A DNA stretch of 64,000 nt, taken from assembly GCA_044344255.1 (NCBI GenBank), contig JBIJDH010000023.1:75396-139395 (forward strand). Direction: 5' to 3'. Made by a program: the position numbers and the translations under genes. How positions within the stretch are numbered: the stretch's first letter is position 1; each line of letters opens with the position of its first letter. Under the pieces are notes generated by a model. The model searched no databases. It was not told the origin of the DNA and saw only the letters and a program-made list of their open reading frames with translations. Source of the stretch: Myxococcota bacterium (GTDB lineage: Bacteria; Myxococcota_A; UBA796; UBA2385). This document shows, piece after piece, positions 1 through 64,000 of this stretch.

Positions 1-714
1 CAGGGCAACCGCCACCTCGCCCCCGAGGAGGCGCTCAACCTGAGCCTCGGCCTCGAGCAGGACTGGGCGGACCAGGTCCACCTCGAGCTCACCGGCTACG
101 CGGGCTGGCTCGATCAGCTCATCGTCGGCAAGGAGGACCACTTCAGCTTCATCCCGGCGCCGCCGCCCAACGGCGAGCTCGACACCGGGGACTACGCCAA
201 TGAGGGGAGTGGCCGGGTGCGCGGCCTCGAGGCCCTCGGGCGATACACCGGGGAGCGCACCACCGCCTGGCTGTCCTTGACCCTCTCCCGGTCGAGCCGA
301 ACCGGTCGAGAGGGGCAGGAGGAGCTCTTCACCTACGATCAGCCCTTCGTCGGCACCCTCGCCGGGAGCCGCGCCCTGCCGCGCCGGGTGACGGTGGGCC
401 TCCGCGGGCGCTATGGCTCGGGCAACCCCTACTCGCTCGTCGCCAATCGGATCTATGACTTTGACCGACAGGGTTATGCCCCGCTCTACGGCGAGGCGGA
501 CACCGCCCGGATGCCCGCCTGGTGGTCCTTTGACGCGCGGATCGACAAGTCCTGGCCGCTCCGCCGCTGCGTGCTCTCCGCCTATGTGGACATCATGAAC
601 ACGACCAACCGGAAGAACGTCGAGCTCGTCACCTGGAGCGCCGACTACACGTCGCAGACGCCCATCTACGGCCTGCCCATCCTGCCCATCTTTGGGCTGC
701 GGGGCGAGTGGTGA
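1..714 (+). CDS. TonB-dependent receptor, C-terminal part (5' truncated by window edge)
   Basis: Frame 1 is open from base 1 (QGNRHLAPEEALNLSLGLEQ...). Beta-barrel-like segments (FDARIDKSW, AYVDIMN) and an aromatic C-terminus LPIFGLRGEW typical of myxobacterial TonB-dependent receptors. Confidence 0.8.
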   Translation, partial: QGNRHLAPEEALNLSLGLEQDWADQVHLELTGYAGWLDQLIVGKEDHFSFIPAPPPNGELDTGDYANEGSGRVRGLEALGRYTGERTTAWLSLTLSRSSRTGREGQEELFTYDQPFVGTLAGSRALPRRVTVGLRGRYGSGNPYSLVANRIYDFDRQGYAPLYGEADTARMPAWWSFDARIDKSWPLRRCVLSAYVDIMNTTNRKNVELVTWSADYTSQTPIYGLPILPIFGLRGEW

Positions 715-1610
715 CGGGGCGGGTGGTGACGGGGCGAGTGGCCGCGGTCTTGCCGCTGCTCGCCCTCTCGGCCGGGGCCTGCTCCGCCCGCGGCGAGGAC
801 CGCAGCCTCATCGAGAGCCTGCGGGTGGTCGCCACCACCGCGGCCCCCTACACCGGCCCGCCGGGCGCCCCGGTGGAGCTCGTGGTCTACACCGCCGACC
901 CCGCCCGTGAGGACTTCGAGCTCCTCGTCTGGACCTGCACCCCCTCGGTGAGCCCCTGCGCCGAGGCCGCGCTCCCCGCCTTCTCGGACTGGGTTCGGGT
1001 GGTGCCGCCGGAGGAGACCCGTCGAGAGACCCCCCTCTCCTGGACCCTCCCCGACGTCGGCGCGGCGGGCACTGACCCCCTCACCGGTGAGCAGGGTGTC
1101 CCCCTCTGGGTCCTCGCCTGCTCACCGGGGCGCTGCCCGATCGTGGCCGAGGCCCAGCGCCAGCTCGAGGCCGGCGAGGGGCCGAGCCTCTCCCTCCTCC
1201 AGGCGCTGTCGGCGCCCGACCTCTGGCTGGCCGAGCTCCCCCTCGAGGGCACCAGCCTCGGCGCCCGGGTGCTGCCCCTGTCCCTCGAGGGGGAGGCGGT
1301 GGCCAGCCTCTCGGTGACGCCGCACTTCGAGGCCGCGAGCACAGACCCGATGGCGCTCGAGGGCGGACAGACCCTCAAGATGAGCCTCATCACCGAGGGC
1401 ACCGGCCACGGCCGGCCGCTCTACAGCCGGGTCTTCACCACCCTCGGCTCGGCCTATCCGAGCTTCCTGCACACCGACGGGGGGCCGCTCCAGTCCGGGC
1501 TCACGATCCCCGAGGAGGGCGGTGAGGGCGAGGTCTTCGTCGTCTCGATGGTGGGCGACGCCCTCTACGGGCCGATCGGCGCCTGGTCGAGCGCGGTCAC
1601 CGTCGACTGA
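708..1610 (+). CDS. Hypothetical lipoprotein downstream of TonB-dependent receptor
   Basis: Hydrophobic signal with lipobox-like SAGAC; overlaps the receptor stop codon; Cys pairs (WTC..C, LACSPGRC). Confidence 0.7.
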   Translation: MVTGRVVTGRVAAVLPLLALSAGACSARGEDRSLIESLRVVATTAAPYTGPPGAPVELVVYTADPAREDFELLVWTCTPSVSPCAEAALPAFSDWVRVVPPEETRRETPLSWTLPDVGAAGTDPLTGEQGVPLWVLACSPGRCPIVAEAQRQLEAGEGPSLSLLQALSAPDLWLAELPLEGTSLGARVLPLSLEGEAVASLSVTPHFEAASTDPMALEGGQTLKMSLITEGTGHGRPLYSRVFTTLGSAYPSFLHTDGGPLQSGLTIPEEGGEGEVFVVSMVGDALYGPIGAWSSAVTVD

Positions 1611-1622
1611 GCCTCGACTGGG

Positions 1623-3458
1623 TCAGTCCACGCTCTCTTCGACCGCGCCGGGCGGCCACCCGTAAAAGACCGACGCGCCGCCTGGCTCCTCACTGCGGTC
1701 GTCGCCGAGGGTGAACAGCAGGTCGGGCGACCCGTCGGCGTTGAGGTCACCCGGCGCGGTGGCGGAGAGGCCGGTGACGCTGCCGGTGAATTCGCCGCCG
1801 AAGGAGCCCTGGAAGAGCGCATCGACCGACAGGTTGCCGACGAGGTCGCCCGGCCAGACGTACGCGAGGCCCGCCGGGCTGGCGGCGGTCACCGGCCCGC
1901 GCGGCGCCGCGGCCACGGCGTCGTTTACGCCGTCGCGGTCAAAGTCGCCGGGGCAGAGCACGGCGCTCCCGAGCCGGTCCCCGTCGGTGGTGCCCTCGGC
2001 GCGCAGCTCGGCCGCGGCGACCGACAGGCTTCCCGTGATCCCGGCCAGCGAGCCGGCCCCCCAGAGGGCCCAGACCGCGCCGCGGCTCGTGGTGGACCCG
2101 GTGGGGCCGGGGCCGCCGATGAGGATGTCGAGGAGGCCGTCACCATCGAGCTCTCCGGCGGCGATGGCGGCGCCCGCTCGCGCGCCGGGCTCGTCTCCCA
2201 CGATGACCACCCGCGCGTCCTCCAGGCGGGTGTCTGGGTCGAGGGGCCCCGCGAAGACATAGACCGAGCCCGGGAGCGTGCCGTCCCCTTCGCCGGGCGC
2301 GCCGACGATCAGCTCGGGGAGGCCGTCGCCGTCGAGGTCGCCGACGGTGAGCGCCGCGCCGAGCTCCGTCGCCGCGCCCTCGGCCACGAGGGAGAGGCGG
2401 GGGCCGGTCGCGCTGAGCAGGGGCCCCGCGAAGAGGGCCACACGGTCGGCCCCGCGGCCGCTGGTGACGACGTCATCGACTCCATCGGCGGTGAGATCGA
2501 CCCCGGCGCGGAGCCGCTCGCCCAGGCCCTCGCCGGCCGCTCCCGGGAGCGCCACCTCGGCGTCGTCGCTGGTCATTGCGCCGGAGAAGGGGCCGGCGAA
2601 GAGCAGCAGCGCCCCCTCGCCGCCTGCGCCGTGCCCCGGCGCGCCGAGGAGGAGGTCGCCCTGGCCGTCCCCGTCGAGGTCAGCCGCCCCGATGGCCGCG
2701 CCCAGCCGCTCCGGCGCCTCGGCCACCTCGCGGAGCTGCGCCAAGGCGGCTTCGGTCACCGCGAGCAGGTCCACCCCCCGCTTGGGGGCGAGGGGGACGA
2801 CGAAGAAGCTGCGCGGCCCGTCCTCGGCGAGCGGATCGTCTCCGAGCCGGAGCGAGAGGCCGAGCTCCGCGGCGCCGTCCCCGTCGAGGTCACCGACCGG
2901 CTCGACCACCGCGCCATAGGCGCCGACCGCCTCGGCGTGGAGCCAGGTGCCGAATTGCCACTTGGCGTCGAAGTGGCCCGACCAGGCGCAGGTCCGGGCG
3001 AGGCCGTCGCAGCTCCGATCGAAGCCGGCGTTACAGGCCTCGCGCTGGGCGGGGCTGACCTGATCGTCCTCATCGTCACAGTCGCCGCTCACCGCCAGAT
3101 GGGCCTCAGGCGCGTCGCAGACCTGCACCGCGCCCTCCGCTGCGCCATAGTGGTCCCCGTCGGTGTCGGGGTACCAGATGGGGACGAGGCCGTCGGCCTC
3201 ATCGACCTCCCCGTCGCAGTCGTTGTCGAAGCCGTCGCAGTCTTCGGGCTCCGACGGGCTGGCGAGCGGCTGCTCGTCGTCGCAGTCCTCTTCGTCGAGC
3301 CAGCCGTCTTCGTCTCGGTCGACGAAGGTGGGCAAGGTAGGTTGGGGGCAGCCGAGGGCCCAGCGCGCGCAGGCGGTGTCGCCGCAGCCGGTGAGGGCCG
3401 AGAGCAGGGCGACCGGGAGCGTGAGGGATTTGAGGGAGAGGGCTCGGGCCGTCCGCAT
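1623..3458 (-). CDS. Lipoprotein with MopE-like Asp/Cys metal-binding repeats and FG-GAP (integrin-alpha) repeats
   Basis: Start placed at MRTARA (3458), lipobox LTGC; DxDGDG/CDD..CDG repeats followed by several GDLDGDG..DLLxGAP repeats. Confidence 0.85.
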   Translation of the reverse strand: MRTARALSLKSLTLPVALLSALTGCGDTACARWALGCPQPTLPTFVDRDEDGWLDEEDCDDEQPLASPSEPEDCDGFDNDCDGEVDEADGLVPIWYPDTDGDHYGAAEGAVQVCDAPEAHLAVSGDCDDEDDQVSPAQREACNAGFDRSCDGLARTCAWSGHFDAKWQFGTWLHAEAVGAYGAVVEPVGDLDGDGAAELGLSLRLGDDPLAEDGPRSFFVVPLAPKRGVDLLAVTEAALAQLREVAEAPERLGAAIGAADLDGDGQGDLLLGAPGHGAGGEGALLLFAGPFSGAMTSDDAEVALPGAAGEGLGERLRAGVDLTADGVDDVVTSGRGADRVALFAGPLLSATGPRLSLVAEGAATELGAALTVGDLDGDGLPELIVGAPGEGDGTLPGSVYVFAGPLDPDTRLEDARVVIVGDEPGARAGAAIAAGELDGDGLLDILIGGPGPTGSTTSRGAVWALWGAGSLAGITGSLSVAAAELRAEGTTDGDRLGSAVLCPGDFDRDGVNDAVAAAPRGPVTAASPAGLAYVWPGDLVGNLSVDALFQGSFGGEFTGSVTGLSATAPGDLNADGSPDLLFTLGDDRSEEPGGASVFYGWPPGAVEESVD

Positions 3459-3469
3459 CGATTCGACCC

Positions 3470-4993
3470 TCAGTAGCGGCGTTGGAGGCGGAGGCTGGCG
3501 CCCGTCGTGGGGCCCTCGTCTTGGAGGCCCCCCGAGAGGTCGAGGGCGGTGAGCCAGTCGCCGAAGCGAGCCTCGGCCCCCGCCGAGAGGGCGGCCCCGA
3601 GCGAGACCGGCACGAAGGCCTCGACCGCCCCGCCGAGCACCGGCCGGAGATCGGCCTCGACCCACGACCAGCGGGCGCCGAGGGACAGGTGATAGAGCTG
3701 GCGGTCCGACCAGTCCGGATAGAGGTTGTAGGGGAGGTCAGCCCGGACGAGGCCGAGCTTGCCCTCGAGCGTGATCGGGCCCGCTGGCCCGCCGATCACG
3801 AGGTCAAGGGCGCCGTGACGGCGATCGACCATGCCGGTGTAGCCGACCGACAGGCCGGCGGAGAGGCGATCGCTCGGGGCGAGGGCGGCCATCGGCTCGG
3901 CGGCGGGCGACTCGGTGAAACGGCGGAGCGCGGGGTCAAAGGTGACGAGCCGGACCCGCTGGCCCCTCGGCGGCAGGGTCGCCTCCCGCTTCGCCTCATG
4001 CTCGGCGAGGATCACGGCCTCGGCGGTGGCGGGCAGGAGGTCGCCGGTGTCGAGCAGGGCCCCTGCGGCGGCGGCGGGCCGGGTGGCGGGGGCGGGCCCG
4101 ATGGTCAGGGCCGGCAGCGGGCGGAGGCCGTCGCGCGGCTCCACCCGGAGCAGGCGGAGGGACTGGAGCCCGCGCCGCTCGCACCAGTCGACCAGGAGGT
4201 CGAGGATGGGGTCGGGGGCGGCGTGGCTGTCGAAGGCGCCCACGAGCGCCCGCCAGGCCCCCTCGGCGGTGGGGAGCCCGTCGAGGTCGAGCAGGACGCG
4301 GCTCTGTCGCTCGGCGAGCACCGGCACCTCCGCCGCCCAGGTCCGGAGGCCTCCCGGGAGCCGCGCGGTGAGGCGGTGGGCGCCGGGCAGGAGCGCGACC
4401 TCCACCGACCCCGGTGGCAGCCGCCGCCCATCGACGGAGACCAAGGCGCCATCGGGCACCTGGGCGAGGACGAGCGTCCCCCGCCCGCCCGCGGCGAGGC
4501 TCCGGAGCGCGCTCGACCAGGCCGCCTCCAGCGCAGGGTCGGGCAGGGGCAGCGGCGGGGCCCGGCCGTCGACCACCGCCGCCGCCTGCTGGAGGGACAG
4601 GGTCGCCGCCCCCTCGGCCCCGCGGTGGAGCTCGGCCGCGCCGCGGAGGACGAGGAGCGAGAAGAGCGTGGCCTCGTCGACGGCGCCCGGCCAGCGGCGG
4701 AGCGCGTCCTCCGCCGCCGTGGTGGCCTGAGCGACCGCGCGCCACTCGCCGGCCCGCGCCGCCACCCCGGCCTCCGCGAGGGCGAGGGCGAGGCGGTCAT
4801 CCTGGTCGGAGCCGTCGGCCCAGCCGTCGCTGTCCTGCACGAGCAGGCTGTCGAGGGTGGACAGCGCGCGCCCGCCCGCCGCGCCGACAGACTCGACATA
4901 GGCCAGATCGGCCTCACAGGCCTCTGGGCTGTCACAGACCAGGAGGGCGGCCTCGCCGGCGCGGGCCAGGGAGAGGCTCAGGAGGAGGAGCAT
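3470..4993 (-). CDS. Secreted hypothetical protein with PEGA-like domain and probable C-terminal beta-barrel-like region (paralog 1)
   Basis: Signal peptide; GALVSVDGR..LLPGAHRL PEGA-like motif; similar to 9244..10740 and 10777..11778. Confidence 0.7.
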   Translation of the reverse strand: MLLLLSLSLARAGEAALLVCDSPEACEADLAYVESVGAAGGRALSTLDSLLVQDSDGWADGSDQDDRLALALAEAGVAARAGEWRAVAQATTAAEDALRRWPGAVDEATLFSLLVLRGAAELHRGAEGAATLSLQQAAAVVDGRAPPLPLPDPALEAAWSSALRSLAAGGRGTLVLAQVPDGALVSVDGRRLPPGSVEVALLPGAHRLTARLPGGLRTWAAEVPVLAERQSRVLLDLDGLPTAEGAWRALVGAFDSHAAPDPILDLLVDWCERRGLQSLRLLRVEPRDGLRPLPALTIGPAPATRPAAAAGALLDTGDLLPATAEAVILAEHEAKREATLPPRGQRVRLVTFDPALRRFTESPAAEPMAALAPSDRLSAGLSVGYTGMVDRRHGALDLVIGGPAGPITLEGKLGLVRADLPYNLYPDWSDRQLYHLSLGARWSWVEADLRPVLGGAVEAFVPVSLGAALSAGAEARFGDWLTALDLSGGLQDEGPTTGASLRLQRRY

Positions 4994-6327
4994 GGGCCTC
5001 GGCCCGGGGCGCGGCGCCGCCGCCGCAGGAGGGCAGCGGCGAGCAGGAGGGCGCTCGTCGCGGCGGGCGCGGCGGGCGCGGTGGCGCAGCTCCAGCCGAG
5101 GTAGTCCTCGGGGCGGCCGTCGCAGTCGTTGTCCACCGCGTCGTTGAGCTCGGGGGCGCCGGGGAAGATGCGCCCGTCGCGGTCGTCACAGTCGCCCTCG
5201 TCCTCCGACCAGCCGTCGAGGTCGTCGTCGAAGCCCTCCGTGCCCTCGTCCACCACGCCGTCACAGTCGTTGTCGAGGTCATCCCACCGCTCGGGGGCGC
5301 CCGCGGAGACCGTGGGGTCCTCGTCAGAGCAGTCGCCCTCCGCCTCGCTCTGGCCGTCGCCGTCGTCGTCGGAGACCGCCGTGTCCTCGTCGATCTCCGC
5401 GTCGCAGTCCTGGTCCTGTCCGTCGGCCACCTCGGGGGCGCCGGGGTAGGTCGCGCGGTCGGCGTCGTCGCAGTCGCCCTCCTCCTCGGACCAGCCGTCG
5501 CCGTCGTCGTCGTGGACGAGCGTGCCCTCGTCGACCAGCCCGTCGCAGTCGTTGTCGAGCCCGTCCCCGTCCTCGGCGGCGTCGGGGCTCCGGGCGGCGT
5601 TTGTATCGTCGCAGTCGCCCTCGTCCTCGGCGTAGCCGTCGTGGTCGTCGTCGGAGCCGTCGGTGTCCTCGTCTGTGGCGCCGTCGCAGTCATTGTCGAG
5701 TCCGTCCTCGAGCTCGGCGGCCCCGGGCCAGATCCAGGCGTTGCCGTCGTCGCAGTCGCCCTCCCCTTCGGTCCAGCCGTCGCCGTCGTCGTCGAAGGCC
5801 TCCGTCTCCTCGTCGGTCAGGCCGTCGCAGTCCTGGTCGAAGCCGTCCACCGCCTCGGCGGCGCCGGGGTGGGTGGCCGCCGCGCCGTCGTCGCAGTCGC
5901 CCTCCGCCTCGGTCCAGCCGTCGCCGTCGTCGTCGTAGGCGGCGGTGTGATCGTCGATGAGCCCGTCGCAGCTGTTGTCGAGGCCGTCCTCCCACTCATA
6001 AGCGCCGGGGTACGACAGGGGGTTCGTGTCGTCGCAGTCGCCCAGGTCCTCCGACCAGCCGTCGCTGTCGTCGTCGTAGACGCGGGTGCCCTCGTCCACC
6101 ATGAAGTCGCAGTCGTTGTCGATGCCATCGGCGACCTCGACGGCGCTCGGGGAGATGTCGGGGGCGGTGTCGTCGCAGTCGCCGGCCTCGTCGGGCCAGC
6201 CGTCGCCGTCGAGGTCTGCGGCGGCGGCGGGGCGCGCGGTGAGGAGCGAGAGGAGTCCGAGGAGGAGCCCGAGCCGGAGCCCGAGGAGGAGCCCGCTCCG
6301 CGGCAGGAGGGCCGGCGGGGCCCTCAT
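4978..6327 (-). CDS. MopE-like Asp/Cys repeat surface protein with MYXO-CTERM-like tail
   Basis: Start 6327 (ATGA overlap with upstream stop); about 8 repeats DxDGDGW.E.EGDCDD...PGA.E..DG.DNDCDG; C-terminal GWSC-hydrophobic-RRRRR. Confidence 0.85.
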   Translation of the reverse strand: MRAPPALLPRSGLLLGLRLGLLLGLLSLLTARPAAAADLDGDGWPDEAGDCDDTAPDISPSAVEVADGIDNDCDFMVDEGTRVYDDDSDGWSEDLGDCDDTNPLSYPGAYEWEDGLDNSCDGLIDDHTAAYDDDGDGWTEAEGDCDDGAAATHPGAAEAVDGFDQDCDGLTDEETEAFDDDGDGWTEGEGDCDDGNAWIWPGAAELEDGLDNDCDGATDEDTDGSDDDHDGYAEDEGDCDDTNAARSPDAAEDGDGLDNDCDGLVDEGTLVHDDDGDGWSEEEGDCDDADRATYPGAPEVADGQDQDCDAEIDEDTAVSDDDGDGQSEAEGDCSDEDPTVSAGAPERWDDLDNDCDGVVDEGTEGFDDDLDGWSEDEGDCDDRDGRIFPGAPELNDAVDNDCDGRPEDYLGWSCATAPAAPAATSALLLAAALLRRRRRAPGRGPCSSS

Positions 6328-8570
6328 CGACGTCGCCGTCCGGCGGAGAGGAGACGTCGCCGCCCGGCGGAGAGGAGGAGCCCGATGAGCAGGAGGCCGC
6401 CGCCCGCCCCGCCCGCCCCGCCCGCCCGCGGCGCGGCGCTGCACGATGCGGCGAACCAGCCCTCCGGCCCGTCCACGTGGCCGTCACAGTTCCGGTCCCC
6501 ATCGCCCGGGGCCTCGGCGGCGCCCGGGTGGGTGAGCGGGTCGCCGTCGTCGCAGTCGCCCGCCTCCTCGGTGAGGCCGTCGGCGTCGTCGTCCCAGATC
6601 GGGGTCTCGTCGTCGATGAGGCCGTCGCAGTCGTTGTCCTGGCCGTCCACCCGCTCGGGGAAGCCGGGGCCGACCTCGGGGCGGCCGTCGTCGCAGTCGT
6701 GCTCCCACTCGCTCAGGCCGTCGCCGTCGTCGTCGTAGGCGAGGGTGCCCTCGTCGGTGGCGCCGTCGCAGTCGTCGTCCTGGCCGTTCGGCGCCTCCTC
6801 CGCGTCGGGCCAGACGGCGGCGCTGCGATCCTCACAGTCGCCGGCGTCTTCGGTCCACCCGTCGTGGTCGTCGTCGAACCGGTCGGTGCGGTTGTCGACG
6901 ATGAAGTCGCAGTCGTCGTCCTCGTCGTTCGGCAGCTCCTCGGCGAGCGGATAGGCGACGGCGCGGTCGTCGTCGCAGTCCCCGTCGTCTTCACTCCAGC
7001 CGTCACCGTCGTCGTCGAAGGCGCGGGTGCCGTCGTCGGCGAGCCCGTTGCAGTCGTTGTCCTCGCCGTCGGGCTGCTCGGGGGCGCCGGGGAAGGCGAG
7101 GCGGCTCTGGTCGTCGCAGTCGCCCTGGTCTTCACTCCAGCCGTCGCCGTCGTCGTCCCAGTGGGCGGTGCCTTCGTCGATGAGGCCGTCACAGTCTTCG
7201 TCGCCGGGGAGCCCAGACTCCTCACCGGCGGTCTCGTCACCGGTCGGGTGGGCGGCGGGGTCGCGGTCGTCACAGTCGCCCTGGTCTTCACTCCAGCCGT
7301 CGCCGTCGTCGTCGACGGCGCGGGTCCCCTCGTCGATGAGCGCGTCGCAGTCGTCGTCCTCACCGTCCGCCATCTCGGGGGCCTCGGGGTAGGTGAAGCC
7401 GTCTTGGTCGTCGCAGTCGCCCTGGTCCTCCGACCAGCCGTCGTGGTCATCGTCGTAAGCGGCGGTGCCTTCGTCTACCCGGCCGTCGCAGTCGTTGTCG
7501 ATGCCGTCGAGCACCTCGAGCGCGCCGGGGTGAATGTCCTCGTTCAGGTCTTCGCAGTCGCCGTCGCAGGTGCGGTAGCCGTCGAGGTCGAGCTCGTAGC
7601 CCTCGTCGATGTCTCCCGCACAGTCATTGTCCTCGCCGTCACACAGCTCGGGCGCGCCGGGGTAGCTGTGGTCATTGGTGTCGTTGCAGTCGTCGTCGTT
7701 CTCGACCCAGCCAGCCGGGGTGGTGCAGGCACGATCGGGCACGGCGGGGTCTCCGTAGCTGTCCCCGTCGGCGTCGATCCAGACGTCGTGCGCGTCGATG
7801 GCGTCGCGACCGTCGGTGGAGCCGTCGCAATTGTCGTCCTTGCCGTTACACCACTCGTCGGCGCCGGGGTGAACGGCGCTGTCCGCGTCATTACAGTCGT
7901 CGGTGGCGGTGTAACCGTCGCCGTCCGCGTCGACGGCGCCGCAGGTGAGGTCGGGGATCGATCGATAGGCCCCCTGGTTGTTCCAGCGGGTGGAGGAGGC
8001 GCCGCAAGGGCCGGCGAAGGGCTCGACCGAGGTGGAGGAGCTCGACCCGCTGCGGGGCTCGAAGTGGAGGTGGGGGCCGGTGCTGTTGCCCGAGGAGCCC
8101 ACCTCGCCGAGCTTCTGTCCACAGGAGACGGTCTGGCCGCTGCTCACGGCCACCGTCCAGATCTTCATGTGGCAGTACATCGTGCGCATGCCGTCAGCGT
8201 GCTGAAGGATGGCGTAGTTGCCACAGCCGCCCCCACCGCCGCAGGCGCCGGTGGTGCAGGCGTCGAACTCCCCGTCGTGGGCGGTGGTGACGGTGCCGTC
8301 TGCCGCCGCGGTGATGTCGCGGCCGACGGCCATGCTCGACCAGCCGCCGATGGCGAAGTCTGTCCCCTTGTGGCCGGAGTAGTAGACCGAGCCGCAATTC
8401 CAGTCCTGCCCGCCCTCGTCCCGATAGGCGGAGGGATAGAAGGCGCCGGCGTCGGCGGTCGTGCTGGGGAAGGAGTAGGACTGGGCCTGCGCGGCCCCCG
8501 AAGCCAAGCCCGAAGCCAAGATGGACAGGAGGGGCAGGCCCAAAGACAGGGCGAGGCGGAGGCGCGTCAT
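6324..8570 (-). CDS. M23 family metallopeptidase fused to MopE-like repeats, MYXO-CTERM-like tail
   Basis: Start MTRLRL (8570, ATGA overlap). M23 motifs HKGTD, YCHM, GNSTGPHLHF; Asp/Cys repeats; ASC-Gly-rich-hydrophobic-RRRR tail. Confidence 0.88.
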   Translation of the reverse strand: MTRLRLALSLGLPLLSILASGLASGAAQAQSYSFPSTTADAGAFYPSAYRDEGGQDWNCGSVYYSGHKGTDFAIGGWSSMAVGRDITAAADGTVTTAHDGEFDACTTGACGGGGGCGNYAILQHADGMRTMYCHMKIWTVAVSSGQTVSCGQKLGEVGSSGNSTGPHLHFEPRSGSSSSTSVEPFAGPCGASSTRWNNQGAYRSIPDLTCGAVDADGDGYTATDDCNDADSAVHPGADEWCNGKDDNCDGSTDGRDAIDAHDVWIDADGDSYGDPAVPDRACTTPAGWVENDDDCNDTNDHSYPGAPELCDGEDNDCAGDIDEGYELDLDGYRTCDGDCEDLNEDIHPGALEVLDGIDNDCDGRVDEGTAAYDDDHDGWSEDQGDCDDQDGFTYPEAPEMADGEDDDCDALIDEGTRAVDDDGDGWSEDQGDCDDRDPAAHPTGDETAGEESGLPGDEDCDGLIDEGTAHWDDDGDGWSEDQGDCDDQSRLAFPGAPEQPDGEDNDCNGLADDGTRAFDDDGDGWSEDDGDCDDDRAVAYPLAEELPNDEDDDCDFIVDNRTDRFDDDHDGWTEDAGDCEDRSAAVWPDAEEAPNGQDDDCDGATDEGTLAYDDDGDGLSEWEHDCDDGRPEVGPGFPERVDGQDNDCDGLIDDETPIWDDDADGLTEEAGDCDDGDPLTHPGAAEAPGDGDRNCDGHVDGPEGWFAASCSAAPRAGGAGGAGGGLLLIGLLLSAGRRRLLSAGRRRR

Positions 8571-9196
8571 GGTGGGCTCACCGTCCAGTCCTTCCCGCCG
8601 GCGGTCCAGCGGAGCCCGTCGGCCCCCCAGGTGAGGCCCCCGGCGCTGGGGACGGGGATGAAGCCCTCGGGGGGCTGGCCGGGCGGGTGGGGGACCCGCT
8701 CGACGCCGACGTTCGTGAGCTGGACCGCCGAGCCGGCGCCGGCCGCGACCTCGACCGCCCACAGGGAGGCGACGCCCGTGCAGCCCGAGACGAAGGCGAG
8801 CCGCCGCCCGTCGGGGGAGAAGGCCGGCCGATCGGAGGAGCAGGGCCAAGCGATCAGCGCGGCGGCGGGCGCCTCTCCCGTGAGGTCGAGGACCATGAGC
8901 TCGGTCTCGGCGCCGTCGCGGAGGCGGGGGTAAGCGAGGAGCCGGCTGTCGGGCGACCAGGCGAGCTCGGGGAGGACGTCGCGGTCGTCGTGGCGGGGCG
9001 CGTGCCCCTCCGACCCGCTCTCGACGCGGAGCGCGCCGCCTGCGGTCACCGCCGCGGTCCAGCGCCCATCCGGCGAGGCCGCCTCCCCCGCGGGGATGCC
9101 GTCCAGGGCGACGCCGGTGGGCGCAGGGTGGTCTGCGCAGGCGGGCAGGAGCGGGGCCCCGGCGAGGGCCAGGAGGAGCGGAGCGGAGCGGTACAT
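8567..9196 (-). CDS. Small TolB/PD40-repeat lipoprotein
   Basis: Lipobox LPAC; SPDGR, WSPDSR and FSPDGRRLAF repeats. Confidence 0.75.
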   Translation of the reverse strand: MYRSAPLLLALAGAPLLPACADHPAPTGVALDGIPAGEAASPDGRWTAAVTAGGALRVESGSEGHAPRHDDRDVLPELAWSPDSRLLAYPRLRDGAETELMVLDLTGEAPAAALIAWPCSSDRPAFSPDGRRLAFVSGCTGVASLWAVEVAAGAGSAVQLTNVGVERVPHPPGQPPEGFIPVPSAGGLTWGADGLRWTAGGKDWTVSPP

Positions 9197-9243
9197 CGGT
9201 AGACCATAACCGGCGGCGACGGCCGAACCGCGAGGAGGGACCC

Positions 9244-10740
9244 TCAAGAGCGGCGGGCGAGGTGGAGGGAGCCCCCGAGCAGGGGGCCGTGATCGCTCCA
9301 GCCCCCTTGCGCCTCGAGGCCGATCCGCCACCAGGGGGTGGGCGCGAAGTCCCAGCCCGCCCGCCCGAGGCCGCCGGTCGCGTAGGGGACCACCGCCAGC
9401 AGCGCCAGCCCCGCCCAGGGCCCCCCCTCGGCGCTCCCGGCGCGGAGGCCCAGGCTGGCCGGATAGACATGGGTGTCTACCCAGCCGGGATAGAGATAAT
9501 AGGGCTGGCCGGTGCGCATCGCGCCCAGGCGGAGCTCAACCGAGAGCGGGGGCCGCAGCCGATAGAGCGCCTGAACCTCGAAGACGACGTGGTGACGGGG
9601 CTCGAGATAGAGGTAGCCGAGGCCGGCTCCCAGTCGGAAGCGCTGGGGGCCAGGGGCCTCGGACAGGATCGCCACCCCAGGGCCGGGGTGGACGAAACGA
9701 CGCCGCTCGACGTCGAGCCAGAGGGGCGACAGGGCCCAGGCGCTCCCGTCCGGGGCCTCGAGGCGCTCGCCGGGGGTGGCCTCGGCGGCGCTGGAAGGCA
9801 GCGGGCGGAGGTGGACGAAGCGGACCCAGCGGAGGCCGTTCGCCGCGCCCCAGTCGGCGAGGGTCTCGGCCACCGCCGCTGGGGGCTCCTGCCCGCGGAG
9901 GGCCCCGAGCACGGCGGCCTCGAGGGCGGCGGCGCCGTCATCCCCGTGGAGCTCGGCGGTGACGGAGAGGCGGGCGCCGGCGGGGGCCTGGAGCTCGGCG
10001 GTCCAGGCGGTGCGGCGGCCGGGGCGCTCCGCGCTCAGGCGGTGCCAGCCGGGGCGGAGCTCGATGGGGCCTGCCTCCACGCGGTGACCGTCGACGAAGA
10101 GCCTTGCGTCTTCGACGTCGGCGCCGAGCTCGACGACGGCCGGCGCCCCACCCTCGGCCGCGAGCTCGAGGTAGCGGGAGAGGGTGGCGGGGGAGAGGGG
10201 CGGCAGGTCGGTCGCGCGACCGCCGGTGGAGGCGGCCGCGGCCCGGAGATCGGCGTCGGCGCCGACGAGGTCTCCGGCGGCCCGACGTCGGTCGGCGAGC
10301 AGGAGGAGGATGCGGGCGGGCTCCTCGTCATCGGTGGTGAAGGGCAGCGCGCGGAGGGCCTCCCGGGCCTCAAACAAGGCCCCGATCGCAGGCGCGCGGT
10401 CGAGGCCCTCGAGGCCCTCGAGGCCATCGAGGACCTGGAGGGCCGCGGCATACCGTGCGCTCGCCGCCGCGCCCGCCGGCCCGGCCGCCGCGACCGTGTC
10501 GAAGTCGAGCAGGGGCGCCCCCCCCTCCGCGCTGGCCGCCGCGATCGCCGACCGGGCGGCGGGGCAGCCTCCTGGCTCATCGCAGAGGAGGACCGACACC
10601 GCCCGCGCCCCCAAGGGCACCTCCTCCATCGGCTGCGCGGAGGCCGGCGCAGCCCCGAGGCCGAGGGCGGCGAGGAGCAGCGCGGCCGAGGGCCGGCGGG
10701 GGGTGAGAGAGGGAGAGAGCGGGGGGGAGAGGTGGGCCAT
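9244..10740 (-). CDS. Secreted hypothetical protein with PEGA-like domain (paralog 2)
   Basis: Signal peptide; ARLFVDG..LRPGWHRL; shares PYxLYPxWxD motif with 3470..4993. Confidence 0.7.
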   Translation of the reverse strand: MAHLSPPLSPSLTPRRPSAALLLAALGLGAAPASAQPMEEVPLGARAVSVLLCDEPGGCPAARSAIAAASAEGGAPLLDFDTVAAAGPAGAAASARYAAALQVLDGLEGLEGLDRAPAIGALFEAREALRALPFTTDDEEPARILLLLADRRRAAGDLVGADADLRAAAASTGGRATDLPPLSPATLSRYLELAAEGGAPAVVELGADVEDARLFVDGHRVEAGPIELRPGWHRLSAERPGRRTAWTAELQAPAGARLSVTAELHGDDGAAALEAAVLGALRGQEPPAAVAETLADWGAANGLRWVRFVHLRPLPSSAAEATPGERLEAPDGSAWALSPLWLDVERRRFVHPGPGVAILSEAPGPQRFRLGAGLGYLYLEPRHHVVFEVQALYRLRPPLSVELRLGAMRTGQPYYLYPGWVDTHVYPASLGLRAGSAEGGPWAGLALLAVVPYATGGLGRAGWDFAPTPWWRIGLEAQGGWSDHGPLLGGSLHLARRS

Positions 10741-10776
10741 TCCCCCGCCGGTAACACCCTCGACTATACTCCTGCT

Positions 10777-11778
10777 GTGCTGAACACCCTCCTCCCGCTG
10801 CTCTTGGCCTCCGCCCCGCTCCGGGCCGAGGTGCTCTCGGCCCCCGAGCCGGGTCGGCCGGAGCTGACGCTGCTGGTCTGTCCGAGCCCGATCACCTGCC
10901 CGGAGGCGCTGATGTGGGTCGACAACCAGGGCGGCCTCGGCGGGGAGGGGCTGCTGCTGCTCGACGCTGTCCTCGAGCTCGACACCGGCGAGTGGGAGGA
11001 CGGAGAGGACAAGGCCCTTCGCTTCCGGGAGTCGCTGGCGGCCGCGCGCGCCGAGCTCCAGGCGGGGCGCCCCGCGCTCGCCGAGGGGGCGCTGAGCGAG
11101 GCCGAGTCGACGCTCTCACGCTGGTCGGGCACCGCGACCTCCGCCGAGCTCACCGAGGTCGCCTGGCTGCGGGGGGCGCTCGAGCTCGTCTGGGAGCAGG
11201 ACCCCGGCCCCGCCTTTCGACAGGCGGCGGTGTGGGCCTGGAACCAGCCCTTCGAGCCCCCGCTCTCCGAGCCCACCGCGCTCCGTCGCTGGGGAGAGGC
11301 CGAGCGCGCCCTCGCCGTGGAGCCCCCCGGCCGCCTCCGCCTCCGCGCCGGCCTCCCGGGCACCGTCTATGCCCTCGACGGCGTCACCCTCGGCCCCGGC
11401 CCGGTCGAGGTCAGCCTGCCCGCGGGCCTCCACCGGGTCACGGCCTGGCAGGAGCACACGGCCATCCGCTGGGCCGCCTCGCTGGCGGTCGAGCCCGGCG
11501 CGCTCACCGAGTCCGCCGCCCGCTTCTCCCGGGTGGCCGATCCCCAGTGGGTCTCCGACCAGATCGAGGCCGCCATCCGCGGCCAACCCCTCCCGGACCC
11601 CGTCTCCGAGCTGCTCGCCGAGTGGTGTACCCGCCACGGCGTGCGCCGCCTCCGCCTCGCGGTGGCCGATCCGGTGCGCCCCGACGAGCTCGAGGGGCGG
11701 GACCCGAGCCTCGGGATGAGCCCCTATCGCCTGCGACAGGTCTCCTTCGATCCCCGCCAGCGCAGCCTCTCTCCCTGA
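10777..11778 (+). CDS. Secreted hypothetical protein with PEGA-like domain (paralog 3, shorter)
   Basis: GTG start 6 nt after TATACT; signal peptide; LLVCPSPITC, YALDG..LPAGLHRV, LLAEWCTRHG shared with the paralogs. Confidence 0.7.
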   Translation: MLNTLLPLLLASAPLRAEVLSAPEPGRPELTLLVCPSPITCPEALMWVDNQGGLGGEGLLLLDAVLELDTGEWEDGEDKALRFRESLAAARAELQAGRPALAEGALSEAESTLSRWSGTATSAELTEVAWLRGALELVWEQDPGPAFRQAAVWAWNQPFEPPLSEPTALRRWGEAERALAVEPPGRLRLRAGLPGTVYALDGVTLGPGPVEVSLPAGLHRVTAWQEHTAIRWAASLAVEPGALTESAARFSRVADPQWVSDQIEAAIRGQPLPDPVSELLAEWCTRHGVRRLRLAVADPVRPDELEGRDPSLGMSPYRLRQVSFDPRQRSLSP

Positions 11779-11808
11779 GCCCACCCTGTCGGTCCCGCGG
11801 AGCCCCCC

Positions 11809-13734
11809 ATGCTGCGTCGCCCCACCTCGTCCCTCGTGTCCCCTGTGCCGCTGTCTGTCCCGCTGTCTGTCCTGTTGTCAGTCGGGGCGCCGCTCGTCGG
11901 AGGCGCGCTCGGCTGCTCGGACTATGAGCTGCAGGGCAAGTCCGAGGCCGAGCCCGGCGCCAGCCTCGAGGACTGCCGCACAGACCCCCCCGAGGCGGCG
12001 GCCGTGCTGATCGACGAGGCCTGCGTCCGGGTCGAGGCGCCCGTCGGCGGGACGCCCACGGTCGAGTGGCAGTGGGCCACCTCGGTCGGAAACCCCGGCT
12101 ACGACGACGTGATGATGATGCCGGCCGTCGGCGATGTCGATGGGGACGGCACACCCGAGGTGGTGGTCACGAGCTACGCTGGCGCCGCCTATGGCTCGGC
12201 GGGCCTGCTCACCGTGCTGCGCGGAGACGGCTCGGGGGAGCTCCTGAGCGCCCTCTCGATCGGCGGCTACGCGCCCTTCGCCTCGAGCGGCGTCGCCCTC
12301 GGCGACATCGACGCCGACGGCGTGGTCGAGATCGTGCTCTACAGCGCCGACGGGCGCGTCCTGGCAGCGCACGCCGACGGCACCCTCCTCTGGGCCTCGG
12401 AGGCGCGCTCGGGCGACTGGCTGTCGTATGGTTACCCCTCCCTCGCAGACCTCGACGGCGACGGCCTCGCCGAGGTGGTGGCCGGCCGGGTGATCCTCGA
12501 TCACACTGGCGTGGTCGTGGGGGTGGGGGCCTATGGATACGGAGGCTCCTATTCGATCCCGGTCGTGGCCGACCTCGACCTCGACGGCCAGCAGGAGGTG
12601 ATCGTCGGCAACGCCGCCTATCGGCGCGACGGGAGCGCGATCTGGTCCAATTCCCTCCCCGACGGCTGGCCCGCCGTGGGTGACTTCGACCACGACGGGC
12701 GCGGGGAGGTGGTCACCGTCTATGGGGGCTCGGTCTATCTCAGCGACGATGACGGCACGCTGCTCTGGGGCCCGATGGTGGTGCCCGGGGGCGGCGGCGG
12801 TCCGCCCACGGTGGCCGACTTCGACGGCGACGGCGAGCCCGAGGTGGGGGTGGCCGGGCTCAGCGGCTACGCGGTCTATGACACCGACGGCAGCACGCTC
12901 TGGACCGCCGTCACCACCGACGCCTCCTCCGCCCAGACCGGCTCCGCCGTCTTTGACTTCGAGGGCGACGGCGCGGCTGAGGTGGTCTATGCCGATGAGC
13001 TCGTGCTCTGGGTCTATGACGGGGCCACCGGCGCTCCGCTGGTGGCGGACGACCGCCACAGCTCCTGGACCCTCTTCGAGTACCCGGTGATCGCTGACGT
13101 CGACGCCGACGGCGACGCCGAGATCGTGCTCGCCAGCAATGACTCAATCGGCGAGGGCTGGCAGGGTGTCACCGTGCTCGGCGCCGGAGAGGGCGGGGCC
13201 TGGGCGCCCACCACCCCCACCTGGAATGAGCACGGCTACTCGATCAGCAACATCGAGGACGACCTCTCGATCCCCGCCCACCCCACCATGAACTGGCTGA
13301 GCGGCCACAATTCCTTTCGGGCCGGCGGCCTCCGTGACGGCGTGGGCATCCCGGCGATCGACCTCCTCGCCACCCTCGCCGACGCCTGCTGGGTCTGTGA
13401 GGACGAAGCGGGCAACAGCGAGGTCGAGCTCGCCGTGCGGGTGGGCAACCAGGGCACCGGCCCGGCCGGCGAGAGCGCGCTGTCCGTCTATCTCCACGAG
13501 GAGAACGGCGACGTCACCCTGCTCGGCGTCGAGACGATGCCCGCGGTGGAGGCCGGCGCCGAGAGCCCGGCCCTCACCCTGCGCTACACGCTCCCCCCGG
13601 CGGCGGCGGTGCGCGAGGTCTCGGTGCGGGTCGATGATCCCGGCACCGTGGCGGCGGGGCCGACCACCGGCCTCCTCGAAGAGTGTGATGAGGAGAACAA
13701 CCGTGTGAGCACGGCGCCCACCGACTGCCGCTGA
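11809..13734 (+). CDS. FG-GAP/VCBS repeat lipoprotein with C-terminal CARDB-like domain
   Basis: Lipobox ALGC; repeated (G/A)DxDGDGxxEVV; C-terminal VGNQG...VDD...EECDEENN. Confidence 0.85.
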   Translation: MLRRPTSSLVSPVPLSVPLSVLLSVGAPLVGGALGCSDYELQGKSEAEPGASLEDCRTDPPEAAAVLIDEACVRVEAPVGGTPTVEWQWATSVGNPGYDDVMMMPAVGDVDGDGTPEVVVTSYAGAAYGSAGLLTVLRGDGSGELLSALSIGGYAPFASSGVALGDIDADGVVEIVLYSADGRVLAAHADGTLLWASEARSGDWLSYGYPSLADLDGDGLAEVVAGRVILDHTGVVVGVGAYGYGGSYSIPVVADLDLDGQQEVIVGNAAYRRDGSAIWSNSLPDGWPAVGDFDHDGRGEVVTVYGGSVYLSDDDGTLLWGPMVVPGGGGGPPTVADFDGDGEPEVGVAGLSGYAVYDTDGSTLWTAVTTDASSAQTGSAVFDFEGDGAAEVVYADELVLWVYDGATGAPLVADDRHSSWTLFEYPVIADVDADGDAEIVLASNDSIGEGWQGVTVLGAGEGGAWAPTTPTWNEHGYSISNIEDDLSIPAHPTMNWLSGHNSFRAGGLRDGVGIPAIDLLATLADACWVCEDEAGNSEVELAVRVGNQGTGPAGESALSVYLHEENGDVTLLGVETMPAVEAGAESPALTLRYTLPPAAAVREVSVRVDDPGTVAAGPTTGLLEECDEENNRVSTAPTDCR

Positions 13735-13778
13735 GGGGCCCTTCGCCCGGGGAGCGGTCCTGCGTTATCGCCCGCGCC

Positions 13779-14324
13779 ATGAACGAGCTCACCGCCCGCC
13801 TCGCCCCGCTGACCGTCCTCGACCTCGACGGCGCGGCCGTGCCCTTGGGCTCGCTCTGGGCCGAGCGGGGCGTCGTCTTCGTCTGGCTGCGTCACTACGG
13901 CTGAACGTTCTGTCGCGAGCAGGCTGCTCGTTTCGGCTCCCGCGCCTCGGAGATCCGGGCCCAGGGCGCGGAGCTCGTCTTCATCGGCAACGGCACACCC
14001 CTGATGGCGCGCGACTTCCAGGAGACCACCGGGGTCCAGGGCCGGCTGTTCACCGACCCCTCCCGCGCCACCTACGCGGCGATGGGCGCGAAGAGCGGCG
14101 CCCTCCGCCTGCTGGACCCTCGGGTGCTCCTCGCCGGTGCCCGCTCCTTCCGCGAGGGCCACGGCCAGACCGCGGTGAAGGGCGACCCCTTCCAGCTCGG
14201 CGGCGAGCTCGTCGTGCGGGCAGGGGGCGCCGTCGCCTTCGTGCATCACTCGGCCTTCGCGGGCGACCACGCGGACGTCGAGCCGGTGCTCCGCGCGCTG
14301 GTGGGCGGCGCCGCGGCCGGGTAG
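13779..14324 (+). CDS. Peroxiredoxin-like (AhpC/TSA-type, SelL/SelU-related) selenoprotein with UxxC motif
   Basis: ATG 13779 reads ...VFVWLRHYG-TGA(13902)-TFCREQ..., in frame with the 14004..14324 ORF. The family motif is LRHxGCxFCRE; downstream FTDP..Y and QLGG..V motifs are present. Confidence 0.85.
13916..13930 (+). promoter_or_regulatory. Candidate bacterial SECIS hairpin
   Basis: CGAGCA-GGC-TGCTCG stem-loop with a G-starting loop 17 nt after the in-frame TGA. Confidence 0.6.
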
Positions 14325-14360
14325 GCAGGCTCCATCGGCCCCGCCGGGCCAAGGAGCCTC

Positions 14361-15062
14361 ATGCGCACGCTCTCGATCGACATCTGGTCCGACGTCGTCT
14401 GCCCCTGGTGCTACATCGGTAAGCGCCGCATCGAGGGCGCCCTCGCCAGCTTCCCGCATAAGGACGCGGTGCAGGTGCGCTGGCACGCCTTCGAGCTCGA
14501 CCCCTCCGCCCCGAAGAACAGCGGCACGCCGGTGCGGGAGATGCTGGCCCGGAAGTACCGGATGGGCCCCACCCAGGTCCAAGCCATGCAGGACCGCGTG
14601 GAGGGTGTGGCGGCCGAGGTGGGCGTCCAGATGCACATCGAGCGCACCGCCGTCGAGAACACCTTCGACGCCCACCGCCTCATCGCCCACGCAGGCGAGC
14701 AGGGCCTCGGGGGCGTGATGAAGGAGCGCCTGCTCGCGGCCTACTTCACCGAGGGGCGTCGTATCGGTGATCACGCCGTGCTGGCCGCGCTCGCCGCCGA
14801 GGTGGGGGTGACCGGCGCCGCTGAGGCCTTGGGAGACCCCGCCGCCTTCTCCGCCGCCGTGCGCAAGGACGAGGCGGAGGCCCGCGAGCTCGGCATCACC
14901 GGGGTGCCCTTCTTCGTGATCGACGGCCGCTTCGGCATCTCCGGCGGGCAGCCCGAGGCGGTCTTCCGCGGCGCCCTCGACCGCGCCTGGGCCGAGGGCG
15001 CACAGGAGGAGACGGCCGCTGGCCCCGCCTGTGACGCCGACGGCTGCGCCCTCCCCAAGTGA
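14361..15062 (+). CDS. DsbA family oxidoreductase (FrnE-like)
   Basis: WSDVVCPWCYIG, FELDP, GITGVPFF motifs; C-terminal CDADGC; GGAG RBS. Confidence 0.92.
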   Translation: MRTLSIDIWSDVVCPWCYIGKRRIEGALASFPHKDAVQVRWHAFELDPSAPKNSGTPVREMLARKYRMGPTQVQAMQDRVEGVAAEVGVQMHIERTAVENTFDAHRLIAHAGEQGLGGVMKERLLAAYFTEGRRIGDHAVLAALAAEVGVTGAAEALGDPAAFSAAVRKDEAEARELGITGVPFFVIDGRFGISGGQPEAVFRGALDRAWAEGAQEETAAGPACDADGCALPK

Positions 15063-15087
15063 GGGCTGGGCCCCACGTCACGCGCCG

Positions 15088-17760
15088 TCACGCCTGCGAG
15101 GTCCGCGTGACACCTTGGCCGGAGGGCCCCGCCTCGGGCAGGCGGTGGCAGCCCCGGAGGCCGCCGACGGCGTAGCGGTGGTGCGCCCCGACCTGCACGC
15201 GGTCGGCGGAGCGGGCGTCAGTGGCGAGGGTCATCCAGGCGCCGCCGCGCACCACGCGGCGCACGGAGAGGACGTGGTCGGGAGAGGGATCGGGCTCGCC
15301 CACCCGCTCCTCGCGGACGCAGGTGAGGGGCTGATCGTAGGCGTTCTCGATCCAGTCCCGCGCGTTTCCGGCCATCCCGCGCACGCCGAAGGGGCTCCAG
15401 TCGACCGGGAAGGTGTCCACCTGGGCGGGCAGGGGCCTGCCCTGAGAGGACTCGCCGGTGCAGCACCAGGAGGGGTCGAAGTGATTGCCCCAGGGATACC
15501 AGCGCCCGTCGACGCCGCGGGCGGCCTTCTCCCACTCGAGCTCGCCGGGGAGCCGCCAGGGCCGCCCGCTCCGCGCGGCCCGCCAGGCCATGTAGGCGCG
15601 CGCCCCGGCCCAGTTCACGTAGAGGACGGGCCAGTCGGGGTGCCACTCGTCACCGTCGGCGTCGGGGCGGAGGGAGAAGCGCCCTTCCTGATAGCCGTAG
15701 ATCAGCGCGCCGGTGTCCTCCCCTTCGCTGCTCGCCCGCTCCCTCGGCGCGTGGCGGAGCGCCTCGGCCTCTCGACCGTGCGCGACGAGGTCGTCGAGGA
15801 AGGGGATGAATTCGCGGTTCGTGACCGGGAAGCGGTCGATGATGAAGGCGTCGCACCACAGGCGCAGTGCGGGGAGGCAGTCGATGGCGTGCGGATCTCC
15901 GCCGACCCTGAACCACCCGCTCGGGACATAGACCTGGCGGGGTCCGAGCCAGCCCTGTGGGGGGAGCCAGATCGGGTGAGGCGATCGCTCGCCTGGCGCG
16001 ACGCCATTCCAGTGCCCCTGCCGGGTGACCTCCACCGGATAGGCCACCTCCTCACAGGCGGGGTGACGGATACGGCAGAGGTAGCTCCCCATCGGGAGCT
16101 CCACGGCGTGCAGGGGCGTCTCTCCGAGCGGGCGCACGAGGACCTCCACCATCCGCCGGTTGTGTTCGACGTATCGATAGAGGTGGACGGTGGCCCCGGG
16201 CGGGTCGGTGACGAGGGTGAGGGCGCCGTCTCCTCGGAGGTAGGCGGTGAGCGCCCGCCGGACCGGGTGGGCCTCGGGCAGTGCGGCGGTGTGGGTCTCG
16301 AGGAGAGACTGCGCCTCGGCGGAGGCCCGCCGGTCGCGGCGGCCCTCGGCCTCGGCGTGGCGGTCGCGGTAGCGCTGGGCCAGCGCGGCGTGGGCGAGCG
16401 CGAGGTCGGGGGCGATGCGCAAGGCGCCCTGCAGGCCCTGGTCGACCGCGAGCTGGCGGAGGTGGGCGGAGAGCTCGGCGGCCTCGGCCTCGCTGCTGCG
16501 GGCCCAGGCGGGGGCCTTCCGTTCTTCGGGCTCCCAGGGGGCCACGTCGCGGAGGAGGGCGGCGGCCTCCGCGCGCAGGTCGACGGCGCGGCGCACCATG
16601 CGCTCGGCTTCGGCGATCGACTGGAGGGCGGCCTCGGCGAGCCGAGTGGCCTGCTCCTCGCGGTGGGCCCCGTCGAGCCAGGACTGGAGGGCCTCGGCGA
16701 AGACATCGACCCTCGGTGGGCGATCGGCGGGTTCGCGGGCCATCGCCCGCTCGCACAGGTCCACGAGCTCTGCCGGCGGCGGCGGGGCGCCCTGCGCGGA
16801 GATGAGCGGCGGCGGGGGGCCCTGGCGGACGGCGGCGAGGGCCGTGGCGCCGTCTCCGCCGTAGGGCGGGCCGCCGGAGAGGATCTCGTAGAGGATGGCC
16901 CCGAGGGAGTAGAGGTCGCTCCGGTGGTCTATCCAGTCATTTTCGCCGCGTGCCTGCTCGGGCGACATGTAGGCCGGCGTGCCCACCACCTGTCCGACGT
17001 GGGTGCCGCCCTGCGCGAGCCGTGAAGCGCGCAGGGGCGGTCGGTCGACCGGCTCGGGCTCGGGCTCGACCTCGCCTCCGCCGTGGAGCTTGGCGAGCCC
17101 CCAGTCGAGGACGTAGACCTCGCCGTGCGCCCCCACCATCGCGTTCGCAGGCTTGAGGTCTCGGTGGAGGACGCCGCGCTCGTGGGCGTAGGCGACCGCG
17201 TGACAGGTGAGCTGAAAGGCGGCGATCAGGCGGCGGAAGGTCCAGCCGGAGGGGCCCGCTCCCCACTCTCCGGCGGAGGCCTCGTGCACCTCGCGGATGA
17301 CCTCCCCGAAGGTGCGGCCGCGCACCTCCTTCATCGTGAACCACACGCGACCGTCCGGTAGGCGACCGATGTCGTGGACGGGGACGATGCCGGGGTGCTG
17401 GAGCTGGGCGGTGGCCCGCGCCTCCTCGACGAAGCGCTCGAGCGCCGTTGTGCGCTGGGCCAGGGGGGCGCGGATGATCTTCATGGCGAGGACCCGGTCC
17501 AGGGCCACGTCTCGCACGCGGCGCACCTCACCCATCCCCCCCGCGCCGAGCGGGCCGAGGTCTTCGTAGCGGCCGGCGATCGGCACGACCGGGGACGCGG
17601 TGGGCGCCGCCGCGGGAGCGTGCGGGCCGATCCAGGTCTCGGCCCCCTCCTGGTCTCGGCCGAGGGCCCACCGCCGGTCGACGTCGAAGGGGCCGTCGGG
17701 ATCGACGCGCTCGGAGGGCGAGGCGGGGCGGCTTTCGGGGTCGGTCGGGGTCGAGTTCAC
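15088..17760 (-). CDS. Ser/Thr protein kinase fused to FGE-sulfatase (SUMF1-like) domain
   Basis: LGAGGMGEV, AMK, HRDLKPAN, DWG, GTPAYMSPEQ; C-terminal FPVTN, LPGELEWEKAARG, GMAGN, RGGAW. Start GTG 17760 has a GGAG RBS and upstream TACAAT; the ORF extends to 17850. Confidence 0.9.
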   Translation of the reverse strand: MNSTPTDPESRPASPSERVDPDGPFDVDRRWALGRDQEGAETWIGPHAPAAAPTASPVVPIAGRYEDLGPLGAGGMGEVRRVRDVALDRVLAMKIIRAPLAQRTTALERFVEEARATAQLQHPGIVPVHDIGRLPDGRVWFTMKEVRGRTFGEVIREVHEASAGEWGAGPSGWTFRRLIAAFQLTCHAVAYAHERGVLHRDLKPANAMVGAHGEVYVLDWGLAKLHGGGEVEPEPEPVDRPPLRASRLAQGGTHVGQVVGTPAYMSPEQARGENDWIDHRSDLYSLGAILYEILSGGPPYGGDGATALAAVRQGPPPPLISAQGAPPPPAELVDLCERAMAREPADRPPRVDVFAEALQSWLDGAHREEQATRLAEAALQSIAEAERMVRRAVDLRAEAAALLRDVAPWEPEERKAPAWARSSEAEAAELSAHLRQLAVDQGLQGALRIAPDLALAHAALAQRYRDRHAEAEGRRDRRASAEAQSLLETHTAALPEAHPVRRALTAYLRGDGALTLVTDPPGATVHLYRYVEHNRRMVEVLVRPLGETPLHAVELPMGSYLCRIRHPACEEVAYPVEVTRQGHWNGVAPGERSPHPIWLPPQGWLGPRQVYVPSGWFRVGGDPHAIDCLPALRLWCDAFIIDRFPVTNREFIPFLDDLVAHGREAEALRHAPRERASSEGEDTGALIYGYQEGRFSLRPDADGDEWHPDWPVLYVNWAGARAYMAWRAARSGRPWRLPGELEWEKAARGVDGRWYPWGNHFDPSWCCTGESSQGRPLPAQVDTFPVDWSPFGVRGMAGNARDWIENAYDQPLTCVREERVGEPDPSPDHVLSVRRVVRGGAWMTLATDARSADRVQVGAHHRYAVGGLRGCHRLPEAGPSGQGVTRTSQA

Positions 17761-17862
17761 GCGCGCTCCGGAGCTGGCGATTGTAACCGCCGGTCCAGGG
17801 ACAGCGCCTCGCGATGCCACCGCGGACGGGGCATCCTCCTCGGCGTGCACCTGCGCGGCGCC

Positions 17863-19611
17863 TCAGCCAGACAGGCCGACGAGCCCGACCTCGGCGCGCG
17901 GGCGCATGGGGTAGTGCTCCCCGCCCTCCGCGCCGGCGTAGCGCGGCTTGGATTGTACGAGCCGCTCCAGATCGTAGGCGAAGGCGGGGCGAAGGGGGGC
18001 AGGGGCCTGGCTGCGACCCCAGGCGTGCATGCGGCGCTGCGCGGCGAGCGATCCGTCGTGGTACTGGCGCAGCACGTCGGGCAGGTTCAGCGGCGCGGGC
18101 GAGACCGGGGAGGCCGCGAAGGTGTCCGAGATGGCGCCCACGGCGGCCAGGGCCTCCATCTGGCCCGCCTCGACGCGGTCGGCGATGCCGGTGAGCTGGT
18201 CGAAGAGGGGGTCGAACTCGGGGAGGTCGGGGGCGAAGGAGCCGGGGACCGCGCAGGTGTCGAGCGCGGCGAGGTGGGTCTTGTCTCCGGTCTCGAGGTA
18301 GCGGAACAGCGCCCCCGAGATGCGGCTGCCCGAGAGGTGCCAGGAGAGGAACCAGACCTTCGACCAGGCCCGCCAGAGGTCGAAGTGGCGGAAGGAGACG
18401 TAGGAGCCGTGGATGAGCCGGTCGTTGTAGTCGAGGATCCCCTGGTTGAGGCGGTCGATGTGGGCGAAACGAGCGGCGGACAGGTCATTCTCATCGAGCG
18501 CCGAGAGGAGCGTGGCCGCCACCTGGTTTACCACCTGCAGCGAGTTGGCCATCCCGCGGGAGAAGAGGGCGTCGATCGCGCCAGCGGCGTGGCTCATCAG
18601 GCACCAGCGGTCACCCACGGTGCGCTTCGAGGAGAACTGGGTGCGGGGGGTCGAGACCCAGTTCCAGACAGGCCGGGCGTCGGCGAACTGGCGCTGGACC
18701 GCCGGAAAGCGGGTGAGGAAGGCGTCCCACTCCTGCTGCGGGGTGATGTCTGTCGGCCGGGGGGAGCGCCGGCTGTCGAAGCTGAGCCCGACGCTGCAGA
18801 GGGGGTTGGTGCTCTTGTCGTGGTTGTCGAAGGGGATCACCCACATCCAGCCGCCGTCGAAGATGTGGTGGAGCGTGCCCTGGTGCCAGGCCGTGGGCTG
18901 GCCGCCGTGGTCCACACACTCGTCGAAGGGGCGCACGCCGACCATGTGGGTGAAGAGCGTGCGGGAGTGGGTCTTGAAGCGGGCGGGCTGCTCGCGGAGA
19001 TCGAACTGCTGCGCGAGCACTGAGTTTTGTCCGCTGGCGTCGCAGAGGTAGCGGGCGCGGACGGTCTCTCCGCTGGCCGTCGAGAGGGTGACCCCGTCGG
19101 CCCCGATCTCCACGCCGCTCACGCTCGTGCGTTGCATCGCCTTCGCGCCGTATCGGATAGCGGCGTAGAAGAGGTGGGCGTCGATGTCCTGGCGGTGCAG
19201 GTGCATCTCGGGACCGAAGGGGAAGGCGGAGACGTTACACTGTGTGTTCTGCTCCGGCCGGTGCTCCACCCCCTCGCGGTGATAGGCGAAGCCGAAGTTT
19301 TTCTTTACGCCGCAGTTCCCGCTCACGTTGGCGCGGAGCTCGTCGATGGAGCTGCACTGCCAGATCTCCGGCACGTCGTATCGACAGGCCATGAGGCGCA
19401 TGAGGTAGCTCGTCTCCCCGATGGTCGACTCTCCGAGCGCGAAGCGGGGGTGCATGCCGTTGTCGATGAGGACGACGGAGAGCCCCTTGCGGGCGAGGAT
19501 GCAGGCCAACATCGACCCTGCGATGCCGCTGCCGAGGATCGCGACGTCGGCCTGGGGCCCGCGGGAGGTGGAGGGGGTGAGCGTGGGAGAGGGCGCGGTC
19601 TCGGCGGACAT
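17863..19611 (-). CDS. Flavin-dependent halogenase (PrnC-like FADH2/O2-dependent halogenase)
   Basis: GSGIAG FAD motif, HPRFALGEST, GVKKNFGF (conserved Lys region), GWMWVIPF halogenase signature, IDALFSRG; GGAG RBS before ATG 19611. Confidence 0.85.
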   Translation of the reverse strand: MSAETAPSPTLTPSTSRGPQADVAILGSGIAGSMLACILARKGLSVVLIDNGMHPRFALGESTIGETSYLMRLMACRYDVPEIWQCSSIDELRANVSGNCGVKKNFGFAYHREGVEHRPEQNTQCNVSAFPFGPEMHLHRQDIDAHLFYAAIRYGAKAMQRTSVSGVEIGADGVTLSTASGETVRARYLCDASGQNSVLAQQFDLREQPARFKTHSRTLFTHMVGVRPFDECVDHGGQPTAWHQGTLHHIFDGGWMWVIPFDNHDKSTNPLCSVGLSFDSRRSPRPTDITPQQEWDAFLTRFPAVQRQFADARPVWNWVSTPRTQFSSKRTVGDRWCLMSHAAGAIDALFSRGMANSLQVVNQVAATLLSALDENDLSAARFAHIDRLNQGILDYNDRLIHGSYVSFRHFDLWRAWSKVWFLSWHLSGSRISGALFRYLETGDKTHLAALDTCAVPGSFAPDLPEFDPLFDQLTGIADRVEAGQMEALAAVGAISDTFAASPVSPAPLNLPDVLRQYHDGSLAAQRRMHAWGRSQAPAPLRPAFAYDLERLVQSKPRYAGAEGGEHYPMRPRAEVGLVGLSG

Positions 19612-19644
19612 TCGGTGCTCCGGAACGGGGGTGCGCCGTGTCAT

Positions 19645-19660
19645 TCCAAGAACTGTGCCA
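19645..19660 (-). promoter_or_regulatory. Possible sigma-54-type promoter for the halogenase
   Basis: TGGCACAGTTCTTGGA: correct GG-N10 spacing but -12 is GG rather than GC. Confidence 0.4.
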
Positions 19661-19822
19661 GCGCCTCCGTCGCCCCCGCCTCGTCGGCCCTGCCTCCGCT
19701 CGGCCCCGAGCGGTGGTGGGGAGAGGCTGGAGCAAGCAGGGGATCTGCGCAGGGTGGGGCCGTGCGCGCGACCGGATCCCCCCGTGCGGGCGGATGAGCG
19801 GGCCCGTGGGGGCCCAGTGCGC

Positions 19823-19865
19823 CCGCGCATCGGCCGCGCATCGGCCGCGCATCGGCCGCGCATCG
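19823..19865. repeat. 11-bp tandem repeat (CCGCGCATCGG) x about 4, intergenic
   Basis: Read directly from sequence. Confidence 0.85.
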
Positions 19866-19927
19866 AGGGCCCCGGTCGAGGCGCACCCACTCCACCCCGT
19901 GGCTGGGCAGGTGGGAGAGGTTGCGGT

Positions 19928-20812
19928 TCACTCTGCCACTTGCCAGATCTGGACCTCGCCGCGGCTCTGGGTGGGGTCGGGGTCCCACGTGCCCGCGCCC
20001 ACCACGACGCGTCGGCCGTCGGGGCTGAAGGCCGCTGCGGTGATCGCTTGTCCCGCATAAAAGCCAGAGATCTCCGACCCGAAGGTGGCCGACTGCGAAT
20101 CGGCGTTCCACAGGCGGACGCTCCCGTCATCCGCTGCCGTGAGCATCCACCGGCCGTCGGGCGAGAACGATGCGGCTCGCACCCAGCCAGTGTGTCCTGT
20201 CAGCGTGCAAAGCAGAGTGCCGTACCTCGGCGAGTGTGGGTCGGCATCCCAGAGGCGGGCGGTGTTGTCACCGGGCCCCGTCAGCAGCCGTCGGCCATCG
20301 GGCGAAAACGAAGCGGCAAGGACGGGCCCCCTCTCCCCGACGTCAAGGCCAGGGAGCTCCTGCCCGAACGTGGCCGACTGCGGGTCGGCATTCCAGAGGC
20401 GGGCGGTGTTGTCATTGCTGCCCGTGAGCACCCGCCAGCCATCCGGGGAGAACGATGCGACGCTCACCGATCCAGTGTGCGCCACGAGCGTGCGGAGCAG
20501 CTTTCCGTACGTTTGGGAGCTTGGGTCGGCGTCCCACAAGCGGGCGGACTGGTCGTCGCTGCCCGTCAGCACGCGCTGGCCGTCGGGCGAAAACAGAGCG
20601 GCAGATGGATAGCTGGTTTGCCCTTCCAGCGTGCGGAGCGCGCGGGGCTGGGCGAGGAGCTTCAGGGGTGGCACATCCGCCCGGTGCGTGGGCTCGACTT
20701 CGGCCCCAGCGATGGGCAACTCGGTCACCGGGGCTTGTGGTTCGCGGGTGCACTGAGGAAGCACGGCAACCAGGAGGACGCCGATCAGGAGCAATGCCAA
20801 TCGTCTCAACAT
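19928..20812 (-). CDS. Exported WD40-repeat protein
   Basis: Signal/lipobox VLPQC; four similar FSPDGxRxLT..DxxARLW(D/N)AD repeats plus a fifth degenerate repeat. Confidence 0.85.
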   Translation of the reverse strand: MLRRLALLLIGVLLVAVLPQCTREPQAPVTELPIAGAEVEPTHRADVPPLKLLAQPRALRTLEGQTSYPSAALFSPDGQRVLTGSDDQSARLWDADPSSQTYGKLLRTLVAHTGSVSVASFSPDGWRVLTGSNDNTARLWNADPQSATFGQELPGLDVGERGPVLAASFSPDGRRLLTGPGDNTARLWDADPHSPRYGTLLCTLTGHTGWVRAASFSPDGRWMLTAADDGSVRLWNADSQSATFGSEISGFYAGQAITAAAFSPDGRRVVVGAGTWDPDPTQSRGEVQIWQVAE

Positions 20813-20847
20813 GGTCTCAATGCGGTCTTCGAAGCCAGCTCACCCGC

Positions 20848-22320
20848 TCAGGGCTGGCGGTCAAACACGAAGGTGACGTAGTAATTCTCGTCCGGGTCGA
20901 GCCCGGACGGGAAGGTCGCGGCGGCCATGGCGTCGTTCACGCACTTCACGATCACCTCGTCGTCGAGCACCTCCTCTGCCAGGCAGGACTCGACGAGCTT
21001 CCCATCGTGGTCGATGGAGAAGTGGAGGCCGACCTCGCCGGAGAGCGCGGGCCGCTCGGTGAGGCGGCCAGCGTAACAGTGCGCCACCGCGGGCAATTGG
21101 CGCCGCAGCTCGGCCGAGAGCTGCTCCGGGTCGGCCTGTTGGCCCTCCAGGCTGGTGGTCAGGGCGAAGGGAGGGCGGAGCTCGTTCCTGGGCCCGACAC
21201 GGACGTCCACGCCCTCTCCGGCGAGGCTCACGCGGCCGCGGGGGGCGGCGGAGTCACCGGGGCCGGAGTCGGCGGCGCTGACGCAGGCGATGGCCGTGGT
21301 GAGGCTGAGGGCGACGCAGGCGGCGAAGCTACGGGAGCGCGCGCTCCAGGGCTCGCGGGGGAGGCCGACCGCGAGCACGCGGAGGATGCGGGCCTCGGTC
21401 GAGCCCGGCTCGACCATACAGACCGCGCCGGCCCGGACGAGGGGGTGGCCGGTCAGGCTGCGGGCGACAGCCAGCAGCTCGGCGGCGTATCGAGACGCGG
21501 GGACGCCGACCTGGAGCACGAGGTCGTCGGCTGCGTGCTCGCGCTCGACGCGCAGCGCGGCCGCCGCCCGCCAGGCCAGCGGGTTCCACCAATAGAGGGC
21601 GGTGAGGAGCTGTGCCGCGAGCTGGATCCGGTTGTCGTGCCGGGCGACATGGCCGAGCTCGTGGAGGAGGACCGTCCGGAGGCGCTCGGGATCCCAGGCG
21701 TCTGCCGCGGCGGGGAGCAGGACGACGGGGCGAAGGAGCCCGAGGGTGAGCGGCACGCCGGCCTCGGCGCTGCGCAGCACGGGGACCGAGCCGCGGAGGC
21801 CGAGGATCTCAGCGGCCGCGAGGGCGGCGTCTGTCCAAGCGGTGGGCACCCGTGGATCGGCGCCCTCACGGAGCCGGCGCGCGGCGCGGTGGCCCCGGAT
21901 GACCCGGGCCGAGACGAGCACGGTCCCGGCTGCCCACGGGAGCGCCAGCCAGGAGAGCCACGGGAGGCCGGGCGGGAGGGCCGGCGACCGGACCGGAGAG
22001 GCCGACGCTGCGGTCCAGCCGCTGGCCGAGGTCAGCGACGCCGATGGGGGTGGCGACGCGGAGGTCTTTGCCCAGTCGGCCGCGCCGGTCACCGCGGGGA
22101 TCGGCAGCGTCGGGAGCCCGAGGGACAGCACGGGCACGAGGAGGGCAGAGGCCACGCCGAGGGCCCAGACCCGGTGGCGGGCCCCCGCTGAGCCTCTCCG
22201 CAGGAGCGCAGCGGCGCAGGCCGCCGTCGCGAGGACGAAGGTCGCCTTGAGGGCGACAGAGCAGAGGGTGATCATCGCAGGCTCCGAGGGGAGGAGGTGG
22301 TTGAGCGAGGCGTCCATCAT
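20848..22320 (-). CDS. M56 family metallopeptidase (BlaR1/MecR1-like) with C-terminal AgmX/PglI-like (TonB-C-like) domain
   Basis: RHRVW, HELGH zinc motif, YWWNPLAW, EHAADD; C-terminal HCY...LSGEV..F.I..DG...C..A.FP. Confidence 0.88.
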   Translation of the reverse strand: MMDASLNHLLPSEPAMITLCSVALKATFVLATAACAAALLRRGSAGARHRVWALGVASALLVPVLSLGLPTLPIPAVTGAADWAKTSASPPPSASLTSASGWTAASASPVRSPALPPGLPWLSWLALPWAAGTVLVSARVIRGHRAARRLREGADPRVPTAWTDAALAAAEILGLRGSVPVLRSAEAGVPLTLGLLRPVVLLPAAADAWDPERLRTVLLHELGHVARHDNRIQLAAQLLTALYWWNPLAWRAAAALRVEREHAADDLVLQVGVPASRYAAELLAVARSLTGHPLVRAGAVCMVEPGSTEARILRVLAVGLPREPWSARSRSFAACVALSLTTAIACVSAADSGPGDSAAPRGRVSLAGEGVDVRVGPRNELRPPFALTTSLEGQQADPEQLSAELRRQLPAVAHCYAGRLTERPALSGEVGLHFSIDHDGKLVESCLAEEVLDDEVIVKCVNDAMAAATFPSGLDPDENYYVTFVFDRQP

Positions 22321-22697
22321 CGGCCTTCCTTCCGGGCCTGCTCGATGAGCCCGGCGATCCGCTCGAGCTCCGCGGCGTCGAGGCGGTCGCGAGAGACATC
22401 GAGCAGGGCCGCGACGGCATCTTCTGTCGAGCCGCCGAAGAAGGTGTCGAGCATGGAGGTGAGCGCAGAGCGGCTGGCCTTCACCCGAGAGACCACCGGG
22501 GAGAAGACGAAGCGCGGGCCGCGCTCCTCGTGGCGGACATGGCCCTTCTCCTCGAGGATGCGCAGCAGGGCGCGCACGGCGGAGTTGGAGGGAGGGTCAG
22601 CCAGCCGCTCGCGCACCTCGGCGGCCGTGAGCCCCTCGGCTCCATACAGGATGTCCAGGATCTCTCTCTCACGGCGGCTGAGGGGCGGTGTGCTCAT
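22317..22697 (-). CDS. BlaI/MecI/CopY family transcriptional repressor
   Basis: LSRREREILDILY, VRALLRILEEKGHV, FFGGS motifs; ATGA overlap with the M56 gene. Confidence 0.92.
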   Translation of the reverse strand: MSTPPLSRREREILDILYGAEGLTAAEVRERLADPPSNSAVRALLRILEEKGHVRHEERGPRFVFSPVVSRVKASRSALTSMLDTFFGGSTEDAVAALLDVSRDRLDAAELERIAGLIEQARKEGR

Positions 22698-22731
22698 GCT
22701 GGTTTTCTAGCATGGTGCTAAAAATTTAGCA
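22697..22731. promoter_or_regulatory. Tandem palindromic operators (TGCTGG-TTTT-CTAGCA and TGCTAAA-AA-TTTAGCA), putative BlaI-type sites
   Basis: Two related 16-bp AT-rich inverted repeats (22697-22712, 22716-22731) abutting the repressor start codon. Confidence 0.7.
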
Positions 22732-22751
22732 AGCACTTCTCCTCCGGGACC

Positions 22752-23453
22752 TCATCCCCCCTCCGCCGCGGCCTCCGGGGGCCCGCCGGGCGTGCCATCG
22801 GCGCGCGGGGTGTAGACGGTGCCCATCCAGGGCTCGCTCGGGAGGCCCAGCGCGTCGAGCACCTGGACGCCCACGTCGTAGGCGGTGTCATAGGGGAGGG
22901 GGAAGGAGCCGCTCATCCCCACCCAGGCGAGGCCGTCGGCGGTGGTGGTCTTCGTGCAGCGCTCGCCGTCGAAGAGGACGTCGACGTCCGTGAGGAGGTC
23001 GGGGTCGATGAGGCCGTCGTCGGCCGGCTCCATCCAGAAGCGCAGGGTGCGGGTGTGGAGGTCGCCGTCGGGGTCGGAGGCCAGGATGGGGAGCGTGAAG
23101 GTCAGCACCTCGACGATGGGCTCCAGGGTGCCGTCTTCGCCGATCTCGCCCCCGCTGAGGATGTAGTCGGTGTCGGGTACGACGGGGGCGAGGGTGGGGC
23201 GCGTGCCCGAGCAGGGCGGGGCGTCAGTGTCGCCGCTGTCGTCGCCGCTGCCTTCGCCGCTGTCTTCGTCCCCGCCGCCTTCGCCGCCGCCCTCTCCCGC
23301 GCCGTCGCCCGCCTCCGAGAGGGCGCTGTCGATGGGCGCGTCCGGCTCGCCGTCTCGTTTGGCGGGGCGGCAGGCCAGCGCGCAGAGGAGCGCTCCGAGC
23401 CAGAGGCCGCTCGCCTCGCCGCGTGGACGCGCCTTCGCCGGCCTCCCGCTCAT
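22752..23453 (-). CDS. Hypothetical lipoprotein with Gly/Asp/Ser linker
   Basis: GGAGG RBS; lipobox ALAC; low-complexity linker then SDPDGD-containing domain. Confidence 0.7.
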   Translation of the reverse strand: MSGRPAKARPRGEASGLWLGALLCALACRPAKRDGEPDAPIDSALSEAGDGAGEGGGEGGGDEDSGEGSGDDSGDTDAPPCSGTRPTLAPVVPDTDYILSGGEIGEDGTLEPIVEVLTFTLPILASDPDGDLHTRTLRFWMEPADDGLIDPDLLTDVDVLFDGERCTKTTTADGLAWVGMSGSFPLPYDTAYDVGVQVLDALGLPSEPWMGTVYTPRADGTPGGPPEAAAEGG

Positions 23454-23511
23454 CGTGTCGCCTCCGGTCCACTCATCGGAGTGTCACCTTCGAGGCGGGG
23501 GTTAACGCGAC

Positions 23512-23537
23512 CGGCGCTCCAGAGTTCTGGAGCGCCG
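23512..23537 (-). terminator. Strong hairpin downstream of small peptide gene
   Basis: Perfect inverted repeat CGGCGCTCCAGA-GT-TCTGGAGCGCCG about 20 nt after the stop; no clear U-tract. Confidence 0.55.
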
Positions 23538-23555
23538 CGTCGCCCGAGACGGGGC

Positions 23556-23693
23556 CTACTTTCGGCTGTCTTCCTTCCCGCTCTTGACGTCGGACTCCCC
23601 GCGACCGGCGATGATGCCCGTGCGGACGACGAGCTCGACCTTGGCGGCGCCGCGGGCGAAGAAGGGGCGGACGGTCGGGGTGGTGCTGGACAT
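23556..23693 (-). CDS. 45-aa peptide with graspetide/microviridin-leader-like PFFAR motif
   Basis: MSSTTPTVRPFFARGAAKVELVVRTGIIAGRGESDVKSGKEDSRK; GGAG 6 nt upstream; sigma-54 promoter upstream and hairpin downstream. Confidence 0.7.
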   Translation of the reverse strand: MSSTTPTVRPFFARGAAKVELVVRTGIIAGRGESDVKSGKEDSRK

Positions 23694-23764
23694 GGGCATC
23701 TCCGGAGCGTGGGTGGGGGGCGGCTGCAGGGTCAGCGCAGGGTCGCTGTCCTGCAGGAGTCTTT

Positions 23765-23780
23765 TGCAAGGGGCGTGCCA
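23765..23780 (-). promoter_or_regulatory. Sigma-54 (-24/-12) promoter for the small peptide
   Basis: TGGCACGCCCCTTGCA matches the TGGCACG-N4-TTGC(A/T) consensus exactly. Confidence 0.8.
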
Positions 23781-24044
23781 GGTCGGTCGGAGGGCGCAGG
23801 CGCGGGGAGGCGCTCGGTGGTCGCGTGCTTTCGGGGCGCAGGTCTCCTGCCGCGGGGGCGGCCCGGCGCGGCGCGCGCACGCCGGCGCGAACGGGGGGTG
23901 AACGGCCCGGCGCGGTTCAGGCGCACGTCGCGACGCCCCTCGTCCGGTTTGGGCAACAAAAAGCACGGGTGACGGTGACGGGACGGCGCGGCCTCTGGGG
24001 GCCGACACCCGTGTCAGGGCACAGGCGGCGGGTTAGGTCGCCCC

Positions 24045-25577
24045 ATGAGCCTGCTGACCGAGATTCGCCGCTGCCTGGCTGACACGCCCCACTTCGGCTC
24101 GCTCGGGGTGGAGTCGGCGCACTGGCGGCGAGTCGCCTTGGAGGCGCTGCAGCGTCGGGCGGCCGGTGGGGTCCCTCCCGCTTCGGAGGAGGTTGCCCGC
24201 TGGCTCAGCACGGTCGAACCGGCCTGGACCTTCGCGGCCCTCGCAGCGGCGGACTTGCGGGAGCTGCTCGACGCGCCGACCCTGGTAAAGTCTATTGAAG
24301 AGGCGATTCGTATTGCCCTGCGCCTTGATCCAGTCGGGCTCGATCCAGTCCTCGATCCGCTTCTTCGAGGTCACCTCTCTGGCTGGCAGCAGGCCCACCT
24401 CCGTCAACATACGTCCGAAGGCGCGGTAGGGGTGTGGGTGGCGCGGGACACGCCCCAGTACCTGCGGGAGGTGGGACTGGTCGTTGATTCGCCGGCCCAA
24501 ATCACCGCAGCGGGGGCGCACCTCCTCCGCCTTCGAGACTCAGACGCGGTGGCCTTTCTCCTCGCGTTGGAGCTCGTACAGGCGGAAGACTCCGAGGACC
24601 CCTGGCGAATGCATGTGCGGGATGCCCTCGATCTCTGTCAGCACCCTGTCCAGCGCTGGAGGATGGATGGCCCGGACGATCTTCCCTCGATGCCGCTGGC
24701 GGTGCTCTATCGACTGAAGGCGCTGGAACTGGGATACACAGGGTTGGATTTTTCCGACGAAGAATACGGCTGGGCCGAGGGCATCGTGCTGACCGATCGT
24801 GGTCGCCGCATCCTCTCCACCTTGGTGGGCACTCCCGAGCCGGCGGTCATGAGCCTCGCCCGCGCCATGGTCGCCGATGCTTCTGCGACGAGGCCCACCC
24901 TCGCCGCCGGCTCCACCGTCGCGGTGGATGCGACCGTCCGTCACGCCGCCATGGTCGCCCACGAGCTTCACAACCTCCTCCTGCCCATGCGGAAGTCCCT
25001 CGAGCGCATTCACCTCGGCCTCGAGGGCTCACCGGAGCGTCCCGTGCTCGGACGGGACCTCGACAAGCTTGGCCAGATCGCGGACCGGCTCGAACGTTTC
25101 GCCTCCGAAAATCGAGAGCTCGCCGCGCAAGCCTCCGCCGCCCCGGGTCGATTCGACCTCGCATCCGCGCTCCGCGACGCCATTGCGCAGGAGAGCCTCG
25201 ACACCCCTTTCGACGAGGCGAGCGCCGCCGGGCACCCGCTCGACGGGCCGCGCCAGCGCTTCGTCCTGTCCATCGCCAACCTGCTGCGCAACGCCGTACA
25301 GAGCCGCGCCGGGGAGCCCGTCTCCATCGCGCTCGCGGTGCAGGTTCGCGGCAGTGCCGTGGTCTTGCACATCGACGACGACGGCCCCGGCGTGCCCGAA
25401 GCGCTGCGGCGTCGCATCTTCGACAATGGGATTCACCTCCGCCCGGATGGGACGGGCCACGGTCTCTCGGTGGTGCGCCAGGTGGTGGAGCGGGAGATGA
25501 AGGGCTCCATCACCTGCCTGCCCCGGCCCGGCGGCGGCTCCCGCTTCGAGCTGCGCCTGCCCCGCGCGGAGGACTGA
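24045..25577 (+). CDS. Cytoplasmic sensor histidine kinase with unusual N-terminal region
   Basis: H-box AHELHN, N-box NLLRNA, G1 DDDGPG, G2 GTGHGL; no transmembrane segment seen. Confidence 0.88.
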   Translation: MSLLTEIRRCLADTPHFGSLGVESAHWRRVALEALQRRAAGGVPPASEEVARWLSTVEPAWTFAALAAADLRELLDAPTLVKSIEEAIRIALRLDPVGLDPVLDPLLRGHLSGWQQAHLRQHTSEGAVGVWVARDTPQYLREVGLVVDSPAQITAAGAHLLRLRDSDAVAFLLALELVQAEDSEDPWRMHVRDALDLCQHPVQRWRMDGPDDLPSMPLAVLYRLKALELGYTGLDFSDEEYGWAEGIVLTDRGRRILSTLVGTPEPAVMSLARAMVADASATRPTLAAGSTVAVDATVRHAAMVAHELHNLLLPMRKSLERIHLGLEGSPERPVLGRDLDKLGQIADRLERFASENRELAAQASAAPGRFDLASALRDAIAQESLDTPFDEASAAGHPLDGPRQRFVLSIANLLRNAVQSRAGEPVSIALAVQVRGSAVVLHIDDDGPGVPEALRRRIFDNGIHLRPDGTGHGLSVVRQVVEREMKGSITCLPRPGGGSRFELRLPRAED

Positions 25578-25579
25578 CC

Positions 25580-26485
25580 ATGATCCCTCGTGTACTCGTG
25601 ATCGATGATGATGCGCTCTTCGCTGACGAGCTGCTCCTGATCCTCGCGCAGGAGGGCTACGAGGCCGAGATCGCGACCTCGACCGAGAGGGCTCGGGAAC
25701 ACCTTCGCGGTGCCCATTGGGATGTGGTCCTCCTGGACCAGCGTCTCCGAGGCCCCCACGGGCCCGACGACGGACTCGACCTCCTCCCCGAGGTGAGTCG
25801 CCTCTGCCCCGGCGCCCGGACCTTCATCGTGACCGGCTTCGCCCACCCGGGGCTCGTCGTGGAGGCGTTCCGCCTCGGGGCGGTGGACTACATCGAAAAG
25901 AACGACATCCTCGAGCCCATCTTGCGGGCCCGCCTGCGAAACCTGACCGAGGGGCAGGCGGAGCGCCGACTCGGGCAGGAGGCCGATCCCCAGGCCGCCC
26001 TCCTCGCCTGCTGGGCTTCGACCCAGGGAGAGGCCGATCCGCACCGCCGCGGACGCCTGCTGGAGGAGCTGATGAAGCGTCTCTTCCAAGGGATCCCCGG
26101 CTTCGCGCGTGTGGAAGCGCGAGTTCGAAGTCGTACCGGGGAGATAGACCTCGTGTTGGAGAACCACAGCCCTGACCCCTTCTGGTTTCACTTTGGGCCC
26201 TTCCTCATCGTCGAGTGCAAGAGCTGGACAGCAAAGGTCGGCTCGCCCGAGGTCCATGCGCTACGGGGCAAGATGGTCGCCTACGGCGGTCGTGCGGGGG
26301 TCGCCCTTCTCGTGGCCCCCGGCGGCTTCACCAGCGCCGCGGAGCCCGCCACGCGGGAGGGGCGGGTCCACACGCTGATCGGGCTCATCGGGCGAGAAGA
26401 GCTCGTTGCATTGGTTGAGGCCGGGCCTGTGCGCCGGCTGGAGCTCTTGGGTGAGGCCCTTCGGCGGGCCAGCCTCGGGGCTTGA
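25580..26485 (+). CDS. Response regulator receiver fused to Mrr-type (PD-(D/E)xK) restriction endonuclease domain
   Basis: REC: VIDDD, LLD(phospho-site), VTG, YIEK. Nuclease: GRLLEELM..LF, GEIDLV, IVECKSW, VG..EV, LLVAPGGFT. Confidence 0.85.
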   Translation: MIPRVLVIDDDALFADELLLILAQEGYEAEIATSTERAREHLRGAHWDVVLLDQRLRGPHGPDDGLDLLPEVSRLCPGARTFIVTGFAHPGLVVEAFRLGAVDYIEKNDILEPILRARLRNLTEGQAERRLGQEADPQAALLACWASTQGEADPHRRGRLLEELMKRLFQGIPGFARVEARVRSRTGEIDLVLENHSPDPFWFHFGPFLIVECKSWTAKVGSPEVHALRGKMVAYGGRAGVALLVAPGGFTSAAEPATREGRVHTLIGLIGREELVALVEAGPVRRLELLGEALRRASLGA

Positions 26486-26539
26486 CCAGCACCACGCAGG
26501 TGGCGGACCTCGGTGGGCTTCCGGGCGGTGTCTGTCCGC

Positions 26540-27703
26540 TCACCGCACGAGCTCCAGGGCCCCCGCGATGCGCTCCAGGCGCGCCGCCACGGCCCCCACG
26601 CTCGTGTCGGGGCCGCCGAGCTCGGCGATGGAGTGGAGCGTGCCTCGGATGTCGCCCTTGCTGGCGGCGGCCACCCCCTCGGCGATGGTGCGCACCTTGG
26701 TGTCCTTCGGCGCGAGGCCGGCGAGGCCGTCGAGGGTGCGGGGCAGGTCTCCGGTGGCCACGCCGCGGGCGACGTTGACGGCGGCGCCGACGACGCCGAG
26801 CTGCTCCTCGATGGCCTCCTGGACCTTCTTGGGGTCGGGCACCTGATAGACCACGCCGAAGTCGGCGGGCGTCGGCTGGCGGTGGGTGGAGAGCCACTCG
26901 GCGGCGGCGGCGCCGGCGGCGGCGATCTCCCCGTCGAGGGCCTCGGGGAGGCCGGGCCGCTCGGCGTGGTTGGCGAGGGCCAGCAGCGCGAGGATCGCGG
27001 CCTGCTCGGCGCGGACGCGGCGGATGTCGCCGTCGATCAGGGAGAGGGCGTGGTTCGTGTCGGCGAGGGTCTCTTCGGCGGGGCGGGTGGGGTCAAACCA
27101 GTCGGCCGCTTGGCCCGCCTGGACCTGCTGCTGGAGGACCGTGAGCGCGAAGGCGTGCTTCGTGAGGGTGGCCGCCTCGGCGTCGAGGCCGGTGAGCACG
27201 CGGGTGAGCCCGTACCAGGCCCCCTGCCCCGCCTCCACCTCGGCGGCGGGGACGCCGGTGGCCGCGGAGACGGCGGCGGCGGCCCCGTGCCAGGCGGCCT
27301 CGGAGGTGCCCTGCTTGCCCGGGACGCGAATGGCCTTGCCCTTCTTGGGGGTGACCACGAGGTCAATGGCATAGGCCTGAATGCCCTGGCCGCCTGGATA
27401 GGTGGAGGGCGCGAGGCGGGGGAGGGCGCCGGCGGTGACGAGGCGCTTCAGGAGGGGCACGCCGTCGCGGCGGAGGCGCTCCGCGGCCCGCACGAGCTCG
27501 GTCGCGTTGCCCATCGCGAAGGCGTAGACGAAGGACCAGCTCTGGAAGGCGTGGACGTGCGAGCCCGCGGAGTAGCCCACCCGCAGCGACTCCTTCAAGG
27601 CGGAGGTGTCGGGGAGGAGCGGGCAGCCGGCGAGCAGGGTGGCGCTCGAGAGGGCGGCGGTGGCGGTCAGGCTGTCCAAGAGGAAGGAGCGGCGGTTTCG
27701 CAT
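26540..27703 (-). CDS. Hypothetical Tat-exported lipoprotein
   Basis: NRRSFLL twin-arginine motif and LLAGC lipobox; helical Ala-rich body. Confidence 0.75.
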   Translation of the reverse strand: MRNRRSFLLDSLTATAALSSATLLAGCPLLPDTSALKESLRVGYSAGSHVHAFQSWSFVYAFAMGNATELVRAAERLRRDGVPLLKRLVTAGALPRLAPSTYPGGQGIQAYAIDLVVTPKKGKAIRVPGKQGTSEAAWHGAAAAVSAATGVPAAEVEAGQGAWYGLTRVLTGLDAEAATLTKHAFALTVLQQQVQAGQAADWFDPTRPAEETLADTNHALSLIDGDIRRVRAEQAAILALLALANHAERPGLPEALDGEIAAAGAAAAEWLSTHRQPTPADFGVVYQVPDPKKVQEAIEEQLGVVGAAVNVARGVATGDLPRTLDGLAGLAPKDTKVRTIAEGVAAASKGDIRGTLHSIAELGGPDTSVGAVAARLERIAGALELVR

Positions 27704-27751
27704 GCGCCCGCCTAACCGCCGCGCACGGCGCCGGGTTTCCGGGCGCAGCGA

Positions 27752-28357
27752 TCAGCCCGGGGGGCGGTGCGAGGACCGCTCTTCGAGGCTGAGGACCCGG
27801 GCGGTGACCCGGGGCTGGCCGGTGGAGGGGTCGAAGAAGGGGGAGGGCTGGTGGCGGCCGCCGAAGAGCCCGCGCAGCATCAGGCCGCCGGTCTGCCAGA
27901 GGGTGGAGAGGGGGACGGTGTCGTGCGCGCCGGGGGGCTTGCCGCCGATGGCGAAGCGGCCTTGGATGCCGACGGCCGGGCCGACGGCCTCTCGCAGCGC
28001 CTCCGGGGAGAGGGCGATGAAGGCGGTCACGACGCCGGCGAAGGGCATGCGCGGATTTCCGAGGGTGTTGGCCACCGGCGTTTGGCAGCAGGCGGAGTGC
28101 CAGCGAAAGAGGCCCTTGGGGCTCAGGCGCATCAGCCCGAGCTGCTCGGCCCCCGCCTCGAGGCGGATGGCGGCGGGGCTGGTCTGGAAGATGTCGGTGC
28201 CGCCGTGGGCGTCGAGCAGCCCGGCTGGACCGAGGGCCCGCGCGTAGGTCTGGCAGTCGTCGCAGTAGCAGACGACGTGGATGCCAGCGGGGGGGTGCTG
28301 GAGGCTGCCGCGGAGGGCGCCGCAGCGACACGAGAGGGGGAGGGTGGGTTGGGACAT
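27752..28357 (-). CDS. DUF6151/GFA-like zinc-binding protein
   Basis: LSCRCG, CYCDDCQ, GGTDIFQ, RLSPKGLFRW...CC.TPVANT. Confidence 0.8.
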   Translation of the reverse strand: MSQPTLPLSCRCGALRGSLQHPPAGIHVVCYCDDCQTYARALGPAGLLDAHGGTDIFQTSPAAIRLEAGAEQLGLMRLSPKGLFRWHSACCQTPVANTLGNPRMPFAGVVTAFIALSPEALREAVGPAVGIQGRFAIGGKPPGAHDTVPLSTLWQTGGLMLRGLFGGRHQPSPFFDPSTGQPRVTARVLSLEERSSHRPPG

Positions 28358-28366
28358 GCCGGCAGC

Positions 28367-29038
28367 CTATCCCGCCTCCGGCTCACCCCGCCGTCCTGTC
28401 CCCGGCCGGTCTGTCGCGAGGTCTGCGGGGGTCAGCGCACCCTCGGGGTCGAGGCGCCAGGTGCGGTGGAGCGGGGCGCGGGTGCGCACGGCGGCGTGAA
28501 CAGACTGCAGAGCGGTGGCCGCGGCGGCGCGGGCGGCGGCGTTGTCGGCCTCCACCTGGGCGGCGAGGCGGGAGAGGGCCTCGGCGCGGTTGTCGCGCTG
28601 GCTGCGCTGGCCGGCGGCGCGGACGGCGCGCCCGGAGTCGGGATCGACGGCGCGCACGGCGGTGGAGCGCTTGTTCACGTTCTGGCCGCCCGGGCCGCCC
28701 GCGCGGGTGGCGGTGATCTGCACCGCCTCTGGCCGCAGCCGGTGCTCTGCGGGGGGCTCGACCCGGGTGACCGACACGAACCACCGCTTTCGTTGGCCGC
28801 GGCCCCGAAGGGGCGCCACCAGGGCGTGGGTGCCGAGCCAGTCGCTCGCCTCCGCGCCCGGGGGCAGGGGCAGGCGCACGGAGGTGGGGGCCGGGTCGGC
28901 GAGGTCGAGGGCGAGGCCGAGCGCGGCGGCGACGTGTCGGGCGAGGAGGGCCACGAAGCGGCGGACCTCGATCGGGCCGCGGCCGGCGCTGAAGAGGAGA
29001 GAAGGGCCGCTGTTCATCGGAGCGTCCGGGGGCTTCAT
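28367..29038 (-). CDS. prfH: Peptide chain release factor homolog PrfH
   Basis: SAGRGPxE, RKRWF, RAGGPGGQNVNK (GGQ), RSQ..N; ATGA-coupled to an RtcB gene. Confidence 0.82.
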   Translation of the reverse strand: MKPPDAPMNSGPSLLFSAGRGPIEVRRFVALLARHVAAALGLALDLADPAPTSVRLPLPPGAEASDWLGTHALVAPLRGRGQRKRWFVSVTRVEPPAEHRLRPEAVQITATRAGGPGGQNVNKRSTAVRAVDPDSGRAVRAAGQRSQRDNRAEALSRLAAQVEADNAAARAAAATALQSVHAAVRTRAPLHRTWRLDPEGALTPADLATDRPGTGRRGEPEAG

Positions 29039-30249
29039 CGTTTCACCGTGAGGACGGGCCGCAGGGCGGCCACGCGGGCGGCGGCGCCGAAGGAGACCAG
29101 GGCATCGACGACGGGCTCGACGTCCTTGTAGGCGTCGGGGTGCTCTTCGTAGAGGAGGGCAGGGTCGTCACAGATCACCCGGCCGCCGAGGGCGGTGCGC
29201 TGCAGCGAGGCGCGGGTGTGGCGGGCCTTGACCTTGGCGCTGGCCTCGGTGCGGGTCATCTTTCGGCCAGCGCCGTGGGCCACCGAGGAGAGGGCGCCCG
29301 GATGGCCGAGGCCGCGCATCACCCAGGAGTGGGCGCCGCGGCTGCCGAGGACGACGGTGAGCTGGTCGGCCTCGGCGGGGGCGCAGCCCTTCCGGTGAAG
29401 GTAGGCGGGCTGTCCATCGAGCGTGATCGGCACCACGGTGTTGTGGACGAGGTCGAAGCCGCCCCCGATCTTGCTGCTGCGGGCCGCCCCCAAGGCCGTG
29501 AGCATCTGCCAGGCGAGGAGGAGGCGGTTCGCGCGGGCGTATCGAACGGCGCCGCGCAGCTCGGCCCTCCAGGCGTCGATGGCCGGGCCCTGGAGCTCAT
29601 CGTCGCTCCAGCGCGCGGCCAGCGCCGCGCCGAGGCCGCGGGAGCCCGAGTGGGCGAGGACCGCCATCCCGCCAGCGACGAGGCCGGCCCGGGCTGCGGC
29701 GGCCTTGTCGAGCACCCGCTCGACGAGGCTCGCCTCCAGGAAGTGGTTGCCTCCGCCGGTGGTGCCGAGCGCGCGGCCGAAGGCCTCCGCGTCGAAGGTC
29801 GCCGGGAAGGGGGCGCTCGGGGGCTCGTCGTCGTCGGGCTCGGCGGCGCAGCGCTCGGCCAGGGCCTCGGGCAGGCCCTCGAGCGTGAGGAGGCCGCGGG
29901 GGCCGGCTTCCCAGGCGGCCTGGCAGAGCGCGGCCGGGGAGAGGTCGGGCAGGACGGGGCCCAGGGTGGCCTCGCGGGCCCGGCGCTCGAGGGCGTCTCC
30001 GCTCATCGAGACCTTGGGCAGGCCGATCAGGCGGGCGCCGCAGCCGGCGTCGCCGCCGATCAGCCGCGGCCGGACGCGGTCGGCGAAGGCGACGGCGACG
30101 CCGATGGGGGCGTGCAGTCCGGCGTGCAGGTCGGGCATCCCGACCGCGCAGAGGCAGCCGGGGAGGGTGGTGAGGCGATCGAGCTGACGGAGGGCCTCGC
30201 CCTCCATCCAGACCGCGGGGCCGCTGATCAGGGTGGCGTGTGTTTCCAT
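29035..30249 (-). CDS. rtcB: RtcB family RNA ligase (PrfH-coupled RtcB2 type)
   Basis: GMPDLH, GGDAGCG, GGGNHFLE, HSGSRG, HN, HRKG, HGAGR, EEHPDAYK. Confidence 0.9.
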   Translation of the reverse strand: METHATLISGPAVWMEGEALRQLDRLTTLPGCLCAVGMPDLHAGLHAPIGVAVAFADRVRPRLIGGDAGCGARLIGLPKVSMSGDALERRAREATLGPVLPDLSPAALCQAAWEAGPRGLLTLEGLPEALAERCAAEPDDDEPPSAPFPATFDAEAFGRALGTTGGGNHFLEASLVERVLDKAAAARAGLVAGGMAVLAHSGSRGLGAALAARWSDDELQGPAIDAWRAELRGAVRYARANRLLLAWQMLTALGAARSSKIGGGFDLVHNTVVPITLDGQPAYLHRKGCAPAEADQLTVVLGSRGAHSWVMRGLGHPGALSSVAHGAGRKMTRTEASAKVKARHTRASLQRTALGGRVICDDPALLYEEHPDAYKDVEPVVDALVSFGAAARVAALRPVLTVKR

Positions 30250-30261
30250 GCCGAACCTTGT

Positions 30262-30277
30262 TGCAGGCTCCATGCCA
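30262..30277 (-). promoter_or_regulatory. Sigma-54 promoter for rtcB-prfH
   Basis: TGGCATGGAGCCTGCA with GG-N10-GC spacing, between rtcB and the divergent activator. Confidence 0.72.
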
Positions 30278-30354
30278 GCCCTGTTCATGGGCGCTCTCGA
30301 CGAGCGGTGGTGCGGTGCGCACCAGGGATCGGCGGTGCGTATTACACCAGCCCG

Positions 30355-31854
<1,500 letters not shown>

Positions 31855-31882
31855 TGCTCCGCCACGACCACCCGGCGTCAGA

Positions 31883-34800
31883 CTACAAACCATGGCCATA
31901 AAAAACGAAGGTGGCCCCGGCGCCTGTCCCCGCGGTTGAGTCCCCCGGGGCCCCCAGCAGCACGTCGGCATACCCGTTCCCATCAAAGTCGGCTCCCCGA
32001 CCGATAAAGTCGGCACAGTCGTCCGTCGCGCTGTCGGGCTCGAATCGGGCATCGGCCCCGCTGGCGGTCACGGTTCCCGACAGGGGCATTCGATAGAGAT
32101 AGATGGCGCCTGAATTCAGGGCCCCGCCCCCGGCGGCGCCGATCAGGAGGTCCTCCACACCGTCCCCATCTACATCTCCGGCGGACTCCACATCCGAGCC
32201 GAAACGGTCCCCCGAAGAGGTGCCGGTGATGCGGATATCCGCCGTGCTGGAGGGGGTACCGGTGGAGGTGGGCAGGCTCGTCCAGATATAGACCACCCCC
32301 GTATCGGCGACGCTACCATTATTGTACCCACGCACACCGATGGCGAGGTCGTCCCGACCGTCTCCGTCGAGGTCGCCGGGGATACGGATGCCCGAGGCGA
32401 AGTGGTCGGCGGAGGCGCCGCCCGTGACGAGGGCGGTGGCGGCAGCGTCCACGACAAAGGAGCCGCTGAGCCCGGCCGGTACGATGTAAGCGAGGCCGAG
32501 GCCCGTGGTGGTCGCGCCATCTCCCCCCACGACCAGCTCCGAGAGGCCGTCCCCATCGAGGTCCCCGGCGGCGACCTCCTCCCCGAGCTCATCGCCCGTG
32601 GTCACCCCTTGCAGGATGAGGGCGGCGGTGCCGAGGTCTTGCACCCCGTAGATGGGCCCCTCGACGAGGTAGGCCGCCCCTTTGCTGGTGCCGCCAATAT
32701 AGGTGCCCGAGGCCCCGACGAGCACGTCGGGCAGGCCGTCTCCGGTGTAATCTTCCACCCACTGAGTGGCCGAGCCGGCCTCAGCGGAGCCGGTTTGCCC
32801 GAGGAGGATGGCGTCGGCAGCGCCCGCGTCTACGTCGCCCGAGATGCCGGTCCCGCCATAAAAGAGGTAGGTGGCGCTCCAGTTCGTGCCACCGCGGTCG
32901 TTGTAACGGGCGGCGATCCAGAGGTCACCGTATAGGTCACCGTCGAGGTCGCCTGCAGAATCGACGGTCCAGCCGAGCTCGTCGTTGGCGCTCTCGCCCA
33001 GAAAGCGGACATCGGCGCTCGACAGGGAGCTGAGACCAACAGGGCCCCCATCGACCAGCCAGGCCGCCCCTGCCGAGGTCCCGGCGATATCGGAGCCTCT
33101 GCCCCCTACAAGCACCTCGCCGAAGCCGTCACCGTCAAAGTCGTCGATGCCGGCGAGGAAGAGGCCGGACTCGTCGGCGGCCGACTCTCCCATGAGCTTA
33201 GCGCCGTCGGACTGGAGCCCGCTATAGACCCCAGAGAGGGCGCAGCTGTTCTCGCTCCCATCACAGTCATTGTCGAGGAGATCGTCGCAGACCTCCACCT
33301 CGCTCGGGCTGGCGAGGTCGGTGCTGTCATCGCAGTCCCGGTCATTTGACACATACCCGCTCGGCTGTACACAGTCGACCTCGCTCACCGCAGGGTCGCC
33401 GTAGCCATCAAGGTCTACGTCCACATACCAGGTGGTGACATCGACCGCGCTGTCCTCGTCGATGCTCCCGTCGCAGTCATCGTCGATGAGGTTACAGCGC
33501 TCATCGGCCCCGGGGAAGACGGCGACGGCGTTGTCATCACAGTCATCGCTGGTGGCGGCATAACCGGAGGGCAGCGTACACTGCGTGGCGGTGGGGCTGG
33601 TGGAGCCGAAGCTGTCGCTGTCCACGTCGCGGTACCAGGTGGGGGCGTCAATGGCGTCGGCCTCGTCGATGTCTCCGAGGCAGTCGTCGTCGATTCCATT
33701 ACAGAGCTCATCGGCCAGCGGATGCACGCTGAGGAGGCTGTCATCGCAGTCGCCGCTGTCGGGGGCGTAGCCCGGGGGCTCCTCACAGGCGACGCGGGTG
33801 TCCGCGTCGAGACCATACCGGTCACCATCCCCATCGGCATACCACGTAGGGGCGTCGATGGCCTCGTCCTCGTCTACGTCGCCGTCGCAGTCGTCGTCGT
33901 ATCCGTTACAGTATTCAGACGCTCCCGGTTTGACGTTCTCGTCGCTGTCATCGCAGTCTTCGTGGTCGGTGACATAACCCTCGGGCTGCTCGCAGGCGAG
34001 GGTCTCGCCGCCGAGGTCGCCGAAGAGGTCGCCGTCCTCGTCGGGGTAATAGAGGTCGGCGTCGGTGGCCCCGTCATCGATGCTACCGTTACAGTCATCG
34101 TCTGTGTCATTACAGACCTCGGTGCCCCCCGGATGGACCGCGGCGTTCCCGTCGTCGCAGTCATCTCCACCGACCAGCTCGTTTACGAAGCCGTCTCCGT
34201 CTACGTCAGACTCCGTGACCTCGAAGTGCAGGAGGGCCTCGGCCGTGCCCCCGGCGAGGTCGGTGGCCTCCAGCTCGATAGACCAGCTGCCGATGACCGG
34301 CTCCTCCCAGGAGAAGGCCAGCTCGCCGTCGGGCTCGAAGCGGTCCGGCGGCACGAGGCCGTCCGGGAGGCCAGACCAGGACAGCAGCAGCTCATCGGCG
34401 CTGTCTTCGGCGTCCTGCCCCTCCAGGCTGAACAGGAGGGGCTCGTGATTGCCCACCACCGCCCCCTCTTCGGGGCTCAACCAGGAGAGGACAGGCGCCT
34501 CATTCGGTAACACCTCGATCTCCAGCTCATCCTGCCCGGACGCGGCCTCGGGATCGACCACCTCCACGCTCAGCGTGATGAGCCCCGCGGCGAGGCCGTC
34601 TTCCACATCGTAGATGACGTGGTCATCCTCGATGAACATCTCCCCATCGAGGTTCCCACCGGGGTTCACCCGCCAGTAGAAGTCGAGGAGGTTGATGTCG
34701 GTCTCGTCCTCCACCGACACCCAGAGGCTCAGGCTCTGCCCCTCCACCAGGACATCTCCCTCGGAGGGCGAGGTGATCACCACGCCGGGAGGGTCGTTTC

Positions 34801-34972
34801 GTTTTCCCAAGGTCGCGTCGCTGCAAGCGGCCAGCAGCGGGAGGGAGACGGACATCCAGAGGAGGGACCGCCGGAGGCGAGACCCCCGGAGGCGGGACCC
34901 CCGGAGGCGGGACCCCCGGAGGCGGGACCCCCGAGAAGGCGAGGCGGCGCTCGGGGAGGTGAAGCGGGGCAT
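31883..34972 (-). CDS. Large lipoprotein: Ig/PKD-like domains, MopE-like repeats, FG-GAP repeats
   Basis: Lipobox LAAC; NDPP..ITSP and NEAP..SP Ig-like starts; WY.D.DGD..G and CDD..C repeats; GDLDGD..GA repeats. Confidence 0.85.
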   Translation of the reverse strand: MPRFTSPSAASPSRGSRLRGSRLRGSRLRGSRLRRSLLWMSVSLPLLAACSDATLGKRNDPPGVVITSPSEGDVLVEGQSLSLWVSVEDETDINLLDFYWRVNPGGNLDGEMFIEDDHVIYDVEDGLAAGLITLSVEVVDPEAASGQDELEIEVLPNEAPVLSWLSPEEGAVVGNHEPLLFSLEGQDAEDSADELLLSWSGLPDGLVPPDRFEPDGELAFSWEEPVIGSWSIELEATDLAGGTAEALLHFEVTESDVDGDGFVNELVGGDDCDDGNAAVHPGGTEVCNDTDDDCNGSIDDGATDADLYYPDEDGDLFGDLGGETLACEQPEGYVTDHEDCDDSDENVKPGASEYCNGYDDDCDGDVDEDEAIDAPTWYADGDGDRYGLDADTRVACEEPPGYAPDSGDCDDSLLSVHPLADELCNGIDDDCLGDIDEADAIDAPTWYRDVDSDSFGSTSPTATQCTLPSGYAATSDDCDDNAVAVFPGADERCNLIDDDCDGSIDEDSAVDVTTWYVDVDLDGYGDPAVSEVDCVQPSGYVSNDRDCDDSTDLASPSEVEVCDDLLDNDCDGSENSCALSGVYSGLQSDGAKLMGESAADESGLFLAGIDDFDGDGFGEVLVGGRGSDIAGTSAGAAWLVDGGPVGLSSLSSADVRFLGESANDELGWTVDSAGDLDGDLYGDLWIAARYNDRGGTNWSATYLFYGGTGISGDVDAGAADAILLGQTGSAEAGSATQWVEDYTGDGLPDVLVGASGTYIGGTSKGAAYLVEGPIYGVQDLGTAALILQGVTTGDELGEEVAAGDLDGDGLSELVVGGDGATTTGLGLAYIVPAGLSGSFVVDAAATALVTGGASADHFASGIRIPGDLDGDGRDDLAIGVRGYNNGSVADTGVVYIWTSLPTSTGTPSSTADIRITGTSSGDRFGSDVESAGDVDGDGVEDLLIGAAGGGALNSGAIYLYRMPLSGTVTASGADARFEPDSATDDCADFIGRGADFDGNGYADVLLGAPGDSTAGTGAGATFVFYGHGL
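34866..34933. repeat. 15-bp tandem repeat (GACCCCCGGAGGCGG) x about 4.5, encoding GSRLR in a signal peptide
   Basis: Read directly from sequence. Confidence 0.85.
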
Positions 34973-35264
34973 GGGCGGGCTCCAGGGGGAGCCTGTACTC
35001 CTCAGGACGACCTGGGGAGGCTACACGGCGGCCACCGACTTGTGCAAGTGCTTGGCACCGGCTTGCAGGCCCTGCGAGGCCTCGAGCTGGGTTGAAACTG
35101 GGGAAGAGGCGAGGTTCTACTCTCCGGCCTCGCGTGCATCTTGGGCGACACGATCCGGGAGGCCTGGCGGCCGCCTTGCCATGGCGGGGCCCGCGGAGGG
35201 GCGGATAGTCAGGCCTTGTCATGGCGCGCGTGTCACGCGGCGGGCCTTCGAAGGAGCGACGGGC

Positions 35265-35855
35265 ATGGTGGAGATCGTGATCGCTGACCTGACCGATCCG
35301 CGGGTGCTCGCCTTGCTCGGCGAGCACCTCGCCGAGATGCGCGCCAGCTCCCCGCCCGAGGCGGTCTTTGCCCTCGATCTGGACGGCCTTCGTCGGCCGG
35401 AGCTCCGGCTGTGGACAGCCTGGGAGGGCGAGCAGGTGGTGGCCTGCGGCGCCCTTCGCGAGATCGGCCCCCAGACGGGCGAGATCAAGTCGATGCGCAC
35501 GGCGCGGGCCCACCAGGGGCGGGGCCTGGGCAAGGCCATGCTGGCGCACCTGCTCACTGAGGCGCGGCGCCGCGGCTACGACAAGGTCCTCTTGGAGACC
35601 GGCTCGGGGCCGGTCTTTGCGGCGGCCCTTGGGCTCTATACCTCGGCGGGCTTTGTGTCGTGTGGGCCCTTTCCTCCCTATGCGCCCAGCTCGTTCAACC
35701 GTTTCTTCAGCCTGACCCTGCGCCCCGCCTATCCCGCTCCTGGGCAGGGCTATGATGGCGGCGATGCGCGCCCTCCTGCTCAGCCTCCTCTCCACCGCCG
35801 CCTGCGCCGATCCAGAGGTCTGCCGCCTGCCCGCGGGCGAGGCGCTCTCCGGTGA
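35265..35855 (+). CDS. GNAT family N-acetyltransferase (YsnE-like)
   Basis: AAGGAG RBS; HLAEM..SPPE..ALD, GEIKSMRT, QGRGLG, LETGS, LY..GF. Confidence 0.85.
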   Translation: MVEIVIADLTDPRVLALLGEHLAEMRASSPPEAVFALDLDGLRRPELRLWTAWEGEQVVACGALREIGPQTGEIKSMRTARAHQGRGLGKAMLAHLLTEARRRGYDKVLLETGSGPVFAAALGLYTSAGFVSCGPFPPYAPSSFNRFFSLTLRPAYPAPGQGYDGGDARPPAQPPLHRRLRRSRGLPPARGRGALR

Positions 35856-37362
35856 CAGCGCTGCGGGCGGCGACAGCGGGGAGGGCGCGGCGTGCCCGCT
35901 GCCCGACATGACGCTCGTGGGCTCCTGGGAGCAGGCGGAGCTCCCGGCCCGGGCCGACACCAAGCACACCATGCAGGGCGTGGCCCTCGGAGACCTCGAC
36001 GGCGACGGCTGGCTCGACGCCCTCGTCGCCTGGGGCGGCGGCAGCTTCGGCCTGCGGAACGACGGCGCGGGGGCCCTCGTGATCGACGAGGCGATCACCG
36101 GCGCCGAGGGCCCCCTGTCCCCCGCGATCGCCGTCGCCCTCGCGGACCTCGACGGGGACGGCGATCTCGACGGCATGCTCGGCGGCTGGACCGACCTGGT
36201 CGAGGTGCTGTGGAACGACGGCGCAGGGCGCTTCACCGTCGAGCCGGTGGCCGACACCCTGGTCGACACCTTCTCTATCGGCTTCGGGGACGCCGATGGG
36301 GACGGTGACCTCGACGCCTTCGTCTCCGCGGCGAGCGACCACATGAACTTCGAGGAGATCTCGACCGGCCTCCTCGTGGGGGACCCGAACCTCCTCCTCC
36401 TCCAGGACGCGGCCCACCACTTCGCCGTCGCCGCCGGGGCGCTCCCGGAGGACACGCTCGACGGCATGACCCTGCACACCGCCTGGCTCGACGCCGAGGG
36501 GGACGGCGACCTCGACCTCTACGTCGGCAATGACGCCGGCCCCTACATCGATCCCAACCTCCTGCTCGAGAATGACGGCGCCGGCCACTTCAGCCGCCGG
36601 AGCGACTGCGGCTGTGAGGTCGCGATGTTCACGATGGGGGTGGGTGTCGGCGACGCGAACCAGGACGGCCTGCCCGACCTCTTCGCCACTGACGTCGGCC
36701 CGCCGGCGCTGCTCCAGAACCTGGGCGGGATGGCCTTCGCCGACGTCACCCTCGCGAGCGGCGCCAACATCCCGGCCAGCCCCGAGAGCATGGTGAGCTG
36801 GGGCACCGCCTTCGTCGACCTCGACCAGGACATGGATCAGGACATCGTCGTCACCTTCGGACAGAGCGGCCAGAACTTTGACGCCGCCAGCGCCGAGGGG
36901 GAGGACGGGCCCACCCAGCCCGATCAGATCCTCCTCTCTGATGGGGTCGGCGGCTACAGCCGGGCCCCGGCCCCGGGCTTCCAGGACGGCGCCCGCACGC
37001 GCGCCATGGCCGTGGGAGACCTCGATCGGGACGGCGTGCCCGACCTCGTCACTACGGGAAAGTACTTCCTCCGCCAGTGGCGGGGCGTCGGGAGCTGCGC
37101 CCCCGGCGTCACCCTCCGCCTGTCGGGGTCGAACCTCGTCGGCGCCAAAGCGGAGGTGACCGTGGGAGGGGTGACCCGCTCCACCTGGCACCTGCCCTCG
37201 ACCGCCGCCTCCTCGAACGCCGATGAGCTCTATCTCGGCTTCGGGGGGGCCCCGACGGCGGAGTCTATCCGCCTCACCTGGCCCGGCGGCGCCGTGACCG
37301 AGCTCTTCGACGTCGCCGCGGGCGGGCTCATCGACCTCGCGCAGCCGAGCGGCGCCCGCTGA
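35764..37362 (+). CDS. CRTAC1-like FG-GAP lipoprotein with ASPIC/UnbV-like C-terminus
   Basis: Lipobox TAAC; GDLDGDG repeats, NDGAGxF, WG..F.D.D.D; C-terminal LYLGFG...WPGG. Confidence 0.85.
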   Translation: MRALLLSLLSTAACADPEVCRLPAGEALSGDSAAGGDSGEGAACPLPDMTLVGSWEQAELPARADTKHTMQGVALGDLDGDGWLDALVAWGGGSFGLRNDGAGALVIDEAITGAEGPLSPAIAVALADLDGDGDLDGMLGGWTDLVEVLWNDGAGRFTVEPVADTLVDTFSIGFGDADGDGDLDAFVSAASDHMNFEEISTGLLVGDPNLLLLQDAAHHFAVAAGALPEDTLDGMTLHTAWLDAEGDGDLDLYVGNDAGPYIDPNLLLENDGAGHFSRRSDCGCEVAMFTMGVGVGDANQDGLPDLFATDVGPPALLQNLGGMAFADVTLASGANIPASPESMVSWGTAFVDLDQDMDQDIVVTFGQSGQNFDAASAEGEDGPTQPDQILLSDGVGGYSRAPAPGFQDGARTRAMAVGDLDRDGVPDLVTTGKYFLRQWRGVGSCAPGVTLRLSGSNLVGAKAEVTVGGVTRSTWHLPSTAASSNADELYLGFGGAPTAESIRLTWPGGAVTELFDVAAGGLIDLAQPSGAR

Positions 37363-37386
37363 GGAGGGGGCTGAGGGGCGGGGCGC

Positions 37387-38703
37387 TCAAGGGTCTCCGA
37401 GCAGCCGATCGACGGCGTCGACGAGGCGGTCGGCCATCTCGACGGTGAAGCAGAGCGGCGGCCGCACCTTGAGCACACACTGGTGGGGCCCGCTCACGCT
37501 GATGAGGATGTGATCCTCGTCGCGGAGGCGGTTGACGAGGCGGGTGGCGCGGGGGCCGGCGGGGGCGCGGGTCTCGCGGTCTTCGACGAGCTCGACGCCG
37601 AAGGCGAAGCCCGCGCCCCGCACGTCGCCGATGCAGGCGTGGCGGGCCTGGAGGGCCAGGAAGCGCTCTCGGAGGTGGTCGCCCACGACGCGGGCGTTCT
37701 CCTGGAGGCCCTCGTCGCGCAGCACGTCGAGGACGGCGGTGGCGGCGGCGATAGAGACAGGGTTGCCGCCGAAGGTGTTGAAGTAGCGGCCCTGCTCGGC
37801 GAAGGCGGCGACGAGGGCCGGCCGGGCGGCCACGGCGGCGATGGGGTGGCCGTTGCCCATCGGCTTGCCCATCGTGACGAGATCAGGGACGAGGCCGTGC
37901 CGGGCGAAGCCCCAGAAGGCCTCTCCGGTGCGGCCGAAGCCGGGCTGGACCTCGTCGGCGATGAAGAGGCCGCCCGCCGCGCGGATGGCCGCCGCCGCCG
38001 GGGCGAGGAAGCCCGCGGGCGACACGAAATTGCCGTCGCTCGTGAACGCCGTGTCGACCAGCAGGGCGGCGGGCGCGACCCCGGCGGCGCGGAGCTCGGC
38101 CACCCCCCGCTCCACCTCGCGGGCGAAGGCGGCGCCGACGTCTCCCTTGCCCCGATAGGCGTCGGGCGGGGACAGGAAGCGGACGGTGTCGGTCTCTTGA
38201 ATGGCGGGGCCGAGGGAGGGGGACAGGCCGCTGATGAGGGCGGTGGTGCCGTGATAGGCCGCGCGGGTGACGAGCAGGCCGCGCCCGCCGGTGGCGGCGA
38301 AGGCGACGCGGCAGGCGAGGTCATTCGCCTCGCTGCCGGTGCAGGTGAAGAGCAGGTTGCCGATGGCCTCGGGCATCGTCGAGAGCAGGCGCTCGGCGTA
38401 GTCGAGGATGCCCTCGTGGAGGTAGCGGGTGTGCGTGTTGAGGCGCGCCGCCTGGGCGGCGATGGCGGCCACCACCGCGGGGTGGCTGTGGCCGACGCTC
38501 GGCACGTTGTTGTAAGCGTCGAGGTAGCGCACGCCGTCTGCGGTCACGAGGGTGCAGCCCTCGCCGGCGACGAAGTGCAGCGGCCGCTCGTAGAAGAGCC
38601 GATAGGCTGGCCCGAGCAGGCGCTGGCGGCGCGCGATGAGGGCGGCCTCCGCAGGGGGGATGCCCTCGCCGAGGACGTAGGCGGCGCCCATGAAGTCACG
38701 CAT
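37387..38703 (-). CDS. Class III aminotransferase-like protein (phospho-lyase / AGXT2L-like)
   Basis: YLDAYNNV..VGHSHP, LNTHTRYL, CTGSEANDLA, FIADEVQPGFGRTG, MGKPMGNGHP (PLP Lys), YFNTFGGNP. Confidence 0.9.
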   Translation of the reverse strand: MRDFMGAAYVLGEGIPPAEAALIARRQRLLGPAYRLFYERPLHFVAGEGCTLVTADGVRYLDAYNNVPSVGHSHPAVVAAIAAQAARLNTHTRYLHEGILDYAERLLSTMPEAIGNLLFTCTGSEANDLACRVAFAATGGRGLLVTRAAYHGTTALISGLSPSLGPAIQETDTVRFLSPPDAYRGKGDVGAAFAREVERGVAELRAAGVAPAALLVDTAFTSDGNFVSPAGFLAPAAAAIRAAGGLFIADEVQPGFGRTGEAFWGFARHGLVPDLVTMGKPMGNGHPIAAVAARPALVAAFAEQGRYFNTFGGNPVSIAAATAVLDVLRDEGLQENARVVGDHLRERFLALQARHACIGDVRGAGFAFGVELVEDRETRAPAGPRATRLVNRLRDEDHILISVSGPHQCVLKVRPPLCFTVEMADRLVDAVDRLLGDP

Positions 38704-39784
38704 GTTCGGGGGCCCTCTCGGCGATGGCGAGGCGCTCGAGCGCCTTCGACTCGACAGCGAGGCGCTCGAGCGCCTTCGACTCGACAGCGAGGCGCTCGAG
38801 CGCCTCGCCCATGATCGCGATGCTGCGGGTGAGGTAGGGGGCGTTGTCGGGGAAGAGGCCGGCCCGCCAGGCGCCGATGCAGCAGGACATCGCGCAGCGG
38901 GCGGCGATGAGGGCGGGGAGCAGCTCAAGCTCGGCCGCCTCGAGGGGGAGGCCCGCCTGATAGGCGGCCGACAGACAGGCGACGTCTCCGGCCGGGTCTT
39001 CGCTCCGCGAATAGACGTAGCTCGCCGCCACCGCCAGCTCTTGGACGCGGGGGGCGAAGGTGAGGTCACCGAAGTCAAAGACGCCGCCGATCTCGTCCGG
39101 CACCTCGGCGCGGGCGAGCACGTTGGCCGGGTTGGCGTCGTTGTGGATGACCTGGTGGGGCAGGGCGGCGAGGCCGGGCTCCACCTCGGCGGCGAAGCGG
39201 TCGAGGGCGTGGGCGGCGAGGGCCCGCACCCGAGGGTCAGCGATGCCGGGGAGGAGGGGCCGGAGGCGCGCGGCGCGCTGCAGGTCCCAGAGGAGGTCGG
39301 GCTCGGTGGGGGGGCCCGCGTAGGTGGCGAGGCCGCGGTCGAGGCGGGCGAGGGCGGCGCCGAAAGAGCGGAGCAGGGGCCGGGAGAAGGGGCGGAGCTC
39401 GGCCAAGGGGACGCCGGGCACCCAGGTGAGCAGGCGGAGGGACTGGGGCCCGGCGCCGAGCTCGACCCGCACGACACCGTCGCCCTGCGGGGGGTAGGGC
39501 AGGAGGGGGCGACAGACCCGCGGCACCGGGAAGGAGGGGTCGACCGCGGCGAGGTGGTCGAGGGCCGCGTTCTGGGCCAGCAGGTCGGCCAGGGGGTCAG
39601 CCGGGTGCTGCACCTTGAGCACGAAGTCGCCCGCGGCGCCGGTGGCGATGCGGAAATTGAGGTCACTCTCGCCGTCCTGGGCCCGGGCTTGCCCGGTGAT
39701 GCCCCAGTGGCGGAGGGCGAGGGCGGCGGCCTCCGCCTCGGAGACGGGGGGCGGCGCTTCGGTGAAGGTGCGGCTCTCGAGCAT
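38696..39784 (-). CDS. Phosphotransferase (APH/homoserine kinase II; hydroxylysine kinase-like)
   Basis: GESDLNF, FVLK, WDL, HNDANPANVL, FDFGD motifs. Confidence 0.85.
   Translation of the reverse strand: MLESRTFTEAPPPVSEAEAAALALRHWGITGQARAQDGESDLNFRIATGAAGDFVLKVQHPADPLADLLAQNAALDHLAAVDPSFPVPRVCRPLLPYPPQGDGVVRVELGAGPQSLRLLTWVPGVPLAELRPFSRPLLRSFGAALARLDRGLATYAGPPTEPDLLWDLQRAARLRPLLPGIADPRVRALAAHALDRFAAEVEPGLAALPHQVIHNDANPANVLARAEVPDEIGGVFDFGDLTFAPRVQELAVAASYVYSRSEDPAGDVACLSAAYQAGLPLEAAELELLPALIAARCAMSCCIGAWRAGLFPDNAPYLTRSIAIMGEALERLAVESKALERLAVESKALERLAIAERAPEHA
38727..38805. repeat. 30-bp tandem repeat x about 2.6 (ALERLAVESK) at the kinase C-terminus
   Basis: Read directly from sequence. 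Confidence 0.85.
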
Positions 39785-39863
39785 CCCGACCGCTACCACG
39801 GGCCCCGGCGCCGCGCCCTTCCCAGAGGGGCCGAAGGCCGGTACAAGGGGCCGGAGGTCTACC

Positions 39864-40571
39864 ATGCGCGCGCTCTCCCTCCTCTTGCCCCTTGTTGCCC
39901 TCGCCTGCTCCGCCGACAAAGGGGGGAGCGGTGACGATGGCGCGGACGGCGCCGCCGACTCGGGAGGGACCGACGGCACCGACGGCACCGATGGGACGGA
40001 TGGCGCTGACGGGACCGACGGCACCGACGGCACCGACGGCACCGACGGCGCCGACGGCGCCGACGGCGGCGCCCCGATGACGCTCAGCGCCCCCGGATTC
40101 CTGTCCTCGGAGGGCCATGAGCTCGCCGATCGCTGCGCCTTCAAGCTCCCCCCCGAGAGCGCCTGTGAGGGGCCGAGCCCGGAGCTCGTCTGGACTGACA
40201 TCCCCGCCGGCGCCGTCGAGCTGGTGCTGCTGCTCGACGATCCGGACGCTGGGGACTGGCCGCACTGGGCGGTCGTGCACCTCCCCGCTGACGGGGCGGG
40301 CCTCGCGGCGGCGGTCAGCCAGTCCGGGGCGACGAGCAGCCTCCCCGCCGGCGCGGTCGAGCTCGAGAACGGCGCGGGCTACGCGGGCTACTACGGCTCC
40401 TGCCCCGGGCGGGCTCATGTCTATCGGTGGCGTCTGTGGGCCGTCTCCGAGCCGGTCGAGGACCCGGGCCTGCCGAACGCGAAGAACAACTTCTCGGCCC
40501 TGGCCACCGCGGCAGAGGGTGTCTCCCTCGGCAGCGCCGAGCTCTGCCACATCTACGATCCCAACGAATAG
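39864..40571 (+). CDS. YbhB/YbcL (PEBP) family lipoprotein with DG(T/A) repeat linker
   Basis: GGAGG RBS; LVALAC lipobox; SPELVW..P, DDPDA..HW, Y.G.CP..H.Y; 9-bp GACGGC(A/G)CC repeats at about 39972-40068. Confidence 0.85.
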   Translation: MRALSLLLPLVALACSADKGGSGDDGADGAADSGGTDGTDGTDGTDGADGTDGTDGTDGTDGADGADGGAPMTLSAPGFLSSEGHELADRCAFKLPPESACEGPSPELVWTDIPAGAVELVLLLDDPDAGDWPHWAVVHLPADGAGLAAAVSQSGATSSLPAGAVELENGAGYAGYYGSCPGRAHVYRWRLWAVSEPVEDPGLPNAKNNFSALATAAEGVSLGSAELCHIYDPNE

Positions 40572-40724
40572 GTCCGATCCAAACCAGCTGGAGCGATCCG
40601 AGCCGGGCGGCCAGGGCCTCCTTCGGGGATATCGGCGGCGGAGGTCGTTGCGGTCGCCGATCTCGAGCGGTACAAACATCGGGTGCAGCGGTCGCCCCCA
40701 CCCACCCCCGCCTCTCCGTCCGCG

Positions 40725-41618
40725 ATGGGGCGCGCGCTTGTCTGGCTGCGCCTGCAGAGCGGCTCGCTCGTGGCCCTGGGGCACGGTGACTTCATCGGCC
40801 GGGTCTGGACGGCGGCGCTGATCCTCGATGACCCCCGCGTCTCCGAAGGGCACGCGATGGTCAGCCTCCGCGGCGGGGAGCTCTGGATCCTCGCCCTGCG
40901 GCGCCGAGTGGCGGTGGACGGGCGGAGCGTGGGGGAGGCGAGGCTCGAGGCCGGGCAGACCATCGAGCTCGCCGACCGCCTCTCCTTCCTGGTCGAGCGC
41001 GTGGAGCTGCCCGATCGGGTGCTCGCCGTCGAGGCCGAGGGCCTCCCCGCGGTGGCCCTGCCGGCGGTGGCCTCCCTCCGCGGCCGGCCGCGCCCGAGCG
41101 TGATCGGGCGCCACGATCCGGAGGCCCCCTGCCTCATCTGGACCACCGGCGAGGGCTGGCGGCGGATGAGCGACGGGCTCACCGTGGCGGTCGAGGTCGG
41201 GGACGCCTGGGAGGTCGAGGGGCTGCGCTTCCGGGCCGTCTGGCTCGCCCTGTCCGGGGGCGGCGCGACCCGCATCACCGGCGGGGTGGACCCCCCGCTG
41301 CGCATCACCGTCTCCTTTGACACCGCCCAGGTGCAGCGCGGGGGAGATCCGCCGGTGCTCCTGTCGGGGCAGCCGGCGCGGGTGCTCTCCGAGCTCGTGG
41401 CCTTCGGCGGGCCGGCGGCCTGGGAGGTGGTGGCGGCGGAGATCTGGCCCGACGAGACCGAGGACCACCTGCTCCGCAAGAAGTGGGACGTCGTGCTCGG
41501 CCGGCTGCGCGCGCGGCTCCGCGAGGGGCGCGTGCGGCCCGACCTCGTCCGCGCCGCCGGCACCGGCCAGGTCGAGCTCTTGCTCCGCCCCGGTGACGTG
41601 GTCGAAGACAAGACCTGA
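40725..41618 (+). CDS. FHA-domain protein with C-terminal winged-helix-like region
   Basis: IGR...LDDPRVSEGHA FHA motif; C-terminal EIWP...RLRARLR OmpR-like effector pattern. Confidence 0.75.
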   Translation: MGRALVWLRLQSGSLVALGHGDFIGRVWTAALILDDPRVSEGHAMVSLRGGELWILALRRRVAVDGRSVGEARLEAGQTIELADRLSFLVERVELPDRVLAVEAEGLPAVALPAVASLRGRPRPSVIGRHDPEAPCLIWTTGEGWRRMSDGLTVAVEVGDAWEVEGLRFRAVWLALSGGGATRITGGVDPPLRITVSFDTAQVQRGGDPPVLLSGQPARVLSELVAFGGPAAWEVVAAEIWPDETEDHLLRKKWDVVLGRLRARLREGRVRPDLVRAAGTGQVELLLRPGDVVEDKT

Positions 41619-41710
41619 GGGCCGAGACCGGAGGCCCCCTCCCTCGCCGATCACACAGGGCGGGCCAAGGGCGGTCCCGGCGAGGGGGCGTCAGGATACC
41701 CTGGGCGCCC

Positions 41711-44700
41711 ATGAGCCGAGACCGAGACACCTGGGACCCCGCCGCCAGCGGCCCGCCGATCAGCGGCCCGATGGGCAGCGACGGGCCGGTCGAGTCGGGC
41801 GCGGCCGTCGAGAGCGGCCCCGGCCTCACCTCCGGCCCCGACCTCGTGCGACCGGCGGCCTCGGAGGTCGCCGACGACGCGCGCTACGCCCGCGACGGCA
41901 CGCTCGGCCGGGGAGGGATGGGGGTCGTCTACCTCGCGCACGATCGCCGCCTCGGCCGCGCCATCGCCCTCAAGGAGGCGGCCCGCGGCGGGGAGGTCGC
42001 GCGGCGCCTCCAGCGCGAGGCCAAGGTGACGGCCTCCCTCGAGCACCCCGGCATCGTGACCGTGCACGACAGCGGGCTCACCGCCGCGGGGCGGCCCTTC
42101 TACACGATGCGCCTGCTGCGTGGCCGCCCCTTCTCGGCGGCCATCGCCGAGCAGGTCAGCCTCGAGGGGCGGTTGGGGCTGCTCCGGCGGTACCTCGACG
42201 CCTGCAACGCGGTCGCCTACGCCCACGCCGAGGGGGTGGTCCACCGCGACCTCAAGCCGGCGAACATCATGGTCGGCGGCTTCGGCGAGACACAGGTGGT
42301 GGACTGGGGGCTGGCCGCCCGGGTGGGCGGCGCGGCCAGGGTCGAGCCCGCGGGCGGGGAGGTCGACGGCGACCCCACCGCCACCCGCAGCGGCGCGGTG
42401 CTCGGCACCCCCGCGTACATGAGCCCCGAGCAGGCCCGCGGAGAGCCGGTGGGCCCTGCCGCCGACGTGTGGAGCCTCGGCGCCATCCTCTATGAGCTCC
42501 TGTCGGGGCGCCTCCCCCGCGAGCGCGGCTCGAGCGACGAGGTGCTGGCGCGGGCGCGCGAGGGGGAGGTGCCCTCACCGCGCGGCCTCGAGGCCCCGCC
42601 GGAGCTGGTGGCCATCGCGGAGAGGGCCCTCGCCCTGGACGTCGCCGACCGCTACCCCGACGCCGCCGCGCTCGCCGCCGACGTCGCCGCCTACCTCGAC
42701 GGGCGGCGGGTGGGGGCGCACGAGTACAGCCCCCTCGAGCTGCTCCGCCGGCTCGTCCGCGCCTGGCGGGCGCCGCTGCTCGTGGGGGCCCTCGCGGCGC
42801 TCGCCCTCCTGGCCTCGATCGCCTGGAGCGGCCTCCGCCTCCAGCGGGAGAGCGAGCGGGTCGCCGCGGCGGAGCGAGAGACCCGGAGCGCCCTCGAGGT
42901 GTCCGACGAGAACCTGTCGGCGGCGCTGGTGGCCGAGTCGCGGACCGCGCTCCGGGGCGGCTCGACGGCGGTGGCGGCGGTGCTCGCCAGCCACGCCATC
43001 ACGCTGACCGACGCGCCGGAGGCCTGGGGGGTGCTGGCCGGCGTCGCGGTCGAGTCGCGGTCGGAGCGCCTCTCTCAGGAGCCCCTGCCCGCGTGCAATT
43101 TCCACGCGCTCCTCGGGGAGGCGGAGCTGCTCTGCATCCGCTCGGACAGCCTCTCGTTGCTGCACGCTGGTGAGGTGCGGTGGTCGGTCCCGGGCGCCTT
43201 CGCCTGGGTCCGCGCGGAGGGCCAGCAGGTGGTGGCCGGCCAGGGCCCCACGCAGGTGAACATTTATGACCTCGGCAGCGGGCGCGCCCTCGACGAGGGC
43301 CTGATCGCCTTCGGGCTCTGGGGCCGGCGGACGCTGGCGGTCGACCCGGCGCAGTGGGGGATCTTCGGCGACACGCCCGCCCCGCTGGTCATGGCCCCGA
43401 AGATGTGCGGGGGCGCGGGCTTCGAGGCCTTCTCGCCGATGCCCCGCCAGGGCGCGTATGCGGTGGTCTGCGACGACGGGCGCATCGGGGCCGCGACGAT
43501 GGGGCAGTACCCGACCCGCTACTTGGAGCCGATCGCGACTTACGCTGAGTTCTCGGGTGTGCTCGGGATCGAGCCGACCCCCGATGGGCGCGGCGTCGTG
43601 TTCGGCGGCGCCAAGGGAGACCTCGCGGTGGTCGACCTCGAGCGCGGCCTGCTCGCTCGCGACCGGACCGCGGGCGGGGAGGGGGTCCTGGTGATCGCGA
43701 TCTCGGCGGACGGCTCCCGGGTGGCGTTGGCGGGTGACCGGGGAGACGTGGAGGTGCACGAGATCCCCGGCCTCGGGCTCCTGGCGCGGCTGCCCGCCTC
43801 GCTCGTGCGCGACCTGCTCTTCCTGCCCGACGGCACGCTGCTCGTCGCGGATGGGACCACCTTGTCGCGCTGGCGCCTGCCGAAGCAGCGGACGCCCGGC
43901 GTCTTCCGCGCCCGGAACGGCGTGACGGCGGCGATATTCTCGCCCGACGGCTCCAGCCTCGCCACCGCACATGGTCGAGAGCAGGCGCGGATCCTCGAGC
44001 TGCCCTCGGGCCGGCTCGGCGCGGCGCTCGACATCGGCACGGCGACGGCGAAGGGCGTGGCCTTCTCCCCAGACGGGAGCACGGCGTGGTTCAGCCTGGT
44101 GGGGGCGGAGGTCGGGGGGACCTGGCGGCCGGAGCCGCTGCGGCTGGACGGCGGGCCGGTGGAGCGCCTGTCGGACGCCCTGGTCGCCAGGCTCGTGCGA
44201 GAGGCGGGGTTCCCGCCCAGCGGCGCGTATACGACCCGTCGGATCGGGGTGCTCAAGGATGGCACGCTGATCGGGCTCTCCTACGTGCCCGGGGTGATCC
44301 TCACGATCGACACGCTCACCCACACAGGCCTGTCTTTGGAGGGATGCCCCGCCGTGGAGTGGTTCGACCTCGGGCAGGCCCCCGGGGGAGAGGCGGCGGC
44401 GCTGGTCGGTGAGGGCGGCGTGGTCACCGTGATCCGGCCCGAGCAGCCCCTCCGCTGCCGGCCGACCTTCACCGTGGACGACGCCTCGGCGGTCGATGTG
44501 GACGCCAGCGGCGACCGCCTCATCGTCGCCACCTCCGAGGTCTTGAGCCTGTACGACGCCGCAGGGGTCGAGCGCTGGCGGGTGGCGCACCCGACCCGCA
44601 TCTACGACGTGTCCATCTCGGCGGATGGGCGCTGGGTGGCCACCGGCGGGGGGGATCACAACGCGCGGCTCTATGACGGGGCCACCGGCGCGCTCCGGGC

Positions 44701-44902
44701 CATCTTCCCGGGCCACACCGAGCGGGTGAGCTCGGTCGACCTCCGCGCCGACGGCCGGCTGCTCGCCACCGGGAGCTGGGATGGCACGGCCCGCCTCTGG
44801 GGCCTCGACGTGCTCGATGTCCCCGCCGAGGTCCTCGACCAGCGGGCCGAGGCCGACTGGGGGCTCAGCCTCGCCGAGGCCCTGGCGGCCGCGGGGCGGT
44901 AG
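41711..44902 (+). CDS. Membrane Ser/Thr protein kinase with WD40 repeats
   Basis: LGRGGMGVV, IALK, HRDLKPAN, DWG, GTPAYMSPEQ; TM segment; WD repeats (GHTERV...TGSWDGTARLW). Confidence 0.92.
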   Translation: MSRDRDTWDPAASGPPISGPMGSDGPVESGAAVESGPGLTSGPDLVRPAASEVADDARYARDGTLGRGGMGVVYLAHDRRLGRAIALKEAARGGEVARRLQREAKVTASLEHPGIVTVHDSGLTAAGRPFYTMRLLRGRPFSAAIAEQVSLEGRLGLLRRYLDACNAVAYAHAEGVVHRDLKPANIMVGGFGETQVVDWGLAARVGGAARVEPAGGEVDGDPTATRSGAVLGTPAYMSPEQARGEPVGPAADVWSLGAILYELLSGRLPRERGSSDEVLARAREGEVPSPRGLEAPPELVAIAERALALDVADRYPDAAALAADVAAYLDGRRVGAHEYSPLELLRRLVRAWRAPLLVGALAALALLASIAWSGLRLQRESERVAAAERETRSALEVSDENLSAALVAESRTALRGGSTAVAAVLASHAITLTDAPEAWGVLAGVAVESRSERLSQEPLPACNFHALLGEAELLCIRSDSLSLLHAGEVRWSVPGAFAWVRAEGQQVVAGQGPTQVNIYDLGSGRALDEGLIAFGLWGRRTLAVDPAQWGIFGDTPAPLVMAPKMCGGAGFEAFSPMPRQGAYAVVCDDGRIGAATMGQYPTRYLEPIATYAEFSGVLGIEPTPDGRGVVFGGAKGDLAVVDLERGLLARDRTAGGEGVLVIAISADGSRVALAGDRGDVEVHEIPGLGLLARLPASLVRDLLFLPDGTLLVADGTTLSRWRLPKQRTPGVFRARNGVTAAIFSPDGSSLATAHGREQARILELPSGRLGAALDIGTATAKGVAFSPDGSTAWFSLVGAEVGGTWRPEPLRLDGGPVERLSDALVARLVREAGFPPSGAYTTRRIGVLKDGTLIGLSYVPGVILTIDTLTHTGLSLEGCPAVEWFDLGQAPGGEAAALVGEGGVVTVIRPEQPLRCRPTFTVDDASAVDVDASGDRLIVATSEVLSLYDAAGVERWRVAHPTRIYDVSISADGRWVATGGGDHNARLYDGATGALRAIFPGHTERVSSVDLRADGRLLATGSWDGTARLWGLDVLDVPAEVLDQRAEADWGLSLAEALAAAGR

Positions 44903-44982
44903 GGGCGCGCCGGCCCGCGGGAGGTCGGCGCCCCCTGGCGTGCCCGCCAGCGCGCGCTTAGACGCCGCGCTCCGGAGGCGCC

Positions 44983-45384
44983 TTGCACGAGCTCCCCCTG
45001 TGGCGGCGCGCGCTCCGCCTGCTCTACTACCAGCACATCTACTCCGCGGTGCTCACGGCCGCGCTGATCTTCGGGGTCAAGACCGCGTCGGGGACTGCGT
45101 TGGTCATCGGCTTCATCGTGGGTGCCATCGCGTATGCGCGTCTGCAACGCCCGGCCTTCTCGCCCACCGTGGACCGGCGTGAGCTCCTCCTGGTGGTCGG
45201 CGCCGCGACGGTCGCGTTCTATGTCGTCCTCACCGTGTTCATGCTGGTGACGCAGCCCGAGGCCCTGACCAACGTGGCGAATTCGCCGGCGGCGCTACGG
45301 ATGATGGCACGGGTGTACGCGGGCTATCCGGCGATGACGCTCGTGGGGCTCGGCCTCGGGCTCAACGGCGTGCGCCGCGGCTGA
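44983..45384 (+). CDS. Small hypothetical membrane protein (about 4 TM)
   Basis: Four hydrophobic segments; TTG start with GGAGG upstream. Confidence 0.6.
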   Translation: MHELPLWRRALRLLYYQHIYSAVLTAALIFGVKTASGTALVIGFIVGAIAYARLQRPAFSPTVDRRELLLVVGAATVAFYVVLTVFMLVTQPEALTNVANSPAALRMMARVYAGYPAMTLVGLGLGLNGVRRG

Positions 45385-45566
45385 CCTGGCCGGGCACACG
45401 TTCGGGCACCGTGGGCGATGGCTGTTCGATTCTGGCTGACAAGCCCGCCGTGTCTTGCGCCCTATCCCCGCAGCGCGCCTGACCCGCGACCGATGGGGGA
45501 TACGCCGCGATCTGCGCGTCGCCCGCGCGCTGGTTGTGGGATAGGAAGGGCCGCCCGGAGGGACAC

Positions 45567-46100
45567 ATGTTCGACGACGCCACGTGGCATGGGGACGCTA
45601 CACACCTCACCCGGTACCTCCGGTGGGCAAGCGACCGAGGGCTCCTGGCCGAGGCGCGCCCGGGGCTGTCGGACGTTGACCTCCTCGAGTCGTGTGACGG
45701 GAAGCTGACCAACGAGGATTTCACCGAGGAGGGGGGAGGTTTCACCGCCGACTATTACGAGCGCGGGCACATCGCGGAATTCCAACGGTCCGAGCCCGAA
45801 GCAGCCACCTTCCGCAGGCTCGACGCCCGCCTCTCGGAGTGGCGTCGCCGTGACCGTTCGTCCTGGCCGATCGTAAAGCGTCCGTCGCAGATGGACGAAT
45901 GGCGCGCCGAGTGGGCTTCGCGGTGGCGCACCGGGTGGGCAATCGCAGGGGTCGGTTTGGCGATCATCCTGCTCAGCTTCATCTTCGAGAGCGTGCTGAT
46001 GATGATCGGTGGACTGTTCGTCATCGGCGGGGTCATGATCGCCGGCGTGATTCTGCCGCACCTCCGGGGTCGCGGGGCCGGGTCAGAGCAGGATGGTTGA
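45567..46100 (+). CDS. Hypothetical protein with two C-terminal TM helices; N-terminus recalls DUF7832-like proteins
   Basis: GGAGGG RBS; DDATWH..TH...WA..RGL, CDGKL..EDF..EG..F..YY pattern (from recollection, not searched). Confidence 0.6.
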   Translation: MFDDATWHGDATHLTRYLRWASDRGLLAEARPGLSDVDLLESCDGKLTNEDFTEEGGGFTADYYERGHIAEFQRSEPEAATFRRLDARLSEWRRRDRSSWPIVKRPSQMDEWRAEWASRWRTGWAIAGVGLAIILLSFIFESVLMMIGGLFVIGGVMIAGVILPHLRGRGAGSEQDG

Positions 46101-46295
46101 CACCTCGCCTCGGTCGTTGTGTGGTGCCTAACGCCGCGGGCACCAGCCCCCGCGAGGCCTCGACCCAGAGCTCGACGCGGGGGTCCTCGGAGGCCCGGCG
46201 CAATCACGCCCTGACCCCATTCCGACCTCATTCCCCCTCGGCTAGTGTGCCAGGGAGCGCCGCAGGATGTGCTCCTCAGGTCGCGCGACTCCGTT

Positions 46296-47159
46296 TCATC
46301 CAGACTCTCCCAGCCGGGCCAGCAGCTCCGCGATGCGGCGCTCGGCCTCCTCTGCGCGGACCTCCGCGGCCCGGCGAGCGAGGGCTTCTTCCTGCAGGCG
46401 CGCGTCCAGGCCCTCCAACGCCTTCACAGTCTCCTCCTCGACCCGGGCAGCCTCCGACTCGGCGCGCTGACTGAGCTCATCCACGATGGCGTTCAGCCGC
46501 TCAATGATCTCGACGGAGGTCGGGATTGGAGTCCCGCCATAGAAGAAGCAAAGGCTGCCCTCCACTACCGAAAGCTCGAGTCCGAGCACGGTCGACCGAA
46601 AGGCGCCTCCAAGAGGGCGAATGGGCTCATAGGTGGAGGTGGTGGCCGATTGAAGCCGCCAGCCATGGAGGCGCTGTTTCAATCGGTCATAGACAAAGTA
46701 CTCGGAGATTCCGTGGCCGGCGTAGGTGGCGAGGTTGTCGAAGAGGTCCTTTTGCCGATTGCCCGCGTAGAGCACCTCCAGCACAAAATCGAGACCCCTT
46801 CCCTCATCGGCCACGACCCAGGCCATTCGGGTGTCGGCGATGCCTGGATCGTCGACGCCCTGCACCAGCAACAGATCGGGGGCGAAGACCGAGGCGCCGG
46901 GGTAATGGACCGCAAGCCCGGGCTTGATATAGATCTGCCTGCCGATACGTTTGAAGTGGTCTCTCAGGACCTGAAAGGCCGCGAACTTGCTCTCGATATG
47001 GGGGCTGCCCTCCGAGAGGCGCATCGTCTCCGCCTCCAAGGCCATATTGGCCTCATCGAGGAAGGCTTCCCGGGCCCGGGGGCTCATGGCCTGCCACTCT
47101 TCGGCTGTGGGGGCGATGGGCAGGGAGTCGGGGCCGAGGCGGTGTGCTGCGCGGGTCAT
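46296..47159 (-). CDS. Uma2 family endonuclease with C-terminal coiled coil
   Basis: EG.PH, FAPDLLLV, WVV..EG..LDFVLEV, YA..GI.EYFVYD, S.VLGLEL, ..AE.AE.RIAEL tail. An alternative start at 47486 would include the repeat array. Confidence 0.85.
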   Translation of the reverse strand: MTRAAHRLGPDSLPIAPTAEEWQAMSPRAREAFLDEANMALEAETMRLSEGSPHIESKFAAFQVLRDHFKRIGRQIYIKPGLAVHYPGASVFAPDLLLVQGVDDPGIADTRMAWVVADEGRGLDFVLEVLYAGNRQKDLFDNLATYAGHGISEYFVYDRLKQRLHGWRLQSATTSTYEPIRPLGGAFRSTVLGLELSVVEGSLCFFYGGTPIPTSVEIIERLNAIVDELSQRAESEAARVEEETVKALEGLDARLQEEALARRAAEVRAEEAERRIAELLARLGESG

Positions 47160-47204
47160 GAGGAGCCCTATCACGCCGCTCGCTGCAGGCGGATGTGCCG
47201 TGCT

Positions 47205-47482
47205 ATCGGCCTCCTCCGGGACGGGCGGGGGAGACCCCGACGGGACGTCTGTCTCCCCCGAGACGGGCGGGGGAGGCCACGACGCGGCATCTGCCTCCCC
47301 TTCGACGGGCGGGGGAGGCCCCGACGGGGCGTCTGCCTCTTCCTGGACGGGCGGAGGAGGCTCCGACGGGGCGTCTGCTTCTCCCTGGACGGGCGGGGGA
47401 GGGCCCGACGCGGCATCGGCCTCCCCCGGGACGGGCGGGGACGAACCCGACGGGGCATCGGCCTCCTCCGGGACGGGCGGGG
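47205..47482. repeat. 42-bp degenerate tandem array, about 6.5 units
   Basis: GACGGGCGG core recurs at 47220, 47262, 47304, 47346, 47388, 47430 and 47472. Confidence 0.9.
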
Positions 47483-47541
47483 CCATCTTCCCCGGCCACA
47501 CCGCGCGGGTGAGCCCTGTCGACCGCCGGGCCGCGTCCGAA

Positions 47542-49515
47542 TCAGGGGGCGCCGGCGGGGAGCTCCTCGGCCGCGGCGAGGCGGGCCCGCCCGGGGGCCG
47601 CGGCGGTGGGCGGCGCCTGGATGAGCAGCCAGACGCGGGACTGACCTGCATCGACGAGCGCGCTGCCGGACACCTGGAGCGCGGCGGACACCGCCTCCCC
47701 GCCGGGGGGCGCCACCGTGAGGCTGACCTCGACGGGCGGGGAGAGGGAGAAGAGCGCGGCCTCGGCGAGCGGGGCGGGGAGGCGGAGGCTGATGAAGTCG
47801 CCGGCCCCGGGCGCCTGGCGGAGCTTCGCGGAGGTCGGCAGGGCTCCCCACCTCGGAGCGGCGACACCAAGGTGATAGACCGCCTCTCCGGACTGGGACC
47901 ACGCGGGCGGCCCGAGGCGCGTGGAGAGGGCCTCGGACAGGCCAGGGGCGCTCGGGTGCACCCACAGCCAGGACAGCCCCATCGCCTCGCTGTACCGGAG
48001 CGCCTTCCCGAGGGGGTCGGTGAGCCAGGCGGTGCGGAGCTGGAAGTAGGCGGTCGGGAAATATCCTGAATATCCATTCGCCACCGGGTGCCCGTGCTGG
48101 AGCGCGCGCCGGAGGGCCGCCACCTCTCCTTCGTAGTCGATCGGCGCGTCGCCGGTGCTCATCGGGAGCTCGGCGCCGGCCGCGCCTGCAGGCAGCGAGC
48201 GGAGGTGCACCATCGCCGCCTCGGTGGCGGGCGTCTCCGGGGCGGGCACCGCGACCCGCGCGGGCAGGCTCCACATCTCGGCCAGCACCAGCGCGCCCAC
48301 GAGCGGGAGCCAGGGCCCGCGCGGCCAGCGCTCTCTCAGCCGCGAGAGGCCGACGGCGCCGAAGAGGGCGACGCCGAGGGCGGGGAAGGGGGCGACGTGG
48401 GCCGGCGAGCGCAGCCCGTCGAGCCCGGGGACGGTGGCGTGCAGCCAGGCATAGGGCGAGAGGGTGAGGCCGCCGAGCTCGAGAGAGGCGGCGGGTCCGA
48501 AGCCGACGAGGAGGCCCGTGAGGCTGAGCAGGGTGAAGGCGAGCCCCGCGCGTCCCGGCCGCCGCCGCCGCGCCAGCTGCCCGAGGAGGCCCACCAGCAG
48601 GAAGACCACGCCCATGTCCCAGGAGTACCAACCCTGGGCGTAGGAGCGCCCGAGAAGCCCGGAGCCCAGCCAGTGCCCGTCGGCCGGCGTGATGAGCTCG
48701 ATGAGGTGAAAGACCCCCACCACTTCGGTGAGCTCGCGGTGGTGACCCATCTGCCGCAGGCGCTCGAGCTGCGGGAGGAGGGTGAGCGCGAAGATCGCGG
48801 CCCCGCCGAGCAAGGCGGCGAGGGCGTGCGGCGCGAGGCGCCGGGCGGCGGCGAGGGCCCCGGGGTTTGGGTGTCGGAGGGGGGCGAGCGGCAGGAGGAA
48901 GGCGGGGAGGAGCAGCAGCAGGAAGACGAGGTTCTGTGACCCGGAGAGCCCGGTGAGCAGCAGCCCCGTCGCGGCCAGCCAGAGGTGCCGGGGCGCGGGC
49001 TCCTGGGACAGGCGGAGGGCGCCGAGCAAGCAGAGGTAGGGGAAGCCCTGGGCGACGAGGTGGGGGGCGCCGAGCTGCTGGCTCACCAGGGGCCCTGCGG
49101 CCAGCCAGACCCCGACGAGCCGGGCGAGGGGGCGGTCGAGGCCGAGGGCCTGAGCCAGGGCGGCGCCCGACCCGCCGAGCACGAGCAGATAGCCGAGCAG
49201 CAGGAGGTTGTAGGCGGGGACAGGGTCCAGCAGCGGCGCGGTGAGCCGCGACCAGGCCGCCATCAGCGGCTGGGGCTCCGACCAGGCGTTCACCCCGAGG
49301 AAGGGGGAGAAGAAGGGAGGGTCCCAGCCGCTCACCCCGCGCTCGGCCGAGACCCGCGCCCACTCGAGCAGCCCGAGGTGGAAGTGGGTGAGCGTGGCGG
49401 GCTCGGAGCCCGCGGGGGTGCCGTCGAGGAGGTGGGGCGCCCAGGGCCAGGTGAAGAGGAGGATGGCCCCCAGGATCAGGGCGAGGGTGCCGAGGGCGGA
49501 GGGCAGGCGGCGCAT
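47542..49515 (-). CDS. Polytopic membrane protein, GT-C/YfhO-like glycosyltransferase-type
   Basis: WDPPFFSP...AWSE N-terminal loop; many TMs; PGLDGLRSP; C-terminal HG.PVANGYSG. Confidence 0.7.
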   Translation of the reverse strand: MRRLPSALGTLALILGAILLFTWPWAPHLLDGTPAGSEPATLTHFHLGLLEWARVSAERGVSGWDPPFFSPFLGVNAWSEPQPLMAAWSRLTAPLLDPVPAYNLLLLGYLLVLGGSGAALAQALGLDRPLARLVGVWLAAGPLVSQQLGAPHLVAQGFPYLCLLGALRLSQEPAPRHLWLAATGLLLTGLSGSQNLVFLLLLLPAFLLPLAPLRHPNPGALAAARRLAPHALAALLGGAAIFALTLLPQLERLRQMGHHRELTEVVGVFHLIELITPADGHWLGSGLLGRSYAQGWYSWDMGVVFLLVGLLGQLARRRRPGRAGLAFTLLSLTGLLVGFGPAASLELGGLTLSPYAWLHATVPGLDGLRSPAHVAPFPALGVALFGAVGLSRLRERWPRGPWLPLVGALVLAEMWSLPARVAVPAPETPATEAAMVHLRSLPAGAAGAELPMSTGDAPIDYEGEVAALRRALQHGHPVANGYSGYFPTAYFQLRTAWLTDPLGKALRYSEAMGLSWLWVHPSAPGLSEALSTRLGPPAWSQSGEAVYHLGVAAPRWGALPTSAKLRQAPGAGDFISLRLPAPLAEAALFSLSPPVEVSLTVAPPGGEAVSAALQVSGSALVDAGQSRVWLLIQAPPTAAAPGRARLAAAEELPAGAP

Positions 49516-49627
49516 CGACCGCCCCCTATCCCCGGCCCGGAGGCGCCGGCCCGCAGGTTAGCTTGGCGCGATCGCCCGCTCCTGGAGGGCTCGGCCTCGA
49601 GCGGGGACAAGGCCTGGAACGAGCTGC

Positions 49628-50004
49628 ACTACGTGCTGCGCCGGACCAAGGCCGCGGTGCTCGACGACCTCCCGCCCCGCACGGAGGTGCAGCTCGACGT
49701 CGAGCTCTCTCCCGCCGAGCGCTCCCTCTACGAGGCCCTGCGCCAGCGCGCCCTCGAAGACCTCTCCGGCGTCGGACAGAAGGCGACGCCGCTCCAGGTG
49801 CTGGCCTGGCTCACTCGCCTCCGGCTGGCCTGCTGCCACCCCCGCCTCGCCGTGGCGGAGGCGGCCAACCTCGAGGGCAGCAAGCTCCACGCCTTCCAGC
49901 GCCTCAAAGACAAGCGGGACCTCGCCGATCAGCTCCTCGACGGCACGGGTGGCAGCGCCGCCCTCTCGACGAGCGAGCTCATCGAGGTGCTGCGGGGCGG
50001 GTGA
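49628..50004 (+). pseudogene. SNF2/SWI2 helicase remnant with internal deletion
   Basis: LRRTK..VL.DLP, LT RLR..CCHP, SKL joined directly to the SNF2 C-terminal KRDLAD.LL..; no ATPase lobe or HELICc domain, no start codon. Confidence 0.75.
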
Positions 50005-50536
50005 GCGGGCTCGGCGACAGGCCCGCGGGCCCCTCCTCGTCGCGCTTCAGCTCGTCGAGCTCCAGCCACAGCTCCGCGTAGAGCTGCTGGCGGAGGCGCT
50101 CGGACTGCTCCCGATCGACACCGATCGAAGAGAGGAGCGCTTCGTCGGGCCCGAGCAAGTGGACAGGGCAGACGCCGGCGGCCCCTTGGAGGCCGGCTTC
50201 GGTGTACTGGAGGGGGTACAGGCGGCAGATGAGCGGCCGGACCTCGGCGGGTGCCGTGCAGCCCTGGGGGCCGAGGAGGACGCAGTCCCCGTCTGCGCCT
50301 TGGGCCAGGAGGCGGCGGCTCCCGTCGGGGCGGAAGACGAGGTAGGCCCAGGTCGGGTCGCCCTCGACGTCGATGTACTCGGGGGTGGCCACCTTCCAGC
50401 GCAGCAGGTCGTCGCGGCCGGACCAGGCGATCAGCCGGTCACGGTCGGCCGGGCTTAGGTAGACCTCGGTGTCCTGGCAGCAGGTGCGCTGGTGGCGGGC
50501 GCAGCGGGCGCAGAGCGGCTCGGTGGACAGGGGCAT
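49979..50536 (-). CDS. YkgJ family cysteine-cluster protein
   Basis: CARC...CC, GDCVLL..GC....RPLICRLYP. Confidence 0.85.
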   Translation of the reverse strand: MPLSTEPLCARCARHQRTCCQDTEVYLSPADRDRLIAWSGRDDLLRWKVATPEYIDVEGDPTWAYLVFRPDGSRRLLAQGADGDCVLLGPQGCTAPAEVRPLICRLYPLQYTEAGLQGAAGVCPVHLLGPDEALLSSIGVDREQSERLRQQLYAELWLELDELKRDEEGPAGLSPSPLTRPAAPR

Positions 50537-50665
50537 GGGGTTGTCTCTCCCGGTCCCTCTTACTCGCCCCGGGCCGCGCAGGCCCCGACCCCGCGGCGAG
50601 GGCCTCGCGACGGGGTGGGATCGGCACCTTGACGGTCTCGGGATCGCCAGATAGTTCACTCATGA

Positions 50666-51121
50666 ATGAACCATCTCTGGAGCGCCCCCGTGAACCCGAC
50701 CCCGACTGGCTGGCCCCGTGTCTCCTCTTCGGCCTTCTATGATGACGCTGCGGCGGCCATTGACTTCGTGGAGCGCGCGTTTGGCTTCTCCACCCGCCTC
50801 CGGGTGGAGGGCCCCGACGGCAGCATCGAGCACTCCGAGCTCACCTACGGTGAGGCGGTGGTGATGATCGGCAGCGCGGGGCGCCTGCCCTGGGCGGTCT
50901 CGCCGCGGTCCTGTGGGGGGCAGAACACCCAGGCTCTCTTTCTTTACGTTGATGATGTAGACGCCCACTGCGCCCGCGCCCGCGCAGCCGGCGCCCGCAT
51001 CGACAGCGAGCCCGAGGACAAGGACTACGGCGAGGACTACTGGGCCGATCGCGGCTACCTCTGCACAGATTCCGAGGGGCACCGCTGGTGGTTCGCCCAG
51101 CGCCTCCGGAGCGCCGATTGA
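50666..51121 (+). CDS. VOC family protein (glyoxalase/bleomycin-resistance/PhnB-like)
   Basis: YDDA.AAIDF..AFG, H.EL..G, LYVDDVDAHCARA, D.EGH.W.F. Confidence 0.88.
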   Translation: MNHLWSAPVNPTPTGWPRVSSSAFYDDAAAAIDFVERAFGFSTRLRVEGPDGSIEHSELTYGEAVVMIGSAGRLPWAVSPRSCGGQNTQALFLYVDDVDAHCARARAAGARIDSEPEDKDYGEDYWADRGYLCTDSEGHRWWFAQRLRSAD

Positions 51122-51438
51122 GCGTCGAGGCCACCCTCAGCGCGCTCGCCGAGCCCACGCGCTTCGGCGTGGTGTCGCTCCTGCGGGAGGGCCCGCGCCG
51201 CGCCGGTGAGCTCGCCCTGGCCCTCGACTGCGCGCCGCCGGCGATGACCCGCCACCTCCGCGCGCTCCGGGAGGCCGGGCTGGTCCGCGAGGAGCCCCTG
51301 CCGGGCGACCGTCGGGTGCACGTCTACGCGCTTCAGCCGGCCCCCTTCGTCGAGCTGTCCACCTGGGCCGACGAGGCCGCCGCCCTCTGGACAGACCAGC
51401 TCGAGGGCTTCGCCGCCCATGTGCGAGGTCGATCATGA
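51118..51438 (+). CDS. ArsR/SmtB family HTH transcriptional regulator
   Basis: ALAEPTR, GELA, HLRALREAGLV; TTG start overlapping the VOC stop. Confidence 0.85.
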   Translation: MSVEATLSALAEPTRFGVVSLLREGPRRAGELALALDCAPPAMTRHLRALREAGLVREEPLPGDRRVHVYALQPAPFVELSTWADEAAALWTDQLEGFAAHVRGRS

Positions 51439-51923
51439 GCCACGACGTGCGGGTGATCACTACCGTGGCGGCCGATCCCGCCCTCGCCTTCCGCATCTTT
51501 ACCGAGGAGACCGACCTCTGGTGGCGGCGGGGCCCGCGCTGGCGCTTCACCCGCTCCCCGCGGAGCGTGCTGCGCTTCGAGCCCGGCGTGGGCGGCCGCC
51601 TCGTCGAGATCGACCCCGACGAGGAGGGCGCGGGCTGGATCGTCGGCGCGGTCGAGGTCTGGGATCCGGGCGCGCGGCTCCGCTTCTCCTGGCGCCTGCC
51701 CAATTTCGCCCCCGAGGAGTCCACCGCGGTGGAGGTGCGCTTTGAGGCGGTGGGCGAGCAGACCCGCGTCACCCTCGAGCACTTCGGCCTGCGCGCGCTG
51801 CCGCCCGGGCACCCGGCCCGCCACGGCGAGGCGGAGCGCGACTACCTCGGGCGGGTCGGCCGCTGGTGGGGCGCGCTGCTGCTCTCCGCCGGACAGGTCG
51901 CCCTTCAGCGCTCCGGTCGCTGA
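51435..51923 (+). CDS. SRPBCC/AHSA1-like domain protein
   Basis: AFRIFT...WW, FEPGVGGR, WDPG.RL..SW, T.VEVRF, TRVTLEH.G. Confidence 0.85.
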   Translation: MSHDVRVITTVAADPALAFRIFTEETDLWWRRGPRWRFTRSPRSVLRFEPGVGGRLVEIDPDEEGAGWIVGAVEVWDPGARLRFSWRLPNFAPEESTAVEVRFEAVGEQTRVTLEHFGLRALPPGHPARHGEAERDYLGRVGRWWGALLLSAGQVALQRSGR

Positions 51924-51947
51924 GGGTGCGCTAAGCTGGCCCTCACC

Positions 51948-53525
51948 ATGACAGACCACCGCCACTCGGCCCGGCTGACCCGCGCGCATCGATCAGCTCG
52001 CCACTGCGTCGGCCTCTCGCGACCGTGGGTGTGGATCCTCGCCCTGGCGGGCTGCTCCGCGACGACTGGATGGGAGGCGGGGCGCGAGCCCGGGGTCGAG
52101 CCTGGGCCGCAGGGCGCGGTGGACGGGGCGGATGACGGGGGAGGCTCGGGTGGCGCGCGCGACTCCGCGGGCGGAGACAGCGCTGCCGCGGCCCCCTGTA
52201 CGACGACGCTGCAGTACGGCGACGCCTGGATTCATGACGGCACCGCCCACCCGAGCGACACCGACGTCGCGGAGGGTCTGGTCACCTGGGACGGGGTCTG
52301 CACCCCGGACGCCGACGGGAACTCCTCCGCCTCCCTGTCGAACGGGTGGGTCCCCTACTTCTCGGGCCCGTCGGCCTGCGTGATCGGCCTCGACTCACCT
52401 TCCTCCTGTGGGGAGGTCGTCAGCGCCTGTCAGACCCTGGTCTCCTACGGCGCGAGCTGGGCGGCGCCCGCCGATCACCCTGCCCGCTGGGACCTCGTGG
52501 ACGGGCGGGTGTTCCCGATCTCGGACTGTTTGTCTGACGGCTCGCTCTCCCACCAGACCCTGTCGAATGGCTGGGAACCTCACTTCTCCGGGGAGTGCGC
52601 GCTCTCCTTTCGTTACGAAGGCTGCGGCGGACTCTATCAAAATCCGGTGGTGCCCCGGGACTGTCCGGACCCGGGTGTGGTGCGCGATGGGGAGCGCTTC
52701 GTCATGACCTGCACGGGCGCGGGCTCGGACGGCGGGGTCTTCCCATTGCTGGTCTCGACCGACCTCCGCGACTGGGAGGACTCCGGCAGCCTGCTCACAG
52801 CCCCGCCGGCCTGGTCGACGGGCGACCACTGGGCGCCCGAGCTCCGGCGCGTGGGCGAGGTCTGGCGGGCCGTCTACACGGCGCGGGCCTCGGACGGGCA
52901 GCTCTCGATCGGCACCGCCACCGCGCCCGACCCGCTCGGCCCCTGGACGGACAGCGGCGCGCCCCTCCTGCACGACGCCGGGGTGGGCCTCATCGATCCC
53001 TCGATCTTCGTCGATGACGACGGATCCCCCTGGCTGCTCTGGAAAGAGGACGGCAACGCGGTGGGCAGGCCGACGCCGATCTTCATCGCGCCCCTCGCGG
53101 CCGACGGCGGCGCCCTCGCCGGGGCCCCCACGGTCCTCCTCACCAATGACCAGCCCTGGGAGGGGTCCGTGGTGGAGGGGCCCTGGATGCTCCGCCACGA
53201 GGGGCAGGTCTATCTGTTCTACAGCGGCAACGGGTACGCGAGCAGCGCCTATGCGATGGGCGTGGCGAGGGCGGCCTCTCCGCTTGGCCCCTTCGAGAAG
53301 GCGGCCTCTCCGATCCTGTCCTCGACAGCGACCTGGGCCGGCCCCGGGCACGGATCGGTGCTCGAGGGGCCCGGTGGAGACACGGTCGTCGTCTATCACG
53401 CCTGGGAGGGCGCCCATGTCGGGGGCGCGCCGGGGCGCGTCGTGCTGCTCGACAGCCTGCAGTGGGTGGACGGCTGGCCGGTGGCGGGCGGGGCGCCCTC
53501 GGCCTCCTCTCGACCGGCGCCCTGA
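51948..53525 (+). CDS. Glycoside hydrolase family 43 lipoprotein with N-terminal duplicated Cys-rich domain
   Basis: LAGC lipobox; CPDP, WAPE, IDP, EGPW, YLFYS, GPGH GH43 motifs. Confidence 0.88.
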   Translation: MTDHRHSARLTRAHRSARHCVGLSRPWVWILALAGCSATTGWEAGREPGVEPGPQGAVDGADDGGGSGGARDSAGGDSAAAAPCTTTLQYGDAWIHDGTAHPSDTDVAEGLVTWDGVCTPDADGNSSASLSNGWVPYFSGPSACVIGLDSPSSCGEVVSACQTLVSYGASWAAPADHPARWDLVDGRVFPISDCLSDGSLSHQTLSNGWEPHFSGECALSFRYEGCGGLYQNPVVPRDCPDPGVVRDGERFVMTCTGAGSDGGVFPLLVSTDLRDWEDSGSLLTAPPAWSTGDHWAPELRRVGEVWRAVYTARASDGQLSIGTATAPDPLGPWTDSGAPLLHDAGVGLIDPSIFVDDDGSPWLLWKEDGNAVGRPTPIFIAPLAADGGALAGAPTVLLTNDQPWEGSVVEGPWMLRHEGQVYLFYSGNGYASSAYAMGVARAASPLGPFEKAASPILSSTATWAGPGHGSVLEGPGGDTVVVYHAWEGAHVGGAPGRVVLLDSLQWVDGWPVAGGAPSASSRPAP

Positions 53526-53527
53526 AC

Positions 53528-55195
53528 CTACGGCGGGCTCGCGCCGAGCACGGACGGCGGGATGACCACCGCCCCGAGCTCTCGCGGCTCCAGCTTGAAG
53601 AGGCCGCCGCCATAGACCCTCCCCTCGCGGGTGAGCGCGGCGGCGTCGAGCCCGTTGAGGTAGCGCCAGATCCGCTCGAGGGTCGTCGGGTCTGTCTCCA
53701 GGGCCCGCTGGAGGGGCGGCTTCGGCTGGAGCATCAGATAGACATTGCCCGCGATCGCCCTCGACCGGTTGAGGATGAACCGGAAGGGCCGCCCGCTTCG
53801 GCCCCGCCCCATGTAGGTGCAGAGCAGCGGCGCGGGGTCTCGACGCTCCTGGGCGTACCAGGGCCGGCGCTTGCTGCACAGGTAGGCGGTGGAGACCGCC
53901 GGGATGCCCGCCTCCAGGTGCTGCCAGAGGGTGGGGTACCGCGAGCGCAGCTCGGCTTCGGGCAGCGCGCAGCTCAGCAGCCACGCGGGACGAGCAAGCG
54001 CGGGGCTCCCGTCCGGCAGCGCGTCTACGCGGTCGGAGGGCAGGCGGCGCGGCGGGGGCAGGATGGGCCGGAGCACCTCGGCGGGCAGGCCGAGCGCGGC
54101 CACGCGGGCGGAGTCGAGGATGAAGAGCGCGTTGCAGCCGGTGGCGATGCCTCGTTGGACGCTGAACAGCTCGCCGAGCGGGGTGCCCTCCGCCACGGGG
54201 CGGGCGTCGGGCTCCACCGGGTAGCGGGACCACTTTGGCTGGGCGGACAGGGTCGGGAGGTCTATCCAGCGGTCCACCCGCGGCGCCTCGAGCGAGCCGC
54301 CGAAGGTGAATCGGACCTGGTGGTCAGAGGCGGGCGGTCTGTTCTCGAGGACCACGACGGCGGAGGAGACGAGCGCGTCGCCAAACTGGACCTCGGTCGG
54401 GTCAGCCCGGTGGACACGGTGGAGCGTGACCTGCTGGAGGAGGAAGCGCCGCACGGCCTCCCCGTATTTCACGTCCATGAACTCGCTGGGGATCAGCCAC
54501 ACGGCGATGCCGCCGTCGGCCATCCAGGGGCGGGAGAGGAGGAGGAAGTAGCAGTAGAGCCCCGCCAGCCCCGACAGGCGGAGGCCCGTGGCGGCCGACA
54601 GGCGCGTGTGGAGGCTGGCCTTGGCCTCGCGATCGAGGTGATGGTGCCGAACATAGGGCGGGTTCGCGAGCAGCAGGTTCGCCCCACCCCCGGGGGGCGG
54701 CGCGCGCTGCGTGAAGTCGGCCTCATGGACGGTGAGCCCTTCGGCGCCCCAGAGGGCCCGGGCGTGGCCCGCGACGACAGGGTCGAGCTCGATCCCCTCC
54801 GCCCCGTCTATCGGCCGCTCCCCCCGCAGGGCGAGCAGCGCCGAGTAGAAGGCGCCGGTACCCACGGCGGGGTCCAAGAACCGCAGGGCCGCTCCGGCGG
54901 GGAGGTGGGAGAGCCCGAGGCGCACCACCGCCTGCGCGAGGGCCGGCGGGGTGGCGTACTGACCGAGGCGGTTGCGCGCCGCGAGCGGCCGAGAGGCGTC
55001 GAAGGCGCGCTGCGCCTCCAGGCGGGCGGCCTCGAGGGAGGGCTGGTCACGGCCTGTCCGTGGGGTATGTAATGGCCCAGCGTGAATCGGACTCTCCGCG
55101 GGTCGGGTAACGAATTCGCGGGTGGCGGTCGAGCGGCTCGAGGGCCGATGGGGGGTCAGCGCCTCGGGCCCCGCAGGCCGAGCACCCCCATCCAT
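53528..55195 (-). CDS. N6-adenine DNA methyltransferase (gamma-type; XamI/Eco57I-like); start uncertain
   Basis: GQYATP, FLDPAVGTG (motif I), NPPY (motif IV), LYCYF, RGIATG.N..F, GRVYGGGL.KLEP. Confidence 0.85.
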   Translation of the reverse strand: MDGGARPAGPEALTPHRPSSRSTATREFVTRPAESPIHAGPLHTPRTGRDQPSLEAARLEAQRAFDASRPLAARNRLGQYATPPALAQAVVRLGLSHLPAGAALRFLDPAVGTGAFYSALLALRGERPIDGAEGIELDPVVAGHARALWGAEGLTVHEADFTQRAPPPGGGANLLLANPPYVRHHHLDREAKASLHTRLSAATGLRLSGLAGLYCYFLLLSRPWMADGGIAVWLIPSEFMDVKYGEAVRRFLLQQVTLHRVHRADPTEVQFGDALVSSAVVVLENRPPASDHQVRFTFGGSLEAPRVDRWIDLPTLSAQPKWSRYPVEPDARPVAEGTPLGELFSVQRGIATGCNALFILDSARVAALGLPAEVLRPILPPPRRLPSDRVDALPDGSPALARPAWLLSCALPEAELRSRYPTLWQHLEAGIPAVSTAYLCSKRRPWYAQERRDPAPLLCTYMGRGRSGRPFRFILNRSRAIAGNVYLMLQPKPPLQRALETDPTTLERIWRYLNGLDAAALTREGRVYGGGLFKLEPRELGAVVIPPSVLGASPP

Positions 55196-55512
55196 CCGGC
55201 GACGAGCCCGAGGCCGAGGCCCTCCCGCAGCTCCTCGCTCCCGCCGGCGTGCATCTGCCAGTCGGTGAGGGCCTGGCCGACGGGCGCGTCGAGGTGGAGG
55301 GAGAGGGCCACGGAGAGGGCCCAGGCGAGGGCCAGGCCGCCGATCAGCGCCGCCACCCCCCGCGGTAGGGACAGGCGGTCCCAGGCGACGCAGGCGGCTG
55401 TGGCGGCGCCGTAGATCGCCATCCAGCGGAGGGGATCGGGATCGTTGGCCTGCACCACCACCGAGAAGGCGAACAGCAGGGCGAAGAGGAGGTTGCTGAT
55501 GCGCAGGGCCAT
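55156..55512 (-). CDS. TMEM220 family membrane protein
   Basis: VQ.NDPDP..W..IY and RE..GL motifs. Confidence 0.8.
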   Translation of the reverse strand: MALRISNLLFALLFAFSVVVQANDPDPLRWMAIYGAATAACVAWDRLSLPRGVAALIGGLALAWALSVALSLHLDAPVGQALTDWQMHAGGSEELREGLGLGLVAGWMGVLGLRGPRR

Positions 55513-55515
55513 GGC

Positions 55516-58044
55516 TCAGTCCAAGACCTCGACGGTCCCCTCGGCCCCGTCCACCCGGATGCGCTGCCCGTCCTGGATGCGAAGCGTCGCACCCTCCACG
55601 CCGACGACGGCCGGCAGGCCGTACTCCCGCGCGATGACGGAGCCGTGGCTCGTGAGCCCGCCCACCTCGGTGACGAGGCCCGCGACGGTGACGAAGAGCG
55701 GGGTCCAGCTCGGGTCGGTGAAGGGGGTGACGAGGATGTCGCCGGGCTCGAGGTCGGCCGTGGCCATGTCGAGCGCGACGCGCGCCCGCCCCACGGCGAC
55801 CCCCGCGGAGACGCCGAGGCCGACGAGGGTGCCCGCGGGCAGGCCTTCGCGGCGATAACGACCGAAGAGGGCCTCACCCTCCGAGGTGAGCACGCGGGGC
55901 GGGCGGAGGCCCTGGTGCAGGCGGTAGGCCTCCCTCCGAGCGGTGACCAGAGAGGCATCCAGCCGCTCGCCGCGGCTGAGCGCGTGCAGCTCGGGGAAGC
56001 TGAGGTACCAGCCGTCCTCCTCGTCCGAGAGCGCGCCCGCCTCGACCAGCCGGCGGAGCTCGGCCCAGATCGCCTGCTTGTAGACGAACAGGCGGCTGAT
56101 CATCGCGTACTTCGGGTACTCGCGGTAGCCGGTGAAGGTGCGCAGCCGGCGGATCATCCGGCGCACCTCCTGCACCTTCTGTTCGCCATCGGGCAGGGCC
56201 TGGAGCCGGCGGAGCAGCTCACCCTCTGTCTGCGCGGACTGTTCGAGCCCCTGTTCGAAGCGCCGACGGCCGGCCCCGGCCTCGAAGGTGCGCACGTAGC
56301 TCAGGAGCAGCGGGATGAGCTGGCTCGGGCGCTCGGCCCAGCGAGGGCGGGTGATGTCGATCTCGCCGGGGCAGCGCATGCCGTAGCGGAGGAGCCAGCC
56401 TTGGATGGCGGCGAGGGCGGCCTCCCCGCCGGGCAGGGCGGGGAGCGCGTCGAGGGTGTCGTCCCCCTCGGCCTGCTGGAGGGCGGCCAGGACCGCGGGG
56501 TGCGGGCGGAGGGCGTCGGCCACGTCGAGCAGGGCGAGGCCCATCTCCGAGGTAATGTTGTGCGGAGCCGACTGAGCGAGGGCGTCGGCCGGGCTCTTCT
56601 CACCGAGCCACGCGCCGAGCTGGTCATTGAGCCACCAGGTGGCCTCGATGCCGGCCATCAGGGCCCGAAAGCCCTCCGGGTCGGCCATCTGGCGCTTCAG
56701 CGTCGGGATGTCCTCGAGGAGGAAGTCGAAGAGGGCGGGGCCCCGGTGGGCGCCGATCTCCTGACGCAGGGCGGCGAGCGAGGCCTGGTCCCGGGCCATC
56801 AGGCCCTCCACGACCGCGATGTCGGCCTCGAGTGGAGCCGCCTGCGCAGCCAGACCAGCGGGGCCCGACGGCGGGGCCCTGGGGGGTGGGTCCGGCAGGG
56901 TGGGGACGAGATCGCGGGTGAGCACGGTCTCGAGGGCGTCGCGGACGAGCGGGTCCGAGCGCCCCGCCATGGCAAAGAGGTCCGCCCGGCTCGAAGGCGC
57001 GCCGAGCTCGCGGGTGACGTCGACGAAGAGGCGGCCGCCCGCCGTGATCATCGGACGCAGGGCCAGGAGCTGAAAGAGGGAGAGCCCGAAGGGCCGCATC
57101 GCGTCGGTCATCATCTGCTGGTGACCGACCGAGAGCCAGACATGGGGCTGCCCGTCGTCCAGCGGCAGCGGGAAGAGGGTGCTGATGGGGCGGCTCTGCA
57201 CGAGCTGGAAGGCACCCCGAGCGAGGCACCACTCGATGTCCTGCGGCTGGCCGAAGGCGGCCTCGACGCGGCGGCCAAGGGCGACGAGGTCGATGAGCTC
57301 GGCGTCGGACAGGACCGGCTCCGGCCCGGCCGGCCGGCGCGTGACCTGACCGTCGCGAAGCGTATGGGTGTCGGGGTGGGCCCGGCCGGAGACGAGGGCC
57401 TCGCCGAGACCCCGCACCGCCTCCACGGTCGCCACCCGTCGGTTGCCGCTCCGGGGATCGGCCGTGAAGAGCACCCCCGCGGCCTCCGCCGGCGCCATAC
57501 GCTGCACCACCACGGCCATCTCGACCGCGCGCGGATCGAAGCCCTGGCGGAGCCGATAGGTGACGGCCCGCTCGGTGTAGAGCGAGGCCCAACAGCGGCG
57601 CAGCGCCTGGAGGACCGCGGCCGCGCCGACGACATCGAGGGAGCTGTCGTGTTGGCCGGCGAAGGAGGCGCCGGGCAGGTCCTCCGCGGTGGCGCTCGAG
57701 CGGACGGCGAAGGCCACCCCCTCCCCGAAGCCCGCGACGGCGTCGGTGATCGCGGCGGCGAGCTCGCCGGAGAGGGCGGTCTCCTCGATGCGCCCCCGCA
57801 GGGCTGCGCTGGCCGCGGAGATGCCCTCCCGGTCGGCGGGCCCGAGGCGGGACAGGCCGTCGAGCGCGTCGCTCAGCCCGTGCTCGCCCGTGAGGTGGCG
57901 CCGAAAGGCCGCCGTCGTCACCACGAAGCCGGGGGGGACGGTGACCCCCTCGATGCGCGCGAGCTCCCCGAGCTGCGCCCCCTTGCCGCCCGCCTCGGCG
58001 ACGCGGCTCCGGTCGAGCTCCTGCAGGTCCAAGAGGTCGCCCAT
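55516..58044 (-). CDS. rph: Rifamycin phosphotransferase (Rph-like; ATP-grasp, rifampin-binding and His-swivel domains)
   Basis: GGKGA.LGEL, RSSATAEDL..ASFAGQ, SVGHQQMMTD, YREYPKY, TDPSWTPLF, GGLTSHG.VIAREYG; AAGGAGG RBS. Confidence 0.85.
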   Translation of the reverse strand: MGDLLDLQELDRSRVAEAGGKGAQLGELARIEGVTVPPGFVVTTAAFRRHLTGEHGLSDALDGLSRLGPADREGISAASAALRGRIEETALSGELAAAITDAVAGFGEGVAFAVRSSATAEDLPGASFAGQHDSSLDVVGAAAVLQALRRCWASLYTERAVTYRLRQGFDPRAVEMAVVVQRMAPAEAAGVLFTADPRSGNRRVATVEAVRGLGEALVSGRAHPDTHTLRDGQVTRRPAGPEPVLSDAELIDLVALGRRVEAAFGQPQDIEWCLARGAFQLVQSRPISTLFPLPLDDGQPHVWLSVGHQQMMTDAMRPFGLSLFQLLALRPMITAGGRLFVDVTRELGAPSSRADLFAMAGRSDPLVRDALETVLTRDLVPTLPDPPPRAPPSGPAGLAAQAAPLEADIAVVEGLMARDQASLAALRQEIGAHRGPALFDFLLEDIPTLKRQMADPEGFRALMAGIEATWWLNDQLGAWLGEKSPADALAQSAPHNITSEMGLALLDVADALRPHPAVLAALQQAEGDDTLDALPALPGGEAALAAIQGWLLRYGMRCPGEIDITRPRWAERPSQLIPLLLSYVRTFEAGAGRRRFEQGLEQSAQTEGELLRRLQALPDGEQKVQEVRRMIRRLRTFTGYREYPKYAMISRLFVYKQAIWAELRRLVEAGALSDEEDGWYLSFPELHALSRGERLDASLVTARREAYRLHQGLRPPRVLTSEGEALFGRYRREGLPAGTLVGLGVSAGVAVGRARVALDMATADLEPGDILVTPFTDPSWTPLFVTVAGLVTEVGGLTSHGSVIAREYGLPAVVGVEGATLRIQDGQRIRVDGAEGTVEVLD

Positions 58045-58196
58045 CCACCCCTCCTTCACGCGTCCTTCACGCGCTGCCCCTGATGGCCCGCCGATGGGGG
58101 CGGCTAACGCAGAGACAGCGAGCTGGTCGTTTTGCGAGGGTTGGGCGGGCAGGGGTCGGCTGGTTATCCAGCCGCATGAATCGGCGTTGGGAGCCC

Positions 58197-61100
58197 ATGC
58201 AAGGAGAGCCGCCGCCGACCACCGCGGCGGCCGGGGCTCCCGCACACGAGGCCACCGCGCACGAAGCCACCGCGCACGAAGCCACCGTGCGCGAGGCCGC
58301 TCCACCCCAGGGTCCAAGGCCCGTCGCCCCGCCGCGCAGGGCCTTTCCAGCGGCCCCCGTCGCACCGGGCCTCACCGTCCAGGCCCCGCTCGGCGCGGGC
58401 GCGATGGGCGAGGTCTGGCGGGTGTGGGACCCTGGCCTCGCCCGCTCGTTGGCCCTGAAGGTGATGCGGGTCGAGCTCGCCGGCGTCCCCGAGCTCGCCG
58501 CGCGGTTCATTCGGGAGGCGCAGGTCACCGGCAGCCTTGAGCACGACGGCGTGCCCCCCGTGCACACCCTGGGGCACCTCAGTGACGGGCGGCCCTACTA
58601 CACGATGAAGGAGCTGCAGGGCCGCAGCCTGGGCGACCGTGTGTCCAGCAGGCGAGAGAGCAAGGACGACATCGTCGCCTGGCTCGCCGAGGTGGCGGCC
58701 ACCCTGGTCTACGCCCACTCCCAGGAGGTGACACACCGCGACATCAAGCCCGACAATGTGCTGATCGGCCCTTTCGGTGAGGTCACCCTCCTCGACTGGG
58801 GTCTCGCCCGCCGGGGCAATGAGCCCCTCGCCGACTCCCTCCCGGTCTCGGTCCCGGTCCCTCCCCTGTCTCCGGCCCGCCTCGTCTCGCCGCTTCACAA
58901 TGCCCCGCTCGTCGAGGACGAGGGCCTCGATGGCGGAGAGGGCCTCGGCCAGGGCGAAGGCGGTGGCAGCGGCTTCGGCTCGATGGCGATGGACTGGAGC
59001 GGGTCGAGCTCCGACTCGGCGGCGACGAGGGTGGGAGCGGTGCTCGGTACGCCGGGCTTCATGGCCCCGGAACAGGAGGCAGGGGAAGCGGTCGGCCCCC
59101 CGACCGACATCTACGCGCTCGGGGTGACCTTGCTCGCGGCCCTGTCGGGGCGGCGCGGGCCGGTGAAGGTCCCGCCGCCCGGCCTCGACCCCGGGCTCGC
59201 CGCGATCGGGGTCGCGGCCCTCGCCCGAGAGCCGGGAGAGCGCCCGACGGCGGCCCAGATGGAGAGGGAGCTGCGCGGTTGGCTCGAAGCGGCTCGGGCC
59301 AAAGCCCGGAGCGAGGCGCGGGCCCAGCGGGGCGAGGCGCTCCTCGGCGCGGCGTCGGCCAAAGGCCAGGCTGAGCTGATCGAGCTCCTCGTTCGACTCG
59401 CCGATCGGGACGGCCGGAGCCGCGCCCGCCCTCGCGCCTCCCTCGTGTCGCTGTCGAGCGAGGCCGCCGGGCATGTCGAGGCCCTGCTCGCGGCCGGGCT
59501 GCTGAGCGCGGAGGAGGACCAGCTCGCTTGGTCGAGCGCCTCCCTCCCGCAGGAGTGGGGGCGGTTGGGCGCCGCCTTGGCCGCGGAGGGGCCGGGGCTC
59601 TCCCTTCGAGAGCGGCTCGCCGACGCCTTGCCGGGGGCCGACGGTCCGCCCTCCCGCGCCGAGCCCCCCTGGCAGGGCGCCCTGCTCGCCGAGGCGCTGG
59701 CCTGGCGGGCGCGCGCTCGCCCCCTCCTGGACGCAGCCGAGGCGGCCTTCCTCGACCGCTCCGCGTTGGCCGAGCGCCGCGCGGACCGACGCCGAATGCT
59801 CGCGCTGGTGCTCGCCGTCGCGCTGCTCTCCGGCCTGGGCCTTGGCTTCGGGGCGCTCTGGCTCGACACCCGCAGGGCCTGGGATCAGGAGGGCCAGGCG
59901 CGGCAGGCCGCAGAGGGCCGCGGGCTCTTCGCCCTCGGTCGAGAGGCGGAGGGCCTGAGGCGCCCGCACGAGGCCCTCGCCTATTACCTCGCGGCGGCCG
60001 ATCTCGGCGCGGAGGGGGCCCGGGAGGCCGCCTGGCAGGTGGGCGCCGCGGGCGTGGCCTCCTGGGTGGTGCCCGTCGCTCGGGGTGGGGTCTGGGATGT
60101 GGCGGTCGATCCGGAGCTGGGGAGCCTCTTCGTCACCGCGGCGGATGGGAAGGTCCGTGAGATCGACCCCGCCACGGGCGCGCTTCAGCGGAGCTTTGGT
60201 CCCCCCGACGTCGAGCTCCTCGACGTCATCGTGCGCGCCGACCGACTCTACGCCTACGGTTGGCCTCGGGGCGTCCGCGTCTGGAGCCGAGCGGGGGGCG
60301 AAGAGCTCCCCCGCCTCGATGCAGGTATCCGCGCCAAGGGTGGGATGCGCCAGACCCCCCTCGGCCCCCTGCTCACCGCCGCGCGAGACGGGCGCCTCCG
60401 CACCTGGGATCCGGAGACCGGCGCCTTGCTCGGGGAGGCCCACCGCGGCGCGCGCGCCTTTCGCACCGCCCTCCGAGGCGACCTCTGCGCAGTGGTGGAT
60501 GCAAAGAAGGACGGGGGACTCTATCGCCTCCCCGATCTGCGCTCGATCTGGGAGGGGGCCCGTGTCGGCTCGGCCGGGGTCGCGTTCGCGGGCGATGAGG
60601 CGCTGTACTTCGACTCGCGCGGGCGCGTCACCCGGGTGAACGCGGAGGGCGAAGCCCGCGAGAGCCGCCTCCTCGGCGTTCCGGAGCTCGATGGGGTCTG
60701 GTCGGCGGAGGAGGGCGTGGTCCTGAGCTCAGGGAATGGGTGGGTGGGGGTGCTCGACCCGACCGCCCAGGCGCTCGACCGCGTCCTGCCCGGGGGGCGC
60801 GGCACCTTCACCGACTTCGCCTTCGCCGGCGATGAGCTGGTCGGCGTCGGCGACGAGGGTGGCCTCGTCTGGGGCTTCTCCGACGGCCGCCTCCACGCCC
60901 GCCTCGACGGACACACCGGACCGGTCAAGGCGGGAGCCTGGCTGCCAGGGGCCAGGCGGCTGGCGACGGTCTCGCTCGACGGCACGGCGAGGCTGTGGGA
61001 CCTCGGCGACGCCGCGGATGGCGCCCGCTGGCTCGAGCGCGGCGGCCCGGTGCGCACCGCCTGGAGCGCGGGTCGCCTCAATCCCGTCACGGCCTGGTGC

Positions 61101-62174
61101 ACCGTCGGGGGGAGCTGCGCGGCCCGCGACTCCCAGGGCCATCGGTGGACGCTCCCCGCCGAGGCGGAGATCATCGGGACCGGGGAGGGCTGGGTCGCGT
61201 CTTACGATCCGGCCCAACGGCGGGTCGAGCTCTTCGGCGAGCGTGGCGCCCTCGCGCAGCTCCCGGTGGAGACCGCGCCGACCGGGGCTGAATACCAGCC
61301 AGATGTACACCGCCTCGCGATCACCTACCCGGACGGCCGGTTGGACCTCTGGGATCAAGAGCCCTTTCTCGCCTCGGGGCGCCGCCGAATGTCCTCCATC
61401 GGGGAGCCTTCGGGCTGGCACATCGACCTCGCCCGGGACCGCCTGTTGGTCCTCCGCCACGATCACACGGCCGCGCTCTATCGGTTGAGCGACGGCGCGA
61501 AGCTGGCTGACTTGGATCCCGGCTCTGCGTCGCTCTACTCGGCCTCGCAGTGGGCAGCCACGAGCACGCTGGGGCAGGTGCTGGTTGCCTCGTCCGAGGG
61601 GGGAGCGCTCCGCTTCAACGTCGAGGATGGCCGGGCGCTTGCCCCCCTCCCGGACAGCCGTCGGCTGGTCAGCATCCAGGTCTCGCCCGACGGCGAGGTG
61701 GCCGCCACCACCACTTATGACCGCAAAGTCCGCCTCTGGTCACTCCGCGGCGGTGACCTCCTCTTCGAGGCCGGGCCCTTCGATCACCTCCTGGACACCG
61801 CCCTCTTCTCCCCGAGCGGCCGCCGTCTCGCGGTCCTCGACGGCGGGGGAGACCTCCGCGTGTGGGATCTGCCCACCCGCCACCTCCTCCGTCACCTGTA
61901 CGTCGGTGAGGGGCGGGATCGCGCCCTCGCCTTCCTCAGCGAAGACGACCTCGCCGCCGGCGTCGCGGGCGACTGGAGCCGCTATCACCTCGATAACGCG
62001 CCGGCTGACCCCGCCACCCTCACCAACTTCCGCGTCTGCCGCAGCACCCAGCGGGTCGTGGCGGTGGTGCCCTTCCCGGGGGCGGGATCGCCCTGGGCCC
62101 CGAGCCCGGACTGCGCCGGCAGGCGGGAGGTCGGAGCGGACGGAGCCGCTGGGAGCGCGGAGACGGCTGAATGA
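58197..62174 (+). CDS. Membrane Ser/Thr protein kinase with STAND-like helical region and WD40 repeats
   Basis: LGAGAMGEV, ALK, HRDIKPDN, DWG, GTPGFMAPEQ; TM; WD repeats; start uncertain (58176 or 58197); HEATA x3 repeat at 58242-58298. Confidence 0.88.
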   Translation: MQGEPPPTTAAAGAPAHEATAHEATAHEATVREAAPPQGPRPVAPPRRAFPAAPVAPGLTVQAPLGAGAMGEVWRVWDPGLARSLALKVMRVELAGVPELAARFIREAQVTGSLEHDGVPPVHTLGHLSDGRPYYTMKELQGRSLGDRVSSRRESKDDIVAWLAEVAATLVYAHSQEVTHRDIKPDNVLIGPFGEVTLLDWGLARRGNEPLADSLPVSVPVPPLSPARLVSPLHNAPLVEDEGLDGGEGLGQGEGGGSGFGSMAMDWSGSSSDSAATRVGAVLGTPGFMAPEQEAGEAVGPPTDIYALGVTLLAALSGRRGPVKVPPPGLDPGLAAIGVAALAREPGERPTAAQMERELRGWLEAARAKARSEARAQRGEALLGAASAKGQAELIELLVRLADRDGRSRARPRASLVSLSSEAAGHVEALLAAGLLSAEEDQLAWSSASLPQEWGRLGAALAAEGPGLSLRERLADALPGADGPPSRAEPPWQGALLAEALAWRARARPLLDAAEAAFLDRSALAERRADRRRMLALVLAVALLSGLGLGFGALWLDTRRAWDQEGQARQAAEGRGLFALGREAEGLRRPHEALAYYLAAADLGAEGAREAAWQVGAAGVASWVVPVARGGVWDVAVDPELGSLFVTAADGKVREIDPATGALQRSFGPPDVELLDVIVRADRLYAYGWPRGVRVWSRAGGEELPRLDAGIRAKGGMRQTPLGPLLTAARDGRLRTWDPETGALLGEAHRGARAFRTALRGDLCAVVDAKKDGGLYRLPDLRSIWEGARVGSAGVAFAGDEALYFDSRGRVTRVNAEGEARESRLLGVPELDGVWSAEEGVVLSSGNGWVGVLDPTAQALDRVLPGGRGTFTDFAFAGDELVGVGDEGGLVWGFSDGRLHARLDGHTGPVKAGAWLPGARRLATVSLDGTARLWDLGDAADGARWLERGGPVRTAWSAGRLNPVTAWCTVGGSCAARDSQGHRWTLPAEAEIIGTGEGWVASYDPAQRRVELFGERGALAQLPVETAPTGAEYQPDVHRLAITYPDGRLDLWDQEPFLASGRRRMSSIGEPSGWHIDLARDRLLVLRHDHTAALYRLSDGAKLADLDPGSASLYSASQWAATSTLGQVLVASSEGGALRFNVEDGRALAPLPDSRRLVSIQVSPDGEVAATTTYDRKVRLWSLRGGDLLFEAGPFDHLLDTALFSPSGRRLAVLDGGGDLRVWDLPTRHLLRHLYVGEGRDRALAFLSEDDLAAGVAGDWSRYHLDNAPADPATLTNFRVCRSTQRVVAVVPFPGAGSPWAPSPDCAGRREVGADGAAGSAETAE

Positions 62175-62198
62175 ACACGGAGCCGTGGAGGCGGCGAA

Positions 62199-62648
62199 TC
62201 AGCCCCCGCCCGCCCAGACCTTCAGCACCGAGCTGCCGAGCATCCAGAAGATGAGGCCGTAGCAGGGAAAGGTCACGAAGGCGACGCGCCGGGGTTGCAC
62301 CCGCTCGATGCGGGAGCCGAGCAGGAACGGGTAGATGGCTCGCAGCACGACATAGGCGGCGCCGAGGGCGGAGGCGGCGTCTGGTGACACGACGAGCGCG
62401 TGCATCCACATCGCTATGAGGAAGGGCACCATCTGCTCGTGCGTGTTCTGCACGGCGCGGTCGGCCTTGAGCATCTCGGGGTCGGCCGATCGGTAGCGGT
62501 CAAAGACCTCGCCGCGGGCGGCGTATTCGCGGAGGAGCCGGTACTTCGTACGGGTCTGCAAGCCGAACAGCAGCGCGTACCAGAGCGCGAAGTAGAGGGC
62601 GGTCACGCTGATGGGGCCGCGCAGCGCAGAGAGCTCGACAGGTGGGAT
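62199..62648 (-). CDS. MAPEG family membrane protein (possible ATC start)
   Basis: DRAVQNTHEQ..F, R..YP MAPEG motifs; GAGGAGG SD 5 nt before an in-frame ATC. Confidence 0.75.
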   Translation of the reverse strand: MPPVELSALRGPISVTALYFALWYALLFGLQTRTKYRLLREYAARGEVFDRYRSADPEMLKADRAVQNTHEQMVPFLIAMWMHALVVSPDAASALGAAYVVLRAIYPFLLGSRIERVQPRRVAFVTFPCYGLIFWMLGSSVLKVWAGGG

Positions 62649-62715
62649 GGGGGCCTCCTCGGCGCGGCGGTTAGCACCCCGACGATAATACAGGACCGAA
62701 GTGCGGGAAGATCGT

Positions 62716-62823
62716 GCCCACCTCGTAGACCGGCAGGATGCCCGGAAGCTGAAGCTGGGCGGCGACCTCTGCCTCGAGGAGAAAGCTGCGATCGGCCCGG
62801 CCAGCTCCGCCACGCTCAGGATG
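62716..62823 (-). pseudogene. Short frameshifted Ser/Thr kinase fragment
   Basis: FLLEAEVAAQLQLPGILPVYEVG resembles FVEEARATAQLQHPGIVPVHDIG of the 15088 kinase; ILSVAELAG lies in an adjacent frame. Confidence 0.55.
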
Positions 62824-63350
62824 GTGCCCCCGACGGTGCCCTCGGCCTGCGGATCGGCGGCGACAGCGTTCAGCTTCAGCAACAGATCCCTGGGACAGAG
62901 GTGGCCGCGGCGGCACCATCGTGCCTTGTCTCAGGGGGCCTTTCAGTTGAAATCTGGTTCCGTCCACCGCTCCCGCTGGGTGACGGGGCAGCGGGCAGCG
63001 GGCTCGAACCCGACCGCGGTCACATAGGCCGGTCTGTGAAAGTCAGGACCAACGAGCGCTTCGGGTACCAAACAAGCTCCCTCCTCCAGGTCAACCAGAT
63101 CCGATCCGCGCGTTCAACGAGTGGTTCCGGGGGCGCTTCCGCCGGTCGCCGCCCGACCCGTCCCACACCTCGTCCGGCCGTCAGCACGCGCAGACGTGGT
63201 GCGCGAGCTTGAAGGTCGACGGCGTCCAGCTCCTGGGTGCTGGCTGTTACAAGCGGGAGGCGATCCGGGACCTCTACGACAAGATCCTTACCGCGCTGTC
63301 CACCGCAGGCTGAACGTGGACCGTATGCTCCGTAGCTGGCGGGAGTGAGC

Positions 63351-64000
63351 ATGGCGGGCATGTCGTGGGCTGACGAGCACTTTGACTTCGATGACGTCCT
63401 AAACGGCGACATCTGGAGGGAGTCGCCCGCGCGGGGAGCAGGCTTGGCGGCGGCGACTGGGAGTGCCTCGGCCGGCGGCTGGCAGGACCGCTGGGCGTCG
63501 CCCCCGCTCCCTTGGGTGCCCGATCTCGTCGGCCGACGGTGGCAGGAGCGAGGTGGCGTCGTCGTGATCGGCTCGGCCTATGCGCCGTTTGTCGGTGCGA
63601 GCGCCAGCCGCCGCGCCGCCATGCCTCAGTCGAGCTACGCGTCCGCGCGCTCGGCGGCCGAATTCGGGCCGCGGTTCCTGGACTCCGTCGTGCGCCCGGA
63701 CGTCTCGTTCTACGGTGGCCTCGGCGAGATGCTCGAAGGGATCGCGGATCCGGAGCGCGTCGTGCTTACGGACCTGTGCCGGGCGAGCTTTGTTGAACAA
63801 CGCCCGGACGGCTTCTTCGGCGGAGACGAGGTCGTGCGACGCCACTCGACCGTGTACGACCGGTGGGTCAACTCGGGAGCCGACTGGACGATCCGAAGGA
63901 TCAGAGAGAGCGGCGCCAAGGTGATTGTGGTGCTCGGCGACCTCGCCTGGACGACGTTTCAGCGGGTCGCGCGTGACGCTGGCACGCCGGTCTCGGATCG
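63351..64000 (+). CDS. Hypothetical protein, 3' truncated (possible uracil-DNA-glycosylase-like fold)
   Basis: Frame open from ATG 63351 to the window end (absent from the ORF track); PDLVG..W...VVIG.AY, LTDLCR, KVIVVLGDLA. Confidence 0.6.
   Translation, partial: MAGMSWADEHFDFDDVLNGDIWRESPARGAGLAAATGSASAGGWQDRWASPPLPWVPDLVGRRWQERGGVVVIGSAYAPFVGASASRRAAMPQSSYASARSAAEFGPRFLDSVVRPDVSFYGGLGEMLEGIADPERVVLTDLCRASFVEQRPDGFFGGDEVVRRHSTVYDRWVNSGADWTIRRIRESGAKVIVVLGDLAWTTFQRVARDAGTPVSD

What the first reader, a model, noticed from the sequence alone, without database searches (positions are those of the whole stretch)
24045..26485. Two-component system whose output is an Mrr-type restriction nuclease: candidate phospho-activated defence system
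Seen: a two-gene unit (2-nt gap) with a complete cytoplasmic histidine kinase (H, N, G1, G2 boxes, no TM) and a protein with a canonical receiver (DD, D, T, K all present) fused to a PD-(D/E)xK domain with intact-looking catalytic residues (E..GEID..ECK, about 26065-26221). Part of the kinase has visibly more A/T-rich codons than its neighbours. Established: Mrr-like nuclease domains act in type IV restriction and as effectors of anti-phage systems, whereas typical receiver outputs are HTH, GGDEF or similar. Inference: the kinase senses an intracellular cue such as foreign DNA or infection and switches on a nuclease by phosphotransfer. I do not recall a characterised system of this architecture.
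Basis: partly seen in the sequence, partly recalled or inferred. Interest (0 to 1): 0.88.

Follow-up and report, generated by a model that had tools for sequence, protein, structure and literature searches.

The report
Kinase-switched DNA nuclease with hypervariable sensor
A two-gene module found scattered across myxobacteria pairs a signalling kinase, whose sensing end changes unusually fast, with a DNA-cutting enzyme under a phosphate switch; it looks like an untested variant of the known two-component anti-virus systems.

Summary
A soluble histidine kinase (24045-25577) is followed by a receiver fused to an Mrr_cat nuclease (25580-26485); both Pfam domains pass their cut-offs. The phospho-Asp and the E-D-E-K nuclease residues are kept in 78-82 of 83 homologues. 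All 27 other genome loci with this fusion have the same kinase family directly upstream, at varied chromosomal sites.

New here: the kinase's N-terminus models as winged-helix modules with acidic, hypervariable loops (54-82% identity between kinases whose cores are identical). Natural His-to-Tyr and kinase-deleted alleles exist beside intact nucleases. Elsewhere the same receiver-nuclease is driven by NACHT-HEAT or HEAT kinases.

The logic is not new: Detocs (tested, with a minority REase effector) and Shedu type 1F (predicted) already couple a kinase to a receiver-effector. This pair lacks Detocs's TPR sensor, stand-alone receiver and PF18742 effector, and its loci show no defence-island link (1 of 28). 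Verdict: new variant of a known kind, most likely phospho-activated immune DNA cleavage (about 0.6). No activity was measured.

The parts
24045..24914 (+). Kinase sensor region (aa 1-290): helical N-terminal part, then winged-helix-like modules; hypervariable acidic and aromatic loops at aa 200-217 and 230-250
   Evidence: Model pLDDT 76; structural matches to winged-helix proteins, best Z 8.4; profile hit to a MarR protein, E 7e-4; variability and charge
24915..25139 (+). DHp-like region with phospho-acceptor His306 (codon 24960-24962)
   Evidence: H306, N310, P314 invariant in 26 of 26 aligned homologues; Pfam HisKA not hit
25140..25577 (+). HATPase_c catalytic domain with N, G1, F and G2 boxes
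   Evidence: Pfam PF02518 E 2e-18; residue positions
25580..25954 (+). Receiver domain (D9, D10, phospho-Asp53 at 25736-25738, T85, K107)
   Evidence: Pfam PF00072 above cut-off; structural match Z 20.7, rmsd 1.4 over 121 residues; D53 in 81 of 83 homologues
25985..26485 (+). Mrr_cat / PD-(D/E)xK nuclease domain (E162, D190, E212, K214)
   Evidence: Pfam PF04471 above cut-off; residues kept in 78, 82, 81 and 79 of 83 homologues and all four in 33 of 33 rows of this kinase family
24033..24044 (+). Possible -10 element of a leaderless promoter; this copy departs from TANNNT by one base
   Evidence: TANNNT lies 4-12 nt before the kinase start in 12 of 24 loci, against 26 of 290 other genes and 2 of 96 shifted controls; the window itself scores as no match

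Best explanation
A self-contained two-gene immune module. SHOWN (sequence): soluble sensor kinase with an intact phosphorelay core, cognate receiver fused to a nuclease with an intact active-site motif, translational coupling, insertion at varied sites, rapid sensor turnover. INFERRED: the winged-helix sensor binds an intracellular product of an invader, more likely a phage or mobile-element protein than DNA; the kinase autophosphorylates His306 and passes the phosphate to Asp53; this relieves inhibition of, or assembles, the Mrr-type domain, which cuts DNA with little specificity and aborts the infection. The unphosphorylated protein is off by default. Sensor alleles are swapped to track changing targets while the nuclease is held constant.
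For: Strict pairing: 27 of 27 other genome loci with the receiver-Mrr fusion have a kinase of this family directly upstream. In the same 401 genomes the sensor profile hits 6, 5 of which hold the fusion. Start and stop overlap in 24 of 26 loci printed. Nuclease and phosphorelay residues are conserved, and dN of the receiver-nuclease is 0.01-0.04 between two Nannocystis genomes. Sensor diversification: P0192/P0193 are 100% identical from the linker onward but 54-82% in the sensor; L012/L013 are 96% identical in the receiver-nuclease, 77% in the kinase core and 50% in the sensor; kinase dS there is mostly 0.5 to saturated, against 0.12-0.24 in three flanking genes. Default-off: 2 of 8 other members of the kinase's own 90% cluster carry H306Y, and intact receiver-nucleases stand beside a kinase lacking sensor and H box (L024), a kinase fragment (L121) or no kinase (L112). 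Swappable immune sensors: NACHT-HEAT-kinase plus receiver-Mrr (L115), HEAT-kinase (L156), one-component NACHT-HEAT-Mrr (L127), receiver-degenerate Mrr-PNP (P0160), Schlafen-receiver-Mrr (P0109). Patchy and mobile: 1 of 60 relatives; five Archangium/Pyxidicoccus genomes carry it beside five different gene sets, and 12 of 12 orthologous sites checked lack the kinase. Precedent: Detocs needs its His and Asp for defence (passages); Mrr-like domains are effectors of bNACHT25 and KpAvs2 (passages).
Against: No activity data of any kind. Among 132 of 300 called neighbours (the nearest 2-3 genes each side, 28 loci) only L024 has a defence system, a type III R-M, and its kinase is broken; L014 has an orphan methyltransferase. 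No PADLOC model matches the kinase family (0 of 26), and the nuclease matches PDC-S02 only weakly (6 of 28, best E 2.7e-6 for that model). Fast sensor evolution is common in ordinary kinases; dN/dS exceeds 1 in only one of 11 windows and dS is high throughout, so positive selection is not shown. There is no buffer receiver like DtcB. H306Y was not among the differences listed for the four runs laid (22 rows not shown), so it rests on protein records from contig assemblies. The link of the H306Y allele to an intact nuclease is inferred only from an equal longest-contig length. The ligand is unknown, and structural matches of the sensor are at Z 5-8, near background.
Confidence: 0.6

Rival explanations
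1. Same switch, but the cue is not an invader: a stress, developmental or kin-conflict signal triggers DNA degradation or programmed death in a multicellular myxobacterium.
For: The winged-helix form was found only in Myxococcota-titled or same-phylum genomes, plus one unnamed deltaproteobacterial bin and unassigned contigs; neighbours are housekeeping genes.
Against: Present in only about 1-2% of sampled genomes, often broken or deleted, and the sensor is hypervariable. A core developmental switch should be stable.
Confidence: 0.15
2. DNA-sensing type IV-like restriction: the winged helices read foreign or modified DNA and the nuclease cuts it non-abortively.
For: Winged-helix matches include the FokI recognition region (Z 6.4, rmsd 4.9, 168 aligned), PadR/MarR proteins and BrxA; a conserved Arg lies in the putative recognition helix, and the first module is slightly basic; no methyltransferase travels with the pair.
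Against: The variable loops are 21% Asp/Glu and net negative in 22 of 30 and 26 of 30 sequences. The best match, TFIIH p52 (Z 8.4), uses such modules for protein contacts (recalled, not from a call). HEAT and NACHT sensors replace this sensor elsewhere.
Confidence: 0.1
3. Selfish addiction cassette with inverted logic: constitutive phosphorylation keeps the nuclease off, and loss or inhibition of the kinase releases it.
For: Two-gene unit with its own apparent promoter that appears at many sites; a precise 2.76-kb presence/absence at L014.
Against: Intact receiver-nucleases persist without a working kinase (L024, L121, L112) and H306Y alleles exist; expression in those cases is unknown.
Confidence: 0.1
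4. An ordinary regulatory pair in which the nuclease fold only binds DNA or protein.
For: Databases label some members as plain response regulators; in two homologues (P0160, P0136) catalytic residues have decayed.
Against: All four catalytic residues are kept in 33 of 33 rows of this kinase family and in 78-82 of 83 representatives.
Confidence: 0.05

Closest known systems
Detocs (DtcA-DtcB-DtcC), bioRxiv 10.1101/2023.01.24.525353; passages read, supplementary Table S5 not visible
   Same: Soluble sensor kinase plus receiver fused to a toxic effector; His and Asp needed for defence; effector swappable, with a minority REase form. A receiver-degenerate Mrr-PNP fusion (P0160) links the two effector pools.
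   Different: Two genes, no stand-alone receiver; winged-helix sensor rather than TPR; effector is Mrr_cat PF04471, not PF18742; host range here is Myxococcota-like.
Shedu type 1F, bioRxiv 10.1101/2023.08.10.552793; passages read
   Same: Receiver fused to a PD-(D/E)xK nuclease, often next to a histidine kinase; phospho-activation proposed (39 instances); no test of this type appears in the passages read.
   Different: The nuclease is Mrr_cat, not DUF4263/SduA_C; the PADLOC SduA hit covers only the receiver, residues 3-98.
Mrr-effector NLR-like proteins: bNACHT25 (bioRxiv 10.1101/2022.07.19.500537) and KpAvs2 (PMC11564622); passages read
   Same: Mrr-like nuclease held under the control of a pattern-sensing module; the same nuclease clade occurs as NACHT-HEAT-Mrr and behind a NACHT-HEAT kinase.
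   Different: The signal passes by phosphotransfer between two proteins; the window's kinase has no STAND NTPase.
Ambrosia, bioRxiv 10.1101/2025.09.30.679545; passages read
   Same: Two-component module coupled to a type IV-like nuclease in phage defence.
   Different: Five genes with a methyltransferase, an XRE regulator and a separate HNH nuclease; control is proposed at the level of expression, not by a receiver-nuclease fusion.
Mrr type IV restriction enzyme (features recalled, not from a call)
   Same: Mrr_cat catalytic domain; no cognate methyltransferase.
   Different: A receiver replaces the N-terminal Mrr_N domain (no Mrr_N hit at E <= 1); the PADLOC mREase_IV match is weak (E 0.012).

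Membership tests
Detocs | Soluble sensor kinase with conserved His, next to a receiver-effector fusion with conserved Asp | tested here: met
Detocs | Third gene, the stand-alone receiver DtcB; the authors' detection rule requires all three genes | tested here: not met
   The genes are 2 nt apart and the flanking genes have no receiver hit. Among 132 nearest neighbours of 28 loci the only receiver hits are an NtrC-type regulator (L025) and a 1315-aa protein (L029)
Detocs | TPR sensor in the kinase | tested here: not met
   No TPR family at E <= 1; the model shows winged-helix-like modules
Detocs | Effector PNP, PF18742 REase, TOPRIM or membrane hydrolase | tested here: not met
   Pfam gives PF04471; none of the named effectors appears at E <= 1
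Detocs | Match to the authors' DtcA/DtcC profiles | not testable with these tools
   Those profiles and Table S5 were not available; whether PADLOC 2.0.0 holds Detocs models was not checked
Detocs | Abortive anti-phage activity that depends on His, Asp and effector site | not testable with these tools
   Needs experiment
Shedu type 1F | Receiver at the N-terminus and an adjacent kinase | tested here: met
Shedu type 1F | DUF4263/SduA_C nuclease core | tested here: not met
   No SduA_C hit; SduA model matches only residues 3-98; no SduA model matches any of 28 nuclease domains
Ambrosia | Adenine methyltransferase, XRE regulator and separate HNH nuclease in one operon | tested here: not met
   None among the nearest genes of the window; methyltransferases at only 2 of 28 loci, unlinked to the pair
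Mrr_cat (PF04471) PD-(D/E)xK nuclease domain | Profile match above cut-off and acidic-acidic-Lys catalytic motif | tested here: met
   47.4 bits against 21; motif conservation
Mrr_cat (PF04471) PD-(D/E)xK nuclease domain | Structural match to a solved PD-(D/E)xK nuclease | tested here: inconclusive
   Fold lists were filled by receiver domains; the domain was not folded alone; no sequence-level hit
Type IV restriction (Mrr) | Cleavage that depends on DNA modification | not testable with these tools
   Needs experiment

The most novel reading that the evidence does not exclude
A myxobacterial family of pattern-recognition kinases: winged-helix modules repurposed as a hypervariable protein-binding surface whose alleles are exchanged by recombination onto a constant kinase and nuclease. 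With the NACHT-HEAT and HEAT kinases seen upstream of the same receiver-nuclease, this would be a phosphorelay form of NLR-like immunity, in which one nuclease output is plugged into interchangeable sensors and can collapse into a one-component NACHT-HEAT-Mrr protein.
Probability: 0.3. Interest if true: 0.82.

Novelty: new variant of a known kind. Interest (0 to 1): 0.66.

Why it matters
If true, it gives a minimal two-gene test of phosphorylation-gated DNA cleavage, a mechanism proposed for Shedu 1F and REase-type Detocs for which the passages read report no test. Natural sensor alleles on identical kinase cores are ready-made reagents for finding what is sensed. It adds a defence family that guilt-by-association would miss, since it sits among housekeeping genes, in a phylum whose phage defence is little studied (own knowledge). 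A nuclease wired to a standard phosphorelay could also be a programmable kill switch for laboratory strains.

Tried and rejected
Complex prediction of the receiver-nuclease homodimer gave no verdict (score 0.14, mark 0.42); it is not used either way. Fold searches of the whole receiver-nuclease returned only receiver matches. Foldseek of the sensor found nothing at E <= 0.001; the Atlas had no feature hit for the sensor and structure hits only at TM <= 0.41 by query; Pfam has no family for the sensor core (0 families for the query; scattered single hits among 25 rows). A single-sequence search with the sensor found only its own cluster. No full receiver-Mrr gene in viral contigs with the patterns used (2 nuclease-only hits) or in plasmids. 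None in 400 genomes drawn from the phylum of L036 at E <= 1e-32 (matches covered one domain only), although Atlas clusters list Bacteroidota members. Defence-island link: not seen; PADLOC hits of Ser/Thr kinases, HTH, AAA and generic methyltransferase domains were set aside as generic, and 168 of 300 called neighbours were not scanned; no genome-wide background rate was computed. Positive selection: not shown. Expression: one 248-nt RNA contig inside the kinase, depth 3.3, in one metatranscriptome; too weak, and DNA carry-over is not excluded. REP-like hairpins upstream of two Archangium copies were considered as a mobility clue; no test was made. The kinase family as Detocs DtcA, Shedu or a PADLOC candidate: rejected. 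Earlier scan notes had no look-alike sequence. A 2020 J. Bacteriol. bioinformatic paper recalled as possibly predicting such systems was not held and remains unread.
Full report
OBSERVATION. The window holds a 510-aa ORF at 24045-25577 and a 301-aa ORF at 25580-26485, 2 nt apart, flanked by genes on the opposite strand. The first has a HATPase_c domain, an H box at His306 and complete N, G1, F and G2 boxes, and no hydrophobic segment long enough for a membrane helix. The second passes Pfam cut-offs for Response_reg and Mrr_cat and has D9, D10, D53, T85, K107 and E162, D190, E212, K214. Its model is confident (pLDDT 94.8). The low GC3 of the sensor is real, here and in 24 of 24 loci compared with their neighbours. 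The locus was assembled independently from another lake sample, with 23 differences over 3.5 kb. The host is probably a myxobacterium; this is inferred from its homologues, not from a name.

A FAMILY, NOT AN ACCIDENT. A profile search of 50%-identity representatives gave 173 proteins at E <= 1e-30; 83 of the best 150 span both domains. In these, D53 is kept in 81, K107 in 79, E162 in 78, D190 in 82, E212 in 81 and K214 in 79. The Atlas lists several receiver plus Mrr_cat clusters of 62-127 members. From genome collections I recovered 27 distinct other loci with the fusion (L003, L011-L031, L033, L037, L092-L094; L091 duplicates L024; L032 and L095 hold the nuclease part only and were left out). 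All 27 have a kinase of this family directly upstream. In the reverse test on the same 401 genomes, the sensor profile hit 6 genomes; 5 hold the fusion, and the sixth has a degenerate kinase without H box or partner. Kinase-core and partner identities track each other over 210 pairs (Spearman 0.74; pairs are not independent). The pair is rare: 1 of 60 relatives and 5 of 400 sampled genomes of the phylum.

THE SENSOR. Residues 1-290 match no Pfam family. A profile of the core hits MarR and PadR winged-helix proteins in the PDB (best E 7e-4). The model (pLDDT 76) aligns best with TFIIH p52 (Z 8.4, rmsd 4.4, 129 aligned), ribosomal small-subunit chains (Z 7.1), FokI (Z 6.4) and PadR/MarR proteins. 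These scores are near background, so they support winged-helix modules and no specific family. Two loops (200-217 and 230-250) have only 13-16% mean pairwise identity, vary in length, are 21% Asp/Glu and 11-12% aromatic, and are net negative in 22 and 26 of 30 sequences. That fits a protein-binding surface better than a DNA-reading one (inference). The sensor changes far faster than the rest: P0192 and P0193 are identical from the linker to the C-terminus but 54-82% identical in the sensor; two Nannocystis genomes with the pair at the same site share 96% in the receiver-nuclease, 77% in the kinase core and 50% in the sensor. Synonymous divergence of that kinase gene is several times that of three flanking genes, which points to allele exchange or old polymorphism; positive selection is not shown. 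Among the 8 other members of this kinase's own 90% cluster, all substitutions but one type lie in residues 43-285; the exception is H306Y, in two members.

DIRECTION OF THE SWITCH. Receiver-nucleases with all key residues occur beside a kinase that has lost sensor and H box (L024), beside a kinase fragment (L121) and with no kinase nearby (L112). With the H306Y alleles this suggests that the unphosphorylated protein is tolerated, so phosphorylation activates. Expression in those cases is unknown. Decay is frequent: L032 has lost the kinase and receiver by a deletion of about 1.85 kb; L037, L093 and L094 are split or truncated, though some breaks may be assembly errors.

CONTEXT. The pair behaves as a solo cassette. 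Stop and start overlap in 24 of 26 loci, and a TANNNT hexamer precedes the kinase start in 12 of 24 loci against 26 of 290 other genes. Five Archangium/Pyxidicoccus genomes carry it next to five different gene sets; 12 of 12 orthologous sites fetched from these and one further genome lack the kinase, and at L014 the difference is a clean 2.76-kb block. No transposase or third gene travels with it. Against the defence reading, the nearest neighbours (132 of 300 called, 28 loci) are mostly housekeeping genes; only L024 has a defence system and L014 an orphan methyltransferase.

THE NUCLEASE CLADE. A metagenome scan returned 80 loci, 19 with the full fusion. Nine have the winged-helix kinase, five have a kinase cut by the contig end, one a kinase fragment and one none. 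Three have other sensors: a 1422-aa NACHT-HEAT-kinase beside a MazEF pair (L115), a HEAT-kinase (L156) and a membrane kinase with an extra receiver gene (L113). The same domain ends a one-component NACHT-HEAT protein (L127), which groups with three receiver-Mrr proteins at 100/99 support. It is also fused to deaminase, ParA and Schlafen domains, and in degenerate form between a receiver and a PNP domain. Of 7 hand-picked nuclease-only loci, 6 lie beside defence-type genes (NurA and Uma2, AIPR/Z1/DUF4420, type I R-M, SIR2, nSTAND5, HerA); this was a chosen sample, not a count. The tree of 71 nuclease domains does not resolve the winged-helix group as one supported clade.

MECHANISM. Most likely (0.6): an invader-derived ligand binds the variable sensor, the kinase phosphorylates Asp53, the nuclease is released or assembled and DNA is cut, ending the infection. 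Phosphotransfer between such partners follows from established two-component biology; the ligand, the activation step and the target DNA are inferred. Rivals: a non-invader cue (0.15), DNA-sensing type IV restriction (0.1), an inverted addiction module (0.1), a non-cutting regulator (0.05).

WHAT IS KNOWN. Detocs is a tested defensive two-component system with a TPR kinase, a stand-alone receiver and a receiver-effector; 80% have PNP and a minority an endonuclease of PF18742 (passages; supplements not visible). Shedu type 1F is a receiver-DUF4263 nuclease often beside a kinase, 39 instances (passages). Ambrosia links a two-component module to an R-M-like set (passages; lead from an earlier scan note). 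Mrr-like domains are effectors of bNACHT25 and KpAvs2 (passages). Passages of PMC7159879, PMC13092281 and PMC12839542 did not describe this pair, though a figure legend of PMC13092281 lists TPR, HATPase and REC among predicted systems and the bNACHT paper lists a receiver among NACHT architectures. Ten library searches (seen as listings) showed no paper on a receiver-Mrr_cat fusion with a winged-helix kinase. The library lacks most subscription papers, and one recalled bioinformatic paper could not be read. The pair works like Detocs but fails three of its defining features, so it is not filed as Detocs.

VERDICT. Real, conserved and apparently undescribed as a family, but of a known kind. What lifts it is the hypervariable sensor, the natural kinase-dead alleles and the interchangeable NLR-like kinases. 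Interest 0.66.

Noticed in passing
window 23556-23693, minus strand: A 45-aa ORF with a GGAG ribosome-binding site in the gap upstream of the kinase; single copy in the genome. It recalls leader peptides of RiPP precursors (recalled resemblance, untested).
   Followed up: partly
window 28370-31851: RF-1-domain gene and rtcB on the minus strand, divergent from an RtcR-like sigma-54 activator: an RNA-repair locus 2 kb from the pair. Not seen among the scanned neighbours of the other loci.
   Followed up: partly
window 17866-22697: BlaI/BlaR1-type repressor and M56 peptidase pair, a WD40 protein and a flavin-dependent halogenase-like gene.
   Followed up: no
L115:767-5909: A 1422-aa NACHT plus HEAT-repeat histidine kinase followed by a receiver-Mrr nuclease, a PfkB kinase and a MazEF pair; an NLR-like sensor feeding a phosphorelay. 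L124 has the same receiver-Mrr then PfkB order.
   Followed up: partly
L110:7707-9449 (G178): The winged-helix sensor on a degenerate kinase with a proline-rich stretch in place of the H box and no receiver-nuclease next to it.
   Followed up: partly
L160, L161, L162, L164, L167, L170, L173 (two adjacent ORFs of about 300 and 176 aa): A recurring tandem of a distant and a close relative of this nuclease domain, without receiver or kinase.
   Followed up: no
P0160 (684 aa), P0109 (464 aa), L158:6329-7444, P0159: Further fusions of the nuclease clade: receiver-degenerate Mrr-PNP, Schlafen-receiver-Mrr, dCTP deaminase-Mrr and dCMP deaminase-Mrr.
   Followed up: partly
L014:8240-8345 and L011:3175-3235: REP-like palindromic repeats just upstream of the kinase in two Archangium loci, also found elsewhere in those loci.
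   Followed up: no
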